From assembly GCA_964411065.1 (NCBI GenBank), contig CAYPJO010000001.1, positions 9,352-69,312 on the forward strand: DNA of 59,961 nt, written 5' to 3'. This document shows positions 1 through 59,961 of this stretch, in pieces. A model generated the notes under the pieces. The model worked only from the letters and a program-made list of their open reading frames with translations. It searched no databases and was not told the origin of the DNA. Both the position numbers and the translations under genes were made by a program. Within the stretch, counting starts at the first letter, position 1; the number at the start of each line of letters is the position of its first letter. The DNA is from an uncultured Thermodesulfovibrio sp. (GTDB lineage Bacteria > Nitrospirota > Thermodesulfovibrionia > Thermodesulfovibrionales > Dissulfurispiraceae).

Positions 1-298
1 TTAAAAATTAAATAATAGACTTTATTAGATTCTACAAAAAACTAAACATCCTTTTAATTTAGTGAAAGCTAACAGATGGAAGGGGCCTGAATAGAAATGG
101 TTGTGGTTAATGACTTGAGGGTAATTTTTACTATTGACTCATATAAATCGTTTTAGCTCAGTAAATAATGAAATCATCTTCAGAATTCCTTAGTCATCAA
201 ATCGGTAAGGTACTGTAATCATAGTTTTTCATTACAAATTAGATACTTTTAGTAAAAAAGAGTAATTCAATTAATTAATAAAATCTGGAGGTAAGAAG

Positions 299-2743
299 AT
301 GGCAACCTCAGGAAGAAGTTGTTATGAGTCAATGATAGAGCATCTAACTTATTCCCTTGCAAAGGATATATATTCTGCAACTGAGAGGGATAAATTTCAT
401 GCTATTGTTCTTTCTGTTAGGGATCATCTTGTCCAGAACTGGATGAGAACTCAGCAATATTATTATGAAATTAATGCGAAAAGGGTATATTATTTATCTC
501 TTGAATTTCTATTAGGAAGGTTACTTGATAGTTATATTAACAACTTAGGCTTGACAGAGGAGTACAACAAAACTGTTTCATGTTTTGGTTTAACCTATGA
601 GGATTTACTGGAACTTGAATGGGATGCAGGATTAGGAAACGGAGGTTTAGGAAGACTGGCTGCTTGCTTTTTAGATTCCCTTGCTACCCTTCAATATCCT
701 GCCTATGGCTATGGAATCAGATATGAATATGGTATCTTTACCCAAAAAATTAAAAATGGTTATCAAATAGAAACACCTGATAATTGGCTTAGATATGGCA
801 ATCCATGGGAATTTCCACGCCCAGAAGTCCTATATCCTATCTATTTTCATGGTTGGGTGGAAACGGTCACCTGTGGTAGTAGAATGCATATGGTGTGGAA
901 GGATGCTGACGAAGTAATGGCAATGGCTTATGATTATCCTGTCCCTGGTTATAGAAATAAAACTGTAAATACCCTGAGACTATGGGCGGCAAAATCTAGC
1001 AGAGAATTTGACCTCGAATACTTCAATAACGGCGATTATGTCAAAGCTATGGAGAATAAAAACTACAGCGAGACTATATCAAAAGTATTATACCCAGATG
1101 ATCAGTCTTTAGCAGGGAAGGAGTTGCGTCTGAAACAACAATACTTTTTCGTATCAGCTACTTTAAAAGATATTGTAAGAAGGTATAAAAAATTTAATAG
1201 AACCTTTCACGAATTCTCCGATAAAGTCGCTATTCAGTTGAACGACACTCATCCCTCCATAGCAATAGCAGAACTAATGAGGATCTTAGTTGATGAAGAA
1301 GGAATGCCCTGGGAAACTTCCTGGGAGATTACTCAAAAAGTCTTCTCCTATACTAACCATACTGTTTTACCTGAAGCTCTTGAAGTATGGTCAGAGGGAC
1401 TCTTTGCATATTTACTTCCAAGGCATCTTCAGATAATTCGTGAGATTGATCGAAGATTTTTAATAGAAGTAAAAGAAAAGTTTCCTGACTCAAACATGAT
1501 TCCAAAGGTAGCAATAATTACAGGAGAGGGTGAACAGCATATTAACATGGCTCGACTTGCCATTGTAGGGAGTCATAAAATAAATGGGGTCTCTGAATTG
1601 CATTCTGAGATTATTAAGAATAAGATTTTCCCAGATTTTTATAAATTATACCCTGAAAAATTTATGAGTATTACCAACGGGATAACTCACAGGCGTTGGC
1701 TAATAGAATCGAATCCAGCTTTATCAGCCCTTATTTCCGAAGCAATAGGTGAGTCGTGGAAAAAAGATTTTGAGCAGATTAGAAAATTAGAATCTTTTAT
1801 AGAGGACAAAGAATTTTGTAAAAAATTCATAGCTGTAAAAAAATCTAACAAGGAATCTCTTGCCAAATTTCTTTATTTAACGAATGGAATCTCCTTCAGA
1901 CCTCATTTCATGCTCGATTGTCAGATTAAAAGATTTCATGAATATAAGCGTCAGCTTCTAAATATTCTACATGTAATAACTTTATACAATAGGATACGAG
2001 AGGGCAGAATCAGAGAAAACTTTGCCCCAAGAACAGTACTCTTTGCTGGGAAGTCAGCACCTGGGTATTATATCTGTAAACTTATAATTAAACTTATTCA
2101 TTCTGTCATTGAGACTATTGATTCTAATACAGGAGTCAAAGATAAATTGCAGGTTATTTTTATCCCTAATTATGGTGTATCCTTAGCTCAAAAAATTATA
2201 CCTGCAGCAGAACTCTCTGAGCAAATTTCTACTGCAGGATTTGAGGCATCAGGCACCGGCAATATGAAATTTATGATAAATGGAGCCTTAACTATAGGCA
2301 CTTTAGATGGTGCAAATATTGAAATCAGGCAAGAAGTAGGAGAAGAGAATTTTTTCCACTTTGGTTATACTGCCGATGAGATTTTTGAAATGAGGAGTAA
2401 TTACAATCCCTATAAATATTACGAAGAAGAACCAGAATTAAGACAGGTTCTAAACCAACTATTAGAGGGACACTTTAGCCCTGAAAATCCATCTCTTTTT
2501 ATACCTATAGTTAAAACTTTACTTGAAAATGACAGGTTCTTTGTTCTTGCTGATTATAGTTCATATATAAGTTGTCAGGAAAGGGTCTCGAAAGCCTATA
2601 ATGACGAATTTAAATGGGCGAAAATGGCTATCTTAAATGTTGCACGTTCATCCAGGTTTTCTTCCGATAGAGTTGTAAGGGAATATGCTGAAAAAATTTG
2701 GGGCATCAAACCTGCAGATTTCTCAGAAAGGGAGAGGGAATAA
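299..2743 (+). CDS. glgP: Glycogen/maltodextrin phosphorylase (GT35, 814 aa)
   Basis: Full-length ORF. PLP-lysine signature EASGTGNMKF and the LNDTHP motif are present. GGAGG lies about 8 nt upstream of the ATG. Confidence 0.95.
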   Translation: MATSGRSCYESMIEHLTYSLAKDIYSATERDKFHAIVLSVRDHLVQNWMRTQQYYYEINAKRVYYLSLEFLLGRLLDSYINNLGLTEEYNKTVSCFGLTYEDLLELEWDAGLGNGGLGRLAACFLDSLATLQYPAYGYGIRYEYGIFTQKIKNGYQIETPDNWLRYGNPWEFPRPEVLYPIYFHGWVETVTCGSRMHMVWKDADEVMAMAYDYPVPGYRNKTVNTLRLWAAKSSREFDLEYFNNGDYVKAMENKNYSETISKVLYPDDQSLAGKELRLKQQYFFVSATLKDIVRRYKKFNRTFHEFSDKVAIQLNDTHPSIAIAELMRILVDEEGMPWETSWEITQKVFSYTNHTVLPEALEVWSEGLFAYLLPRHLQIIREIDRRFLIEVKEKFPDSNMIPKVAIITGEGEQHINMARLAIVGSHKINGVSELHSEIIKNKIFPDFYKLYPEKFMSITNGITHRRWLIESNPALSALISEAIGESWKKDFEQIRKLESFIEDKEFCKKFIAVKKSNKESLAKFLYLTNGISFRPHFMLDCQIKRFHEYKRQLLNILHVITLYNRIREGRIRENFAPRTVLFAGKSAPGYYICKLIIKLIHSVIETIDSNTGVKDKLQVIFIPNYGVSLAQKIIPAAELSEQISTAGFEASGTGNMKFMINGALTIGTLDGANIEIRQEVGEENFFHFGYTADEIFEMRSNYNPYKYYEEEPELRQVLNQLLEGHFSPENPSLFIPIVKTLLENDRFFVLADYSSYISCQERVSKAYNDEFKWAKMAILNVARSSRFSSDRVVREYAEKIWGIKPADFSERERE

Positions 2744-2757
2744 AAATATACAAAGAG

Positions 2758-3939
2758 TTAGTGCAAGAGTCTTTTTAGTTCTAAGGCTCTGTTTAGTATT
2801 TCCATCGCGACATCTTCTTTCTTCATGAGGGGTAATTCTTTTTGCTCAATTCTATCTATTATTACAACTTCATTGGTGTCGACATCAAAACCAGAACCTC
2901 TTTTTGTAATGTCATTAAAAACGATCATGTCTAAATTTTTCTTGAAAAGCTTCTCCTTAGCTTTATCAATTTTATAACCTGTCTCAGCAGAGAAACCTAT
3001 CAGGAAAGGTCTATTAGGTAAATGCCCTACCTCATACAATATATCTTTGGTTTGATTTAATTCTAAAATGAGTCTCTCAACCTTCTGAACCTTTTCGCTA
3101 TAAAAATTAGCAGGTTTAAAGTCTGCCACGGCAGCTGACATTATTAGCATTGTGACAGTAGATATATTAGACATCACTGCATCATACATTTCATCGGAAG
3201 AATTAACTTTTATCAATCTGATATTACCATTATCAATCTCTAAGGAAGTAGGACCACTCACCAATAAAACTTCTGCTCCCCGTCTTGAAGCAACCTTAGC
3301 AATAGCAAAACCCATTTTGCCCGATGATCTATTAGAAATGAATCTCACAGGATCAATATATTCTCTTGTTGGTCCTGCTGTAACTAAAACTCTCTCATTT
3401 AACATATCCTTTGGGGTTAAAGCAGAAATAATAGACTCCAATATTTTATTCGGCTCCGACATTCTCCCTAAACCTTCTTCCCCACAGGCAAGCATGCCTA
3501 ATTCGGGACCTACTATTTTAATCCCCAAGGTTCTCAAATATTCGAGATTTTTCTGAGTAACAGGGTTTTCATACATTCTCCAGTTCATAGCTGGCGCAAG
3601 TAAAACAGGGCCCTTATAAACAAGAAGAGCAGTGCTTAGAAGATCATCAGCTATTCCACTTGCATATTTATTGATAATATTAGCTGTAGCAGGAGCTATA
3701 ACAAATATTTCCGCTTTACGAGCAAGCTCTATATGAGAAAAGGCATCTCTAAACATATCAAAATAAACTTTACAGCCAGTAGCAGATTCAATACAGAGAG
3801 GAGTAACAAACTTGCAGGACGCTTCTGTCATAATCACATCAACAGAAGCTCCTTCTTGCATAAGCGTCCTAATAATGTCTATTGATTTATAAAGAGCTAT
3901 ACTTCCAGTTAAACCAAAGAGTATAGACTTGCCTTTCAT
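2758..3939 (-). CDS. coaBC: Bifunctional phosphopantothenoylcysteine decarboxylase / phosphopantothenate-cysteine ligase
   Basis: N-terminal flavoprotein motif GLTGSIALYKS and C-terminal ligase motif NRSSGKMG. The 393-aa length is typical. Confidence 0.95.
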   Translation of the reverse strand: MKGKSILFGLTGSIALYKSIDIIRTLMQEGASVDVIMTEASCKFVTPLCIESATGCKVYFDMFRDAFSHIELARKAEIFVIAPATANIINKYASGIADDLLSTALLVYKGPVLLAPAMNWRMYENPVTQKNLEYLRTLGIKIVGPELGMLACGEEGLGRMSEPNKILESIISALTPKDMLNERVLVTAGPTREYIDPVRFISNRSSGKMGFAIAKVASRRGAEVLLVSGPTSLEIDNGNIRLIKVNSSDEMYDAVMSNISTVTMLIMSAAVADFKPANFYSEKVQKVERLILELNQTKDILYEVGHLPNRPFLIGFSAETGYKIDKAKEKLFKKNLDMIVFNDITKRGSGFDVDTNEVVIIDRIEQKELPLMKKEDVAMEILNRALELKRLLH

Positions 3940-3953
3940 TATTTTTATAAATT

Positions 3954-4388
3954 TTATAAATCTTCTTCTGAGATTTGTCCTTCAGAGTTGTCTAAATCCT
4001 TTAGAGTCGATAACTCATTAATTGTCCCAAACATATTGAGCACCTCTTCCTGAGCTTCCCTTTCATGCTCTAAAAGATAGAGCTTTAAGTCCTTCTCGAT
4101 CTCAGTTATATCAGCTAATGGCTTCTTCTTCTCAGTTACCCATTTTCTATAATCCAGTTTTTCGGCATTTTGTAAAGCAACTCTTGCCTCTTCACCTGTT
4201 AAAAACTCAATCTTGCCAGTTAAAGATTCTATAATAGCATTAGTGGTAATCTTTTTGTACTTACTCTGTATCTTTAAATTAGATCCCTTTGAAAGCTCTA
4301 TTGCCCTTTGTGTAGCAATAGCTACAAGCCTAAATCTGCTATCAATCTTCTTCCTATCAAAAACTATAGGGAGAGATATTATATCCAT
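3954..4388 (-). CDS. rpoZ: DNA-directed RNA polymerase subunit omega, with a long acidic C-terminal extension
   Basis: Core SRFRLVAIATQRAIEL is typical of omega. The position between gmk and coaBC is conserved. Confidence 0.8.
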   Translation of the reverse strand: MDIISLPIVFDRKKIDSRFRLVAIATQRAIELSKGSNLKIQSKYKKITTNAIIESLTGKIEFLTGEEARVALQNAEKLDYRKWVTEKKKPLADITEIEKDLKLYLLEHEREAQEEVLNMFGTINELSTLKDLDNSEGQISEEDL

Positions 4389-4402
4389 TTTTCAAGTTCC
4401 TC

Positions 4403-5029
4403 CTATGCTATAAAATTTTTTTTTATCCATTCATGATCAGCTCTAATTACCTTTAGACGCTCTGCACAAATTATCGATCTCAATTGTAACAAAGAGTCTG
4501 ATAGAATATCATTTACGACAACATAATCATAATAACTATATTCCTTTATTTCTTCTTTTGCTCTGATGAGTCTTTTAGAAATATCTTCCTCACAATCAGT
4601 CATTCTGTTTCTAAGTCTTTCTTCTAAGGTTTTTAGGCTTGGTGGTAGTATAAATATTGTCACTGCCTCGGGTATTTTATCTTTTATAATTCTTCCACCC
4701 TGCACATCAATATCGAGTAAGACATCAAAGCCTTGAAGAATATAATTATCTATTATATCCCTTGCAGTCCCATATAGATTCCCATGAACCAATGCCCATT
4801 CTAAAAAAACATTAGTTTCAATCATCCTCAGAAATTCATCCCAGGTCACAAAAAAATAGTCAATTCCATCGACTTCACTACCCCGAGGTTGCCTTGTAGT
4901 GTAGGAAACAGATATTTTGAGCCCTTCACAACTATTGAGGAGTTTATGGCATAAAGTAGTCTTGCCTGCACCTGAAGGCGCCGATATTATAAAGATTATA
5001 CCTTTTCTCCTTCTTATATACTCTCTCAT
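4403..5029 (-). CDS. gmk: Guanylate kinase
   Basis: P-loop SAPSGAGKTT and YTTRQPRGSEVDGIDYFF. Confidence 0.95.
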   Translation of the reverse strand: MREYIRRRKGIIFIISAPSGAGKTTLCHKLLNSCEGLKISVSYTTRQPRGSEVDGIDYFFVTWDEFLRMIETNVFLEWALVHGNLYGTARDIIDNYILQGFDVLLDIDVQGGRIIKDKIPEAVTIFILPPSLKTLEERLRNRMTDCEEDISKRLIRAKEEIKEYSYYDYVVVNDILSDSLLQLRSIICAERLKVIRADHEWIKKNFIA

Positions 5030-5056
5030 TAATAAAAAATTACATGGTTAAACTTT

Positions 5057-5314
5057 CTAAAGACCCTCTTTAACTAAACTCTCCAAACGATTTAATAAAG
5101 TATCAACTTGAATGGCCGATAAAACGACATGATCACTATCTGTTATTATAATAGAACGTACTTTTTTTCCTCCAGTTGCATCTATTAGTTTACCTCTATC
5201 CTTAGCTTCATCTCTCAGTCTTTTTAAGGCTCGGGATCCTGGATTAAGGATAGCAATAATCCTTCCAGCTGAGATAATGTTTCCAAAACCTATATTTATA
5301 AATCCTATCCTCAA
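5057..5314 (-). CDS. DUF370 / RemA-like small regulatory protein
   Basis: 85-aa protein in the conserved yicC-remA-gmk-rpoZ arrangement. The sequence GFGNIISAGRIIAI...RSIIITDSDHVVLSA is typical of the family. Confidence 0.8.
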   Translation of the reverse strand: MRIGFINIGFGNIISAGRIIAILNPGSRALKRLRDEAKDRGKLIDATGGKKVRSIIITDSDHVVLSAIQVDTLLNRLESLVKEGL

Positions 5315-5323
5315 ATAATTACC

Positions 5324-6181
5324 TCATTGTAAATTCTGGGCATGTTCCCTTAATTTTTCAACTTCGAGCTTCATCTTTATGACCAAGTACACAATATCAA
5401 TAAGGTCGGTCTTTGAGGCTATGGTATTGAGCTCTCTCAATATTTCCTGTGATAAAAAGTCAAGTTTCTTTCCCACCAATTCTTCATCATCTTTTTTAAG
5501 GAAGATCTTTTCTATCTTCTCTAAATGACTCTTTAACCTTATAAGCTCTTCGTTTATATCGCTTCTTTGAGCAATAAAGGCTATCTCTTGAGAGAGTCTG
5601 TTTTCATCGACAGGTAGGGTGGTAATTAATTCGTTTATCTTTTTAATAAGATTATCTCTATGTTCTTTAATTGAATTTTTAAATTGGCTTTCTATCTGAT
5701 CCCTGGAGACCTTCAAAGTATTCAAAATAATCATAATATCGTTTATAATCTCTTCTGCTTCCTTAACCCTCATCTCATAGACTCTGCAAATAGCCTCCTC
5801 AACAGTATTAAATAGTTCTTCAAGATTAAAATCTATGTCCTCGCTTAATAAAATTTCCTTAAAAGTTAATATATGAGTAAGAGAAACAGGATCTTTAAGT
5901 GATAACTCTGTCTTAAGGTTTTCAAGGATCTCATATACTAATTTAGCAAGATGAGGATTTATCTTTACTCTATACTTCTCATCTGAGGTAAAAATAATGT
6001 TAATATCAAACTTACCCCGTAAAAACCTTTTCTTTATCAGCTGTCTTAAAACCATATCATGCTTAAAAAGCAAAGGAGGTAACTTTAATGATATCTCCAG
6101 ATGACGATGGTTAAGGGAACGAATCTCTACTCTGAATCCATTTCCTTCGGTAGAACCAAAACCTGTCATACTCTGAATCAA
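5324..6181 (-). CDS. yicC: YicC family stress-induced protein
   Basis: N-terminus MIQSMTGFG matches the YicC family start. TTG start preceded by GGGAG. Helical C-terminal region. Confidence 0.85.
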   Translation of the reverse strand: MIQSMTGFGSTEGNGFRVEIRSLNHRHLEISLKLPPLLFKHDMVLRQLIKKRFLRGKFDINIIFTSDEKYRVKINPHLAKLVYEILENLKTELSLKDPVSLTHILTFKEILLSEDIDFNLEELFNTVEEAICRVYEMRVKEAEEIINDIMIILNTLKVSRDQIESQFKNSIKEHRDNLIKKINELITTLPVDENRLSQEIAFIAQRSDINEELIRLKSHLEKIEKIFLKKDDEELVGKKLDFLSQEILRELNTIASKTDLIDIVYLVIKMKLEVEKLREHAQNLQ

Positions 6182-6309
6182 TTTAAAACTCCCTATGATT
6201 ATAAAAAGATCAAGAGATTCTCTAAGACCTATGGATAATTTAAATCAAAAGGGTAGATAAGCTTTTCGTGAAAACTCTTCTGAGTCTGTTTGCAAATTTT
6301 TTAATATAT

Positions 6310-8643
6310 TCATTCTTCTTCAGCTACTGACCTGACAAATCCAACTTCTTCTGAATAGTTACAATCCTTTGAGATGCAAAAATGGACCGTTTTACCTGAC
6401 TTATCAACTTTCTCACATATTAGCCCCTTTTCACACTCAGGGCAGCTTTGAGATATAGGTCTATACCATGTAGCAAAGGTACATTTAGGATAATTACTAC
6501 AACTCCAAAAAAGCTTTCCCCTCTTTGTTTTCCGTTCCAAAATGTCTCCACCATCTACAGGACATTGAATACCCAAGGGAAAGGGTTTAGTATTTTTACA
6601 GTCAGGATATCCTGAACAAGCAAGGAACTTACCAAACTTACCATTTTTAACTATCATTGTTTTGCCACATTTTTCACAATCTTCGTTAGCTATTTCAGGT
6701 TCTTTATCATTAGCTCCAATAAAATCATTTATCTGTTTTGTATTTTTACACTTAGGATATCCAGAACAAGCAAAAAACCTCCCATGCTTCCCCCACCTAC
6801 TAACTATCTTTTGTCCACATTTTTCACAAATTAAATCTGTAGGTATATCAACCGGCTTTACTTTGTCTGTATCTTTTATAGCTTTCTCAAGCTCCTGTTG
6901 AAAGGGTATATAAAAATCTCTTACTACCTCTACCCAATTCAGTTTGGAATTCTCTATTTCATCGAGATTATCTTCCATTCTTGCAGTAAAACTCACGTCC
7001 ATTAGATCAGGAAATTTTGACACTAACAAATCGCTAACTATCATACCGAGTTCAGTAGGGACAAACTTACCTTCCTCCTTTTTAACATATTTCCTATCCT
7101 GAATAGTTGCTAAAATAGTTGCATATGTACTTGGTCTGCCTATCCCCTTCTCCTCTAATACTTTAACAAGGGTAGCTTCCGAGTATCTCGGTGGAGGTTG
7201 GGTAAAATGCTGGATCGGCTCAATACTTAATAGCTTTAACAAAGAATTTTCTTGCAGTAAAGGCAGAATTCCTTCATCTTCTTCGCTGATCTCATCATTT
7301 GCTTCTTTATAAAGGCTCATAAAACCATGAAATCTAATTACTGTTCCTGATGCTCTAAATTCGGTACCCTTCAAATCCAAAGCGGAATCAAAGGGTTCTA
7401 TTATAAAAACAGTCTGTTCCAGCTGAGCAGGAGACATTTGGCTAGCAATAAACCTGTTCCATATCAAACTATATATGTTATATTGCTCCTTTGTTAAATA
7501 GGGTTTGACTTTATCAGGTGACTTGTCAGAATAAGTCGGTCTTATTGCTTCATGAGCTTCTTGCGAGGTCTTTTTATTTTTGTATTGAGGTAATTTATCA
7601 GGAACGTATTCCTTACCAAATTCCAGCTTTATATAATCCCTTGCCCACTTTTGAGCTTCTTGAGCTACATTGACTGAATCTGTCCTCATATAGGTTATAA
7701 GACCAAAGGAACCCTCGCTCCCTAATTCAATCCCCTCATAAAGTTCTTGAGCTATCTTCATGGTTTTCATAGCAGAATACTTGAATCTTCTTGCTGCTTC
7801 CTGTTGTAAAGTACTTGTTATAAAGGGTGGTGAAGGATATTTCTTTTTTTGCTTTGTCTCAACTTTAACAATTCTATACTCTTTATCTTTTAGTAGAGTT
7901 AGAATTTCATTGGCTTCTTTTTCATCTCTTATTAAGAATCTCTCCTTTCCTTTCTTATTACGATCGACAATTAATGAATCACGAAATTTATAAAGCCTTG
8001 CCTTAAATTGTGAAGGGGAAGTTGCGCTATCGGTCACTGAAGAGCGCTGGAAAAGAGCTTCGATGGTCCAATATTCCTCTTTTATAAACTTTTTAATCTC
8101 CCTTTCCCTTTCAACAATGAGTCTTAGGGCAACGGATTGGACTCTACCGGCACTGAGTCCTTTTTTTACCTTTTTCCATAGAAAGGGGCTTAAATTATAC
8201 CCTACAAGTCTATCGAGGATTCTACGAGCCTGTTGAGCAAATACTTTGTCAAGGTTAACTGAGCCAGGATTCTGAATAGCTTCTTCTACAGCTTTTTTAG
8301 TTATTTCATGGAAAGCTATTCTATAGACTGGTTTAGACTTTACCTGTTTTTTTATCTCTTCTGCAATATGATATGCTATTGCCTCTCCTTCTCTATCTGG
8401 ATCTGTAGCAAGATAGATAGAATCAGCATTTTTTGCTTCCTTTTTTAACTCTCTAATAATCTTTTCTTTACCAGATATAGTCTGATAACGGGGCTTAAAA
8501 TTATTATTTATATCGACTCCTAAATCATTGAGTGGTAAATCCTTTACATGACCAATTGAAGCTTTTATGTTAAAATTTTTACCTAGTATCTTATTGAGTG
8601 TTCTTGCCTTAGCAGGTGATTCAACTATTACGAGAGACTTCAA
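6310..8643 (-). CDS. topA: DNA topoisomerase I with multiple C-terminal zinc ribbons
   Basis: Toprim start KSLVIVESPAKA and repeated CxxC...CxxC zinc ribbons at the C-terminus. I place the start at TTG 8643 because a perfect AGGAGG (8655-8650) lies 6 nt upstream. The longest ORF start (8691) adds a non-conserved 16-aa extension. Confidence 0.93.
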   Translation of the reverse strand: MKSLVIVESPAKARTLNKILGKNFNIKASIGHVKDLPLNDLGVDINNNFKPRYQTISGKEKIIRELKKEAKNADSIYLATDPDREGEAIAYHIAEEIKKQVKSKPVYRIAFHEITKKAVEEAIQNPGSVNLDKVFAQQARRILDRLVGYNLSPFLWKKVKKGLSAGRVQSVALRLIVEREREIKKFIKEEYWTIEALFQRSSVTDSATSPSQFKARLYKFRDSLIVDRNKKGKERFLIRDEKEANEILTLLKDKEYRIVKVETKQKKKYPSPPFITSTLQQEAARRFKYSAMKTMKIAQELYEGIELGSEGSFGLITYMRTDSVNVAQEAQKWARDYIKLEFGKEYVPDKLPQYKNKKTSQEAHEAIRPTYSDKSPDKVKPYLTKEQYNIYSLIWNRFIASQMSPAQLEQTVFIIEPFDSALDLKGTEFRASGTVIRFHGFMSLYKEANDEISEEDEGILPLLQENSLLKLLSIEPIQHFTQPPPRYSEATLVKVLEEKGIGRPSTYATILATIQDRKYVKKEEGKFVPTELGMIVSDLLVSKFPDLMDVSFTARMEDNLDEIENSKLNWVEVVRDFYIPFQQELEKAIKDTDKVKPVDIPTDLICEKCGQKIVSRWGKHGRFFACSGYPKCKNTKQINDFIGANDKEPEIANEDCEKCGKTMIVKNGKFGKFLACSGYPDCKNTKPFPLGIQCPVDGGDILERKTKRGKLFWSCSNYPKCTFATWYRPISQSCPECEKGLICEKVDKSGKTVHFCISKDCNYSEEVGFVRSVAEEE

Positions 8644-8653
8644 TCTTTTCCTC

Positions 8654-8938
8654 CTAATTCCATATAATCCGTTTACCACCACAAAAAACAAAAGAATAAA
8701 TCATATCTATATCAAGATCTGTATCATTTATAAGAATATAAGCGAGAATGACCCTTATGGTATCAAGTTCAAGCCCATCTATCGCATTTTTTAGTTCGAG
8801 CTCACGAAGTTCTTCCGTCAATGCTAAAAAGTCCAAATCGATAACGTTCATCTCTTTTAAAGCATAGTCAACATCATATCCATGCTCTAAGAGTTCTCTT
8901 GCAAAGACCCTCAGTATGTCTATTAACCTTTTTGCCAA
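8654..8938 (-). CDS. Hypothetical small acidic helical protein (94 aa) between dprA and topA
   Basis: Open frame in operon register. Its TAG stop overlaps the topA RBS. I could recognise no motif. It occupies the position held by smg (DUF494) in some bacteria. Confidence 0.45.
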   Translation of the reverse strand: MAKRLIDILRVFARELLEHGYDVDYALKEMNVIDLDFLALTEELRELELKNAIDGLELDTIRVILAYILINDTDLDIDMIYSFVFCGGKRIIWN

Positions 8939-8976
8939 AGCTCACCTCAGTTTTCCATAAATTTTAAGTTAAAACT

Positions 8977-10113
8977 TTATATTATACAAAATTTTTTACC
9001 CTCTACCTGTTTAACAAGACCTTTAATTTCAAGATTGAGCAAAATTGCTAATAATTTGTTGGGTGCAAGCATAAGCTCTCTTGAGAGAGTATCAATATGA
9101 ACAAGATTACTACCAATAGCATTCAAAACCCTCTTTTCGTCTTCATCTAAATCTATCGTTGTAGCATCTTCTCTAAACCCTTTTGCTAAAGGTCTAAAAT
9201 TATACAATTCAAGACCTGTTAAATGAGAACGTATTTCATCTAAAATATCTTGAGCGCTCTGAACGAGTTTAGCACCTTTTTTGATCAAGTCGTTTGTTCC
9301 CAGAGAATTAGGAGAGGTAATGTTACCTGGAACGGCAAAAACCTCTCTATTTTGTTCAAGAGCATATTTAGCAGTTATCAGAGAACCACTATCTTTGGTA
9401 GCTTCAACAATGACTACCCCTAATGACAAACCGCTTATAATTCTATTTCTTCTGGGAAAGTTCTCCTTATTGGGGTGGGTTCCCATGGGGAATTCACTCA
9501 ACACACATCCTGATTTGGATAGTTCTTTAAAAAGTTCTATATTCTGATATGGATAGGGTCTGTCAACTCCAGAGCCTAATACTGCTATGCTTCTACCCCC
9601 AACAGATAAAGCACCTTTGTGAGATACAGTATCTATACCTGTAGCCATACCACTTACAATGGTGAAACCATAACTTGCTAACTCAGATGATATTTTCATT
9701 GCAATTTTTCTACCATATTCTGTCATTTTCCTTGAACCAATTATAGCCAATGCATATTTATCCTTTGGTAGCAAATTTCCACGCATATATAGCAAAAGGG
9801 GTGGAGAATCTATCTGTCTAAGAAGGTCGGGATATGCTTCATCATTATAAGTTATGACTCTTACTTTTTGATTTTTTATTTTCTCTAATTCCTTTTCAAC
9901 TCTATCCCATTCGTTAAACTCCACGATATTCTTAGCTTGAGAATTTTTAAGGTTTAAAACCTCATTTAATTCCGATAAAGTTGCTTTGAAAACTTTTTCA
10001 GGAGTCTGAAATACAGCCAAAAGACGTCTAAAAGAAACGGGTCCGATATCTTTCACAAAATTCAGAGCTATCCAAAACCTTATTTCTGAGATATCTCTCT
10101 CATAGATTGTCAT
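8977..10113 (-). CDS. dprA: DNA-processing protein DprA (Smf)
   Basis: Rossmann-like core SGMATGIDTVSHKGAL and C-terminal winged-helix-like tail. Adjacent to topA, as in many bacteria. Confidence 0.9.
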   Translation of the reverse strand: MTIYERDISEIRFWIALNFVKDIGPVSFRRLLAVFQTPEKVFKATLSELNEVLNLKNSQAKNIVEFNEWDRVEKELEKIKNQKVRVITYNDEAYPDLLRQIDSPPLLLYMRGNLLPKDKYALAIIGSRKMTEYGRKIAMKISSELASYGFTIVSGMATGIDTVSHKGALSVGGRSIAVLGSGVDRPYPYQNIELFKELSKSGCVLSEFPMGTHPNKENFPRRNRIISGLSLGVVIVEATKDSGSLITAKYALEQNREVFAVPGNITSPNSLGTNDLIKKGAKLVQSAQDILDEIRSHLTGLELYNFRPLAKGFREDATTIDLDEDEKRVLNAIGSNLVHIDTLSRELMLAPNKLLAILLNLEIKGLVKQVEGKKFCII

Positions 10114-10124
10114 GGGGATAGATT

Positions 10125-11318
10125 CTACAACATGGACAACCTTCTCGTTTTCAGTCTTAATGCATTCAATTTTATAAAACCCTCAGCGTCTTTTTGATTA
10201 AAAAGACTATCTGATTCAAAGGTTGCCAATTGAGGATTATAGAGAGAATTTGGCGATTTTCTTCCAATTACTATACAGTTGCCCTTGTAAAGTTTAAGTT
10301 TAACCTTTCCATTAACATCTTTCTGGATATGATCGAAAGCCTTCTGTAACATCTCTCTTTCTGGTGAGAACCAATAACCATAATATATAAGCTCTGCATA
10401 TTTAGGAATTAATGAGTCTCTTAAGTGCAAAACTTCCCTATCTAAGGTGATAGACTCAATAGCTCTATGAGCCAAATGCAAAACCGTTCCTCCTGGAGTC
10501 TCATAAACACCTCTTGATTTTATGCCAACATATCTATTTTCTACAATATCCACTCTCCCTACACCATTTATACCAGCAATCTCATTCAAACTCTCCAACA
10601 ATTCAACAGGTTTTAGTTCTACACCATTTAAAGCCACAGGATTACCATTACTATAAGTTATTTCTATACAAGTGGGCTTATCAGGTGCACTCTCTGGAGC
10701 AGTTGTGATAGTAAACATATCTGCTGGTGGTTCAGCCCATATATCTTCAAGAATTCCCCCCTCGTAACTTATATGGAAAATATTGCGATCAACGCTAAAA
10801 GGTTTGTCAACTGTAACAGGAACTGGTATACCGTGTTTTTTTGCATATTCTATCAGGGAACTTCTGGAATTAAAGCCCCACTGACGCCAAGGACTTATAA
10901 CTTTGATATCTGGTTTAAGAGCATAATAGGTGAGCTCAAACCTAACCTGATCATTACCTTTGCCTGTTGCACCATGGGCAACAGCATCGGCACCCTCTTT
11001 TATAGCTATTTCTATCTGCTTTTTTGCAATCAGTGGGCGAGCAATTGATGTGCCAAGAAGATAGGCACCTTCATAAACGGCATTTGCTCTAAGCATAGGG
11101 AAAATATAATCATTTACGAATTCTTCCCTAACATCTTCAATATAGACTTTTGAAGCTCCGGTATCTAAAGCCTTTTGCCTTATCATATCGAGATCTTCTC
11201 CCTGCCCAAGATCAGCACAAAAGGCTATAACTTCTGAATCATAAGTCTCAATAAGCCATTTTAATATAACAGAGGTATCTAGTCCTCCTGAATAGGCCAA
11301 AACAATCTTTTTTATCAC
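10125..11318 (-). CDS. argG: Argininosuccinate synthase
   Basis: [12 protein letters not shown]-binding motif. Full-length 397 aa. Confidence 0.97.
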
Positions 11319-11369
11319 GATTTTATCTCCTTACTAAAATTATTCAAAGGAAAGACAAATTAAGAAAGA

Positions 11370-12041
11370 TTATCTAAACTTCAAGAGAGCTGATTTAGCG
11401 AGCTCCTTCATTATACTATCTTCGTCCTTTTCAGCAATTTGACTAATATAGGGTATTGCCCTCATGTCTCCTATATCAATCAACGCTTTTAAGGCAGCAA
11501 ATCTTATAGCAAAACTTTTATCATTCAGTACCCTTGCTAATGGCTCTATAGCTTTAGGATTGCCAATTTTACCTAAGGAAATTATTGAGGATTCTCTGAT
11601 CAGAAGCTCTGAATCATTAAGACCTTCTATTAAAGCATTAACAACATTCTCATTCTCCCTAAAGTTGCCTAATGCTTTAGCAGTATAGGATTTTATCGAT
11701 GGGCACTCGCTATGCAAAAAGATATCATTATAGATATCTAATAAAACTGGTATAGCTACTGGATCGGATCTTTCCCCAAGTAATTCGATAGCCCTTATCT
11801 TTACAGGCCAATACTCACCTTTTGCACCTGCTACTTCAAGAAGAATTTCAGTCGATTTCGGATTGTTGATCTTCCCTGCTTTCTCTACCCCAGCAAGTCT
11901 AACTTGCCAATCCTTGCTATTAACCTCTTTACGAATCTGATCTAAAGTGTATGAGCTTGCTATTTTTGGGAAAAAGAAAAGTCCAGTTAAATAAATCACT
12001 ATAAAAAACAATGAAAAGTTTTTCTTCTTACTCATTACCAT
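11370..12041 (-). CDS. Secreted or membrane-anchored HEAT-repeat (PBS-lyase-like) protein
   Basis: Repeated motifs of the form xxRxxAxxALGxIGdxxAixxL. Start moved to ATG 12041 (AAGGAG 8 nt upstream), giving an MVMSKKKNFSLFFIVIYL signal or anchor sequence. Confidence 0.75.
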   Translation of the reverse strand: MVMSKKKNFSLFFIVIYLTGLFFFPKIASSYTLDQIRKEVNSKDWQVRLAGVEKAGKINNPKSTEILLEVAGAKGEYWPVKIRAIELLGERSDPVAIPVLLDIYNDIFLHSECPSIKSYTAKALGNFRENENVVNALIEGLNDSELLIRESSIISLGKIGNPKAIEPLARVLNDKSFAIRFAALKALIDIGDMRAIPYISQIAEKDEDSIMKELAKSALLKFR

Positions 12042-12192
12042 AATATAAACTCCTTTTACAATTTTACTTAAAATCCAACGATATGGATATTTGTTAGTGA
12101 TTATTATATTCAAAATTCTAAAAATAATTGAAGATTCAGAAAAGAAATCCAAAAAACCATAGCTTTCCTATTATAAGATATTGAAGGTAGAC

Positions 12193-12220
12193 TGTAGTCA
12201 AGCAATAGTGCTTGACTACA
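12193..12220. repeat. Perfect 12-bp inverted repeat with a 4-nt loop (TGTAGTCAAGCA-ATAG-TGCTTGACTACA)
   Basis: Read directly. There is no flanking U/T run on either strand, so it is not a canonical terminator. Confidence 0.8.
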
Positions 12221-12485
12221 TAGCTGCAACTGCCCAAGGATATAACTTCAGGGGTTAAAGCAGTATTATTAATCATTAATGGCACTGGATATCTCAGATA
12301 CAAATTTTAAGAGGACTAAATTTAGCAAATCTAATCCCAGCTTTTTCTCGCTAGGATTTTAATTTTTGGGTAAATGGATGATCCATTCTGCCCAGATAAT
12401 GCTTACTCTCAAAAGAACAAGAATTAGAAAGCCAACATTGATTCCTCTATTTTAATAGACACTAATTTAATAATATACTGTTTTA

Positions 12486-12505
12486 TTCTATTCTATTCTA
12501 TTCTA
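12486..12505. repeat. Pentanucleotide microsatellite (TTCTA)x4 plus a degenerate flanking unit
   Basis: Read directly in the 650-bp ORF-free spacer. Confidence 0.9.
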
Positions 12506-12803
12506 TTAAATTCTCTACTATTAGTCCATCTAATGTTAATTTTGAAAGTTTAAATTGCATTAAGTCAAATATTTGAAAAGTTTGTTGCGTCTTAAATTAC
12601 GTTTAGAGGCATGTTTAATAAATTATATCTCTATTTCTGCTTGATAGCTCTTATTTATAAAAGCATTCCTTAACGAAAATGATCTCACTACAATCAGAAA
12701 AACTATAAAGATTATCTCAAAACCGGCATCATTTAAGAATTATACATAATATAGTCGAAATAGTCGAAAAAATACCCTATTTAAAGAACAATAAAGTGAG
12801 TTC

Positions 12804-14810
12804 TTACATTCTATCAGCAAACCTTGCCTTAGAAAAGTCAATAACTGGCATAATAGTATCTCTAAGAGAAGATGAATTCACAAACTTTGCATTGAAACGA
12901 TAGTATTGAACATAACTAACAAGAACTCTCATTACATAGTTGCGTGTCTCCTCATAAGGTATATCTTCTATAAATTCGTCGATGGCTTTATAATTAGAGT
13001 TTCTCAACCACTCTCTAACAGCGTGCTCACCTGCGTTGTAGGCAGCAACAGCGATGGGTAGATATTTAAACTCATTCATAAGCTTTTTAAAATAGTATAT
13101 ACCTAATAATATATTAAGATTAGGATCATAAAGATTCGAAAAATCAGTTCCCAATCGGAGCTCACTTTTTAATCTCGATGCTGTTTGCGGCATCAATTGC
13201 ATAAGTCCTATAGCACCTGCTATAGACTTTGCCTCTTCATCAAATCTCGATTCCTCTCTCATAATTGCAACAACAATGTATGGATCTGTATCATATCTCA
13301 TTGAAAGATCCTGAATCACTTCCCAATAAGCAAAGGGATAAAAGAGTTCATGAAGGTCTTCTCTGTAAGGGATACGAGACAGGATGCTCATGGAAAATTT
13401 AAAACCCTCTAAATCCTTTAATTTGGAGCTGATTAGCAATTTAGTATTCAAATCATTAGTTCTTTTTGAATAATGAATTAATTCCTGAATAGCCTCTTTT
13501 TTTGAGCCGATTCTTTTTAATAAATCTACTCTCATCATAGTTAAAGAGTCAGTAAGATTCGATAGTGATAACCTTTTTTCTATACCATTAATAACTCTAC
13601 CTTCTTTCAAAACCATTAATAGAGAATAAAAATTTCTTGAATCCAAGTCAGCTTTTATATGTCTCTTGGGTGGTTCTCCTTTAGAGCTCAATTCATAAGC
13701 CCTTAGTTGCCAGTATGCATATTTTGAATCTTTAAAAGTATCATAGAGTTGTGAGAATATTTCATAAGCTCTCTCAAAATCTCTATTCATATGATAAGTC
13801 CATCCTATCGCCCATAGAGATTCTTCTTTTAAAGATGGATAGCGATTGAGAACATCCTTAAAAATTTTTAAGGCTGTAACTACATCTCCATCTCTTCTCA
13901 TTCTATTACCATAAGAGATAAGAACTTTTCCTATCTTCGGGTCGCTGCTCTTTTTTAACATTGGAAGTTCAGACTCAAAAGTTTTTATATCACCCGATCT
14001 CAACAAAGACCTTGCATACCAATAGTTATCTTTAATTTTTTTATATAGTTCAGTCGATTCGCTATACTTTTTTTGTTTAAAAAGAGAATTTGCAAGACCC
14101 TTTAACAGATCTTCTTTTATTTTTTTGCTATCTTTTCTGTTTAAAGCTTCTCTAAAGAATTTCTCTGCTTCTTTATGGTTAAAAGCTTTGCTGAGGTTTT
14201 CACCCTTTTTCAGTAAATCCTCTGGGGTTATATCTTCAATTGATAATTCTTCCCTTGCAAGATTTGAATAAGATGAATTAGATAAAAATACCTCCTTGAA
14301 CATCCTTTTTGCTTCTTTTATTTCTCCTTGAGTCTTGAGCCTTTTAGCATACAAAAATTTCATTTCCATGTCTTCTGGATAATCGCTAATGTATTTCCTC
14401 AAAAGGACAGAGGAGATCACCTCCTCTAAGGTCAGACTCAATTGCACTTCCTTTTTGCGAACATTTTTAATGTAGGGGAAATCTATAAAATTTTCTCTTA
14501 CAATTCTTAAATCATTAATAGCAAGTTTTAATTCCCCCTTTTTTTCGTAAGCTTCTGCCCGCCAATATAGAATGTAGTCAGAAAGAAGGGAAAATTTTTC
14601 TAAAGATTTAGTCAAAAAATAGATAGCATTATCGTAGTCTTTATTCTCAAAACTTTTCCTGCCAGCGTAAAGTAGATTAACTTCATCGAATGAATAAGCA
14701 AAAAGATCTCTATTTATAAGAGAAGAAAGATCTGCAAATGTAAAATAAACAAACAAGATCGAAATTATACAAGCCTTTAAAAAACAGTGCCTCTTCATAA
14801 TATTCTTCAT
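12804..14810 (-). CDS. slt: Soluble lytic murein transglycosylase (Slt70-like, TPR/superhelical N-domain)
   Basis: Catalytic region EESRFDEEAKSIAGAIGLMQLMPQTA and AYNAG. N-terminal signal sequence. Confidence 0.85.
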   Translation of the reverse strand: MKNIMKRHCFLKACIISILFVYFTFADLSSLINRDLFAYSFDEVNLLYAGRKSFENKDYDNAIYFLTKSLEKFSLLSDYILYWRAEAYEKKGELKLAINDLRIVRENFIDFPYIKNVRKKEVQLSLTLEEVISSVLLRKYISDYPEDMEMKFLYAKRLKTQGEIKEAKRMFKEVFLSNSSYSNLAREELSIEDITPEDLLKKGENLSKAFNHKEAEKFFREALNRKDSKKIKEDLLKGLANSLFKQKKYSESTELYKKIKDNYWYARSLLRSGDIKTFESELPMLKKSSDPKIGKVLISYGNRMRRDGDVVTALKIFKDVLNRYPSLKEESLWAIGWTYHMNRDFERAYEIFSQLYDTFKDSKYAYWQLRAYELSSKGEPPKRHIKADLDSRNFYSLLMVLKEGRVINGIEKRLSLSNLTDSLTMMRVDLLKRIGSKKEAIQELIHYSKRTNDLNTKLLISSKLKDLEGFKFSMSILSRIPYREDLHELFYPFAYWEVIQDLSMRYDTDPYIVVAIMREESRFDEEAKSIAGAIGLMQLMPQTASRLKSELRLGTDFSNLYDPNLNILLGIYYFKKLMNEFKYLPIAVAAYNAGEHAVREWLRNSNYKAIDEFIEDIPYEETRNYVMRVLVSYVQYYRFNAKFVNSSSLRDTIMPVIDFSKARFADRM

Positions 14811-14845
14811 GAAAAGTTTTAATCTTCTGAGTCTTTACTTAAATG

Positions 14846-16024
14846 CTAGTATTCCTTTAGATATTGGATATAAGAGTTAAAATTTCTCCTTACCTCTTCA
14901 ATGTTATCACCACCAAATTTTTCAAGGAAAGCATCAGCAATTACCAGAGATGTCATGGCTTCAGCTATTACTGAAGCAGCAGGGACTGCACAGATATCTG
15001 AACGTTCGTAGATTGCTTCAAGTGGTTCCTTAGTAACTATATCAACAGATCTAAGGGGTCTCCTCAGTGTAGGTATTGGTTTCATAACAGCCCTTAAAAC
15101 TAAGGGCATAGCATTAGTCATGCCTCCCTCAATACCCCCTGCATTGTTGGTTTTTCTATAAAAGGATCTTTTAGAGGAATTATAAAAAATCTCATCCATC
15201 ACTTCAGACCCTCTCTTATCAGCCATTTGAAATCCTAAGCCTATTTCTACCCCTTTGATAGCTTGTATACTCATAATTGCCTGAGCAAGAAGTCCGTCAA
15301 GCCTTTTATCCCACTGTATATGGCTTCCTAATCCTGGTGGGACGCCAATCACAAAGACAACAAAAACTCCACCAAGGGTATCGCCATCTTTTAAAACCTC
15401 ATCTATTAGAGCTATAATTTTCTCAGTAATCTGACTATCGGGACATCTAACTGGAGATTCTTCTGCTTTTTTGAAAAGTTCCTCAAATTCTGTTGTTGAT
15501 TCTATAGAACTATCTATCTTTATAGTTCCTATTTGTGTTACATAGCTACCAACTTTGATACCAAACTCAGATAGAAACCGCTTGGCAATAGCCCCTAAAG
15601 CCACTCGCATAGCGGTTTCTCTCGCACTCGACCTTTCTAAGACATTCCTTACATCAATGTGACCATATTTAAGCACCCCTGGCAGGTCAGCATGACCAGG
15701 TCTTGGTCTTGTGACTGGAGGAATAGCGCCAACATGTTTACCTTCAATCGACATACCTTTTTCCCAATTAACCCAGTCTTTGTTATCTAAAAGAATTGAT
15801 ATAGGAGAACCAAGAGTCTTTCCCCATCTGATACCAGAGATTATAATAGCCTGATCTGACTCTATCTTCATCCTTCCGCCACGCCCGTAACCACCTTGTC
15901 TCCTTTTGAGTTCTATATTTATATCTTCAACCGATAAAGTAAGACCTGCAGGAATCCCCTCTAAGATACCTACTAAAGCTCTGCCATGAGACTCCCCTGA
16001 TGTATAAAATCTCAGTTTTTGCAT
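14846..16024 (-). CDS. aroC: Chorismate synthase
   Basis: N-terminal FYTSGESHG, RPGHAD and the GGMTNA region. Start ATG lies 1 nt after the stop of the upstream response-regulator gene. Confidence 0.97.
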   Translation of the reverse strand: MQKLRFYTSGESHGRALVGILEGIPAGLTLSVEDINIELKRRQGGYGRGGRMKIESDQAIIISGIRWGKTLGSPISILLDNKDWVNWEKGMSIEGKHVGAIPPVTRPRPGHADLPGVLKYGHIDVRNVLERSSARETAMRVALGAIAKRFLSEFGIKVGSYVTQIGTIKIDSSIESTTEFEELFKKAEESPVRCPDSQITEKIIALIDEVLKDGDTLGGVFVVFVIGVPPGLGSHIQWDKRLDGLLAQAIMSIQAIKGVEIGLGFQMADKRGSEVMDEIFYNSSKRSFYRKTNNAGGIEGGMTNAMPLVLRAVMKPIPTLRRPLRSVDIVTKEPLEAIYERSDICAVPAASVIAEAMTSLVIADAFLEKFGGDNIEEVRRNFNSYIQYLKEY

Positions 16025-16025
16025 T

Positions 16026-17372
16026 TTAGTTTAATTGGAAGCCTTTTCTTTTTTTATAAACTGATATAGCACCTTTTACAGTGGTATGGTTAAAGGCGCT
16101 TTTCAATAAATCTATAGTTTTTTCTGAAAGTATCGTATCTTTTTTGATGATAAGGAGTCCCGAGAGACCATAAACGTCTTTTGCTACAATAAACCCTGGC
16201 TCTAAATCATTTATTGATATTTCTGCCTCTATGATATCTTCACTGGAAAAAAGGGAGAACTTTAACTCTTGCGCTGCAGACTCAAGGTAAATAAATAACT
16301 CTGAATCAAACTCCTTATCCAAAGAATGCCATATAATTTTAAAAGCCTCGTCTATGTCTCTATTTCTGCTAAGTCGCTCAAATCTATCAGCTATTGATAG
16401 TATTCTCGAACCAAGCGGTATCTTTCCCCGCTTTAAGTTATCGGGGAAGCCACTGCCATCGAAATTTTCGTGATGGTGTCTAATCAATAGAGCTACATCT
16501 TGCAAATAACTTACAACCTTCACTGCCCTCTGACCTAATATTGGGTGCTTAATATATTGTTTGAATTCATCAGATGATAATTCTTGGGGTTCCTTAAAGA
16601 GTAACATATCAGAGGTGCCTATTTTACCTATATCATGTAAGCTGCCTGCTACTGATATCGTTTCCACCTCTGCTGTAGTTAATGATAGCCTTTTAGCCAT
16701 TTCTACAGCAATAAGCGCAACCCTTTTAGAGTGGTTAAAAAGTGCCTTACCTCTTAAGGTTAATATTTCGTCGAAGAGTTCCATTAATTCTTTTTTGTTA
16801 TTTGTAAGCTTATCTTTTAACGCCTTCAATTCTTTATCTTTTTTTGTTAGGTCTATAGTATGAATCTGAACATAATATTCCAGTTCTTTACTCCAAATTT
16901 CTAACTGTTCCTTTTGTTTTTTTGTCAATTCGTTTAGATATATATTCTCCTTTATTAGTCTATATCTGTTTGCTGCTTCCTTAATAATGTGAACAAGTTC
17001 TCTATCATTCCATGGTTTTGTGATATATCTATACGCCCCAGCCTCATTTATAGCATCCATAGCCGCATTTATATCAGCGTATCCTGTTAAAATAATCCTC
17101 AAAGTATTGGGAGAGAGTTCTTTAGCCCTTAATAAAAATTCTGTCCCTGTCATCTCGGGCATCCGTTGATCAGAGACAATCACAGCGAACTCTTTATCCT
17201 GGATAATTTCAAGACCTTCCTTGCCGGACTTTGCAGTATATACATTAAAATTCTCCTCAAGAAAAAGTCTTCTCAAAGCCCTTAGTATGTTTTCCTCGTC
17301 ATCCACAAAAAGTATATTAAAGCTTGCTTCCATATTTATATTCTCAAAGCCCATTTTATTTGAAATTTTCAA
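16026..17372 (-). CDS. Response regulator with HD-GYP c-di-GMP phosphodiesterase output domain
   Basis: REC domain (ILFVDDEE...SDQRMPEMTG), HD motif SLHDIGKIG and HHENFDGSGFP (GYP with Y replaced by F). The start is ambiguous: TTG 17372 overlaps the upstream stop, and ATG 17354 or 17333 are alternatives. Confidence 0.85.
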   Translation of the reverse strand: MKISNKMGFENINMEASFNILFVDDEENILRALRRLFLEENFNVYTAKSGKEGLEIIQDKEFAVIVSDQRMPEMTGTEFLLRAKELSPNTLRIILTGYADINAAMDAINEAGAYRYITKPWNDRELVHIIKEAANRYRLIKENIYLNELTKKQKEQLEIWSKELEYYVQIHTIDLTKKDKELKALKDKLTNNKKELMELFDEILTLRGKALFNHSKRVALIAVEMAKRLSLTTAEVETISVAGSLHDIGKIGTSDMLLFKEPQELSSDEFKQYIKHPILGQRAVKVVSYLQDVALLIRHHHENFDGSGFPDNLKRGKIPLGSRILSIADRFERLSRNRDIDEAFKIIWHSLDKEFDSELFIYLESAAQELKFSLFSSEDIIEAEISINDLEPGFIVAKDVYGLSGLLIIKKDTILSEKTIDLLKSAFNHTTVKGAISVYKKRKGFQLN

Positions 17373-18163
17373 TCGTAAGGTAAAAAGGTAATTATAATGC
17401 CTTTCTGATTAGAAGTTTCATCGTTGAAAACAGTCCCTATTATTTTTCCACGAGTATTATTTATCACCATTTCTGTAAAGGATGAACAGAGGGTATCTCT
17501 GATTTTTACCACAAAATTACAAATATCCTCAGGTAAAAAGCAATAGATATTCTCTCCTAATTTGCTCCACTCAATACCTGCTAAACTAATCCATGCCTCA
17601 TTACATTGCACCATAACAAAATCGAAATCAACTCCCATAATTCCTATCGGGATAGCATTCAAAATGTTTTGAAAATTTTTGAGTAACCTACTTTTAAACT
17701 CAAGAAGTTCGGATTTCTCCCTCAATAACTCTTGTAAATTTTCATTCTTATGAAGTAACTCTTCTGTTAGTTTGCGGTTTCTCTTTGCTAATAAATATCT
17801 ATCTGTGGCATTAGATAAAGTAGCTTTTACCTCTTCATCATTCCATGGTTTAGGTATAAACTTATATATCCTCCCTTCATTAATCGCTCCAATAATAGCT
17901 GAGATATCAGCATAACCTGATATAATAATTCTTACAGAATCTGGTATTCTTAAATAGGCTTTTCTTAAAAAATCTACACCGTTCATATCAGGCATACGAT
18001 AATCTGAGATAATTATCTGGGGCTCTTCCCTCTGAAGGATCTCAAGTCCTTCTTCTCCTGAAGTTGCTGTTAAAATAGTGTAATTTTCATCCATTAAAAG
18101 CCTTCTAAGAGATTTTAGTACTAGTTCTTCATCATCTACAATCAGGACTTTAATCTCTTCCAT
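17369..18163 (-). CDS. Response regulator, REC plus C-terminal PAS-like domain
   Basis: REC motifs VLIVDDEE and SDYRMPDMNG. The C-terminal part LNAIPIGIMGVDFDFVMVQCNEAW is PAS-like. Confidence 0.8.
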   Translation of the reverse strand: MEEIKVLIVDDEELVLKSLRRLLMDENYTILTATSGEEGLEILQREEPQIIISDYRMPDMNGVDFLRKAYLRIPDSVRIIISGYADISAIIGAINEGRIYKFIPKPWNDEEVKATLSNATDRYLLAKRNRKLTEELLHKNENLQELLREKSELLEFKSRLLKNFQNILNAIPIGIMGVDFDFVMVQCNEAWISLAGIEWSKLGENIYCFLPEDICNFVVKIRDTLCSSFTEMVINNTRGKIIGTVFNDETSNQKGIIITFLPYD

Positions 18164-18367
18164 GTAAAACTTTAATTGATCTAATTTATTACAGGGTTTT
18201 TCAATTGAAAAAATTAGAAATTAAAACACTTCTATAACTTTTGAGTCCCATCAGCCTTAATGCAAGCCAAATTTTTGCGTTAAAAAGAATCTTTCCTCTA
18301 TTGTACTAAATAAAAAAATATACTAATAATTTAAAGGGTAATACTTTTCTTCTCAAAAATACAGGGC

Positions 18368-20035
18368 TTAAGACTCTGATTGAGTTACAGGAATTTTTAC
18401 TGTAAAAGTGGTGCCTTCTCCAACCTTACTTCTAACATCTATATTCCCTCTATGCTTACGGATAATATCATAGGCAATGCTTAGTCCCAGCCCTGTCCCT
18501 TGCCCCACAGGCTTTGTTGTAAAAAAGGGTTCAAATATCCTATTAATCTTATCTTCTGGTATGCCAACGCCATTGTCAGAGATAGATACATAAATTTTAT
18601 CAGCTTCATACCATGTCTTTATGTTAATCTCTCCCTTTTTTTCTATTGCCTGAACAGCATTTAATAATAAATTCATAAAAACTTGATTCAATTGCCCAAG
18701 ATTACAGTACGTCTTTGGTAGTATACCCAACTCTTTTTTTATTGTTGCTTTATACTTGAGTTCATTCCATAAAATATTTATAGTGCTTTCAATACCTTCA
18801 TTGATATCAGCTAATTTGAATTCTGCTTCATCAATCCTTGAAAAACTCTTTAGATCTTGAACAATCAGCTTTATCCGTTCCGCACCCTCTATTGACTCCT
18901 TTACTAAACTCTCCATATCTTCTAACAAATACTCAATTTTTAAAGATTTGCGTTTCCTCTTTAACTCTTCTACAGTCTCCTCTTTTAAAGAAAAACCTTT
19001 ATGAATTGCAGTTATGATATTATCTTGAAAGGAAATGAATTCTTTGATCCTGCTCGAGTATTTAAGAAGGGTGTTGAGATTACTCATTAAAAACCCTGTA
19101 GGATTATTTATCTCATGGGCAATTCCTGATGCAAGTTGTCCAATGGAAGCCATTTTTTCTTGTTGTAATATCTGTGCTTGGGCACTCTTTAACTCAAGGT
19201 AAGCCTTCTCCAGTTCAGAGTGTTTAACCTCAAGCATCTTATTACTATTCTCTAATTTTTTTGTAAGTCTCCTAACATTTGTAATATCTTGTAAGACGAT
19301 AACGGCTGCATTCTTAATGGTCTCATTAAAGTCTTGAAGATAATATATATTGAAGTTGAAATACCTACCCTTTGAATGATGTAACTCTATATCCCCTGAG
19401 TCTAACACAACAAAGTTAAAGAGTCCCTTTTTAAGTACATCTTGAAACTTTTTCCCCAAGATGTGTTGGAAATCTGTCTCCATTAGTTCAACCAATCTTT
19501 TATTAATCCTTAAAATTGTATCTTTCTGATCAATAAGAATTATGATGTCATTTACACAATCAAATATAGATTCCCACTCCCTTTTAGCGTTTTCGATTAA
19601 TTTCATAGTTTGAGAAAGAACTACATTTTGAAGCTCTAATTCTTGGTATTTTTTTAAATTTATAAAGTTACGAGTTTTAATTTTAACTTCTAATGAATTG
19701 AGAGGTTTCAAAAGGAGGTCGTTAGCACCTGCTTCAAGGCATTTCATTTTAAGGTCTTGCTCAATGGATCTTGTTATAATAATTATAGGAATTGAGGATG
19801 TTGTTGGATTATTCTTCAATCTTCTACAAACCTCAAAACCACTTATTTTTAATAAGAATAAATCCAAAAAAACTATATCGGGTTTCATCTCAAAGGCTAA
19901 CTCTATGATCTCGTTACCATCATTTGTTGTATAACAAATATATCCTTCAGTGGAAAGAACCAGATAAAGATAATCTCGTATATACTTATCATTATCTGCT
20001 ATTAAAACTACATGATTTTGTCTAACTTCTTGCAC
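18368..20035 (-). CDS. Hybrid sensor histidine kinase (REC-PAS-HisKA-HATPase_c)
   Basis: N-terminal REC (VLIADND...), H-box IAHEINNPTGF, N-box LLLNAVQA, G-boxes DNGVGI and GTGLGL. Confidence 0.9.
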   Translation of the reverse strand: MQEVRQNHVVLIADNDKYIRDYLYLVLSTEGYICYTTNDGNEIIELAFEMKPDIVFLDLFLLKISGFEVCRRLKNNPTTSSIPIIIITRSIEQDLKMKCLEAGANDLLLKPLNSLEVKIKTRNFINLKKYQELELQNVVLSQTMKLIENAKREWESIFDCVNDIIILIDQKDTILRINKRLVELMETDFQHILGKKFQDVLKKGLFNFVVLDSGDIELHHSKGRYFNFNIYYLQDFNETIKNAAVIVLQDITNVRRLTKKLENSNKMLEVKHSELEKAYLELKSAQAQILQQEKMASIGQLASGIAHEINNPTGFLMSNLNTLLKYSSRIKEFISFQDNIITAIHKGFSLKEETVEELKRKRKSLKIEYLLEDMESLVKESIEGAERIKLIVQDLKSFSRIDEAEFKLADINEGIESTINILWNELKYKATIKKELGILPKTYCNLGQLNQVFMNLLLNAVQAIEKKGEINIKTWYEADKIYVSISDNGVGIPEDKINRIFEPFFTTKPVGQGTGLGLSIAYDIIRKHRGNIDVRSKVGEGTTFTVKIPVTQSES

Positions 20036-20184
20036 TATGAACCTTATTAAAAGTCTTTTTATTGCAAATTATATCAACCCATAATGTAGAAAATAAAGTC
20101 TTTTTTGGTCAAAGGGATCATGACATTTTTTATCAGCTAACTTCAAGACAAATCGATTATTCCTAAGTAAACGTCAAAACTAAA

Positions 20185-20256
20185 AGCCGGGAATGGGATT
20201 CGAACCCACGACCTGCTGATTACGAATCAGCTGCACTACCTCTGTGCTATCCCGGC
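20185..20256 (-). tRNA. tRNA-Thr (anticodon CGU)
   Basis: Manual cloverleaf fold: acceptor GCCGGGA/UCCCGGC, D-stem GCAC/GUGC, anticodon stem GCUGA/UCAGC with loop UUCGUAA, T-arm GUGGG-UUCGAAU-CCCAU. No encoded CCA. Confidence 0.9.
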
Positions 20257-20802
20257 TGAAAAGTATTCTATATTCAATTTAAAAAGAAGCTTAAACGAGT
20301 AATATTATAACCAATTTGGCTAAAAATAAAAGCAATGTCGGTGGCAGTTTAATTTCAATATAAGAATCTTTTATATGCTTTATTTAGCCAAAATCTCTAA
20401 GGTATCTAACTATCTAATTGAAATATGTACATTTTAGACTCCGTAAAGACTTCAAAAAAAGAAGCCCTTCTACAACCTTTGAATGCCATTTATTTTTATT
20501 GTAGATACATAATAAATAAAAAAGTAACAGAAAAAAAGACTCTTAATGGGACAAATAAAAATTAGGAAGATCATAAAAAAGATATCTTCCATATAACTAT
20601 GTGTTATAATAAAAAATTTCTTATAGTTAAAGGTGGGTTTAAATCCATAAGAATAAATTTCTCAGAGCGGAAAGAACTAACTTAATCTAATAATCTAAAC
20701 CTGAAACATTGAAAATCGGTTTTTTCGAGAGTTTAAAATTTCTTTCATTATTTTATACTAAAGGGACTTAGTTCTAATCTATAAAGGAGGAGATCTCTAA
20801 AA

Positions 20803-22896
20803 ATGGCTGTTAGTAATGTTGCAAATATTAGAAACGTAGCTTTAATTGCTCACAGCGGTGCTGGTAAAACCTCTTTGGTTGAGGCAATTTTATATAATGC
20901 AGGTGCAATTGATAGAATGGGTAGTGTTGAAGCAGGGAATACTGTCTCTGATTATGAACCTGAAGAAATCTCAAGAAAAATCAGTATTACATCATCTTTA
21001 TCTTTTTGTGACTGGCGCGGTTCAAGAATAAACTTAATAGATACACCTGGCTTTATAAACTTTATTGAGGACACACGGGGATGCATTAGGATGGCTGACG
21101 GACTCATATTGGTAGTATGCGCTGTCTCCGGCATAAAAGCTGAATCTAAAAAAATATGGAGCTATGCCTCTGAATACAAGATACCTGCAATCGCTTTTGT
21201 GAACAAGTTGGATAAAGAAGCTACAAGTTTTAGTTCTTCAATAGATGAGATAAAAAAATCTCTTGGAATCGATCCTGTTCCTCTTCAAATACCTATTGGG
21301 CAGGGGGATGAATTTAGAGGAGTTATTGACCTAATAAGCATGAAGGGCTATGTGAATGATAATTGTAAGGCATTAGAAATAGCTATACCAGATGAGTACA
21401 AAACCTCCGTTGATGAATATAGAAAAAAACTTATAGAAAAGATTGCAGAAAATGATGATGCCCTTCTTGAAAAATATCTTGAAGGTGAAGAGTTAACAGT
21501 CGAAGAATTGATGCAAGGCTTAAAATCAGCATCAATTTCAAGAAAATTTATACCTGTCTTGGGTGGTTCTGCGACTTCTAATATAGCTATTAGACAGCTT
21601 TTAGATGCAATATTGCTCTGTCTTCCTTCTCCTGTGGAGAGGGCAACTATCGCACCTATTAAAGCTTTGAATAAAAAGGATAGTAGTGAGCATATACTGA
21701 AACCTGTTGCCACAGAACCCTTTATAGCTTATGTTTTTAAGACTATTGCTGATCCCTATGCTGGAAAGCTTTCAGTCTTTAGAGTATTCTCTGGAACTCT
21801 CAAAGCTGACTCGAATATTTTTAATGCAACTTCTGAGGCAAAGGAGAGAGTTGGTCAGGTCTTTAATCTTTTAGGTAAAAGGCAAATACCAGCTCAGTCT
21901 GCAGGTCCTGGTGAGATAGCCGCAGTTGTCAAATTGAAAGATACAAATGTTGGAGACACTTTATGTGATGAACAACATTCCTTTGTAATTGAAAAGGTTA
22001 AATTTGCTGAACCTATAATATCTTATGCTATAGCGCCAAAATCAAAAGGTGACGAGGAAAAAGTCAGCTTAGGTCTCCAGAGAATATTAGAAGAAGACCC
22101 CACACTTAAGTTCTCAAGAGATGAAGAGTCAAAGGAGATGATACTTTCAGGCATGGGACAGGTTCACCTTGAGGTTGCTTTAGAGAAACTTAAGAGAAAA
22201 TTTGGTGTGGATGTTATTATGAAGACCCCTAAGATTCCATACAGAGAGACGATTAGAGCAGCTGCTAAAAGTCAGGGTAAATATAAGAAACAGTCCGGAG
22301 GTCGTGGACAATATGGCGATTGTTGGATTGAGATTGAACCTTTGCCTCGAGGTGAAGGTTACGAATTTATCGACAAGATTGTAGGAGGTGCTATCCCTCA
22401 ACAATACAGGCCTGCTGTAGAAAAAGGAATAATTGAGACCATGAAAGAGGGTATCCTTGCTGGATATCCTATTATAGATATACGTGTCACTTTATTTGAT
22501 GGCTCATATCATACTGTTGATTCTTCTGAAATGGCTTTTAAAATAGCCGGCTCTATGGCACTTAAGAAAGCCTTCATGGAAGCAAAGCCCGTTTTACTTG
22601 AGCCCATTATGAAAGTAGAAGTAATAGTTCCTGAAGATACACTTGGTGCCGTCATTGGTGATTTGAACTCAAAGAGGGGGAAAGTTCAAGGGGTTGATTC
22701 CCAGCCAGATGGTTCTCAAAAAATAACTGCTTTGGTTCCTATGGCTGAAATGCTTGTATACGCTAATCAACTGCATAGTATAACCTCTGGAAGAGGGTTA
22801 TATTCAATGGAATTCTCCCATTATGAAGAAGTCCCTTCACAGATTGCTCAGAAAATAATCGCTGGAAAACAGAAGCACAAAGAAGAAGAACATTAA
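20803..22896 (+). CDS. Elongation factor G family GTPase (EF-G paralogue)
   Basis: G1 AHSGAGKTS, G3 DTPG, G4 NKLD. 697 aa with domains II-V. AGGAGG RBS. Not located in an rpsL-rpsG-fusA context. Confidence 0.9.
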   Translation: MAVSNVANIRNVALIAHSGAGKTSLVEAILYNAGAIDRMGSVEAGNTVSDYEPEEISRKISITSSLSFCDWRGSRINLIDTPGFINFIEDTRGCIRMADGLILVVCAVSGIKAESKKIWSYASEYKIPAIAFVNKLDKEATSFSSSIDEIKKSLGIDPVPLQIPIGQGDEFRGVIDLISMKGYVNDNCKALEIAIPDEYKTSVDEYRKKLIEKIAENDDALLEKYLEGEELTVEELMQGLKSASISRKFIPVLGGSATSNIAIRQLLDAILLCLPSPVERATIAPIKALNKKDSSEHILKPVATEPFIAYVFKTIADPYAGKLSVFRVFSGTLKADSNIFNATSEAKERVGQVFNLLGKRQIPAQSAGPGEIAAVVKLKDTNVGDTLCDEQHSFVIEKVKFAEPIISYAIAPKSKGDEEKVSLGLQRILEEDPTLKFSRDEESKEMILSGMGQVHLEVALEKLKRKFGVDVIMKTPKIPYRETIRAAAKSQGKYKKQSGGRGQYGDCWIEIEPLPRGEGYEFIDKIVGGAIPQQYRPAVEKGIIETMKEGILAGYPIIDIRVTLFDGSYHTVDSSEMAFKIAGSMALKKAFMEAKPVLLEPIMKVEVIVPEDTLGAVIGDLNSKRGKVQGVDSQPDGSQKITALVPMAEMLVYANQLHSITSGRGLYSMEFSHYEEVPSQIAQKIIAGKQKHKEEEH

Positions 22897-22928
22897 ACAG
22901 GAAAACTTCGATCTTCTGAAGGTTACAG

Positions 22929-24308
22929 ATGATTAAAAAACCTTGGTCAGGTAGGTTTAAAGAGAAGACTGCCGATATAGTTGAAGAGTTTACAGAGTCC
23001 ATCTCTTTTGATAAAAAGCTCTGGAAACAGGATATTAAGGGTAGTATAGCTCACGCCAAGATGTTAGCTAAGCAAGGAATAATTACCAATATTGAACTAA
23101 AAAAGATACTCAAAGGCTTAACTGAGATTAATAATGAGATAGAGAAGGGAGAGTTTGAGTTCGATATTAAATTAGAAGACATCCACATGAACATAGAAAC
23201 AGCCTTAATTAAAAAAATAGGCAAAACAGGCGGAAAACTGCATACAGCAAGATCAAGGAATGATCAGGTCTCACTCGATTTAAGGCTGTATTTAAAGGAA
23301 GAAATAGAAGAAATAATTAATTTGCTCGTAAAACTTGAATATGGCTTCATTGAGTTAGCAGAGAAAAACCTTTCAGTCATAATGCCTGGTTATACCCATT
23401 TGCAGAGAGCTCAACCTGTTTTATTATCTCACCACTTGCTTGCTTATGCTCATATGTTTGATAGAGACAGGATAAGGTTAAAAGAGAGCCTAAAAAGGGT
23501 GGCTGTTTCTCCTCTTGGATCTTGTGCATTAGCAGGTACTTCCTTAAATATAGATAGAAAATTTGTCTCTAAAATCTTGGACTTTAACTCAATATCAGAA
23601 AACAGTATCGATTCTGTTTCCGATAGAGATTTTATATTAGAATTTTTGTGTCATTCTTCTATTTTAATGATGCATATCTCCAGACTTGCCGAGGAATTAG
23701 TCCTATGGTCAACCCAAGAATTCTCTTTTATTGAATTCTCTGATGCTTTTACTACAGGATCAAGTATAATGCCCCAAAAGAAAAATCCTGATGTAGCTGA
23801 ACTAATGAGAGGGAAGACAGGTAGAATCTATGGCAATCTAATCAGTTTATTAACAACTATGAAAGGATTGCCTCTCTCTTATAATAGAGACATGCAAGAA
23901 GATAAGGAACCTCTTTTTGATACAGTCGACACCGTCAAAAAGACTATTCATGTCACTATCCAACTTTTGCAAAACATTACCTTCAATGCTAAAAGAATGG
24001 CAGATGTTGCTGGTGAAGGATTTTCTACAGCTACCGATATTGTAGAATATCTTGTTAAGAAAGGGATGCCTTTTAGAAATGCCCATGAAATAACAGGTAA
24101 GATTGTTAAATATTGTATAGATAACAATAAAAAATTAAAAGATCTAAGTCTTGAAGAATACAAAAATTTTTCTGAGCTTTTAGATCTTGATATCTATAAT
24201 TTTATTGACCCCTTTGATTCTATAAATGCAAAAAAATCTCAGGGAGGGACCTCTAAGGAATCGGTTATTCATCAGATAAGCAAACTCAAGGAAAGATTAA
24301 AAAAATGA
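22929..24308 (+). CDS. argH: Argininosuccinate lyase
   Basis: Fumarate-lyase signature GSSIMPQKKNPD. 459 aa. Confidence 0.97.
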   Translation: MIKKPWSGRFKEKTADIVEEFTESISFDKKLWKQDIKGSIAHAKMLAKQGIITNIELKKILKGLTEINNEIEKGEFEFDIKLEDIHMNIETALIKKIGKTGGKLHTARSRNDQVSLDLRLYLKEEIEEIINLLVKLEYGFIELAEKNLSVIMPGYTHLQRAQPVLLSHHLLAYAHMFDRDRIRLKESLKRVAVSPLGSCALAGTSLNIDRKFVSKILDFNSISENSIDSVSDRDFILEFLCHSSILMMHISRLAEELVLWSTQEFSFIEFSDAFTTGSSIMPQKKNPDVAELMRGKTGRIYGNLISLLTTMKGLPLSYNRDMQEDKEPLFDTVDTVKKTIHVTIQLLQNITFNAKRMADVAGEGFSTATDIVEYLVKKGMPFRNAHEITGKIVKYCIDNNKKLKDLSLEEYKNFSELLDLDIYNFIDPFDSINAKKSQGGTSKESVIHQISKLKERLKK

Positions 24309-24491
24309 TCAAACATCACAAAGAAAAAGCTGCAACAAGATCTTTAAGATTCCAGGTTAAATAATCCAAAAAAATAGATTTAAAACATTAAAGAATCATT
24401 GGTTTAATTAAGAAATATCCCTACCCTCCTTCAAACACAAAAAATATTTTTTAAACTTCTATAAATGACTGAAATATCCTTTAATGAAAAT

Positions 24492-24815
24492 TTATTTTGT
24501 TGTGTGAGTTGTTTTTGCAACCTCAGATGAGGATACCTCTGCTTTGGTATTTTGCTTATCAGTAGTAGAGACCTTAGAAGGAGTATACTCTTTTCCGTTA
24601 GAACCCCTTTCAGCTTCTAAAGCTTTTTTCCTTTCTGGAGAAGCATAATCGGTGACATACCAACCTGTTCCTTTTAAAATAAAGCTCGTGTTTGATATTA
24701 GCTTTTTAACTTCACCCTTACAAATAGGACAACTTTTAGGGCTTTGATCATTGAATCTTAACATAATCTCAAATTGCTCACCACATTTTAGACATTTGTA
24801 TTCGTATATTGGCAT
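24492..24815 (-). CDS. FmdB-family zinc-ribbon protein
   Basis: [12 protein letters not shown]...CPICKG CxxC pairs typical of the FmdB putative regulatory family. Low-complexity C-terminal tail. Confidence 0.8.
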
Positions 24816-25465
24816 CTCTCAAACCCCTCAAGCAGTTTTATTTAAACTAAAATATATTTTAAAACATTTTAAGTTATTAAGCAAAGTCAAGTTACTATAT
24901 TGAGTTATCGTAATCTCTAAACTCAAAAAATATCTCTGCTTCTTGATTTCTTTTTATTTTTAATCACATAAATCAAAAGAGATTACTCTTCTATATCTTA
25001 GTAATCACTTTCTCACCGCTATGATTGCCTACTAAGATAATAATATCTTTTCTCTAAAGCTCTTGAGTAAGAAATTTCTACTCCATAGTTAGACTTCAAA
25101 CTACTTCTTAAACTGCTACTTATATGATAAGGCCAATCAATTTCTTAGGTGGATCTGTAATCTGCTTACTTAAGATTTCTTTAGGATCTAAGAGAAAAAC
25201 TGACCCTTAAAATGAGATTATTCTTTCAACTGGGAAGTCTATTTCTATCCCAACGGTACAGTACTCATGAGATGACACCCAAATGATTTTAAGCCTTTGC
25301 TAAAATCTGAATATTATTTTATTGATTGTGTATTCCTCCATCTTCTTATCGGTGAATAGGGGCTAACTACTAAATCAATAGACTTTTGACATTATTTTTA
25401 AGTAACATAAAATTTAAAATTCTTCGATCAAAATATAGTCTATAATTTCAAAAGATAGGTATGAT

Positions 25466-26509
25466 ATGACTAGACAAAAAATATATGAAACAATAGTGAA
25501 GAATTTACCAATTGGATTTACCACAGTTGACGAAAATGGTATCACTATCGATTTTAACGAAGCAGCTGAAATGATAACAGGTTACAAAAAAGAAGAGGTG
25601 ATTGGTAAACCCCATAACTTAATTTTCCACCCAAAGACAGGCATTGAAGCCTGCCCTTTATTCAAACACGCCCTCATTGACAAGGAATCCATAATAGCTC
25701 AAGAGAAAAAATTTATAAAAAAAACAGGAGATGTTATCACTCTTTTAGTCAGCGTAGCTCCTCTTTTTGATTCGGAAGGTAAGTTCATTGGTGGTGTGGA
25801 AATATTCAGAGATGTTACACATGTTAAACGCCTTGAGAGAGAAAAAAAGAACATCCTCGCAATGTTTGCCCATGATATAAAAAATTCAATTACGAGTTCT
25901 ATAGGTTTTGCAACAAGAATCCTTGCAGGCAAAGCTTCTAATCCAACTGAAGATTTAAGAGTTATCATTGATGAACTCAAAACCGTAGAATACCTCATCT
26001 CGGAATTTCTAGAATTTTCAAAGTTAGAATCAAAGGAAATTACTCCACAACTAAAGGAGTTTGATTTATATAAAATAATCACAAAGCAGATTGATATGAT
26101 CACTGTTGAGGCTAAGAAAAAGAATTTAACAATTTCCTTTATAACTGATGAAATTCCACCAGTTATGATAATGGCAGATGAAACAATGATTAAAAGAGTC
26201 ATATCAAATCTTCTTGATAACGCCGTTAAATATAACAATGTCGGTGGTAACATAATAGTTAAATTAAAAAAGAACAAAAAAGAGGTGCTTATTCAGATTG
26301 AAGATACAGGAATTGGAATACCTGAGGACAAACTACCCTTCATATTCGATGCTTTTTATCGACTCACTCCTAGCACAAAGGGTTCAGGTCTTGGTTTATC
26401 CATAGCCAAACAGATAATAGAGTTGCATGGAGGAAGAATCTGGGCAAAAAGCACTTATATGGAAGGGTCCACTTTTAGCTTTACGATCCCTCTAATTTTG
26501 AAACAATAG
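25466..26509 (+). CDS. Cytoplasmic PAS-domain sensor histidine kinase (orphan)
   Basis: PAS region (GFTTVDENGITIDFNEAAEMITGY), H-box FAHDIKNSITS, N-box LLDNAVKY, G-boxes DTGIGI and GSGLGL. Confidence 0.9.
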   Translation: MTRQKIYETIVKNLPIGFTTVDENGITIDFNEAAEMITGYKKEEVIGKPHNLIFHPKTGIEACPLFKHALIDKESIIAQEKKFIKKTGDVITLLVSVAPLFDSEGKFIGGVEIFRDVTHVKRLEREKKNILAMFAHDIKNSITSSIGFATRILAGKASNPTEDLRVIIDELKTVEYLISEFLEFSKLESKEITPQLKEFDLYKIITKQIDMITVEAKKKNLTISFITDEIPPVMIMADETMIKRVISNLLDNAVKYNNVGGNIIVKLKKNKKEVLIQIEDTGIGIPEDKLPFIFDAFYRLTPSTKGSGLGLSIAKQIIELHGGRIWAKSTYMEGSTFSFTIPLILKQ

Positions 26510-26847
26510 ATATTTTCTCACTTAATTATCAATTTATAGTTCTATGACAATAAATCTTTCAAAAGACTCTTTCTCGTTAGCCTTTCAATTTTTTCATCAG
26601 ATATTCAATGATTGTTTAGTCCTCAATTGAGCCCCTTCCATTTTCTCTGTCTGGATTATTAAAGGTAAAGCTGAAGCAAAGGGTTTAGCATGCTTCCCTA
26701 TCTTCTGTTAATTTACTAAAAATCCCTTCGATTGGTGAGCTAATTCTACAAGATCTTCTTTCACAATATGGTCTTTGCTATTTTTATTTATGTAATCTAT
26801 AATAACTGCAAGGGTTTAAGATATTTAAGATTCTATTCATCTTAAAG

Positions 26848-27909
26848 TTAAGATAAAAGTTGTTTTAATTCTTTTGATGTATAAATACCCTCTACTTTGG
26901 TGAAAGTATAGCCTAGTTGCTTACATTTCTGACACCCTGAGGTATTACAAGAGTCACACTTCTTTGGGGCATACAGATTAATGTAGTAATCTGAGAAATC
27001 CTTAGGCGCCGAATCAGTAGTGTAAATAGCTCGATCATAATTAAGATTCGAAAACTTTAAAGAAAAGTAGGGATACCCATAAAGTAGCTTATCACTGTAA
27101 ATCAAATTCTCATGTTCAGAACATGGCATATCAATAAGAATGGTCTTCGTGGGTAATACTAAACCGTTTAATCCCAAAATGGCTGGATATCTGATATCTT
27201 CAATAATATTAATTAAAGGATAAATCGAAAATAATATAGTCTTAAAATTGTCGTGTATTTCATAGGCATAAGGAATTTCAAGCATACCTAATGCCCCAAA
27301 AACTTCTTCTTTTTTAAAGGTGGTATCAATTTCTGCAATATTTCTCAGTACCCCGTTCCCATACACATTTATCACACTTTTGTGGTGCTGGATGGCGATA
27401 TCAACTCTGTAAAAGCCTGTCTCCTTTATCAAATCCAAGGTTTTTTGTAATACAGAAATAATTGTAGGAGATGCATCTTCTTTAAAAAAGTTTATCAAAG
27501 TATTCTCAATTTTTTTAGCCTCACCAATAGAGATGTTAACCTTTTTACCCAATACATTTTCAATGAAAGCAAAAGCGTTATAGTTAAATATATCGTCTGT
27601 TACGATACATATCTCATCCTCTGTCTCAAATAAGGGTATGACTCTATTCTCTATAAGGAATTTTTTAGTGAATTTTTGTACTAAGTTTTTATCTATATTG
27701 ACATGATCAACTACTACAAAGGGTACATCATACTGCTTACTAAGAATCCATTGTATATTTGCTTCGTCTACTTTTCCAATCTTTACCAATGTCTCTCCTA
27801 ATTTAAGACCCATCAATTTTTGTAATTTAAGTCCCTCCACTAAGTCACTCTCTGTTATAAAACCATAACGTATCAGTAATGAACCAATTTTTTCTCTCTC
27901 TTTACTCAC
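26848..27909 (-). CDS. MshEN (T2SS-E N-terminal) domain protein. GspE/PilB-like but without a Walker A ATPase core.
   Basis: Residues 7-30 (KIGSLLIRYGFITESDLVEGLKLQ) and 36-59 (KLGETLVKIGKVDEANIQWILSKQ) fit the tandem MshEN motif. The C-terminus CDSCNTSGCQKCKQLGY..EGIY resembles the GspE zinc knuckle. There is no GxxxxGK[ST] anywhere. GTG start with GGAG 8 nt upstream. Confidence 0.7.
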   Translation of the reverse strand: MSKEREKIGSLLIRYGFITESDLVEGLKLQKLMGLKLGETLVKIGKVDEANIQWILSKQYDVPFVVVDHVNIDKNLVQKFTKKFLIENRVIPLFETEDEICIVTDDIFNYNAFAFIENVLGKKVNISIGEAKKIENTLINFFKEDASPTIISVLQKTLDLIKETGFYRVDIAIQHHKSVINVYGNGVLRNIAEIDTTFKKEEVFGALGMLEIPYAYEIHDNFKTILFSIYPLINIIEDIRYPAILGLNGLVLPTKTILIDMPCSEHENLIYSDKLLYGYPYFSLKFSNLNYDRAIYTTDSAPKDFSDYYINLYAPKKCDSCNTSGCQKCKQLGYTFTKVEGIYTSKELKQLLS

Positions 27910-27963
27910 AAAATGCTCCTAGCTTATCGGTTAAGATTTAGAGATTATTTTAGTCAATATCTC

Positions 27964-28404
27964 TCACTTTATCTCTTTTATCTTCATAAGAGTATCGAGA
28001 TAAATCTCCTTCTTATTAGGGTTTAGCTCTAAGGCTTTTTTTGCTAAATACTCTGCTTCCTCTAATTTTTGCTTTTTTAGATAGTATATCCATGCAAGGT
28101 TATTATAGGCATCGGAGTTTTCAGGTTTTTCTCTAATAGATTTTTTGTAGTATTTTTCAGCCATATAGAGATCATTTTTAAGAAAATAGGCATTCCCAAG
28201 ATATAAAAAGGCATCAGGACTCTTTTTAGCTGCCTTGTTATATTGTTTTATAGCTTCGTCTAATAACCCTTTATTTTCATAAGCCAAACCGAGAGCGATA
28301 TGCTCATGGGGCGTAAGAGGGTCATCAAGTACGATAATTCGGGGCATAGAACAGCCCCCTAAGATAAGAGTTAGCAGGAAAATAATGAGAATATGTTTTT
28401 TCAT
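27964..28404 (-). CDS. TPR-repeat lipoprotein
   Basis: Lipobox LILGGC, followed by 3 TPR-like repeats (ALGLAYENKGLLDEAIKQYNKA etc.). Confidence 0.75.
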   Translation of the reverse strand: MKKHILIIFLLTLILGGCSMPRIIVLDDPLTPHEHIALGLAYENKGLLDEAIKQYNKAAKKSPDAFLYLGNAYFLKNDLYMAEKYYKKSIREKPENSDAYNNLAWIYYLKKQKLEEAEYLAKKALELNPNKKEIYLDTLMKIKEIK

Positions 28405-28422
28405 ATAAGCATAATTAATAAA

Positions 28423-28986
28423 TCATTCTTTTTTAATCAATAAAGTCCAATAATTGGTCTTTTGCCATATCTTGGTAAAATCTTCAGTCTCTATGAATTT
28501 CCTTTGGGAATTATCAGAGTTAAAAAAAATTCCGTAATCATTATATCCTACTACAACTACATAATGATAATGTTTATAAAAAGAAAAACCATAGTCAACT
28601 AAAACAATAAGCGGATAACCACTCTCTATATGGAATTTTAAATCACTGAGGCTGCCTGAATAGTGAATCCCTTTAAGTCCCTTCTTCTGTGCATAAAGAA
28701 CCATGTCGAGGTTAAGGGTTCCTTTAGCAGATTTACTAAATATTTCTGTAGCTACTTCCTCTGGTGAAGTAAAAATGCCGTGATAGCTCAAAACAGCTGC
28801 TAACGATGCAGGACCGCACTGAAATTCCCTTTGAGGATAGAAAGGTACATTCTCAATAATTTTAAGATTTCTTCCTTGCTTAATCTGGTGTTGAACGCAA
28901 GAAGTGAAAAATAAAAACAAAATTAAGAAAATGAACAGTTTGAAAAGATTTCTACTATACCTAAATTTTTTCATATTTTTATTCAC
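28423..28986 (-). CDS. Papain-like cysteine peptidase lipoprotein (Peptidase C39-like)
   Basis: Lipobox FFTSC. Catalytic-Cys context FQCGPASLAAVL and downstream HYVVVVGY His. Similar architecture to the C39-like/TPR (PA2778-type) proteins. Confidence 0.72.
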   Translation of the reverse strand: MNKNMKKFRYSRNLFKLFIFLILFLFFTSCVQHQIKQGRNLKIIENVPFYPQREFQCGPASLAAVLSYHGIFTSPEEVATEIFSKSAKGTLNLDMVLYAQKKGLKGIHYSGSLSDLKFHIESGYPLIVLVDYGFSFYKHYHYVVVVGYNDYGIFFNSDNSQRKFIETEDFTKIWQKTNYWTLLIKKE

Positions 28987-29233
28987 TAAATATCCCTATC
29001 ATCCATTTTACTCGATATTCTATTTTAAATCTATTAAAATTAAAATGTTAATCACAAAAGAAGAAAAAAAGCACTCTATTGGCTTTTTGTGTTATAAATC
29101 AAATTTTGACAAGAATTTTTGAGTGAAGGATTTTTAAAGTTCTGCAAAATGGATGAGATAATTAACAAGATCTGACAGGATCAAAAGAACAGCATAAAAA
29201 TATAAAATAATGCAAAATTGAAAAACCTTTAGC

Positions 29234-30271
29234 TTACACTTTTCTACCGTAGAGTGCTCTTAATTGGCCACAACCTGCTTCGATATCCCTACCTTTGCTT
29301 TTTCGTATAAAAACGGAAAGATTTTTATCTATCAATCTTTGTTGAAATTCATAAATAGTCTTGTTATCCGAACCTTCCAATATACATCCCTCAAAAGGAT
29401 TAAAAGATATCAAATTAATTTTTGTTTTTGAAGAGATCCCCCTTAGAAGATTAGCTAACTCTTCAGCGTCAACATGAGAATCATTTATGCCTTTCAACAT
29501 CACATACTCAAAGGTTATCCTTCTTCTTGGTTTAAGAGAAAATTTGCTACAAGCTTCTATTAATTGACTTAATGGGTATTTCTTGTTAATTGGCATAATA
29601 TAATCCCTTATATGGTCATTAGGAGCATTTAAAGATACGGCAAGATTCACAGAAGGTGCCTTTTCTACAAGTTCTTTAAACTTAGAGATTATACCAGCAG
29701 TCGAGATTGTTATCCTCCGAGGAGAGAACTTTAAATATTCTACAATTCTCCACAGAGCTTCAACTAAATTATCAAAATTAAGCAAAGGCTCACCCATCCC
29801 CATAAAGACAATATTTAGTATCTTTTTAGGTGCAATTAACCTTGAAACTGTAATTACTTGATCTACTATTTCATGAGGTTCGAGATTCCTCTCAAATTTC
29901 AATTTACCAGTAGCACAAAAAATACACCCCAAAGGACAGCCAACCTGTGAAGATACGCAAAGAGTCAATCTATCATCCTCTTTTATCAAAACGCTCTCAA
30001 TAGATTTACCATCCTGTAGACCAAAAAGAAATTTCTCGGTACCGTCTTGAGAGAATCTCCTTTCTACTAAAATAAGGTTGCTAATGAAAGCCTTTTCAGA
30101 AAATCTCTTTCTGAGTTCCAATGAAAATTCGGTAATTTCAGAGACTGATTGGACGCCTTTCTCATATATCCAATGTATCAGTTGTTTAGTCCTAAACTCA
30201 GGCTCATTGAATTCTCTTATTAAATAACTAATCTCTTTTTCAGACAATGATTTAAGGTCGATTAAACTCAT
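29234..30271 (-). CDS. rlmN: 23S rRNA/tRNA (adenine-C2)-methyltransferase RlmN (radical SAM)
   Basis: CPLGCIFCATG radical-SAM cluster and N-terminal FRTKQLIHWIY. Start set at ATG 30271 (MSLIDLKS) rather than the upstream TTG. Confidence 0.92.
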   Translation of the reverse strand: MSLIDLKSLSEKEISYLIREFNEPEFRTKQLIHWIYEKGVQSVSEITEFSLELRKRFSEKAFISNLILVERRFSQDGTEKFLFGLQDGKSIESVLIKEDDRLTLCVSSQVGCPLGCIFCATGKLKFERNLEPHEIVDQVITVSRLIAPKKILNIVFMGMGEPLLNFDNLVEALWRIVEYLKFSPRRITISTAGIISKFKELVEKAPSVNLAVSLNAPNDHIRDYIMPINKKYPLSQLIEACSKFSLKPRRRITFEYVMLKGINDSHVDAEELANLLRGISSKTKINLISFNPFEGCILEGSDNKTIYEFQQRLIDKNLSVFIRKSKGRDIEAGCGQLRALYGRKV

Positions 30272-30414
30272 ACTAATATTTTGTAAAATTCCGTACCAGA
30301 AGAGCAATATAATAGCACCGTTATAGGTAGGTGTACTTAATCTCTTTCAGATCTTTATGAACTAAAGTATGAAGACACCACTTGAGAGGATAAAATAGCT
30401 TTCAGATGACCCTT

Positions 30415-31368
30415 CTAAATACTGTCTTTCGCTCTAATATCAGCCACACGAAATCTTTCAGCTATAATCGTATCCATAATCATCTGTACTAAATGATAGA
30501 TTATACTAGGTATCATTGCCATGGGATAGTGAATAGCAAAATAACCTGCCCAGACTACATAAGATACTGTCAAAGTTTTTTGAGATGTCTGGATTGTAAA
30601 AGCAGTGGTAGAGGGACGGTCAAGCCTTATAATTTTAGAGATACCATAATTCATCAAAAGTATTAATAGATGTAGAAATATTGTAAAAACAGCAACTTTT
30701 ATTAATAAAGTCCCTGCTTCCATAATCTTAGTAGTAGAGCTTGAGAAAGCATTAAATATTATCAAAAGGACTACTACTTGCTGAAAAATTGAGAAAAACT
30801 TTTTAAGCTTTGAAATCCTTTCGATCACAAAGGGTCTTAAAATCTGTCCTACCAATATTGGAACTAAAACCATAGTTAGCAGGCTTATAAACATACTGAA
30901 GATAGGTAAATTTATCTCACCTTCAAACCCGAGTAAAAGATTCAATGAGATTGGGATTGTGAAAATAGCTAATAGATTCACTATTATACAAATTAATAGA
31001 GCAAGTGCCACATTGCCTCTCCCGATAGAGGTCAAAACGACTCCTGAAGCCACAGTAACAGGAGCAACCGCTATTATGCAAACTCCGACCATAAATTCAC
31101 GAGATAAAGTTATTTCAGCAAGGATTTTAGCTATCAGAGGAAAGAAGAAAAGAGATGAGAGCACCGCAGCTACTAAGGGTCTATAGGAGAGTAGCTGACT
31201 CCTTATACCAGTTGTTTCTAAGCTAAGACCTGTTATAAAAAAAGCTAAGAAAATCCCTAAATTTAGAATCTTATACTCTCTAATTAATATCCCAATGTCT
31301 GGAAGGACAAAAGAGACTATTATTACTGCTATTACCCCTAAGAAAAACCAATTTTTTAATAAAAACAT
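30415..31368 (-). CDS. Bile acid:sodium symporter (BASS/SBF-like) family transporter
   Basis: About 10 hydrophobic helices over 317 aa. Family-typical N-terminus and length. Confidence 0.75.
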   Translation of the reverse strand: MFLLKNWFFLGVIAVIIVSFVLPDIGILIREYKILNLGIFLAFFITGLSLETTGIRSQLLSYRPLVAAVLSSLFFFPLIAKILAEITLSREFMVGVCIIAVAPVTVASGVVLTSIGRGNVALALLICIIVNLLAIFTIPISLNLLLGFEGEINLPIFSMFISLLTMVLVPILVGQILRPFVIERISKLKKFFSIFQQVVVLLIIFNAFSSSTTKIMEAGTLLIKVAVFTIFLHLLILLMNYGISKIIRLDRPSTTAFTIQTSQKTLTVSYVVWAGYFAIHYPMAMIPSIIYHLVQMIMDTIIAERFRVADIRAKDSI

Positions 31369-31536
31369 GCTCTAAAATTGATTATTTATGAGGATCCAAA
31401 AGTGAGAGTAATTTTTCACAACATTTATATTTTAATTTAAAAAGTTAGCTCAAATTCAAAAAATTATAATAAAACTGAGATGCTACTATTTCTCTTCTTA
31501 ATACTTGACAAAGTAGATCTTTATGCTTTATCGTAA

Positions 31537-31548
31537 GTAAGTGCTTAC
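31537..31548. promoter_or_regulatory. Candidate TetR operator palindrome GTAAG-TG-CTTAC next to a TTGACA (31505-31510) / TATCGT promoter
   Basis: Read directly. The palindrome sits just downstream of the putative -10 and 21 nt upstream of the tetR ATG. Confidence 0.3.
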
Positions 31549-31568
31549 ATAACTATAAGTAATATTTT

Positions 31569-32162
31569 ATGTTTTCAGAGCAATATACAACGAAAGAAAA
31601 AATATTACAAAGTGCTCTTAAACTTTTCTCCCAAAAAGGTTATCTTGGAGCCACCACTCGTGAAATAGCAAAAGATGCCGGCGTTGCCGAGGTGACTCTT
31701 TTTAGACACTTCAATTCAAAAGAAAAACTACTTGAAGGAGTACTCGAAAATTACTCCTTTCTGCCAGAGCTTAAACAGATCATGCCAGAAATTTTAAATC
31801 TAAAATACGAAGAAGCACTTCTCTTAATAGTAAAAACCTTCTTAAGAACTCTTCTAACTAGAAAGGATATTATCAAGATAATAAAAACAGAAATTCTTAC
31901 TCATCCTGACAAGGTATCTCATTTTTTTCAACCATATCTAATCGAGCTCTATGATACCATCGCCTTTTACTTTAACGAAATGGAGAAAAAAGGTATTTTG
32001 AAGGAGTTTGATCATCGAATTGGAGGTAGAGCATTATTAGGAATGGTATTTTCCTATTTTGAGGTTGATGAATTTATATTCCAAAGGGAAGGTTCAGAGG
32101 AAGTTTATGAAAAGACCTTAGAGGAATTTGTCAAAATTTTTGTGAGAGGGACTTTGAGATGA
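31569..32162 (+). CDS. TetR/AcrR family transcriptional regulator
   Basis: HTH TTREIAKDAGVAEVTLFRHF. First gene of the efflux operon. Confidence 0.9.
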   Translation: MFSEQYTTKEKILQSALKLFSQKGYLGATTREIAKDAGVAEVTLFRHFNSKEKLLEGVLENYSFLPELKQIMPEILNLKYEEALLLIVKTFLRTLLTRKDIIKIIKTEILTHPDKVSHFFQPYLIELYDTIAFYFNEMEKKGILKEFDHRIGGRALLGMVFSYFEVDEFIFQREGSEEVYEKTLEEFVKIFVRGTLR

Positions 32163-33547
32163 ACTATGAAGCTTCTACAATTATATTCAAAGAAATTAGA
32201 AATTCGATTCTAAAATTTTTCCTTTTCCCCTTATTGTTCTTAATCCTTACCTCTACTATATTAATTCAAAAGGCTAATGCCCAAAAAGAATATACTCTTG
32301 AAGATCTCTACAGTATAGCCCTGAAAAATGCTGAAAAAATAATTATAGCTCAAGAGGAACTATACATATCAGAAAGGCAAAAAGACAAAGCTATCTCTCT
32401 TTTACTCCCTAAACTCTCTGCCTTTAGTAGTTACACTAAATACAGTGAAGAGAAGTTTTCTCAGGCAGGTAATTTGATACAGCCCAGCAATGCATCCTCT
32501 TGGGGGTTAAGATTAGATCAAACCTTTTCTCTAAGCGGTAGAGAGATAATAGCCCTAAGGATATCTGAAAAGGGTATCGAAAAAAGTAAATATGATCTCC
32601 ACTTCATAAAAGAGTCATATCTTACAAATGTATCCATAGCTTTCTTTAATGTTCTAAAAGCTAAAAGAATGTTAGAAATCGCTACCGCAAATGTGCAAAG
32701 ACTTACAAAACATCGTGATGCTGCTTTAACAAGGTTAAAAGTTGGAGAAGTGACAAAAACTGCCCTTTTAAGAGCGGAAGCCGAGCTTTCAGGTGCAAAA
32801 TCTGAACTTGTTAAATCTGAAAATGATTTGAAATTAGCTAAATCAGTGCTTGCCAGAGTAGTTGGATTAAATGAAACCTTTGAAATACAGGATGTATCAC
32901 TCATAACAGAAGGGGCTGAATTAGATTTTTCTATATCCAGCTGTATTCCATTAGAAATTAACTGTCTCAAAGAGATTGCCTTTTCCGAAAGATCAGACTT
33001 AAAAGCATTGGAAGTCCAAAAGAAGATCTCTCAAGACCAAATTACTTACGCAAAAGGAGCTTATTTCCCCTATCTTTCAATTGAGGGTCTCTGGATAAAA
33101 AGAGATGAAGAACCTTCGTCCCTCTTTTTAAATAAAGAGAGTTTATATGGAGGGATAAAGATCAATTTTCCCTTCTTCGAAGGAGGATTAAGGCGTGCTG
33201 AGGTAAAGGAATCGGAATCAAGAAAAAGACAGGCAGAGTTATTATATGAAGATACAAAAAAGACAATAAGCATTGAAGTAGAAGAAGCTTATCTTGATTT
33301 TATTACATTAAAAGGCATAATGAAATCTCTTAAAGACCAACTCTCATTTGCAGAGGACAATTTCAGGTCTGTTACAAAACAGTTTGAATTCGGTCTCGCA
33401 AATAGCATTGATGTAATAGATGCCAATACCTTATTAATTGCCTCTGAAAGGCGACTCACAGACGCTTTATATGACTCTCAAATAGCCAAAATAAGGCTAC
33501 AAAAGGCAGTTGGAGTCTTTCTTAAAACACTAATGAAAAATTTTTAA
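32159..33547 (+). CDS. TolC-family outer membrane efflux protein
   Basis: Two-repeat coiled-coil and beta-barrel pattern over 462 aa. Overlaps the tetR stop (ATGA). Confidence 0.85.
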   Translation: MNYEASTIIFKEIRNSILKFFLFPLLFLILTSTILIQKANAQKEYTLEDLYSIALKNAEKIIIAQEELYISERQKDKAISLLLPKLSAFSSYTKYSEEKFSQAGNLIQPSNASSWGLRLDQTFSLSGREIIALRISEKGIEKSKYDLHFIKESYLTNVSIAFFNVLKAKRMLEIATANVQRLTKHRDAALTRLKVGEVTKTALLRAEAELSGAKSELVKSENDLKLAKSVLARVVGLNETFEIQDVSLITEGAELDFSISSCIPLEINCLKEIAFSERSDLKALEVQKKISQDQITYAKGAYFPYLSIEGLWIKRDEEPSSLFLNKESLYGGIKINFPFFEGGLRRAEVKESESRKRQAELLYEDTKKTISIEVEEAYLDFITLKGIMKSLKDQLSFAEDNFRSVTKQFEFGLANSIDVIDANTLLIASERRLTDALYDSQIAKIRLQKAVGVFLKTLMKNF

Positions 33548-33621
33548 TAGAATAGTTTATGAGCATTTTATATAACAAACACTGGAAGGGAAAATAATAT
33601 GGAAGTTTTGAGGTCAAAAAA

Positions 33622-34746
33622 ATGAAGAAAGAGCTAAAACTTTATTTTACCGCGCTAATCATACTTATCTTTCCAATTCTGTTTTTAATGAACTGCTCGA
33701 AAAAAGAAAATAAAGCCATTGAAGAAAAGGTAATCAATGTTAAAGTTTTGAAAGCTGAAAGAAAGTCTCTTCGACCCTATATTGAGACGATTGGGACTTT
33801 AAACCCCTATGAGGAAGTTATAGTAAGCGCTGAAATTGAAGGGATAATAAAAGAAATAAAAGTTGAAGAAGGCTCAGCTGTTTATAAGGGTATGCTTTTA
33901 GCGACTATCTCTGATATAGACTACGATCTTGATGTAAAAAGGGCTGAAGCGGCGCTAAAGCAAGCAGAAGCAACTTTTGCTAATACAAAGCTCGAATTTC
34001 AAAGAAAAAGCTCTCTCTATAAAGAGCAACTTGTCACCCAACAGCAATTAGATGATGTAACAACAAGGCTATCTCTATCTGAAGCAGAGGTAGAAAAAGC
34101 TAAAGCCTCTCTTTCTTTGGCGAAACAAAAACTGCTGAAAACAAAAATATTTAGTCCTATCGATGGTTTTATTAAAGAAAAGAAGACCTCAATCGGCAGT
34201 TACGTTCGAAATGGTTCCAATTTATTTGTTGTAATCAAAAATAACCCTCTAAAATTGAATTTCACAATTAGTGAAAAAGATATCTATAAAATAAAAAAAG
34301 GGCAAGATATCGTCTTTAAAGTAGATGCTTTCGGTGAAAGAGAGTTTAAGGGCAAGGTAAATACTATCTATCCAAGCTTAGAAGAAAAAACTCGTAGTCT
34401 TCAAATTGAAGCCCTTACCCATAACAATGATGGTTTATTAAAACCTGGACTCTTTGCGAAAGTAACTCTTTACACTGGTGAACCCCGTGAAATGGTTTTG
34501 ATTCCAGCAATCTCTATAATTTATGAAGGTGAAAAGGTGGCAGCTTTTATAGTCCAAGATGGTGTTGCGAAAGTAAGAAATCTCAAGATCGGACAGTTAC
34601 ATAGAATTAAAACCAAGATTAATGGTGAAGAGGTAAAGATTGTAGAGTATGTGGAAGTTATCGAAGGAATCTCTGAAGGCGAGATAGTAGTCATTGTGGG
34701 GCAACATAACCTCTCGGAAAACACAAAAATCAAGATAATTAATTAA
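33622..34746 (+). CDS. RND efflux periplasmic adaptor (membrane fusion protein)
   Basis: Lipoprotein-like signal (LFLMNC) with lipoyl, hairpin and beta-barrel arrangement. Located between the TolC and RND pump genes. Confidence 0.9.
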   Translation: MKKELKLYFTALIILIFPILFLMNCSKKENKAIEEKVINVKVLKAERKSLRPYIETIGTLNPYEEVIVSAEIEGIIKEIKVEEGSAVYKGMLLATISDIDYDLDVKRAEAALKQAEATFANTKLEFQRKSSLYKEQLVTQQQLDDVTTRLSLSEAEVEKAKASLSLAKQKLLKTKIFSPIDGFIKEKKTSIGSYVRNGSNLFVVIKNNPLKLNFTISEKDIYKIKKGQDIVFKVDAFGEREFKGKVNTIYPSLEEKTRSLQIEALTHNNDGLLKPGLFAKVTLYTGEPREMVLIPAISIIYEGEKVAAFIVQDGVAKVRNLKIGQLHRIKTKINGEEVKIVEYVEVIEGISEGEIVVIVGQHNLSENTKIKIIN

Positions 34747-34758
34747 AGATTTATCTCT

Positions 34759-37700
34759 ATGTGGCTTGCTGACATTTCAATAAAAAGACCTGTTTTTGCA
34801 ACAATGTTAATTCTATCCCTTGTTGTTTTAGGCATCGTTAGTTATCCAAGCATTGGAGTAGACCTATTTCCAAGAGTTGAATTACCCATTGTAAATATCA
34901 GAACTGTACTTAAAGGTGCCAGTCCTGAGATTATCGATATAGATGTAACAGACAAGATAGAAGAGGCAATAAACACAATCAACGGTGTTAAAACTATTAA
35001 TTCAACAAGTTCTGAGGGTGTCTCTATTGTCACTGTGGAATTTTTCTTAGAGAGGGATATAGATATTGCCGTACAAGATGTAAGGGAAAAAATTGCAGCA
35101 ATCAGAAACAAACTCCCATCCGACATAGAAGAACCAATTATAGAAAAGGTTGATCCAGACGCTACACCTGTTCTTTGGCTTGCTCTTAGTGGGGAACAAT
35201 CGGTTCGAGAGATATCAACCTATGCAAATGAGGTTTTGAAGGAACAACTCCAGAAGGTAACAGGAGTTGGTGCAATAAGAATGGTGGGGCAAAGATTGAG
35301 GCAGATTAGAATATGGTTAGATCTTGAAAAATTAAATGCTTACAAAATCACTGCCCACGATGTTGTCAGAGCAATCCAAAGAGAGAATATAGAGATGCCC
35401 GGCGGGAGAATCGAGAGTGACACCAGAGAGTTTATAGTAAAGATCAAAGGAGAAATGCTCACACTTAATGATTTTAACGAGCTCATAGTTGGATATCATA
35501 GAGGTTCTGCCATAAGAATTAAAGATATCGGCAAAGCAGAGGATGGAATAGAAGAAAAAAGAACTATTGCAAGATTTAATGGCTTGCCTGCCGTAGGTTT
35601 AGGTATACAAAAGCAGTCAGGCACTAATACAGTAGAGGTAATTGATCGAGTAAAAAGGGAAGTTGAAAAAATTAAGAAAACTCTCCCACCTGGGATGAAG
35701 ATAGATATTGGTTTTGATCAGTCTTTCTTTATTAAAAGGTCTATTCACGAAGTACAGACACACCTGATTTATGGTGGTTTTTTTGCGGTACTGGCAGTAT
35801 TAGTTTTTTTAAAAAGTCTTAGACTTACCTTTATAAGTGCCCTTGCGATACCAACCTCCATTATTGCGACTTTTAGCATAATGTATGCTTTTAATTTCAC
35901 TTTTAATAATATGACGATGCTTGCACTATCATTGTCCATTGGGATTCTCATTGATGATGCAATAATAGTAATTGAAAATATACACAGACATATAAAAAAT
36001 GGCATGAAACCAATGGAAGCTGCCTCATTTGCTACTGCAGAGATAGGGCTCGCTGTTATGGCAACCACTCTCTCTATTGTAGCAATCTTCCTCCCTGTAG
36101 CCTTTATGAAAGGGATAGTTGGACGCTTCTTCTTGCAATTCGCTCTCACTGTCGTATTTGCAGTGATGGTTTCTTTACTTGTGGCTTTTACATTAACTCC
36201 GATGCTTTCATCAAGATTACTTAAACCTTATGAGGAAGAAGAAAAAGAACGAAAAACTAAATCTAAATTCATATCCAAGATCAGCTCAAAACTTGATTTT
36301 ATCTATAATGCTACTGAAAAAAAATATAGAGAGCTATTGATATTTTCTCTTAACCATAAAGCAAAGATAATCATTATTGCTACCTTAATATTCATTTTTA
36401 GTCTTCTTCTCACAAGATTCATAGGTAAAGAATTTCTACCTCCAGAGGATCAAGGTAGGTTTATTGTAAGGTTACAAGCTCCTGTTAGTTATTCTATTGA
36501 CGAGGCAGACAAAATGTTCAGACAAGCTGAAGAGATCGTTAGAAGACTACCCGAAGTCCGAACCGTCTTTTACGCACAAGGAGCAGGATTTACTGGAGAA
36601 ATCAACAAAGCATCGATGTTCGTTGGCCTTACACCTAAAAGGGAACGAAAAAGAACCCAACAAGAGATTATGAAGGATGTCCGCAAAAGATTTAAGGAAA
36701 TAACAGGACTTAAAGCTACCGCCGAGGATGTATCCTTAATCGGTGGAGGGATTAGGCAAGTTCCTATACAGTTTAGCATACAGGGGAGAGATCTCTCAGC
36801 TCTTGAAGAATATTCAAAGCAAATAATTTCTGAATTTTCAAAATTGCCAGGAATTGTTGATATCGACACTACCTTAGAAGCTGGGAAACCAGAAGTAAGG
36901 GTATTCATAAATAGGGATAAGGCAGCAGAGTTAGGGGTTGATATTGCTACCATTGCTGAAGCAATATCCTTCTTAGTAAGCGGTGAGTTTGATGTAGCAA
37001 AGTTCAAAGATGAGACAAAAGGCAGAAGATATGATGTCAGAATCAGACTTTACCATGAAGATAGAGAGAAGTTGACTGATCTGCAAAGAATCTATGTAAG
37101 AGCTAAAGACGGCAAATTGGTTGAGTTGTCTAATATCATAAGTCTTCAAGAGGCTGGTGGCTCAAGCATAATAAACAGAGTTGACAGGCAAAGAGCTATA
37201 ATGTTATTTGCAAATCTTGAAGGTAAACCACTCGGGCAGGCTAAGGAAGAACTCAATTCTATTGCCTCAAAAATATTGCCAACTGGTTTCTCTACCTCCT
37301 ATAAAGGCATGGCTGATATTATGGAGGAGTCCTTTTTCTATTTAATATTTGCTCTTCTCTTAGGGATTGTGATTGCCTATATGATTCTTGCTGCTCAATT
37401 TGAGAGTTTTATTCATCCTGTAACCATTCTAATATCGATGCCCCTATCATTCATTGGTGCTTTTAGCGCTTTGCTTATAACAGGCAATACAATCAACATT
37501 TTTAGTTTGATTGGTTTAATCCTCTTGATGGGCTTAGTTAAGAAGAATGCAATCTTGTTAGTAGATTACACAAACACTTTGAGGGAAAGAGGGATGGAGA
37601 GAAAAGAAGCTCTAATTACCGCTGGTCCTGTCAGATTAAAACCAATTCTAATGACCACCTTTGCGATGATTTTCGGGATGATGCCCATCGCCTTAGGTAT

Positions 37701-37869
37701 AGGCGAAGGAGCTGAGACAAGAGCACCTATGGCTATTGCTACAATTGGTGGGCTCATATCTTCATTATTTTTAACCTTAATAGTGGTGCCAGTGATATAC
37801 GATATCTTTGATACCATCAAGGAAAAGTTAGCAGCAAAATACAGAAGAAAAAAGTACTCTCAAGGTTGA
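34759..37869 (+). CDS. RND family efflux transporter permease (AcrB/CzcA superfamily)
   Basis: 1036 aa with a 12-TM pattern and two large periplasmic loops. Conserved IDDAIIVIENI and VKKNAILLVDY motifs. Confidence 0.95.
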   Translation: MWLADISIKRPVFATMLILSLVVLGIVSYPSIGVDLFPRVELPIVNIRTVLKGASPEIIDIDVTDKIEEAINTINGVKTINSTSSEGVSIVTVEFFLERDIDIAVQDVREKIAAIRNKLPSDIEEPIIEKVDPDATPVLWLALSGEQSVREISTYANEVLKEQLQKVTGVGAIRMVGQRLRQIRIWLDLEKLNAYKITAHDVVRAIQRENIEMPGGRIESDTREFIVKIKGEMLTLNDFNELIVGYHRGSAIRIKDIGKAEDGIEEKRTIARFNGLPAVGLGIQKQSGTNTVEVIDRVKREVEKIKKTLPPGMKIDIGFDQSFFIKRSIHEVQTHLIYGGFFAVLAVLVFLKSLRLTFISALAIPTSIIATFSIMYAFNFTFNNMTMLALSLSIGILIDDAIIVIENIHRHIKNGMKPMEAASFATAEIGLAVMATTLSIVAIFLPVAFMKGIVGRFFLQFALTVVFAVMVSLLVAFTLTPMLSSRLLKPYEEEEKERKTKSKFISKISSKLDFIYNATEKKYRELLIFSLNHKAKIIIIATLIFIFSLLLTRFIGKEFLPPEDQGRFIVRLQAPVSYSIDEADKMFRQAEEIVRRLPEVRTVFYAQGAGFTGEINKASMFVGLTPKRERKRTQQEIMKDVRKRFKEITGLKATAEDVSLIGGGIRQVPIQFSIQGRDLSALEEYSKQIISEFSKLPGIVDIDTTLEAGKPEVRVFINRDKAAELGVDIATIAEAISFLVSGEFDVAKFKDETKGRRYDVRIRLYHEDREKLTDLQRIYVRAKDGKLVELSNIISLQEAGGSSIINRVDRQRAIMLFANLEGKPLGQAKEELNSIASKILPTGFSTSYKGMADIMEESFFYLIFALLLGIVIAYMILAAQFESFIHPVTILISMPLSFIGAFSALLITGNTINIFSLIGLILLMGLVKKNAILLVDYTNTLRERGMERKEALITAGPVRLKPILMTTFAMIFGMMPIALGIGEGAETRAPMAIATIGGLISSLFLTLIVVPVIYDIFDTIKEKLAAKYRRKKYSQG

Positions 37870-38555
37870 AACCTAATATACTTCTCCCATATAAAGAATA
37901 GTTCCCTTGTTGCTCTTAAATCTCTTACGCAGTACCTTGCAATATCTAAATATTTACCAGCTTTAAAAAGTGCTTTTACATCTTGCCCTGTGACGCCTTC
38001 TGCCTTTGGACTCTTGATGTTAAAGGTTTTGCACCATACATCAAGACTAAATCTCCTTTTAACAGCACCAAAAAATGATAAGTGATCCAATAAGTCAATA
38101 TGGAGATCTGAATATCTATTTAGAATCAAATCTCTTGTAGGCTTTAACTGATGAATTGCTGAACGAATCAAAATAAAAGGGCAATCGAAACTTCTCCCAT
38201 TGAAGGTGATAAATTTATCGTAAAAGGTGATGGTTTTCCAAAACTCAATGAGAATCTCTCTCTCAGAGGCACTCTGGTATACTATATTTTCTTCCTCAAA
38301 TCTTTCTATTTCCTGATCAGGAGCTTGAAAGTAAATTTGTCCCCTATTTGTATCTGGATCCAACATGCCAAGAACAATTATCTGTGCTGTATGAGGATAT
38401 AAAGAGAGGCTTTCCTTTATTCTTTCTTCTTTATTTTTTCTTCTTTCTTCATCCTCCTCCGTTTCAACTCTCTTGAAGAAGTAGTATTGGAAGGAAGAAT
38501 CTAATGAATCTAAATCTTGCTCTACTGTCTCAATATCGAAAATTATCCTACTCAT
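37860..38555 (-). CDS. DEDDy 3'-5' exonuclease, PolB-exonuclease-like (RNase H fold)
   Basis: Exo I FDIET, Exo II FNGRSFDCPF, Exo III YCVRDLRAT. Confidence 0.7.
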   Translation of the reverse strand: MSRIIFDIETVEQDLDSLDSSFQYYFFKRVETEEDEERRKNKEERIKESLSLYPHTAQIIVLGMLDPDTNRGQIYFQAPDQEIERFEEENIVYQSASEREILIEFWKTITFYDKFITFNGRSFDCPFILIRSAIHQLKPTRDLILNRYSDLHIDLLDHLSFFGAVKRRFSLDVWCKTFNIKSPKAEGVTGQDVKALFKAGKYLDIARYCVRDLRATRELFFIWEKYIRFQP

Positions 38556-38577
38556 TAATATATTTATTGATCGATAA

Positions 38578-39834
38578 TTATACTGCCTTCTTCAACATCC
38601 TCTCAAAAACTTTCCATGTTTTAAGTATCTCTATTGCCTTCTGTAGTTGCAAATCCGTCTTTTCATCTAATTCAGAAAGTGTCTTTTCTCTTTTTTGATC
38701 ATCCTTTTCTCCTAATTCACTATGCTCAAGAATCTCTTGTTTTACTATTATGTCAGGAGTTATCCCAACATTATGTATCATAATGCCATTAGGAGTGTAA
38801 TACTTTGCGGTTGTTAATCTTAGTCCTGAACCATCACTCAGAGGTATAATGCTTTGAACAGAACCCTTCCCAAAGGTTTGTTCACCTACTATTATTGCTC
38901 TATTCCAATCCTTCAAAGCTCCTGCTACTATTTCAGAAGCACTGGCACTACCTTTATTCACAAGAACAACCATTGGAATCTCCTCAAAGTAAGGATAGGA
39001 CTTCTCTGTAAAATACTCGATCTTCTCACCAGCTCTGTTTTTTATATAAACCACTAATTTCTTAGGTGGCAAAAAGACTTCAGCAGTACTGACAGCGATG
39101 TTCAATAGCCCTCCCGGGTCATTCCTAAGGTCGAGGATGAGAGATTTCATCCCTTCTTTTTGGAGTTTATTTAAAGCAGATAACAAGTCATTTGCGGTGG
39201 GCTCTTGAAACTGTATTAACTTTACATATCCGATACCGTCATCCAACAATCTATGCTTCACGCTTTTGATCTTAATTATATCTCTAACTATAGTAAAGTC
39301 TTTAGTTTCTTTCCAGCCTTCTCTGAGTATAGTTAGTGTTACAGTTGTGCCCTTCTGCCCTCTCATTTTTGAGACAGCTTCATGAATCTCCATCTTTTTA
39401 GTAGTCTCACCGGAAATCTTTAAAATCTTATCTCCTGCCTTAATACCTGCCTTATACGCTGGTGTATCTTCAATGGGAGCAATGACAGTGAGAACCCCAT
39501 CCTTAATACCAATTTGGATACCAATGCCACCAAACTCACCCTTCGTCTCAACTTTTAACTCCTTTAAAGCTTCAGGTGTTAGATAGGCTGAATGGGGATC
39601 TAAGGAACTAACCATACCTTTCATAGCAGAAATGACGAGATCTTTGACTTTAACTTCTTCGACATAACTCTTTTTAATGATCGATAAAACCTCTGTAAAA
39701 ACTTTTAATTCTTCATAGCCATTCTGTGCGTCTACAGTTCGTAAAGCGTAGGTTGTCAATAATGAACCAACCACGACCAAACTAAAGAAAATCAATAACT
39801 TCAAAAAAACTTTTCTATTATTCTTAAAAATCAT
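38578..39834 (-). CDS. ctpA: Carboxy-terminal processing protease (S41, PDZ-containing)
   Basis: PDZ region (GIGIQIGIKDGVLTVIAPIEDTPAYKAG) and catalytic GSASASEI. N-terminal anchor. Confidence 0.92.
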   Translation of the reverse strand: MIFKNNRKVFLKLLIFFSLVVVGSLLTTYALRTVDAQNGYEELKVFTEVLSIIKKSYVEEVKVKDLVISAMKGMVSSLDPHSAYLTPEALKELKVETKGEFGGIGIQIGIKDGVLTVIAPIEDTPAYKAGIKAGDKILKISGETTKKMEIHEAVSKMRGQKGTTVTLTILREGWKETKDFTIVRDIIKIKSVKHRLLDDGIGYVKLIQFQEPTANDLLSALNKLQKEGMKSLILDLRNDPGGLLNIAVSTAEVFLPPKKLVVYIKNRAGEKIEYFTEKSYPYFEEIPMVVLVNKGSASASEIVAGALKDWNRAIIVGEQTFGKGSVQSIIPLSDGSGLRLTTAKYYTPNGIMIHNVGITPDIIVKQEILEHSELGEKDDQKREKTLSELDEKTDLQLQKAIEILKTWKVFERMLKKAV

Positions 39835-39945
39835 TTACTTCCTCCGTTCTTATGTGTTTGGAGATTTAGGGTAAAACAAAATTTACATAAAAAGTAAACT
39901 TTTCTTCTTTCTTTTTCCATCTCGTTTATGTTTTTTATCCCCACT

Positions 39946-41175
39946 CTATCCAATTTTTTTGAGCCAGTGCTCGGGATTCAATGCTCTACCTTTATACCTT
40001 ATCTCAAAGTATAATCCATATGTCCCGAGTAATTGGGATTCACCTGCTTCACCGATAACCTCTCTTTCTTGTATTATAGCACCGTTTTTTGGAAAAATTC
40101 TTGACATATTACCATACAATGTGTGATAGCCTCCACCATGACTTATTATCACAAGTTGACCGAAACCTTTGAAGCTATCGGCAAAAACTACCTTTCCGTC
40201 ATAGACAGCTCTTATTTGAGAATTAGGGGTCGTTTTAATATGTATGCCACTTCTAAAGACAGGGAGGTTAAATAAGGGATCAGTCTGTGAACCATAAGGT
40301 ATAGCAACAGTGCCAGTGACCGGCCAATTAAGTCTCCCTTTGAGTTTCGTGAAGGAAATAGCTTCGTGTAAATCTTCATCCTTTACCTCTGGCTTTGGTT
40401 CAATTACTCTCCTTTTTTTCTGTTCTTTCTCCTTTTTGTTTGCCTCTTCGATAATCTGCATAATTTTACTTGAAGCTTCTTTAAGATCTCTGATCATATT
40501 TTCGTAATAACTCTTTTCTTTTCTAACAGCGACAAGGAGTTTTTCTTTTTGAGCCATCTTCTCTTTATAAGATGCCTTTAACTTTTTGAAATTCTCTTCC
40601 TCTTTCTGTAGTTGTGTTTCAAAGGTTTGAAGTTTGTTGATCTTATGTGCAAGTATATCAATAGTTGTTTGATACTTTTTTATTAATGATTTGTCATACT
40701 TAGATATATCCTCGAGATATCTAATCATTTTAAGAACTTGATTAGGATCATCTTCACTAAGAATCATTAAAAGTGGTTCATTTTCATAAATCATCCTTTG
40801 AATAGCTTTAATCCTTTTTTTGAGTAACCTTGTTTGATGGGAGAGTCTATCTCTTTGAATATTTATATCATCGCGCAGTCCTTGTATATTATTTTGTAAT
40901 TCTTTTATTTTAGCCCTCTGTTTTTCAAGCATATTATTAATCTCTGTAAGTTCTAAGTGTAATTTTCTCAACTCTTCTATAATATTTTTTTCTGTCTTTC
41001 TAACTCTCTCAAGCTTTTTTTTCTGAATTTTCATCTGTTCCTGAATTTTTTTATATTCCTCTTGGGGATTGCGAGCATTTACAGAATCATTAAAAAATAG
41101 CCACAAAAGAATAGCTGAAATGACTAAAAAAAGGAGAGAATAACAGGTTGATGAATAACAACCTTTATTATACAT
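39946..41175 (-). CDS. envC: Murein hydrolase activator EnvC (coiled coil plus degenerate or active M23 domain)
   Basis: Long coiled coil and C-terminal M23 motif SHGGGYHTLYGNM. Immediately downstream of ftsEX. Confidence 0.85.
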   Translation of the reverse strand: MYNKGCYSSTCYSLLFLVISAILLWLFFNDSVNARNPQEEYKKIQEQMKIQKKKLERVRKTEKNIIEELRKLHLELTEINNMLEKQRAKIKELQNNIQGLRDDINIQRDRLSHQTRLLKKRIKAIQRMIYENEPLLMILSEDDPNQVLKMIRYLEDISKYDKSLIKKYQTTIDILAHKINKLQTFETQLQKEEENFKKLKASYKEKMAQKEKLLVAVRKEKSYYENMIRDLKEASSKIMQIIEEANKKEKEQKKRRVIEPKPEVKDEDLHEAISFTKLKGRLNWPVTGTVAIPYGSQTDPLFNLPVFRSGIHIKTTPNSQIRAVYDGKVVFADSFKGFGQLVIISHGGGYHTLYGNMSRIFPKNGAIIQEREVIGEAGESQLLGTYGLYFEIRYKGRALNPEHWLKKIG

Positions 41176-41181
41176 CTTTTT

Positions 41182-42051
41182 TTAAACCTTTATTCTACCA
41201 ACAGCAATTAGAGAACCTATCGCACCCAAAAATAAACCGAGGATTACTGAGATAGGAACAACCTGCCAAGGGATAATTATTCCTCCAACTATTGGAATAA
41301 CTGGAGCCACATGATGCTTAAATAAAAAATATATAAAAACAGTAACTATAGCGCTCAAAATTCCACCACAACTACCTAAAATAATTCCCTCCAAAATAAA
41401 AGGAGTCCTTATAAAACCGTTGGTAGCACCAAGAAGTTTAAGAATCTCGATTTCGCTTTTTTTGCGATAAAATAGTATCTTTACGGTACTATATGAAATA
41501 AACACTACAATTACTGAGACTATTAGAAAAAGGATTATCCCGATACTTTGAGATGATTTTCTTAGAATATAAATTTTTTGGGCTATCCTCTCACCAAAAT
41601 ATAGATCATCGATGCCCTGTATACTCTTGATACTTTCTGAAATCCTCGATAAAGACTCTAAGGACACAAAATCTTTTTTTAATTTGAGCTCCATGTAAGG
41701 TGAAAGAGGATTCTCATCAAGACCTTCTAAAATAATATTAGCACCCTTAACAGTTTTCTTGAATTCTTGTAAGGCTTCAGATTTTGAGAAATATTTTATT
41801 TCCATTATCTCATCCATCTTTCTTAATTGGTTAATTATTTTTTCGGCTTCTTCCTTTGAAATGCTATCTTTTAAGTATACAACTATAGAAAAAAGTTCTG
41901 GTAATCGGTTAGTGGCAAGATGAAAGTTATAAACTAAAACAAAAGTTATCAACAATATCAGAAAGCTCGAAGCAATGGAAAGGACAGAAAGCAAATTAAC
42001 CCATTTCTCCCTATAGATACTTTTTAAAGCTGTTTTAAGAATATAAGACAT
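41182..42051 (-). CDS. ftsX: Cell division permease-like protein FtsX
   Basis: 4-TM topology with a periplasmic loop. Located downstream of ftsE. Confidence 0.9.
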   Translation of the reverse strand: MSYILKTALKSIYREKWVNLLSVLSIASSFLILLITFVLVYNFHLATNRLPELFSIVVYLKDSISKEEAEKIINQLRKMDEIMEIKYFSKSEALQEFKKTVKGANIILEGLDENPLSPYMELKLKKDFVSLESLSRISESIKSIQGIDDLYFGERIAQKIYILRKSSQSIGIILFLIVSVIVVFISYSTVKILFYRKKSEIEILKLLGATNGFIRTPFILEGIILGSCGGILSAIVTVFIYFLFKHHVAPVIPIVGGIIIPWQVVPISVILGLFLGAIGSLIAVGRIKV

Positions 42052-42061
42052 ATTCTGTATA

Positions 42062-42712
42062 TCAACCCTTCTCTATTAGATTTCCTTCATCTAGCCTCAA
42101 AACTCTTCTCCATGTATTTCTAAATAACTCTCTATAATGAGTAGCTATTATCGTTGTTACTCCTTCAATATTTAGCTCTTTTATCAACTGCATTATGGCT
42201 GTCGCAGTGTTAGGATCAAGATTTGCTGTAGGTTCATCAGCAAGAATTAGTTCAGGCTTTGAGGCAATGGCTCTTGCTATAACAACCCTCTGCTGTTCAC
42301 CACCAGAAAGGGAAGGAGGATAAGCATCAACTTTATGTCTCAAATGAACTTTTTTTAATGCATCATAGACTCTTTCTGTTACATTTTTCTCCTTTTTTAT
42401 TCTCAAACTCAAAGCAACGTTTTCAAATACTGTTAAATTATTTATTAGTTTAAAATCCTGAAATATAATACCTATGTTTCTCCGCAGATAGGGTATTTGA
42501 GAACGTCTAAGAGTGGAGAGCTTGAAATCTCCTACAATAATCTCTCCTTCATCAGGCTTTTCAGCCATGTAAATCAGCTTAAGAAGTGTTGTTTTACCTG
42601 AACCAGTAGGACCAGTTACATAAACCATTTCACCTTTATTAATTTGAAAGGTAATTTTTCTTAAAACGGTTATATTTTCATAGCTTTTCGTTACATTATT
42701 AAATATCACCAT
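42062..42712 (-). CDS. ftsE: Cell division ATP-binding protein FtsE
   Basis: Walker A GPTGSGKTT, signature LSGGEQQRV, Walker B ILADEP. Confidence 0.95.
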   Translation of the reverse strand: MVIFNNVTKSYENITVLRKITFQINKGEMVYVTGPTGSGKTTLLKLIYMAEKPDEGEIIVGDFKLSTLRRSQIPYLRRNIGIIFQDFKLINNLTVFENVALSLRIKKEKNVTERVYDALKKVHLRHKVDAYPPSLSGGEQQRVVIARAIASKPELILADEPTANLDPNTATAIMQLIKELNIEGVTTIIATHYRELFRNTWRRVLRLDEGNLIEKG

Positions 42713-42719
42713 CGATCAC

Positions 42720-43712
42720 TCATTGCAGACTATCTAAAGCTACATTGACAATATCATCACTTGTTAATCCAAAAAAATTAAGTAGTTCTTGAGGAGTGCC
42801 TGAAAGACCAAAGGAGTCTCTCACTCCAATTCTTCTAATTTTAATGGGATGGTTTTCAGATAAAAACTCAGAAACAGCCCCACCTAAACCACCTATTATT
42901 GAGTGCTCTTCGGCGGTAATGATCAATTTTGAGCAGCTGGCAATCTCTAAAAGCACCTCTGTATCGAGGGGTTTCACAGTAGACATATTAATAATCCCAG
43001 CATCAATACCCTTACTTCTAAGGATGTCTCTTGCCTTTAGGGCTTCTGATACCATTATTCCGTTTGCTATTATATTAACCACGGATCCAATGTTATATAT
43101 ATGGGCTTTACCAATTTTGAATTCATAATTTTCAGGGCTAACAGAGGGAATCTTAGCTCTCCCTAATCTTACATAAACAGGGCCATGATACTCAGCTACA
43201 CTTTTAATAACCTGTTCGGTCTCAAAACCATCGGCAGGCACAATAACAGTCATATTAGGTATAACCCTCATTAAAGCGACATCTTCAAGGGATTGATGAG
43301 AGGCTCCATCCTCACCAACAGTTAATCCGCCATGGGTGGCAACAATTTTAACATTCAAATAGGAGTAACAAATTGTCTGTCTAATCTGTTCCCATGCTCT
43401 TCCTGTTGCAAATATCGCAAAGGTGGAGGCAAAAGGTATTTTCCCTGCTAAAGAAAGTCCTGCTGCAGTACCTATCATATCTTGTTCACTGACCCCGATA
43501 TTGAAAAACCTATGGGGAAAAAGTGTTGCGAATTTTTTTGTCCTTGTGGATCCAGAAAGATCGGCATCGAGAACTACAACATTTTCATTAATACTTCCAA
43601 GCTCAGCAAGGGCTTCACCATAGGCATCCCTTGTGGCTATACTTACTCCGAAAAGACTTTTTTTATTCATCCTATTCGTAAAATCTTGTGCTCTACTACC
43701 CATCTTCACCAA
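42720..43712 (-). CDS. Transketolase, C-terminal (pyrimidine-binding) subunit
   Basis: ATRDAYGEAL start region and the FNIGVSEQDMIG motif. The true start may be ATG 43670 (MNKKS...), which removes the overlap with the N-terminal subunit gene. Confidence 0.9.
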   Translation of the reverse strand: MVKMGSRAQDFTNRMNKKSLFGVSIATRDAYGEALAELGSINENVVVLDADLSGSTRTKKFATLFPHRFFNIGVSEQDMIGTAAGLSLAGKIPFASTFAIFATGRAWEQIRQTICYSYLNVKIVATHGGLTVGEDGASHQSLEDVALMRVIPNMTVIVPADGFETEQVIKSVAEYHGPVYVRLGRAKIPSVSPENYEFKIGKAHIYNIGSVVNIIANGIMVSEALKARDILRSKGIDAGIINMSTVKPLDTEVLLEIASCSKLIITAEEHSIIGGLGGAVSEFLSENHPIKIRRIGVRDSFGLSGTPQELLNFFGLTSDDIVNVALDSLQ

Positions 43713-44535
43713 GCTCCTTTAAAGCAATTTTAAGCTCCTCTTCAGTTGGTGCTATACCATGATATTCAACTTTGTCCTCAAAAATAGAGACCCCTTTACC
43801 TTTAATTGTCTTTGCTATAATAATCGTTGGTTTATTCTTAATACTTTCGGCCCTATCGAGAGCTTCCACTATCTCTTCCATATTATGCCCATTTATTTGA
43901 ATAACATGCCAACCGAAGGCCTCCCATTTCTTCGCAACAGGCTCAATCCTCATTACATCTGAACATCTACCATCTATTTGTAAATCGTTTAAGTCCACAA
44001 TAGCGCAAAGATTGTCTATGGAATAATGACTGGCTGTCATTGCTGCCTCCCACACTTGTCCTTCCTGTATTTCTCCGTCTCCTAATAAACAGTATACCCT
44101 TGCATTAATCTTATTCAATCTCAAACCCAGTGCGAGACCATTAGCAATAGAAAGACCCTGTCCCAGAGAACCTGTAGAGACTTCCACCCCCTTTAAAAGT
44201 TTAGAGGAGGGGTGTCCCTGTAAAGGTGAATTCAGTTTCCTTAAAGTGTTTAGTAATCTCATATCAAAATAACCGGCGAGGGCTAAAGCCGCATATAAAA
44301 GAGGAGCTGCATGCCCTTTTGAGAGAATAAACCTATCCCTTTCAGGCCATTCTGGATCATGAGGTTTATGCTTCATCTTATAAAAATAAAGGGCTGTTAC
44401 AATATCTGCTGAAGATAGAGAACCACCCGTATGACCCGAGCCTGCTTCTGTGAGCATCTTTAAGATAGCTACTCTTACCATGCGAGCCTTCTCTTTTAAA
44501 AAATTGGTATCCCTGCTTTGAATTAAAGTAGACAT
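43696..44535 (-). CDS. Transketolase, N-terminal (TPP-binding) subunit
   Basis: GSGHTGGSLS and GDGEIQEGQVWEA TPP-binding motifs. Confidence 0.92.
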   Translation of the reverse strand: MSTLIQSRDTNFLKEKARMVRVAILKMLTEAGSGHTGGSLSSADIVTALYFYKMKHKPHDPEWPERDRFILSKGHAAPLLYAALALAGYFDMRLLNTLRKLNSPLQGHPSSKLLKGVEVSTGSLGQGLSIANGLALGLRLNKINARVYCLLGDGEIQEGQVWEAAMTASHYSIDNLCAIVDLNDLQIDGRCSDVMRIEPVAKKWEAFGWHVIQINGHNMEEIVEALDRAESIKNKPTIIIAKTIKGKGVSIFEDKVEYHGIAPTEEELKIALKELGEDG

Positions 44536-44644
44536 AGTACTCTCACCTTCTAATTTTTACTCCTGTTCAAATTAAAAACATATAAACTATTATAAAAGAA
44601 AGGCTTAAAAAAAGAAATTACAGAAAAATTAGATTTAACTATTA

Positions 44645-44653
44645 TGATATAAT
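44645..44653 (+). promoter_or_regulatory. Candidate extended -10 promoter element TGATATAAT for the dCMP deaminase gene
   Basis: Perfect TGnTATAAT about 62 nt upstream of ATG 44716. No experimental support. Confidence 0.35.
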
Positions 44654-44715
44654 GATTCGCTGTAAATTTTAGCAACGAACTTTCAAATAATAGAATATAA
44701 ATTAGAATTAGGTAG

Positions 44716-45162
44716 ATGTCTTACTATAAACGACCCTCCTGGGATGAATATTTTATAGAGATCGCTAAGGTGGTATCATCCCGTTCCACCTGTCTTAGAC
44801 GTAGATATGGTGCTGTAATCGTTAAAGATAATGTAATAATAAGCACCGGCTATAATGGCGCACCCAGAGGATCCATTAACTGCATCGATATACAGAAATG
44901 TAAAAGAAAAGAGCTAAATATACCAGCAGGTGAGCGATATGAACTCTGTGAGGCTGTTCATGCTGAACAAAATGCCATAATAAACGGCCCTCCAGATAGA
45001 ATGAAGGATGCAACGATATATATAGCCGGATTTGAGAATGATAATTCTTTTGCAGATGCTAAGCCCTGTCTATTATGTAATAGAATGATTAGAAACGCCC
45101 AAATAAAAGCTGTTGTTTACTTATCAAAAGAAGGCTATATTATTAAGGAGCAATTTAGTTAA
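44716..45162 (+). CDS. Deoxycytidylate (dCMP) deaminase / ComEB-type zinc deaminase
   Basis: HAEQNAI and PCLLCNRMI zinc-binding motifs. Confidence 0.9.
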   Translation: MSYYKRPSWDEYFIEIAKVVSSRSTCLRRRYGAVIVKDNVIISTGYNGAPRGSINCIDIQKCKRKELNIPAGERYELCEAVHAEQNAIINGPPDRMKDATIYIAGFENDNSFADAKPCLLCNRMIRNAQIKAVVYLSKEGYIIKEQFS

Positions 45163-45528
45163 AAATATAACTTTCTACAACTATATAAATATAAAATAAG
45201 TCTTTCTCATAGGCATATTTTTCTACAATGTAGAAGGTGATGAATATATGATTCATAATTACTGAAATAGCGAGGATCGAGCATTTTTAGTAGTCTTTAA
45301 CTATTTTGGTTCCTTATTCTAGAATAAATAAAGATGACCACAGTAAATAGCCTTTAAGTATTAAGTTAAACCAATTCTAAGATTTAGAAACAGTCTATCT
45401 AAGAAATCAATATGATCAACAATACGATGATTCACAAAATCATGATTTAATATTGAATAAACCTATTTATTTACATTTTAAATATCCTCTTAAATATCCT
45501 CAAAAATCTCATATCTACTTTTAACTAA

Positions 45529-46548
45529 CTATTTATCTCTGTCCACTGCTATTATAAATGCTTTCAGCTTTTCCATCATCTCTGAGAATTTTGATGGTAT
45601 TAACGATTGTTGCCCATCCGACAGAGCTTTTTCTGGATCTGGATGCACTTCTATCATAATACCATCTGCGCCTGCTGCAATTGCAGCAAAGGACATAGGG
45701 GGAACATACTTAGCATAACCTGTACCATGAGATGGATCAACAATAACTGGCAAATGGGTCTCCTCTTTTAAAACAGGTATCGCAGAAAGATCGAGTGTAT
45801 TACGAGTTTTTGTTTCAAAAGTTCTTATACCTCTTTCACAAAGAATGACAGATTGATTGCCTTCACTTAAAATATACTCTGCGCTCATCAGTAATTCCTG
45901 TATAGTCATAGACATACCTCTTTTAAGTAAAACGGGCTTCTTAAGCTGGCCAACCTTCTTTAAAAGTTCATAGTTCTGCGAATTCCTGGTACCTATTTGT
46001 AAAATATCAGAATATTCGGCTACAAGCTCTGCAGTTTCAGGGTTTAAAACCTCGGTAACTACAGGAAGTCCAGAAATTTCCCTTGCCTTCGCAAGAAGCT
46101 TTAAGCCTTCTTCTTTTAATCCCTGGAAAGTATATGGAGAAGTACGGGGCTTATAGGCACCACCTCTAAGAATATCAGCTCCAGCCTCCTTCACTGCAAG
46201 GGCAACTTTTATTATTTGATCCTCATTCTCTATAGCACAAGGTCCTGCGATTACCACTATTTTTCTTCCACCAATTGAAACAGAATCTGTTATTTTAATC
46301 ATCGTTGGTTCTTTTTTAACCTCCTTAGATGCAAGTTTGTAGGGCTTAAGAATAGGCACTACCTTTTCTACGCCACTTAAGCATTCCAATGACTGTAAAA
46401 TAAATTTGCCCCTTTCATCTCCTACTGCACCTATAACATCTCTTGTTGTACCGTGAATTACATGAGGTTTATAGCCGAGCTCTTTGATCTTGTTAATTAC
46501 CTCTTCCTTTTCTTCTTGCAAAGCCTCTGGCTTCATTACAATGATCAT
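45529..46548 (-). CDS. aroF: 3-deoxy-7-phosphoheptulonate (DAHP) synthase, type I-beta, with N-terminal ferredoxin-like regulatory domain
   Basis: N-terminus MIIVMKPEA...VIGAVGD...[14 protein letters not shown] followed by a KDO8PS-like barrel (GPCAIE, KPRTSPY, DPSH). Start set at ATG 46548 (GGAGG 8 nt upstream). The upstream TTG lies within the RBS. Confidence 0.93.
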
Positions 46549-46564
46549 GATTACTACCTCCTTC

Positions 46565-46603
46565 AAAAAGGTAAAGCCGAGAGGTTGCCCCTCCCGGCTT
46601 TAC
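46565..46603 (-). terminator. Intrinsic terminator-like hairpin in the DAHP synthase leader (attenuator terminator)
   Basis: RNA GUAAAGCCGGGAGG-GGCAA-CCUCUCGGCUUUAC forms a 14-bp stem (13 Watson-Crick pairs plus 1 GU). It is followed by CUUUUU and then directly by the GAAGGAGG RBS. Confidence 0.6.
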
Positions 46604-46608
46604 CAGAT

Positions 46609-46658
46609 ACCAGAACAAAACCGGGGCAACCTCTTCGTCTATCCCCGGTTTCTGGTTT
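46609..46658 (-). promoter_or_regulatory. Alternative leader RNA structures (antiterminator and anti-antiterminator segments)
   Basis: GAGGUUGCCCC (46633-46623) is perfectly complementary to GGGGCAACCUC inside the terminator (46591-46581). ACCAGAAACCGGGG (46656-46643) pairs with CCCCGGUUUUGUUCUGGU (46626-46609) and shares the CCCC. Confidence 0.5.
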
Positions 46659-46688
46659 ATTTCTACGTTTTGTTTTTTCTCTCCGTCA

Positions 46689-46778
46689 CTAATTTAACCA
46701 TAGACCGGTGATAGACGGCATAAAGAAGAAGCTCCACCACCAGTTAAAGTTAAAATTATTGACGGCAAATTTACGCAT
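46689..46778 (-). CDS. Candidate aromatic-rich leader peptide MRKFAVNNFNFNWWWSFFFMPSITGLWLN (29 aa)
   Basis: Hand-translated and verified base by base. It contains 4 Trp and 6 Phe, including WWW-S-FFF. The stop lies about 30 nt upstream of the first leader hairpin. It is below the size cutoff of the ORF track. Confidence 0.5.
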   Translation of the reverse strand: MRKFAVNNFNFNWWWSFFFMPSITGLWLN

Positions 46779-46786
46779 TTAGATTA

Positions 46787-46817
46787 ATTATATAAAACGA
46801 TCAGTACATAATGTCAA
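46787..46817 (-). promoter_or_regulatory. Sigma-70-type promoter candidate TTGACA-N17-TATATA(AT) for the leader transcript
   Basis: Consensus -35 at 46817-46812. -10 TATATA at 46794-46789, or TATAAT at 46792-46787. The predicted start is only a few nt before the leader ATG. Confidence 0.45.
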
Positions 46818-46861
46818 CCCAAATTCTGGTATTGTGGTTAGCAATCTTATGTTGAGATAGG

Positions 46862-47071
46862 TCACTTCGCAATAGATTTAAAGTAATTGATTAATCTTTT
46901 AAACTTAAAGGAGATATGAATAACGCTAAGAAACAGAGTAAAATAAGCAAAGTAACGGTGAGGAAGAAATTTCCGCAACTCCAGTTCCGACTGTATATAT
47001 CCAGTTATAGCAGTGAAAATTATAAAGACAATCAAGAAAAGGCTCGTTAAGTATTCAAAGTGTCTCTTCAT
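46862..47071 (-). CDS. Small membrane protein, two predicted TM helices, three His residues
   Basis: 69 aa with the hydrophobic segments LTSLFLIVFIIFTAITGYI and YFAYFTLFLSVIHISF. Begins 4 nt after the SagB-like gene stop. Confidence 0.5.
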   Translation of the reverse strand: MKRHFEYLTSLFLIVFIIFTAITGYIQSELELRKFLPHRYFAYFTLFLSVIHISFKFKRLINYFKSIAK

Positions 47072-47075
47072 AAAA

Positions 47076-47867
47076 TTAGAGCTTCCCTATAGTTTGGATC
47101 GCTACTACAGACTCTTTTATGCCGTCGACTCCAATCAGTTTGTTTATAGAATCGTCAAAAAAAGCTCCAATTACTGTACTGCCCAATCCTAAGGAAGTGG
47201 CTTGAAGATATAGATTCTGGCTAATATGACCTGCTTCCATATAAACATATCTATAACCTCTTTCACCATACTTAGATCGAACTCTGTCAAATATAGCGGA
47301 AAGGAGAAAAACCACACCAGCATCTCTAACCATTTCTTGATCTATAGATGCTTTTAGGAGTTCCCTTCTGAAGTCGCCTTCTTTTATAAGCACTATAGCA
47401 TGATCTCTAATACAGTAATGATATATACCTTGCTTGAGGTTCTCAATATTGTTAGCAACTATGTAAACCTCAAAAGGATAGAGAGCTCCTGCAGAGGGTG
47501 CAGTTCTAAGATAGGTCCCATAGATTTTACCAGTTATTCCTTGTGCTGAAAAAAGGAGCTGAGAAAGTTCTTTTGTTGTAAGAGCTTTTTTTGAATACTC
47601 TCTTATAGATCTCCTTTTTATTAAAGCTTCTTCAAAGGTGATCCCTTTAAAGTCAGGTGGAGGTAATTTAATCTTCGGTTTGTCAGGGTATTCCTTAAAG
47701 TCAGGCGGTTTTACAGGTTTAGGAGTGAGGAGATCTTTCAGAATCTGTCCCCATGTATGCTTGGTTTCGCGATGGAATCTCTCACCTATGGTTTCACCAT
47801 AACCTACTGAAAATAGTGAGAAGATAAATGAAAGGAGCAATAAGAGTGATGTACTAAAGGAGGACAT
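47076..47867 (-). CDS. SagB/ThcOx-type nitroreductase-fold dehydrogenase with N-terminal signal or anchor sequence
   Basis: RRSIREYS, PSAGALYP and the GYRYVYMEAGH region are typical of the SagB-type subfamily. The N-terminus MSSFSTSLLLLLSFIFSLFSVGYG is Sec-signal-like. Confidence 0.78.
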   Translation of the reverse strand: MSSFSTSLLLLLSFIFSLFSVGYGETIGERFHRETKHTWGQILKDLLTPKPVKPPDFKEYPDKPKIKLPPPDFKGITFEEALIKRRSIREYSKKALTTKELSQLLFSAQGITGKIYGTYLRTAPSAGALYPFEVYIVANNIENLKQGIYHYCIRDHAIVLIKEGDFRRELLKASIDQEMVRDAGVVFLLSAIFDRVRSKYGERGYRYVYMEAGHISQNLYLQATSLGLGSTVIGAFFDDSINKLIGVDGIKESVVAIQTIGKL

Positions 47868-47959
47868 ATTTGCCTTAAGGAGTTATAAAAACTTACCTTA
47901 AAAGGACGATTAAACTATGAATGTTGCCCATCTTTATTAGAAAAAATTTGACGAGGGTA

Positions 47960-48436
47960 TTATTCCCCACTCGCTTTTGCACTAGTAAGAGCAATTACAT
48001 CGAACTTTACTATAAGCTCTCGCGGTTCTCTATAGTTACGAACCCTTGCATCAATTTCTTTAATTACGAGATGAGGGGTTCGAGTCTCTATCTCATAAAT
48101 AACCTCTGTTAAAGCTCTTATATCAGGTATTACCGTATCAATGCTAACACTTATCATTTTATAGTTGCCTAAGTCCTCAGCTTTGCCTACCCTCTCACTT
48201 GAGATTGTCCCACCCCTACTTATTATTATACCTTTAACCATCTCTTGGAGTGAGGCAGCTGCTAAGGACAGAGTCTGACCCTCGATAAGTTTATTTTCTT
48301 CAAGCTTTTTAGTATCCTTAAGAGTAGCTATCAATTTCTCGAGTTCAGGTTTTTCTGCTATGAGCTGATTATATTTTTGAAGAGTCTTTGTTTTTAAGCT
48401 AATAGATTCCTGAGTAGCCAGGTACTTATCTTCCAA
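47960..48436 (-). CDS. GspM/PilO-like assembly protein (periplasmic part). The N-terminal TM segment lies upstream, behind an in-frame TAA.
   Basis: Coiled-coil plus ferredoxin-like C-terminal pattern. Last gene of the pseudopilin operon. See the finding on 48437-48523. Confidence 0.6.
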   Translation of the reverse strand: MEDKYLATQESISLKTKTLQKYNQLIAEKPELEKLIATLKDTKKLEENKLIEGQTLSLAAASLQEMVKGIIISRGGTISSERVGKAEDLGNYKMISVSIDTVIPDIRALTEVIYEIETRTPHLVIKEIDARVRNYREPRELIVKFDVIALTSAKASGE

Positions 48437-48549
48437 ACGAAGATAACCATGTTCGTATACTGCTAATGAGATAAGAATGATAATTATTGGAATAGATAAC
48501 TTAAAAAACTTTTTTTTTTCATCAACTTAAAATTAATCTATTATAGATA

Positions 48550-50070
48550 TTATTCTTCTTTTGTCTTACTTCCTTCGACACTCTCTATTTCCATCTTTAT
48601 GCTGAATCTATCAGCATTCATTCTTGCATCTCTAAATGTAGGAGATGCAAATTCAACATTTTTGAAAAAATTAGAGGCTTCCAGTTTTGGCAATATTTCC
48701 GTTGCAGAACCTGCATAGCCCTCTATTTCAACTACTTTTTCGGTTACTCTAAGCCTAGTTAACCATGCATTTTTTGGAATGATTGATGTGAATTCCTTTA
48801 TTATCATAAGAGTCATTTGCCTGTTACTCTTAAAGCCATTTATTGTCGCTATATCTTTGTTCAAATTTTCGATCTCCCTTTTCAGAGCCTCAACTCTTTT
48901 AACTTCATCTTTTTTTAATGATAATTGTTTATCAATCTCTTCGATTTTTTTATTTTCAAAGTAGAGTGGTGCTGAAAAATTTATCATTACTATGGATAAA
49001 AGAATTACCAATAATATTATAGTAAGGAAAATAGGTTTTTTCTGCTCGGGTATTTTACCCTTTGAGAGAAGATTAAAATTGTCAGTTTGATGTAGTAGTG
49101 AATCTATTGCGCAGCCAATTGATGAATAGGAAATTAGATCACTCTTAAAGCTATATTTTACTCTCCTTACAACCTCATCTAAGAAAATTACAGGCATGTT
49201 TAATATAGATTTGAAATTCTCTTTAAAGTTTTGATTATTTTCTTTAAAGTTAACATAAATTGATGGTTTCAAATCATCTTTATTACTGATAGCAATGATC
49301 CTTTTAATACCCCCAGACAATTCGGTGAAACGATTCTCGTCATCATCATGTTTGAATTTATGAGCAAAAAAGGCAATAGGTTTCGTTCGTAAAAAGAGTA
49401 CACCTTCATAACCTGTTTTATCTATTTCTACATAGAGGCTTGATAATGGTTTACAAGCATAATTTATAAAGCTTCCAGTTGCGGATAAGTTGAGTGTAAT
49501 TTTATGTACTTCTATACCTTTAGTAGCAAGCGCATCTATGTATGGCTTTAGAAGTTGAATTTTTGTTACAGCTAACAAAATTTTAATCTTTTCATCGGTC
49601 TCATCAATGATTTTGAAATCATAAAAAACGTCGTCTACCTCAAAGGGGGTAAGCCTGTCCATTTCATAGGAGACAACATTCTGTAAGTCCTCTTTAACAG
49701 AAGAGGGAAATTCTAATATTTTTGTTATTGCCCATGCCTTTGGGATACTCAAGGCTACTGATGAAAACTTTAGATTTTGTTCTTTTATAGTAAGTGCTAC
49801 TGTGGAAGCAAAAGATTCCAAATCTGTAGAGGAAGAATCAAAGGGATATTTTTTGGACCACAAAATCTTAAAATGGGAGAAGATTTTCATCACGCAACTA
49901 ATAATAAAATTATCTACTTCAAAAGATATGCTTAGACTCTTCTGAGGTAGAAGAAAATCTGAAAAGTCATACCACAGAGCTTTCCAAAATGGTGTTAAGA
50001 AACGTTTTATAGATGCAAATCTATCCAAACTTTGAGACGATAATTTCTTTAATGCTTCTGAACCTGTCAT
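48550..50070 (-). CDS. GspL-like protein (PilM-like cytoplasmic domain - TM - PilN-like periplasmic domain)
   Basis: Single central TM (PIFLTIILLVILLSIVMINF) followed by a PilN-type coiled coil and ferredoxin-like domain. Overlaps the gspK-like stop. Confidence 0.7.
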   Translation of the reverse strand: MTGSEALKKLSSQSLDRFASIKRFLTPFWKALWYDFSDFLLPQKSLSISFEVDNFIISCVMKIFSHFKILWSKKYPFDSSSTDLESFASTVALTIKEQNLKFSSVALSIPKAWAITKILEFPSSVKEDLQNVVSYEMDRLTPFEVDDVFYDFKIIDETDEKIKILLAVTKIQLLKPYIDALATKGIEVHKITLNLSATGSFINYACKPLSSLYVEIDKTGYEGVLFLRTKPIAFFAHKFKHDDDENRFTELSGGIKRIIAISNKDDLKPSIYVNFKENNQNFKENFKSILNMPVIFLDEVVRRVKYSFKSDLISYSSIGCAIDSLLHQTDNFNLLSKGKIPEQKKPIFLTIILLVILLSIVMINFSAPLYFENKKIEEIDKQLSLKKDEVKRVEALKREIENLNKDIATINGFKSNRQMTLMIIKEFTSIIPKNAWLTRLRVTEKVVEIEGYAGSATEILPKLEASNFFKNVEFASPTFRDARMNADRFSIKMEIESVEGSKTKEE

Positions 50071-51011
50071 GATTGCAAACGAGCAGGACTTTTATAATAA
50101 ATATAACGGTACTTGATGCTACCTTCTAACTGTACAACAGCAACAATAGTATAAGCTGATCTTTCCTTATTCTTAAAAGCTGAGGACTTAATAGTATAAG
50201 TAGGGGTATTAGGTATTTGGGAAATGAATCTGGAGCTCTCTTTGGGTAAATTTATACTCAATTTTTCTAAGGTAGTTAAGTCTGCCCTCTTACTAATTAT
50301 TTCGTCAACAATTTCTGGCGTCAGACCAGGGACTGCCAGTAGAATTTCCTTGGGAGCAGTTCTCAAGTTTATGGTACTGATATCGGAATAAATCGTTATG
50401 AAGTCCATTATACCTTTTTTCTCGCTATTTCCGTATAGAATTTCCTGGTTCATACCTTTTATTAATAAGAGCTCTTCTAAAGTATCGAATTTTGCGTTTT
50501 TTGCTTTATAGGGTGTTGGCAAACTCATGTAATAATCGCTCTCAGCTCCATTAAGTCTTCTTAGATCGTCGCTATCTTTCCAGTCCAAAATGGAGTCAAC
50601 AATTACTGATGCCGTTTCATCAGCTATCCCAAAATTAAGTAAAAGATTTTTTAATATTATAGCAGATAGGTCATTCAGATTGTTTATATTAATCTTTCCT
50701 GATTCATCCATGAGTCTTATAACAACTTGTCCATTAGGTAGTGATAGTGTATAAGGTGTTCCATCAACTCGCCAGACTTTTTTATTTTCTTCAAAAAACT
50801 TCTGTCCTCCGTGCTGATTCCTATAAAACAACTCAATAATCCCTCTTTCGATTCCAGCTTCAGCCAAATACTTTTTATTTACCTCCTCTCTAAAAGCTAT
50901 TGTAGCGTGCGTTTCCGTTCGTACTAATAAAGAAAAAGATATAGCAATAGCCATTAATATGGTTAAAACCCATAAAATAATGATTAAAATTATGCCCTTT
51001 TCATTTCTCAC
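50067..51011 (-). CDS. GspK-like minor pseudopilin
   Basis: N-terminus EKGIILIIILWVLTILMAIAISF. The size (314 aa) and an HhH-like region (TLEELLLIKGM) are typical of T2SS protein K. Confidence 0.78.
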   Translation of the reverse strand: MRNEKGIILIIILWVLTILMAIAISFSLLVRTETHATIAFREEVNKKYLAEAGIERGIIELFYRNQHGGQKFFEENKKVWRVDGTPYTLSLPNGQVVIRLMDESGKININNLNDLSAIILKNLLLNFGIADETASVIVDSILDWKDSDDLRRLNGAESDYYMSLPTPYKAKNAKFDTLEELLLIKGMNQEILYGNSEKKGIMDFITIYSDISTINLRTAPKEILLAVPGLTPEIVDEIISKRADLTTLEKLSINLPKESSRFISQIPNTPTYTIKSSAFKNKERSAYTIVAVVQLEGSIKYRYIYYKSPARLQS

Positions 51012-51032
51012 TTTTTTAAAAATTTATCTGCC

Positions 51033-51716
51033 TTATTTCCGATCACTTTTTTGTGGTCTAACCTCTTTTGATAACCCTGTACCATTGATATCTTGAGATA
51101 GAGGTATTCCAAAAGAAGATAGTGGTTTATTTCTGATAGAGATTATAAAATTCATGTTTATCTTTTTAGCTTCATCAAAAAAGTTTATAGCTACCTTTTC
51201 AGGTATTGAAGAGCTATCTGACCACTCATCGATCCATTGGCCTTCTTCTTCAGCAAGATCTTTATTGAAGTAGAGGAAAGATATGCCCTGTAGCCCATTT
51301 ATTAAGAGGGTTTTTCTTGGTTTATCAACCATGATTGTATTCTCTGTAACATAGAGAGCTTTTTTTGCCTTTAAGTCTTCCTCAATATTGTACTGAACCT
51401 TTACAAAGCCTCTATGCCCCTGCCAAACCGAAAAGTTTGAAGCAAATTGAAGAGAATCCTTTTGCCCAATAAAATATAGTCTTTGTTCTCCCTCCTTTTC
51501 ATAGGTCAAAGGTATTTGTGATTGGAGTTGGGCATCTATTATTTGTATAGTAGTTCTCAACCTTTCAAGAAATTCGATCTTCTTTTCAGCTTTTTCTATT
51601 GAACGGTGTCCAAGTCTCATGGCTCCGAACAGAATAAGCAAAATAATAGACAATAGAGTTATAGAGACCATCAACTCTAAAAAAGTGAAGCCTTTTTGAG
51701 ATGCTTTCGAGATCAT
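51033..51716 (-). CDS. GspJ-like minor pseudopilin (prepilin-type N-terminal methylation motif)
   Basis: QKGFTFLELMVSITLLSIILL prepilin motif. 227 aa. Confidence 0.65.
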   Translation of the reverse strand: MISKASQKGFTFLELMVSITLLSIILLILFGAMRLGHRSIEKAEKKIEFLERLRTTIQIIDAQLQSQIPLTYEKEGEQRLYFIGQKDSLQFASNFSVWQGHRGFVKVQYNIEEDLKAKKALYVTENTIMVDKPRKTLLINGLQGISFLYFNKDLAEEEGQWIDEWSDSSSIPEKVAINFFDEAKKINMNFIISIRNKPLSSFGIPLSQDINGTGLSKEVRPQKSDRK

Positions 51717-52102
51717 TGCAATATTTTAGCCACCGTTTTATAAGATTTAATAGTATAAGATTTATTACTTAATCTATCGGTCCAGCTTATAGTTAGATTA
51801 ACCTCCAACAAGCTAAATTGTAGGTTCTCTGTCCTATCTTTTAGTATTTCTACTACAGAAATATCTAATCTATGACCCCTGTTGGTGGTTTCTTGCCATG
51901 CGTCTTCTAATAGATCTTCACTTTGAAGTAGCTCTCTCATTTTCATTTCCGCTTGGATGAGTGCATGCACATAATCTTCTGACCTGGAGATGGCTCTTAA
52001 ATTAATCGAAAATAATTGTAAAATTACAGTAATTGCAATGCTTAATATGGAGAGAGCAACAACGATCTCAAGCAGAGTATATCCCTTGTTCACAAGCTTC
52101 AT
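51713..52102 (-). CDS. GspI-like minor pseudopilin
   Basis: NKGYTLLEIVVALSILSIA prepilin motif. 129 aa. Confidence 0.7.
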   Translation of the reverse strand: MKLVNKGYTLLEIVVALSILSIAITVILQLFSINLRAISRSEDYVHALIQAEMKMRELLQSEDLLEDAWQETTNRGHRLDISVVEILKDRTENLQFSLLEVNLTISWTDRLSNKSYTIKSYKTVAKILQ

Positions 52103-52614
52103 TTTATTGTAATTGTCCCTACTATAGGGTCAAGATGTATAGTTGCAACTCTTTTACTATCAAACAAAAGTATCGTACCACCCTCCACTCCTCCCGTAGC
52201 AGGAATCATAATCTGATATCTACCCCTTGAGATTTCAATCCCTAAGGAGTTAAAAACTCTTATATTTATATTAGCTGGGAAATCCTTTGATGTAAGACCT
52301 TCAATCCCATATTTCTTTGATTCAAAATCAATATAAAAAGCTTGATCTTCTCCTCTAAGTTTTGCAGTTGTTATAGTATATTTGATGGTAGCTGAGATTT
52401 CTCTAACTAAAGCATTGAATTTACTTGAAGGGAGGGTATTTGCAAAGAATACAGTAGATATGCCTAAAATCAGTAAAATTAAAACCAGTACAATTATTAA
52501 TTCTATTAGCATAAAACCTTTTTGATTAATTTTAGAAAAGTAAAAAGGACCTGCTAATAAAACGACAGAAGGACTCAATCTATTAATTCTATGAATAAAA
52601 GAGGAAAAGACCAT
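52099..52614 (-). CDS. GspH/FimT-like minor pseudopilin
   Basis: QKGFMLIELIIVLVLILL prepilin motif. Start placed at ATG 52614, just after the gspF stop. The longest ORF would overlap gspF by 47 nt. Confidence 0.6.
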   Translation of the reverse strand: MVFSSFIHRINRLSPSVVLLAGPFYFSKINQKGFMLIELIIVLVLILLILGISTVFFANTLPSSKFNALVREISATIKYTITTAKLRGEDQAFYIDFESKKYGIEGLTSKDFPANINIRVFNSLGIEISRGRYQIMIPATGGVEGGTILLFDSKRVATIHLDPIVGTITIK

Positions 52615-52618
52615 AATA

Positions 52619-53812
52619 TTAAAAGGGTATTTCTGTAATACTAAGGATTGCCATAAGCATTGCAATAACTATAAATCCTATTATTAGACCCATAAAGAGT
52701 ATCAAAAAGGGTTCAAGAAGACTAATAAATCTTTTTATGGTGAGTCTCAGGCTCTTTTCGTAAGTAATAGCTACTTTTATTAGCATATCGTCGAGTTGCC
52801 CCGTCTCCTCTCCAACTTTTACCATCGAAAGGGCAAGGTCTGGAAACATCTTTGTCCTTTGTAAAGGTATAAATACTCCCTGTCCTTCTTTAGCTCCCCT
52901 ATAGACCATGTCTACCTTCGACGCTATCAATTGGTTATTTATTACTTTCTTAGAATTATTAATAGCTTGTAAAAGTGGCACTCCGCTCTTAAGAAGTGTT
53001 CCCAATGTCCTACAAAACCTCACGGTTTCAAGTTTTATGATTATATCCTTGAACAATCTTAATTTTAAAGAATCCCATTTATATCTACCTGAAGGCTTTC
53101 TTATGTATAACTTTAAAAGGAAAAAACCAGATAAAATCAAACCACCTATTAACCACCAGAAGGACTTAAGGAAATCACTCACAGAGAGCAAAATTTCTGT
53201 AGGAAGGGGTAGAGCACTACCCATTTCTGAAAAAATAACAGAGAATTTAGGCAATACATATGTGAGTAAGATGATTATGGATATACTACCAGTAAATAGA
53301 AGAATAGTTGGATAAATCATTGCAGAAAAAACATGATCTTTAAGTTCCTGGGATGATTCAAGATATTCATTAAGTTTATCTAATACAACATTCAGAACTC
53401 CACCTGCTTCAGCTGCTTTTATCATGTTTACATAAATTCTTGGGAATATATCAGGATGTTTTTGTAGAGCCTCTGAAAAGGAATTACCCTCCCTTATAGA
53501 CTTTAAAATAGATTGGATTATTTTTTTCATATACCTATCCTCTGATATCTCAGAGAGGATATTAAGACTGCGATCAAGGGGTAGTCCTGCAGAAAGAAGA
53601 GAAGAGAGTTCAGAGGTAAAAACGATCAAATTACCCTTTTTTGACCTTAAGGATAAACCCTTTTTAACTTCTTCTTTTGAGATAGAAACCTTTAAGGGAA
53701 TATAGCCGGAGTTTCTAATCTTTTCAATAGCACTCTTTTCATCAGAAGCCTCTATGATACCTTCTACTATTGAACCCTGAAAAGAGGTGGCTTTATAAGA
53801 AAATATTGCCAT
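52619..53812 (-). CDS. gspF: Type II secretion / type IV pilus platform protein (GspF family)
   Basis: Two T2SS-F repeats, GEETGQLDDML motif, three TM segments. 397 aa. Confidence 0.9.
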   Translation of the reverse strand: MAIFSYKATSFQGSIVEGIIEASDEKSAIEKIRNSGYIPLKVSISKEEVKKGLSLRSKKGNLIVFTSELSSLLSAGLPLDRSLNILSEISEDRYMKKIIQSILKSIREGNSFSEALQKHPDIFPRIYVNMIKAAEAGGVLNVVLDKLNEYLESSQELKDHVFSAMIYPTILLFTGSISIIILLTYVLPKFSVIFSEMGSALPLPTEILLSVSDFLKSFWWLIGGLILSGFFLLKLYIRKPSGRYKWDSLKLRLFKDIIIKLETVRFCRTLGTLLKSGVPLLQAINNSKKVINNQLIASKVDMVYRGAKEGQGVFIPLQRTKMFPDLALSMVKVGEETGQLDDMLIKVAITYEKSLRLTIKRFISLLEPFLILFMGLIIGFIVIAMLMAILSITEIPF

Positions 53813-53824
53813 TACTTGGTCTGC

Positions 53825-55531
53825 CTATCTTATATAAGCTTCTGTTACATAAAGTCGCATCATTCTATGGCTATTGAAATAATAGGCATTTTTACCTATG
53901 GCATTCTCCATTATTTTAAGCCATATATGTTTATCATTATAAAAAGTTGGAATTATTATTTTCTCAAGTTTGCTATAGAGATCATCAGCATCCTTTTTAG
54001 GGTCTGCTATTGTATCTGGTGAGGGCCCAATTGACCAACCAGTATAACCCTCGATATGCCCTTCTATCCACCACCCATCGAGAACGCTAAAATTAGGGAC
54101 ACCATTATGGGTTGCCTTCATTCCACTTGTGCCTGAAGCTTCTAAAGGTCTCATAGGTGTATTTAGCCATAGGTCAACGCCCGAGACCATTTTTAATGCG
54201 AGATCCATATTATAATTTTTAAGATATGCTATTTTGATTTTATTTTTCAATTTTTCTTTGATCTCAAAAATTTGTTTTATTAACTGCTTCCCACCGTCAT
54301 CTTTCGGATGGGCTTTTCCTGCATAAATAATTTGAATTCTTCCTTCCCCAATCTGAACCAATCTCATAGGATCTGTAAATAAAAGATCAGCCCTTTTGTA
54401 GGCTGTTGCTCTGCGAGCGAAACCTATGGTCAAGGTGTCATAATTCATCCCTACCTGCGTTTCACGGTTTACATAATCTATAAGTTGTTTTTTTGCTTCC
54501 ATATGAGCTTCCCACAACTCCTCTGGAGGAATACGACCCACTCTCACAAATATTTCTGGTTCATTAGCCCAACCAGGTAGATATTTATCATACAGCTTCT
54601 TAAAACTATCACAAGTCCAGGTAAATGAGTGGACCCCATTTGTTATAGCATGTATTTCATAACCTGGGAACATACTTTTAGATACTTCTTTGTGTTTTTT
54701 TGCAACCCCATTTATATAGTTGCTCATGTTTATTCCTAAAATCGTCATGTTTAAGTATTCCCGCCCTGCAAATTCTTTTATAACACTTAGTGGTACTATT
54801 TCAGAGAGAGTTTTCTCCACAAGAGGATAAGGGAATCTATCATGACCTGCAGCTACAGGAGTGTGAGTTGTGAAAACACAGAGACTCCTGACCTTTTCTA
54901 CGTCCCAAATAAGCCTCTCATCCCAGACGCTTTCAATGTCTCTTTTATATCTCCTTAGCAATTCAAGGGTAAGGAAACTGGAGTGCCCTTCATTCATATG
55001 ATATTTCTTTATATCAAACCCTATTTCTTCAAGCATCCGTGTTCCCCCTATACCAAGAACAATCTCTTGTTTGAATCTGTAAAATAAATCGCCACCATAT
55101 AAATAATGAGTTATTTCTCTATCTTGAGGGTCATTTTCTGGTAAATCAGTATCTAAGAAAAGGACAGGAACTTTTCCCCCTGTAGCGCTTTCTACAATGT
55201 ATACCCAACAACCTATTAGTACATCTCTACCCTCAATCCTTACAATGACTTTCTCTTTAATGGGTGATAAATAGCTTGCAATATCCCACTCATCTGGAAA
55301 CTCAATCTGCCTACCAAATATATCAATGTCCTGTCGAAAGTATCCCTTTTTAGATAGAAGGGTCACAGCAACTAAAGGAAGCCTTAAATCAGCTGCAGAT
55401 TTAATCGTATCTCCTGCCAGCACCCCAAGCCCTCCACTATAGGTTGGAATCTCACTACGAATACCTATTTCCATAGAAAAATAAGCAATCTTTTGTTCTT
55501 TAGTAAAAGGCTCAAGGGACAGAAATTTCAT
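53825..55531 (-). CDS. Alpha-glucan phosphorylase (short, about 570-aa GT35 subfamily)
   Basis: PLP-lysine motif EASGTSGMKATHNG and N-terminal YFSMEIG...GGLGVLAGD. Confidence 0.9.
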   Translation of the reverse strand: MKFLSLEPFTKEQKIAYFSMEIGIRSEIPTYSGGLGVLAGDTIKSAADLRLPLVAVTLLSKKGYFRQDIDIFGRQIEFPDEWDIASYLSPIKEKVIVRIEGRDVLIGCWVYIVESATGGKVPVLFLDTDLPENDPQDREITHYLYGGDLFYRFKQEIVLGIGGTRMLEEIGFDIKKYHMNEGHSSFLTLELLRRYKRDIESVWDERLIWDVEKVRSLCVFTTHTPVAAGHDRFPYPLVEKTLSEIVPLSVIKEFAGREYLNMTILGINMSNYINGVAKKHKEVSKSMFPGYEIHAITNGVHSFTWTCDSFKKLYDKYLPGWANEPEIFVRVGRIPPEELWEAHMEAKKQLIDYVNRETQVGMNYDTLTIGFARRATAYKRADLLFTDPMRLVQIGEGRIQIIYAGKAHPKDDGGKQLIKQIFEIKEKLKNKIKIAYLKNYNMDLALKMVSGVDLWLNTPMRPLEASGTSGMKATHNGVPNFSVLDGWWIEGHIEGYTGWSIGPSPDTIADPKKDADDLYSKLEKIIIPTFYNDKHIWLKIMENAIGKNAYYFNSHRMMRLYVTEAYIR

Positions 55532-55814
55532 AAGCCGCTCCTTTAGAAAAAAAGAATTTTATCAAAGGTTTTAGAATATATAATAAATAAAAAATTTTTA
55601 TCTTTAGTCTCATGTTTAAAATTTTATTCAAAACCATATCTAATCAGAATCCTTAAACACTTCTTTATTCCTGCTTGCCTAATAATCCATCACTATCAGT
55701 TATTGAGGATAATTTTCTCCATTATTATCTTTTGTAGTATCTCCCTCTTCTTGCTCCTACATTTCGGTAAACTATTAGAAGAGATCAAAAAGCATTAAAG
55801 TAGCATTAAAGTAT

Positions 55815-56639
55815 TCACTTTTCTGATTCCCTAAGTTGATCAGCTCTTCTCAACAATTCTTTTAAAGCTACCCATCCATTCTCTGTAATGTTTAAAGAGT
55901 ATGAATTAACATAAAGGGAGATATGTTTTTCGATAACTTCGTCAGTCAATTCCTGCGAATATTTCTTAACAAAGGATATATTTTCTTTTGGGTTGTTAAA
56001 TGAATATTCTATACTCTTTATTATGATATCTTCGATGATTTTAATTGTATCATTTCCGAGCTCTCTTTTTGCAATTATACCCCCCAATGGTAGAGGCAGT
56101 CCGGTCTCCTTTTCCCACCATTCTCCCAGATCTATCAGCTTATGTAATCCATAATTCCGATAAGTGAATCTCCCTTCATGAATAACCACTCCAGCATCAA
56201 CTTTTTTATTAAGGATGGAGGGCAAGATCTCATTAAAAGGCATGAAGTTATATTTGATAGACTTCTTAGGGAATGCTTTTTTCAAAAAAAGCTTTAAAAG
56301 TAAGAAGGCAGTCGTCAGGTGGCCAGGAACAGCGATGTTTATTATACCTTCACTATGAAAGAGGTTTTGATGATTTGTAACAATTATTGGTCCACAACCA
56401 TATCCGAACGCAGCACCACAACTTAAGAATTGATAGTCCTTTTGCAAATAATAATAGGCATTAGTAGAGACCTTGGATATATCTAATTTTCTTGCTATAG
56501 AAAGCTCATTTAAGGTCTCAACATCTTCAATAATGAACTCAAAAGTAAACCCTCCTGAGTCTATTTTTTTTTCTACTAAAGCATAAAACATAAAAGTATC
56601 GTTGGGGCAAGGCGAAAAACCAAAGGTAAATCTTTTCAT
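55815..56639 (-). CDS. mqnD: 1,4-dihydroxy-6-naphthoate synthase (futalosine pathway)
   Basis: N-terminal GFSPCPNDTFMFYAL signature of MqnD. 274 aa. Confidence 0.82.
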   Translation of the reverse strand: MKRFTFGFSPCPNDTFMFYALVEKKIDSGGFTFEFIIEDVETLNELSIARKLDISKVSTNAYYYLQKDYQFLSCGAAFGYGCGPIIVTNHQNLFHSEGIINIAVPGHLTTAFLLLKLFLKKAFPKKSIKYNFMPFNEILPSILNKKVDAGVVIHEGRFTYRNYGLHKLIDLGEWWEKETGLPLPLGGIIAKRELGNDTIKIIEDIIIKSIEYSFNNPKENISFVKKYSQELTDEVIEKHISLYVNSYSLNITENGWVALKELLRRADQLRESEK

Positions 56640-56641
56640 TT

Positions 56642-57124
56642 TTAAAGTTTATAGCCGATCTTTCTTAAAAATTCTTTTCTCTTTGTTTTATCATCGTTAG
56701 CCTCTATACCCTTAGGTGGATAACCATCTATAACAGATACAATGCCATTACCTTGTTCTGTAGAGATTGTTATAATCTCAAGAGGATTAGCAGTTGCACA
56801 ATAGATAGAACAAATTTCCGGGCAACTTTTGACAGCATTAAGAATATTAATGGGATAAGCATTTTTTATAAGGATACAGAATATGTGTCCTACTTGCAAG
56901 TTTTGTAGGTTTGTTACACAAGTTTTTATCAGTTCCTCATCGTTACCTTCCGTTCTTATTAAGCAGGGACCTGAAGCTTCTGAAAAAGCTATTCCAAACT
57001 TTGCCTGCGGTACTGTAGTTGCTATGATCTCATAAAGATCTTCAATAGTCTTGATGAAATGTGATTGCCCTAATATAATATTGCAACCCTCAGGAATTTC
57101 AATCTTTACTTTTTTTAAATCCAC
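56642..57124 (-). CDS. Adenosine-specific kinase family protein (DUF355-type)
   Basis: 160 aa. The N-terminus VKIEIPEGCNIILGQSHFIKTIEDL matches what I recall for this family. Confidence 0.7.
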   Translation of the reverse strand: MDLKKVKIEIPEGCNIILGQSHFIKTIEDLYEIIATTVPQAKFGIAFSEASGPCLIRTEGNDEELIKTCVTNLQNLQVGHIFCILIKNAYPINILNAVKSCPEICSIYCATANPLEIITISTEQGNGIVSVIDGYPPKGIEANDDKTKRKEFLRKIGYKL

Positions 57125-57276
57125 AATAACCTCCTCCTTAGTAAAGATTAAGTATTGTAAGAAAGTTTTTTTAAGTTAACTGCTCTAACTTTATATCAAC
57201 ACCTCAATTAAAGTAAGCTTAATCAGACCCATAGATAAAAACGATAGTTTCACAAAATGCCAGGGGAGCTAAAAAT

Positions 57277-57963
57277 TTACCTCTCGCCAAATAAAGCTGT
57301 CCCAATTCTGACCATTGTTGCTCCTTCCTCTATTGCAATCTCAAAGTCATTAGACATCCCCATGGATAACTCCGGAAGGACAAAGCCTCTCTTTTGAATT
57401 TCATCTTTTAGTTCCCTTAATCTGCTGAAATATGGTCTTGACTCTTCTGGATCATCAAAATAGGGTGGCATAGTCATTAAGCCTTCAAGTTTAAGGTTTT
57501 CAAGTTCTTTTATCTTTTCAATTAGTGGAAATAATTGCTCTTCTAAGATTCCATGCTTTGTTGGTTCCTGAGATAACTTGACTTGAACAAGAATTCGTTG
57601 TAATTTATTGATCTTTCCAGCTTGTTTATCTAATTCCTGAGCAAGCTCAACAGAATCAACCGTATGAATTAGATCAAAAAGATGAACAGCATATTTAGCC
57701 TTATTTTTTTGGAGGGTCCCGATTAAATGCCATTGGATTTTTGCATCCTTGAATTGAGAAGTCAATTCTTCAATCTTCTTTCTTGCTTCTTGGACTCTGT
57801 TCTCACCGAAAATCCTTAAACCTATGTTAATAGCCTCTTTAATTATATCTGTATTTACTGTTTTGGTAACCGCAATTAGTTTGATATTCTCTGGATCTCT
57901 GCCTGAACGTATAGCTGATTCGCTTATCCTTTTAAAGATTCTTTTGGTATTCTCTAAAAGCAT
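57277..57963 (-). CDS. yggS: YggS-family pyridoxal-phosphate homeostasis protein
   Basis: PLP-lysine context LIAVTKT, HLIGTLQKNK, SMGMSNDF. Confidence 0.92.
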   Translation of the reverse strand: MLLENTKRIFKRISESAIRSGRDPENIKLIAVTKTVNTDIIKEAINIGLRIFGENRVQEARKKIEELTSQFKDAKIQWHLIGTLQKNKAKYAVHLFDLIHTVDSVELAQELDKQAGKINKLQRILVQVKLSQEPTKHGILEEQLFPLIEKIKELENLKLEGLMTMPPYFDDPEESRPYFSRLRELKDEIQKRGFVLPELSMGMSNDFEIAIEEGATMVRIGTALFGER

Positions 57964-58619
57964 TGTTAATTAGGGTTTAATTTTAATGAATAAATTCGAT
58001 ATAGTTTTAACCTGATATACAGATATAGAATATCAAAAAAATGAAAATTCTGCATCTCAACTTTGAAAAGGATGATACCATTCTGAAAAGCAAGGTAATT
58101 ATCGAATTTACGATTTATAATATTTGCCTAAAAAACAAATTGTTTTGTACTTAAATAAAATCGAAACATTGTTTAAAGACATCAGTGGTTATATAAGCAA
58201 CTTTTTTCCTTAAAAGAAAATATACAAATACATATATTACCTTGAGAAAAAAATAATAATTTAAGTAATCACTTTTAAATTTTTGGTTTAACTGTTTTTT
58301 TTAGCTTACACTATAAGAGATCACAATTAAGGAGTTATAAAAATACACATAATCTTTACCTGAGATTGCTTCGCCTAGCTACCAAGGAAAATTGAACACT
58401 TACAGTGGACAATAGTTGCTTAAAGCATTAGTAAATTTGATGAAATCTCTTCCAAAAGAGAGGGAAATGAATACTGTAATATATTTCTCAAAAAGATATG
58501 TTATAAACAGCATTTAAAGTAGCAATTTTTAACTCTCTAAAGCTGACAAAATTTAGTATAAGGCTCTTTTGCTATTTTAGTCTCTTTATATTCCAAACAT
58601 TAAACTATAATATTAAGAA

Positions 58620-59834
58620 TCACATTCCTGTGATAACGCCACCCAGTTTGAAGATCGGTAAGTATAAAGAAATTACAATAAAACCAATTGTCACACCTAA
58701 AAATATTATCAAAGCTGGTTCGAGCATGGTTGTAAGATTTGTTATCGCCTGATCTACTTCATCATCATAAAAATCTGCGATTTTAGTTAACATTTGCTCA
58801 AGGGAGCCAGTAGTTTCTCCTACTTTGATCATTTGTACGATCATTGGACTAAATATTTTAGAATTTTCCATGATTTCTGAAATAGTCCTACCTTTTGTTA
58901 ACTCTGCTTTAATGTCTAAAACTTCTTTTTCTACTACTTTATTTCCCGATGACTTAGCACATATCTCGAGTGCTTCTAAAAGAGGAACGCCACTACCAAT
59001 AAGAGTTCCTAATGTCCTTGTGAAACGAGCAACTGAAACCTTTTTAACAAGTTCACCAAATAATGGTAAGTCCAATAAGAATTTATCTGTAACCTTTTTT
59101 CCATTTTCTGTCTTTCTATATTGTCCTATGCTTATAAAGGCTATAATAAATGAGATTAAAATTATTAAACCACCAATACCACTAATAAAATTACTGAAAC
59201 CAATTACAATTCGCGTGGGAAGGGGAAGAGTGACACCCATCTCGTTAAATATTTTGGCAAAAATAGGTATCACAAAAATCATAATTATCGCTACTACAAG
59301 TACAGCAACACTCACAATTATTCCCGGATAAATCATTGAACCTTTGACCTTCTTTTTGAGTTTAATCATTTTCTCCATGTGATTTGCCAGACGGATCAGA
59401 ACTGTATCGAGAACTCCCCCTGTTTCACCAGCTGCGACAAGATTAACATATAAACTATCGAAAACTGATGGATATCTTTTTAAAGATTCTGCGACGGTTG
59501 AGCCTGTCTCAATAGAATCCTTCAATTTATTGATAATTTTTTGAAAAGATTTATTCTCAATCTGTTTAGCTATTATCGAGAGTCCTTGTACAATTGGGAT
59601 TCCTGCAGAAAAAAGAGTTGCAAATTGGCGAGTAAAAACGACTATCTCTTTTTCGGTTATCTTCTTTTTCTTTATATGTTCTATTGAGTCCTTTTTCTTT
59701 TCAACAATTGATGTAGGTATGATGCCTCGTCTCCTTAAATCAAAGACGACTTCATCTTTGCTGGATGCGGTTATTTCACCACTTTGTATGGTTCCGGACA
59801 TTGATTTGCCAGTCCATTTAAAGGTTATAGCCAT
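58620..59834 (-). CDS. pilC: Type IV pilus assembly platform protein PilC (GspF family)
   Basis: Two T2SS-F repeats, GETTGSLEQML motif. 404 aa. AAGGAA RBS. Confidence 0.88.
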   Translation of the reverse strand: MAITFKWTGKSMSGTIQSGEITASSKDEVVFDLRRRGIIPTSIVEKKKDSIEHIKKKKITEKEIVVFTRQFATLFSAGIPIVQGLSIIAKQIENKSFQKIINKLKDSIETGSTVAESLKRYPSVFDSLYVNLVAAGETGGVLDTVLIRLANHMEKMIKLKKKVKGSMIYPGIIVSVAVLVVAIIMIFVIPIFAKIFNEMGVTLPLPTRIVIGFSNFISGIGGLIILISFIIAFISIGQYRKTENGKKVTDKFLLDLPLFGELVKKVSVARFTRTLGTLIGSGVPLLEALEICAKSSGNKVVEKEVLDIKAELTKGRTISEIMENSKIFSPMIVQMIKVGETTGSLEQMLTKIADFYDDEVDQAITNLTTMLEPALIIFLGVTIGFIVISLYLPIFKLGGVITGM

Positions 59835-59914
59835 AATTGTTCCTTTTATTTGCTATTTTTTTAAAGTATATAAAATTCTTACCACCTTTTCAAGATATTA
59901 TATTGAGGGTGTGG

Positions 59915-59961
59915 TTACTATTTTAAAATGTCACACTTAATTACTAATTTAAAATGTCACA
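59915..59961. repeat. Direct repeat TTACTA(T/A)TTTAAAATGTCACA x2 with a 26-bp period, truncated by the window edge
   Basis: Read directly. The copies are at 59915-59935 and 59941-59961, with 1 mismatch and a 5-nt spacer CTTAA. Confidence 0.85.

What the first reader, a model, noticed from the sequence alone, without database searches (positions are those of the whole stretch)
26848..27909. GspE/PilB-like protein that keeps the c-di-GMP-binding MshEN motifs but lacks the ATPase core
Residues 7-30 and 36-59 fit the published tandem 24-residue MshEN motif RLGxx(L/V/I)(L/V/I)xxG(L/V/I)(L/V/I)xxxxLxxxLxxQ position for position. The one difference is Lys in place of the first Arg in both copies. 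The C-terminus (KKCDSCNTSGCQKCKQLGYTFTKVEGIY) resembles the GC..C...GY.GR.GIYE zinc-knuckle end of GspE/PilB, but compressed to CxxCx4CxxC. The intervening stretch of about 200 aa contains no Walker A (GxxxxGK[ST]) that I can find, and the protein is only 353 aa, against about 500-570 for real secretion ATPases. This looks like a pseudo-ATPase or stand-alone c-di-GMP receptor derived from a secretion ATPase. The same window holds a T2SS-type module with no ATPase gene and a REC-HD-GYP phosphodiesterase.
Basis: partly seen in the sequence, partly recalled or inferred. Interest (0 to 1): 0.68.

Follow-up and report, generated by a model that had tools for sequence, protein, structure and literature searches.

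The report
ATPase-less c-di-GMP sensor, orphaned from PilT
This gene encodes a likely c-di-GMP-sensing protein built like the front half of a pilus-assembly motor with no engine; relatives always sit beside a PilT pilus-retraction motor gene, but here that partner has decayed to a 270-bp relic.

Summary
Window 26848-27909 (-) is an intact 353-aa ORF with a good Shine-Dalgarno site. It has a bona fide MshEN domain (NCBIfam c-di-GMP motif model above cutoff; Foldseek top hit MshE-N bound to c-di-GMP). It has no Walker A and no T2SSE hit. Four Cys are invariant (CxxCx4CxxC).

New findings:
- Residues about 150-235 fold like the N2 domain of PilB/GspE-type ATPases. The layout is therefore N1-N2-[core missing]-Cys4.
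- The family is tiny: 15 clusters among 1.84 billion representatives, from Nitrospirota/Thermodesulfovibrionales and Deferribacter. It is annotated only as hypothetical.
- In every complete related locus (10 distinct), the gene is followed, usually with overlapping stop and start, by a PilT/PilU-family ATPase.
- In this window that partner survives only as a relic (26549-26815). Its first 140 codons (including Walker A) and codons 192-303 are gone, and it carries stops and a frameshift.

"Pseudo-ATPase derived from a secretion ATPase" is supported. "Stand-alone" and the link to the T2SS module are not.

Most likely it is a trans-acting, c-di-GMP-gated adaptor or regulator of a PilT motor, orphaned here. 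It is a new variant of a known kind. c-di-GMP binding and PilT interaction are untested.

The parts
26848..27909 (-). Intact ORF, 353 aa. It encodes an MshEN-N2-like-Cys4 protein with no ATPase core. It belongs to a small unnamed family.
27916..27920 (-). Shine-Dalgarno AGGAG, 6 nt upstream of the GTG start
27475..27909 (-). MshEN (GSPII / N1) domain, residues 1-145
   Evidence: Pfam and NCBIfam hits. hhalign to a PilB profile gives prob 98.7% over residues 6-145. Foldseek top hit is 5htl, MshE-N with c-di-GMP, E 4.8e-8.
27820..27891 (-). c-di-GMP motif I, residues 7-30: KIGSLLIRYGFITESDLVEGLKLQ
   Evidence: It matches the relaxed Wang-2016 pattern.
27733..27804 (-). c-di-GMP motif II, residues 36-59: KLGETLVKIGKVDEANIQWILSKQ. 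It follows the 5-residue spacer KLMGL.
   Evidence: It deviates from the relaxed pattern only at position 11 (K46).
27205..27462 (-). N2-like domain, residues about 150-235, with the order alpha-beta-beta-beta-alpha-beta-beta. It carries the family motif TSFYR(I/V)D(I/F) (TGFYRVDI in this protein).
   Evidence: AF2 models give pLDDT of about 75-88 here. Foldseek on the C-terminal model puts PilB, PilF, GspE, EpsE and BfpD cores at ranks 1-17. R168 and D170 are invariant in the wide family.
27007..27204 (-). Conserved but unmodelled segment, residues 236-301. It contains the motifs YPAILGxxGL and GYPY and sits where the RecA-like ATPase core would be.
   Evidence: pLDDT below 50. G249, G278 and Y279 are conserved across the wide family.
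26881..26988 (-). C-terminal beta-hairpin, residues 308-343. It carries the invariant C318-x2-C321-x4-C326-x2-C329 cluster plus LGY, and is a putative zinc ribbon.
26549..26815 (-). Relic of the partner PilT/PilU-family ATPase gene. It covers codons 141-191 and then joins directly to codons 304-351. It has an in-frame stop, further stops and a frameshift. Codons 1-140 (including Walker A) and 192-303 are deleted.
   Evidence: tblastn of intact partners gives E 3e-14 and 63% identity over 51 aa, with a second segment at E 0.02. Against the L005 partner the values are 2e-19 and 7e-7. DNA identity to L005 pilT is 75%.
27964..28404 (-). TPR lipoprotein (lipobox LGGC) just upstream. It is syntenic with the target in all Thermodesulfovibrionales loci.
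28423..28986 (-). C39-like cysteine peptidase (PA2778-family N-terminal half). It is the first gene of the conserved cluster.
25466..26509 (+). Convergent PAS-HisKA-HATPase histidine kinase. In most Thermodesulfovibrionales loci it is syntenic on the far side of the PilT gene.

Best explanation
The gene encodes a soluble, ATPase-less descendant of a PilB/MshE-type type IV pilus motor.

Anatomy (shown):
- It keeps the N1 (MshEN) domain with both c-di-GMP motifs, an N2-like domain and a C-terminal Cys4 hairpin.
- The roughly 230-residue RecA-like core is replaced by a conserved segment of about 65 residues.
- Across the family the gene is adjacent to, and often overlaps, a PilT/PilU-family ATPase gene.

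Function (inferred): I infer the two genes are co-transcribed and often translationally coupled. I infer the protein is a trans-acting c-di-GMP sensor for that PilT motor. MshEN would bind c-di-GMP. The N2-like domain and the conserved 236-301 segment would dock on the PilT hexamer; in these ATPases the N2 domain of one protomer normally packs on the CTD of its neighbour. Docking would gate or localise retraction at the pilus platform.

State in this genome: the PilT partner has been destroyed by deletions, so this copy is an orphan. It remains intact and evolves no faster than its sister. Either the loss is recent, or the protein also acts on another motor or platform.
For: Shown here:
- MshEN membership.
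- No Walker A and no T2SSE hit.
- An N2-like fold: Foldseek ranks 1-17 are all T2SSE ATPase cores, probability 0.98-1.0, 104-121 aligned columns. Core-only chains that lack MshEN are also hit by the full model.
- Cys4 is invariant in the 16 close homologues and present, with one spacing variant, in the remote full-length members.
- An exhaustive profile search with the C-terminal 208 aa finds only 15 representatives. All have the same architecture.
- A PilT-family gene lies immediately downstream in L001/8, L003/10, L004/19, L005/6, L009, L012, L013/14, L015 (Deferribacter desulfuricans DEFDS_0626 locus), L016 and L017.
- The partner scores 468 and 474 bits on TIGR01420 pilT_fam, cutoff 319.
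- The relic in the window.
- A relative-rate check: target identities of window and sister to outgroups are 56.1 vs 56.7 and 50.1 vs 50.4.

From the literature:
- K at motif position 1 is compatible with nanomolar c-di-GMP binding (PMC11731258).
- The N2D of one protomer rests on the CTD of its neighbour, and N1D probably contacts the platform (PMC11656802).

c-di-GMP enzymes lie near family members: an EAL gene convergent in L012, and REC-HD-GYP 10 kb away here.
Against: - No binding or interaction data exist.
- Motif II has Lys at hydrophobic position 11, in the window protein and in nearly all members aligned. Remote members have N, S or T at position 1 of motif I, and most fail even the relaxed motif regex.
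- The N2 similarity is at fold level only. Foldseek E values are 0.01-0.1. hhalign to PilB and PilT profiles finds nothing beyond residue 145. A PDB profile search with the C-terminal alignment gives 0 hits.
- The AF2 models rest on 16 sequences. Mean pLDDT is 64-68, and residues 236-301 are unmodelled.
- Gene adjacency does not prove physical interaction.
- In this genome the proposed partner is dead, so the mechanism cannot operate here as stated.
- The window protein has 6 private substitutions at otherwise invariant columns, against 1 in its sister.
Confidence: 0.55

Rival explanations
1. First reader's version. The protein is a stand-alone c-di-GMP receptor or pseudo-ATPase. It services the ATPase-less T2SS-like module in the same window, for example by binding the GspL-like PilM/N fusion through its N1 domain.
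For: - The window has a GspF/pseudopilin/GspK/PilM-N/GspM cluster and no intact T2SSE gene.
- GspE N1 domains bind GspL (PDB 4pht appears among the fold hits).
- With PilT gone, some other partner would explain why the ORF is retained.
Against: - The module is 20 kb away and shares no synteny with the family.
- In the related loci the conserved neighbour is PilT. No T2SS gene lies in the fetched flanks (about 1-6 kb) of the loci whose genes were listed.
- The rest of the genome may well encode GspE or PilB. Only 60 kb is visible.
Confidence: 0.1
2. The module is dying in this genome. After pilT was lost, the target is a functionless leftover that has not yet picked up a disabling mutation.
For: - The partner is reduced to a relic with three kinds of lesion.
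- The window protein has 6 private changes at otherwise invariant positions, including P275L next to the GYPY motif. Its sister has 1.
Against: - The full-length ORF has a Shine-Dalgarno site.
- All Cys residues and motif cores are intact.
- Upstream C39 and TPR genes are intact.
- There is no rate acceleration relative to the sister lineage that keeps PilT.
Confidence: 0.2
3. The MshEN domain here does not sense c-di-GMP. As in Xanthomonas XpsE, it serves only as a protein-protein interaction module. The protein is then a structural adaptor of PilT with no nucleotide input.
For: - Degenerate MshEN/GSPII domains that do not bind c-di-GMP exist: XpsE-N and PilF GSPII-A (fold hits 2d27/2d28).
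- Motif II position 11 is Lys throughout the family.
- Remote members deviate further from the motifs.
Against: - The NCBIfam c-di-GMP motif model scores above its trusted cutoff.
- Gly at positions 3 and 10 of both motifs is kept in this protein, as are the L/I at positions 17 and 21 and the terminal Gln.
- The 5-residue spacer is exact.
- Lys at position 1 is proven compatible with binding.
Confidence: 0.2

Closest known systems
MshE / PilB / PilF-type type IV pilus extension ATPases carrying an N-terminal MshEN (GSPII) domain (V. cholerae MshE, PDB 5HTL; T. thermophilus PilF GSPII-B, PDB 8PDK)
   Same: - The N1 MshEN domain has two 24-residue motifs and a 5-residue spacer.
- It is followed by an N2-like alpha/beta domain, in the same N1-N2 order.
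- A Cys4 cluster sits near the C-terminus.
- Lys at motif position 1, as in the high-affinity PilF GSPII-B.
   Different: - No RecA-like CTD, no Walker A or B, and no PF00437 hit.
- 353 aa against about 560-600 aa.
- Cys4 is compressed to CxxCx4CxxC. The canonical gap of about 29 residues is stated from memory and was not measured here.
- The C-terminal 200 aa are unrecognisable at sequence-profile level.
- It is encoded next to a PilT retraction-type ATPase rather than being a motor itself.
Non-ATPase MshEN proteins, e.g. E. coli NfrB (c-di-GMP-activated glycosyltransferase)
   Same: MshEN is used as a c-di-GMP input module attached to something other than a secretion ATPase. The NfrB model NF008411 matches residues 4-158 at 51.7 bits.
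   Different: The output here is not an enzyme domain. It is an N2-like plus Cys4 module, and the output is presumably delivered in trans to PilT.
FimX-PilZ-PilB complex of Xanthomonas and Pseudomonas (trans-acting c-di-GMP control of a pilus motor)
   Same: A separate c-di-GMP receptor protein that would regulate a type IV pilus ATPase by binding to it.
   Different: The sensor domains differ (degenerate EAL and PilZ against MshEN). The known target is the extension motor PilB. Here the genetically linked motor is PilT-family.
PilT/PilU family ATPases (TIGR01420); this applies to the relic only
   Same: The relic at 26549-26815 aligns with residues 141-191 and 304-351 of intact PilT-family partners.
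   Different: It lacks Walker A, the Asp and His boxes and the N-terminal domain, and it is interrupted by stops and a frameshift. It is a pseudogene fragment.

Membership tests
MshEN / GSPII c-di-GMP-binding domain (PF05157, NF053729) | Profile match above the curated cutoff | tested here: met
   PF05157 scores 37.3 bits against 23.1. NF053729 scores 45.3 bits against 38.
MshEN / GSPII c-di-GMP-binding domain (PF05157, NF053729) | Two tandem 24-residue motifs (R/K/L)LGxx(L/V/I)2xxG(L/V/I)2x4Lx3LxxQ, separated by 5 residues | tested here: met
   Layout and spacer are exact (7-30, 31-35, 36-59). Conservative deviations are I8, F17 and I52, plus one non-conservative one, K46. Motif I fits the relaxed published pattern, and motif II misses it at one position (patterns).
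MshEN / GSPII c-di-GMP-binding domain (PF05157, NF053729) | Four-helix N-subdomain plus alpha/beta C-subdomain fold | tested here: met
   The AF2 model gives pLDDT 82-89 over most of residues 11-50 and 71-120. The Foldseek top hit is 5htl (MshE-N with c-di-GMP), E 4.8e-8, TM(target) 0.63.
MshEN / GSPII c-di-GMP-binding domain (PF05157, NF053729) | Measured c-di-GMP binding | not testable with these tools
   Needs ITC, DRaCALA or MST.
T2SSE / PilT-like secretion ATPases (PF00437) | Profile match to the ATPase domain | tested here: not met
   No PF00437 hit at E<=10. hhalign against PilB and PilT profiles aligns nothing after residue 145. A PDB profile search gives 0 hits.
T2SSE / PilT-like secretion ATPases (PF00437) | Walker A P-loop GxxxxGK[ST] | tested here: not met
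   Absent from all 27 family sequences scanned, also with a loosened pattern.
T2SSE / PilT-like secretion ATPases (PF00437) | N2 (PAS-like) domain preceding the core | tested here: met
   At fold level only. Foldseek on the C-terminal model puts T2SSE ATPase cores at ranks 1-17 (probability 0.98-1.0, E 0.012-0.1).
T2SSE / PilT-like secretion ATPases (PF00437) | Tetracysteine zinc motif of extension and secretion ATPases | tested here: inconclusive
   Four invariant Cys are present, but as CxxCx4CxxC. hhalign gives a local match to the PilB GCPxCNxTG at E 0.011 over 16 columns, with ambiguous register.
PilT/PilU family (TIGR01420); the downstream relic | Full-length match including Walker A/B and the AIRNLIRE region | tested here: not met
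   Only residues 141-191 and 304-351 remain, with stops and a frameshift. Intact orthologous partners score 468-474 bits.

The most novel reading that the evidence does not exclude
The family is a natural 'engine-less PilB'. It would be a c-di-GMP-loaded N1-N2-Zn scaffold that co-assembles with, or caps, a PilT hexamer. It would either switch PilT between retraction and extension or tether it to the platform. That would give PilT-type motors a direct second-messenger input, which has not been described. The orphan in this window would then show that the scaffold has a PilT-independent role as well.
Probability: 0.2. Interest if true: 0.8.

Novelty: new variant of a known kind. Interest (0 to 1): 0.55.

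Why it matters
c-di-GMP control of type IV pili is known to act through the extension motors (the MshEN domains of MshE and PilB) or through FimX/PilZ adaptors. In my literature searches I found no dedicated c-di-GMP receptor for the PilT retraction motor.

This family is conserved and unannotated. Its members look like a PilB stripped of its ATPase core and sit next to a PilT gene, often with overlapping stop and start. That makes a concrete, testable candidate for such a receptor. It is also a clear natural example of a secretion-ATPase pseudoenzyme.

The window adds an evolutionary snapshot: the motor gene has decayed while the sensor is retained. It also carries an annotation lesson, because the 'intergenic' 338 bp is a pseudogene.

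Tried and rejected
- hhalign of the full family against a PilB profile aligned only residues 6-145.
- Permissive hhalign of the C-terminal alignment against PilB gave only a 16-column Cys-motif match at E 0.011. Against the PilT partners it gave nothing.
- A PDB HMM search with the C-terminal profile gave 0 hits at E<=10.
- Pfam hits in the C-terminal half (DUF4883, Poly_A_pol_cat, BsuBI_PstI_RE) are all below their cutoffs, and I dismissed them as noise.
- I tried to find the window's own protein, or closer relatives, in other assemblies to date the pilT loss. The exact look-up found no record. A metagenome scan with the single protein found nothing. A scan with the alignment found only relatives at 51-53% identity. 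The genome scan found 6 loci, the closest at 69% identity. The age of the deletion is therefore unknown.
- The relic's DNA identity to L005 pilT is 75%. The neighbouring intact genes give 76%, so this comparison does not date the decay either.
- A broad-family alignment (A4) was too divergent for the locus finder.
- I rejected a functional link to the upstream TPR gene across the whole family. In Thermodesulfovibrionales the TPR protein is a lipoprotein. In Deferribacter and in L013 it is a 335-346 aa protein without a signal peptide.
- The promoter and terminator scan gave nothing above shuffle expectation.

Full report
**1. The observation**

The ORF at 26848-27909 on the minus strand is real. 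It is 353 aa with a GTG start. An AGGAG Shine-Dalgarno sequence lies 6 nt upstream, and the start coincides with that of all homologues.

The N-terminal 145 residues are a bona fide MshEN/GSPII domain.
- Pfam PF05157 matches residues 60-145 at 37.3 bits against a cutoff of 23.1.
- NCBIfam's dedicated 53-residue 'c-di-GMP_motif' model NF053729 matches residues 7-59 at 45.3 bits against a cutoff of 38.
- PDB sequence hits are the N-termini of PilF, PilB and MshE only.
- hhalign to a PilB profile gives 98.7% probability over residues 6-145 and nothing further.

The two 24-residue motifs sit at 7-30 and 36-59 and are separated by exactly five residues. Besides K7 and K36 there are I8, F17, K46 and I52. 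Motif I fits the relaxed pattern that Wang et al. used for genome surveys, and motif II misses it at one position (pattern quoted).

The Lys at position 1 is not a defect. For T. thermophilus PilF GSPII-B the natural Lys stacks on the guanine. The domain binds with a Kd of 6 nM, and the authors extended the consensus to (R/K/L) (PMC11731258).

No Walker A exists in this protein or in any of 27 relatives. PF00437 is not hit even at E<=10. The cluster C318-x2-C321-x4-C326-x2-C329, followed by LGY, is invariant among 16 close homologues.

**2. What the rest of the protein is**

Two AlphaFold2 models were made, one full-length and one of the C-terminal 208 aa. Both rest on only 16 sequences and reach a mean pLDDT of 64-68.

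They agree on a confident alpha-beta-beta-beta-alpha-beta-beta unit at residues about 150-235. Residues 236-301 are not modelled. A beta-hairpin at 308-343 carries the four Cys and is followed by a short helix.

Foldseek with the full model hits MshE-N bound to c-di-GMP first (5htl, E 4.8e-8). It also hits ATPase-core chains that lack any MshEN domain: 5oiu, 5it5, 5zfr, 1p9r and 8dzg.

Foldseek with the C-terminal model alone gives PilB, PilF, GspE, EpsE or BfpD cores at ranks 1-17. These hits align 104-121 columns at probability 0.98-1.0 and E 0.012-0.1. I read this as an N2-domain-like fold in the position N2 occupies in real motors, directly after N1.

At sequence-profile level the relationship is invisible. 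The claim therefore rests on fold and domain order. The similarity of the Cys cluster to the PilB/GspE zinc motif remains inconclusive.

**3. The family**

The word-indexed search found 16 full-length homologues at 50-100% identity and 352-359 aa. Where a source gives a name (two of the 16), they are 'hypothetical protein' of Thermodesulfovibrionales MAGs.

An exhaustive HMMER search with the C-terminal profile against 1.84 billion representatives found only 15 proteins. All carry the domain at about 146-350, behind an MshEN domain. None is an ATPase.

One member is DEFDS_0626 of Deferribacter desulfuricans SSM1, annotated 'hypothetical' or 'GspE N-terminal domain-containing protein'. The family therefore spans at least two phyla. 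Across the wide family R168, D170, P231, G278 and Y279 are invariant, and most full-length members keep Cys4. I found no paper describing this architecture.

**4. The decisive context**

In Thermodesulfovibrionales the gene order is:
- C39-like peptidase
- TPR lipoprotein
- MshEN protein
- PilT-like ATPase of 352-357 aa
- a convergent PAS histidine kinase (in most loci)

In these loci the ATPase start overlaps the stop codon of the MshEN gene or lies about 10 nt after it.

Remote members at 30-35% identity keep the MshEN-protein/PilT pair while the other neighbours change.
- L012 has a convergent EAL gene.
- L013/14 and the Deferribacter locus L015 have a cytoplasmic TPR protein upstream and an NFACT gene downstream.
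- L016 and L017 also keep the pair.

The partner is a genuine PilT/PilU-family ATPase. It scores 468-474 bits on TIGR01420 against a cutoff of 319. It has an intact Walker A and a PilT-type AxANLIREGK motif. Partners are 67-86% identical across these loci, whereas the MshEN proteins are only 30-69% identical to the window protein.

In the window the order is C39, TPR, target, a 338-bp gap and then the kinase. tblastn of the intact partners onto the window shows that the gap is a relic of pilT.
- Positions 26815-26666 encode residues 141-191 at 63-65% identity, E 3e-14 to 2e-19, with an in-frame stop.
- This joins directly to 26668-26549, which encodes residues 304-351 with further stops and a frameshift.
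- Codons 1-140 (N-terminal domain and Walker A) and 192-303 are gone.

No other T2SSE-family gene is detectable in the 60 kb.

**5. State of the orphan**

The target keeps every family-invariant residue. It has six private substitutions at columns where the other 15 close homologues agree, against one in its sister.

A relative-rate comparison shows no acceleration. Window and sister are equally distant from two outgroups, at 56.1 vs 56.7% and 50.1 vs 50.4% identity. Either the pilT loss is recent or the protein is still useful. I could not date the loss, because no closer relatives were found and DNA identities are uninformative.

**6. Mechanism**

Shown: an MshEN domain with near-consensus motifs, an N2-like domain, no ATPase core, and obligate genetic linkage to PilT across the family.

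Established knowledge:
- MshEN binds c-di-GMP through these motifs (PMC5013675, PMC11731258).
- In PilB-type hexamers the N2D of one protomer rests on the CTD of the neighbour, and N1D probably contacts the platform (PMC11656802).
- PilT can contribute to extension as well as retraction in the MSHA system (PMC9815625).

Inference: the protein is a trans-acting, c-di-GMP-gated adaptor or regulator of the PilT motor. It would dock through its N2-like/236-301 region and couple PilT to the platform, or brake it. I cannot say whether it activates or inhibits PilT.

Here the partner is dead, so the copy is an orphan. The T2SS-like module 20 kb away has no conserved association with the family, and I give that link low weight.

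**7. Comparison and novelty**

The protein is a member of the MshEN domain family; its defining features are met except for the untestable binding. It is not a member of the T2SSE ATPase family, because the profile match and Walker A were tested and not met. It most plausibly descends from that family.

Functionally the nearest analogues are cis-acting MshEN domains of MshE, PilB and PilF, and trans-acting FimX/PilZ. A PilT-linked, engine-less PilB-like sensor has not been described in the literature I could search. I rate it a new variant of a known kind, with interest of about 0.55.

**8. Verdict**

- The finding gains a new element in the pilT relic, which redefines the gene as the orphaned half of a conserved two-gene module.

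Noticed in passing
window 27964-28986 (-): The C39-like peptidase ORF matches positions 2-144 of the NCBIfam model for PA2778-family cysteine peptidases. The adjacent TPR lipoprotein ORF matches positions 165-255 of the same model. The two genes together look like a split version of a single PA2778-type protein. The TPR protein also gives sub-threshold hits to the pilus-associated TPR lipoproteins PilW and Tgl.
   Followed up: partly
window 47960-53812 (-): A T2SS-like cluster: a GspM-like gene, a 506-aa PilM/PilN fusion (GspL-like), GspK, a GspJ-like gene, a second small N-terminal-methylation-motif pseudopilin gene, an ORF with no Pfam hit, and GspF. It has no ATPase, secretin or major pseudopilin gene. 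It is flanked by a nitroreductase gene and a phosphorylase-like gene.
   Followed up: partly
window 58620-59834 (-): A second T2SSF-family gene scores best on a type IV pilus PilC model, though below that model's cutoff. The 127 nt upstream, up to the window end, has stops in all frames, so no ATPase gene abuts it.
   Followed up: partly
window 16026-20035 (-): A signalling gene run: a REC-HisKA-HATPase hybrid kinase, a REC-PAS protein and a REC-HD-GYP-type phosphodiesterase. The signature of the last reads HHHENFDGSGFP, with GFP instead of GYP.
   Followed up: partly
L012 2358-3713 (-): In a remote family member's locus, an EAL-domain protein is encoded convergently right after the MshEN-protein/PilT pair. 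This is a second hint of a c-di-GMP context.
   Followed up: no
P0036, P0037 (family members; L015 6001-7080): The Deferribacter-type members have C-x-C instead of C-x2-C for the first Cys pair. Three representatives of about 300 aa (P0035, P0038, P0042) end before the Cys4 hairpin. They may be truncated contigs or a shorter variant.
   Followed up: no
L013 8154-9755, L015 8128-9702: In the Deferribacter-type loci the PilT partner is followed directly by an NFACT (FbpA-like) gene, and a 335-346 aa cytoplasmic TPR protein overlaps the start of the MshEN gene. This neighbourhood differs from the Thermodesulfovibrionales one.
   Followed up: no
window 24492-24815 (-): A small 107-aa Zn_ribbon_8 (FmdB-type) protein is encoded in the otherwise gene-poor stretch between argininosuccinate lyase and the PAS kinase.
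   Followed up: no
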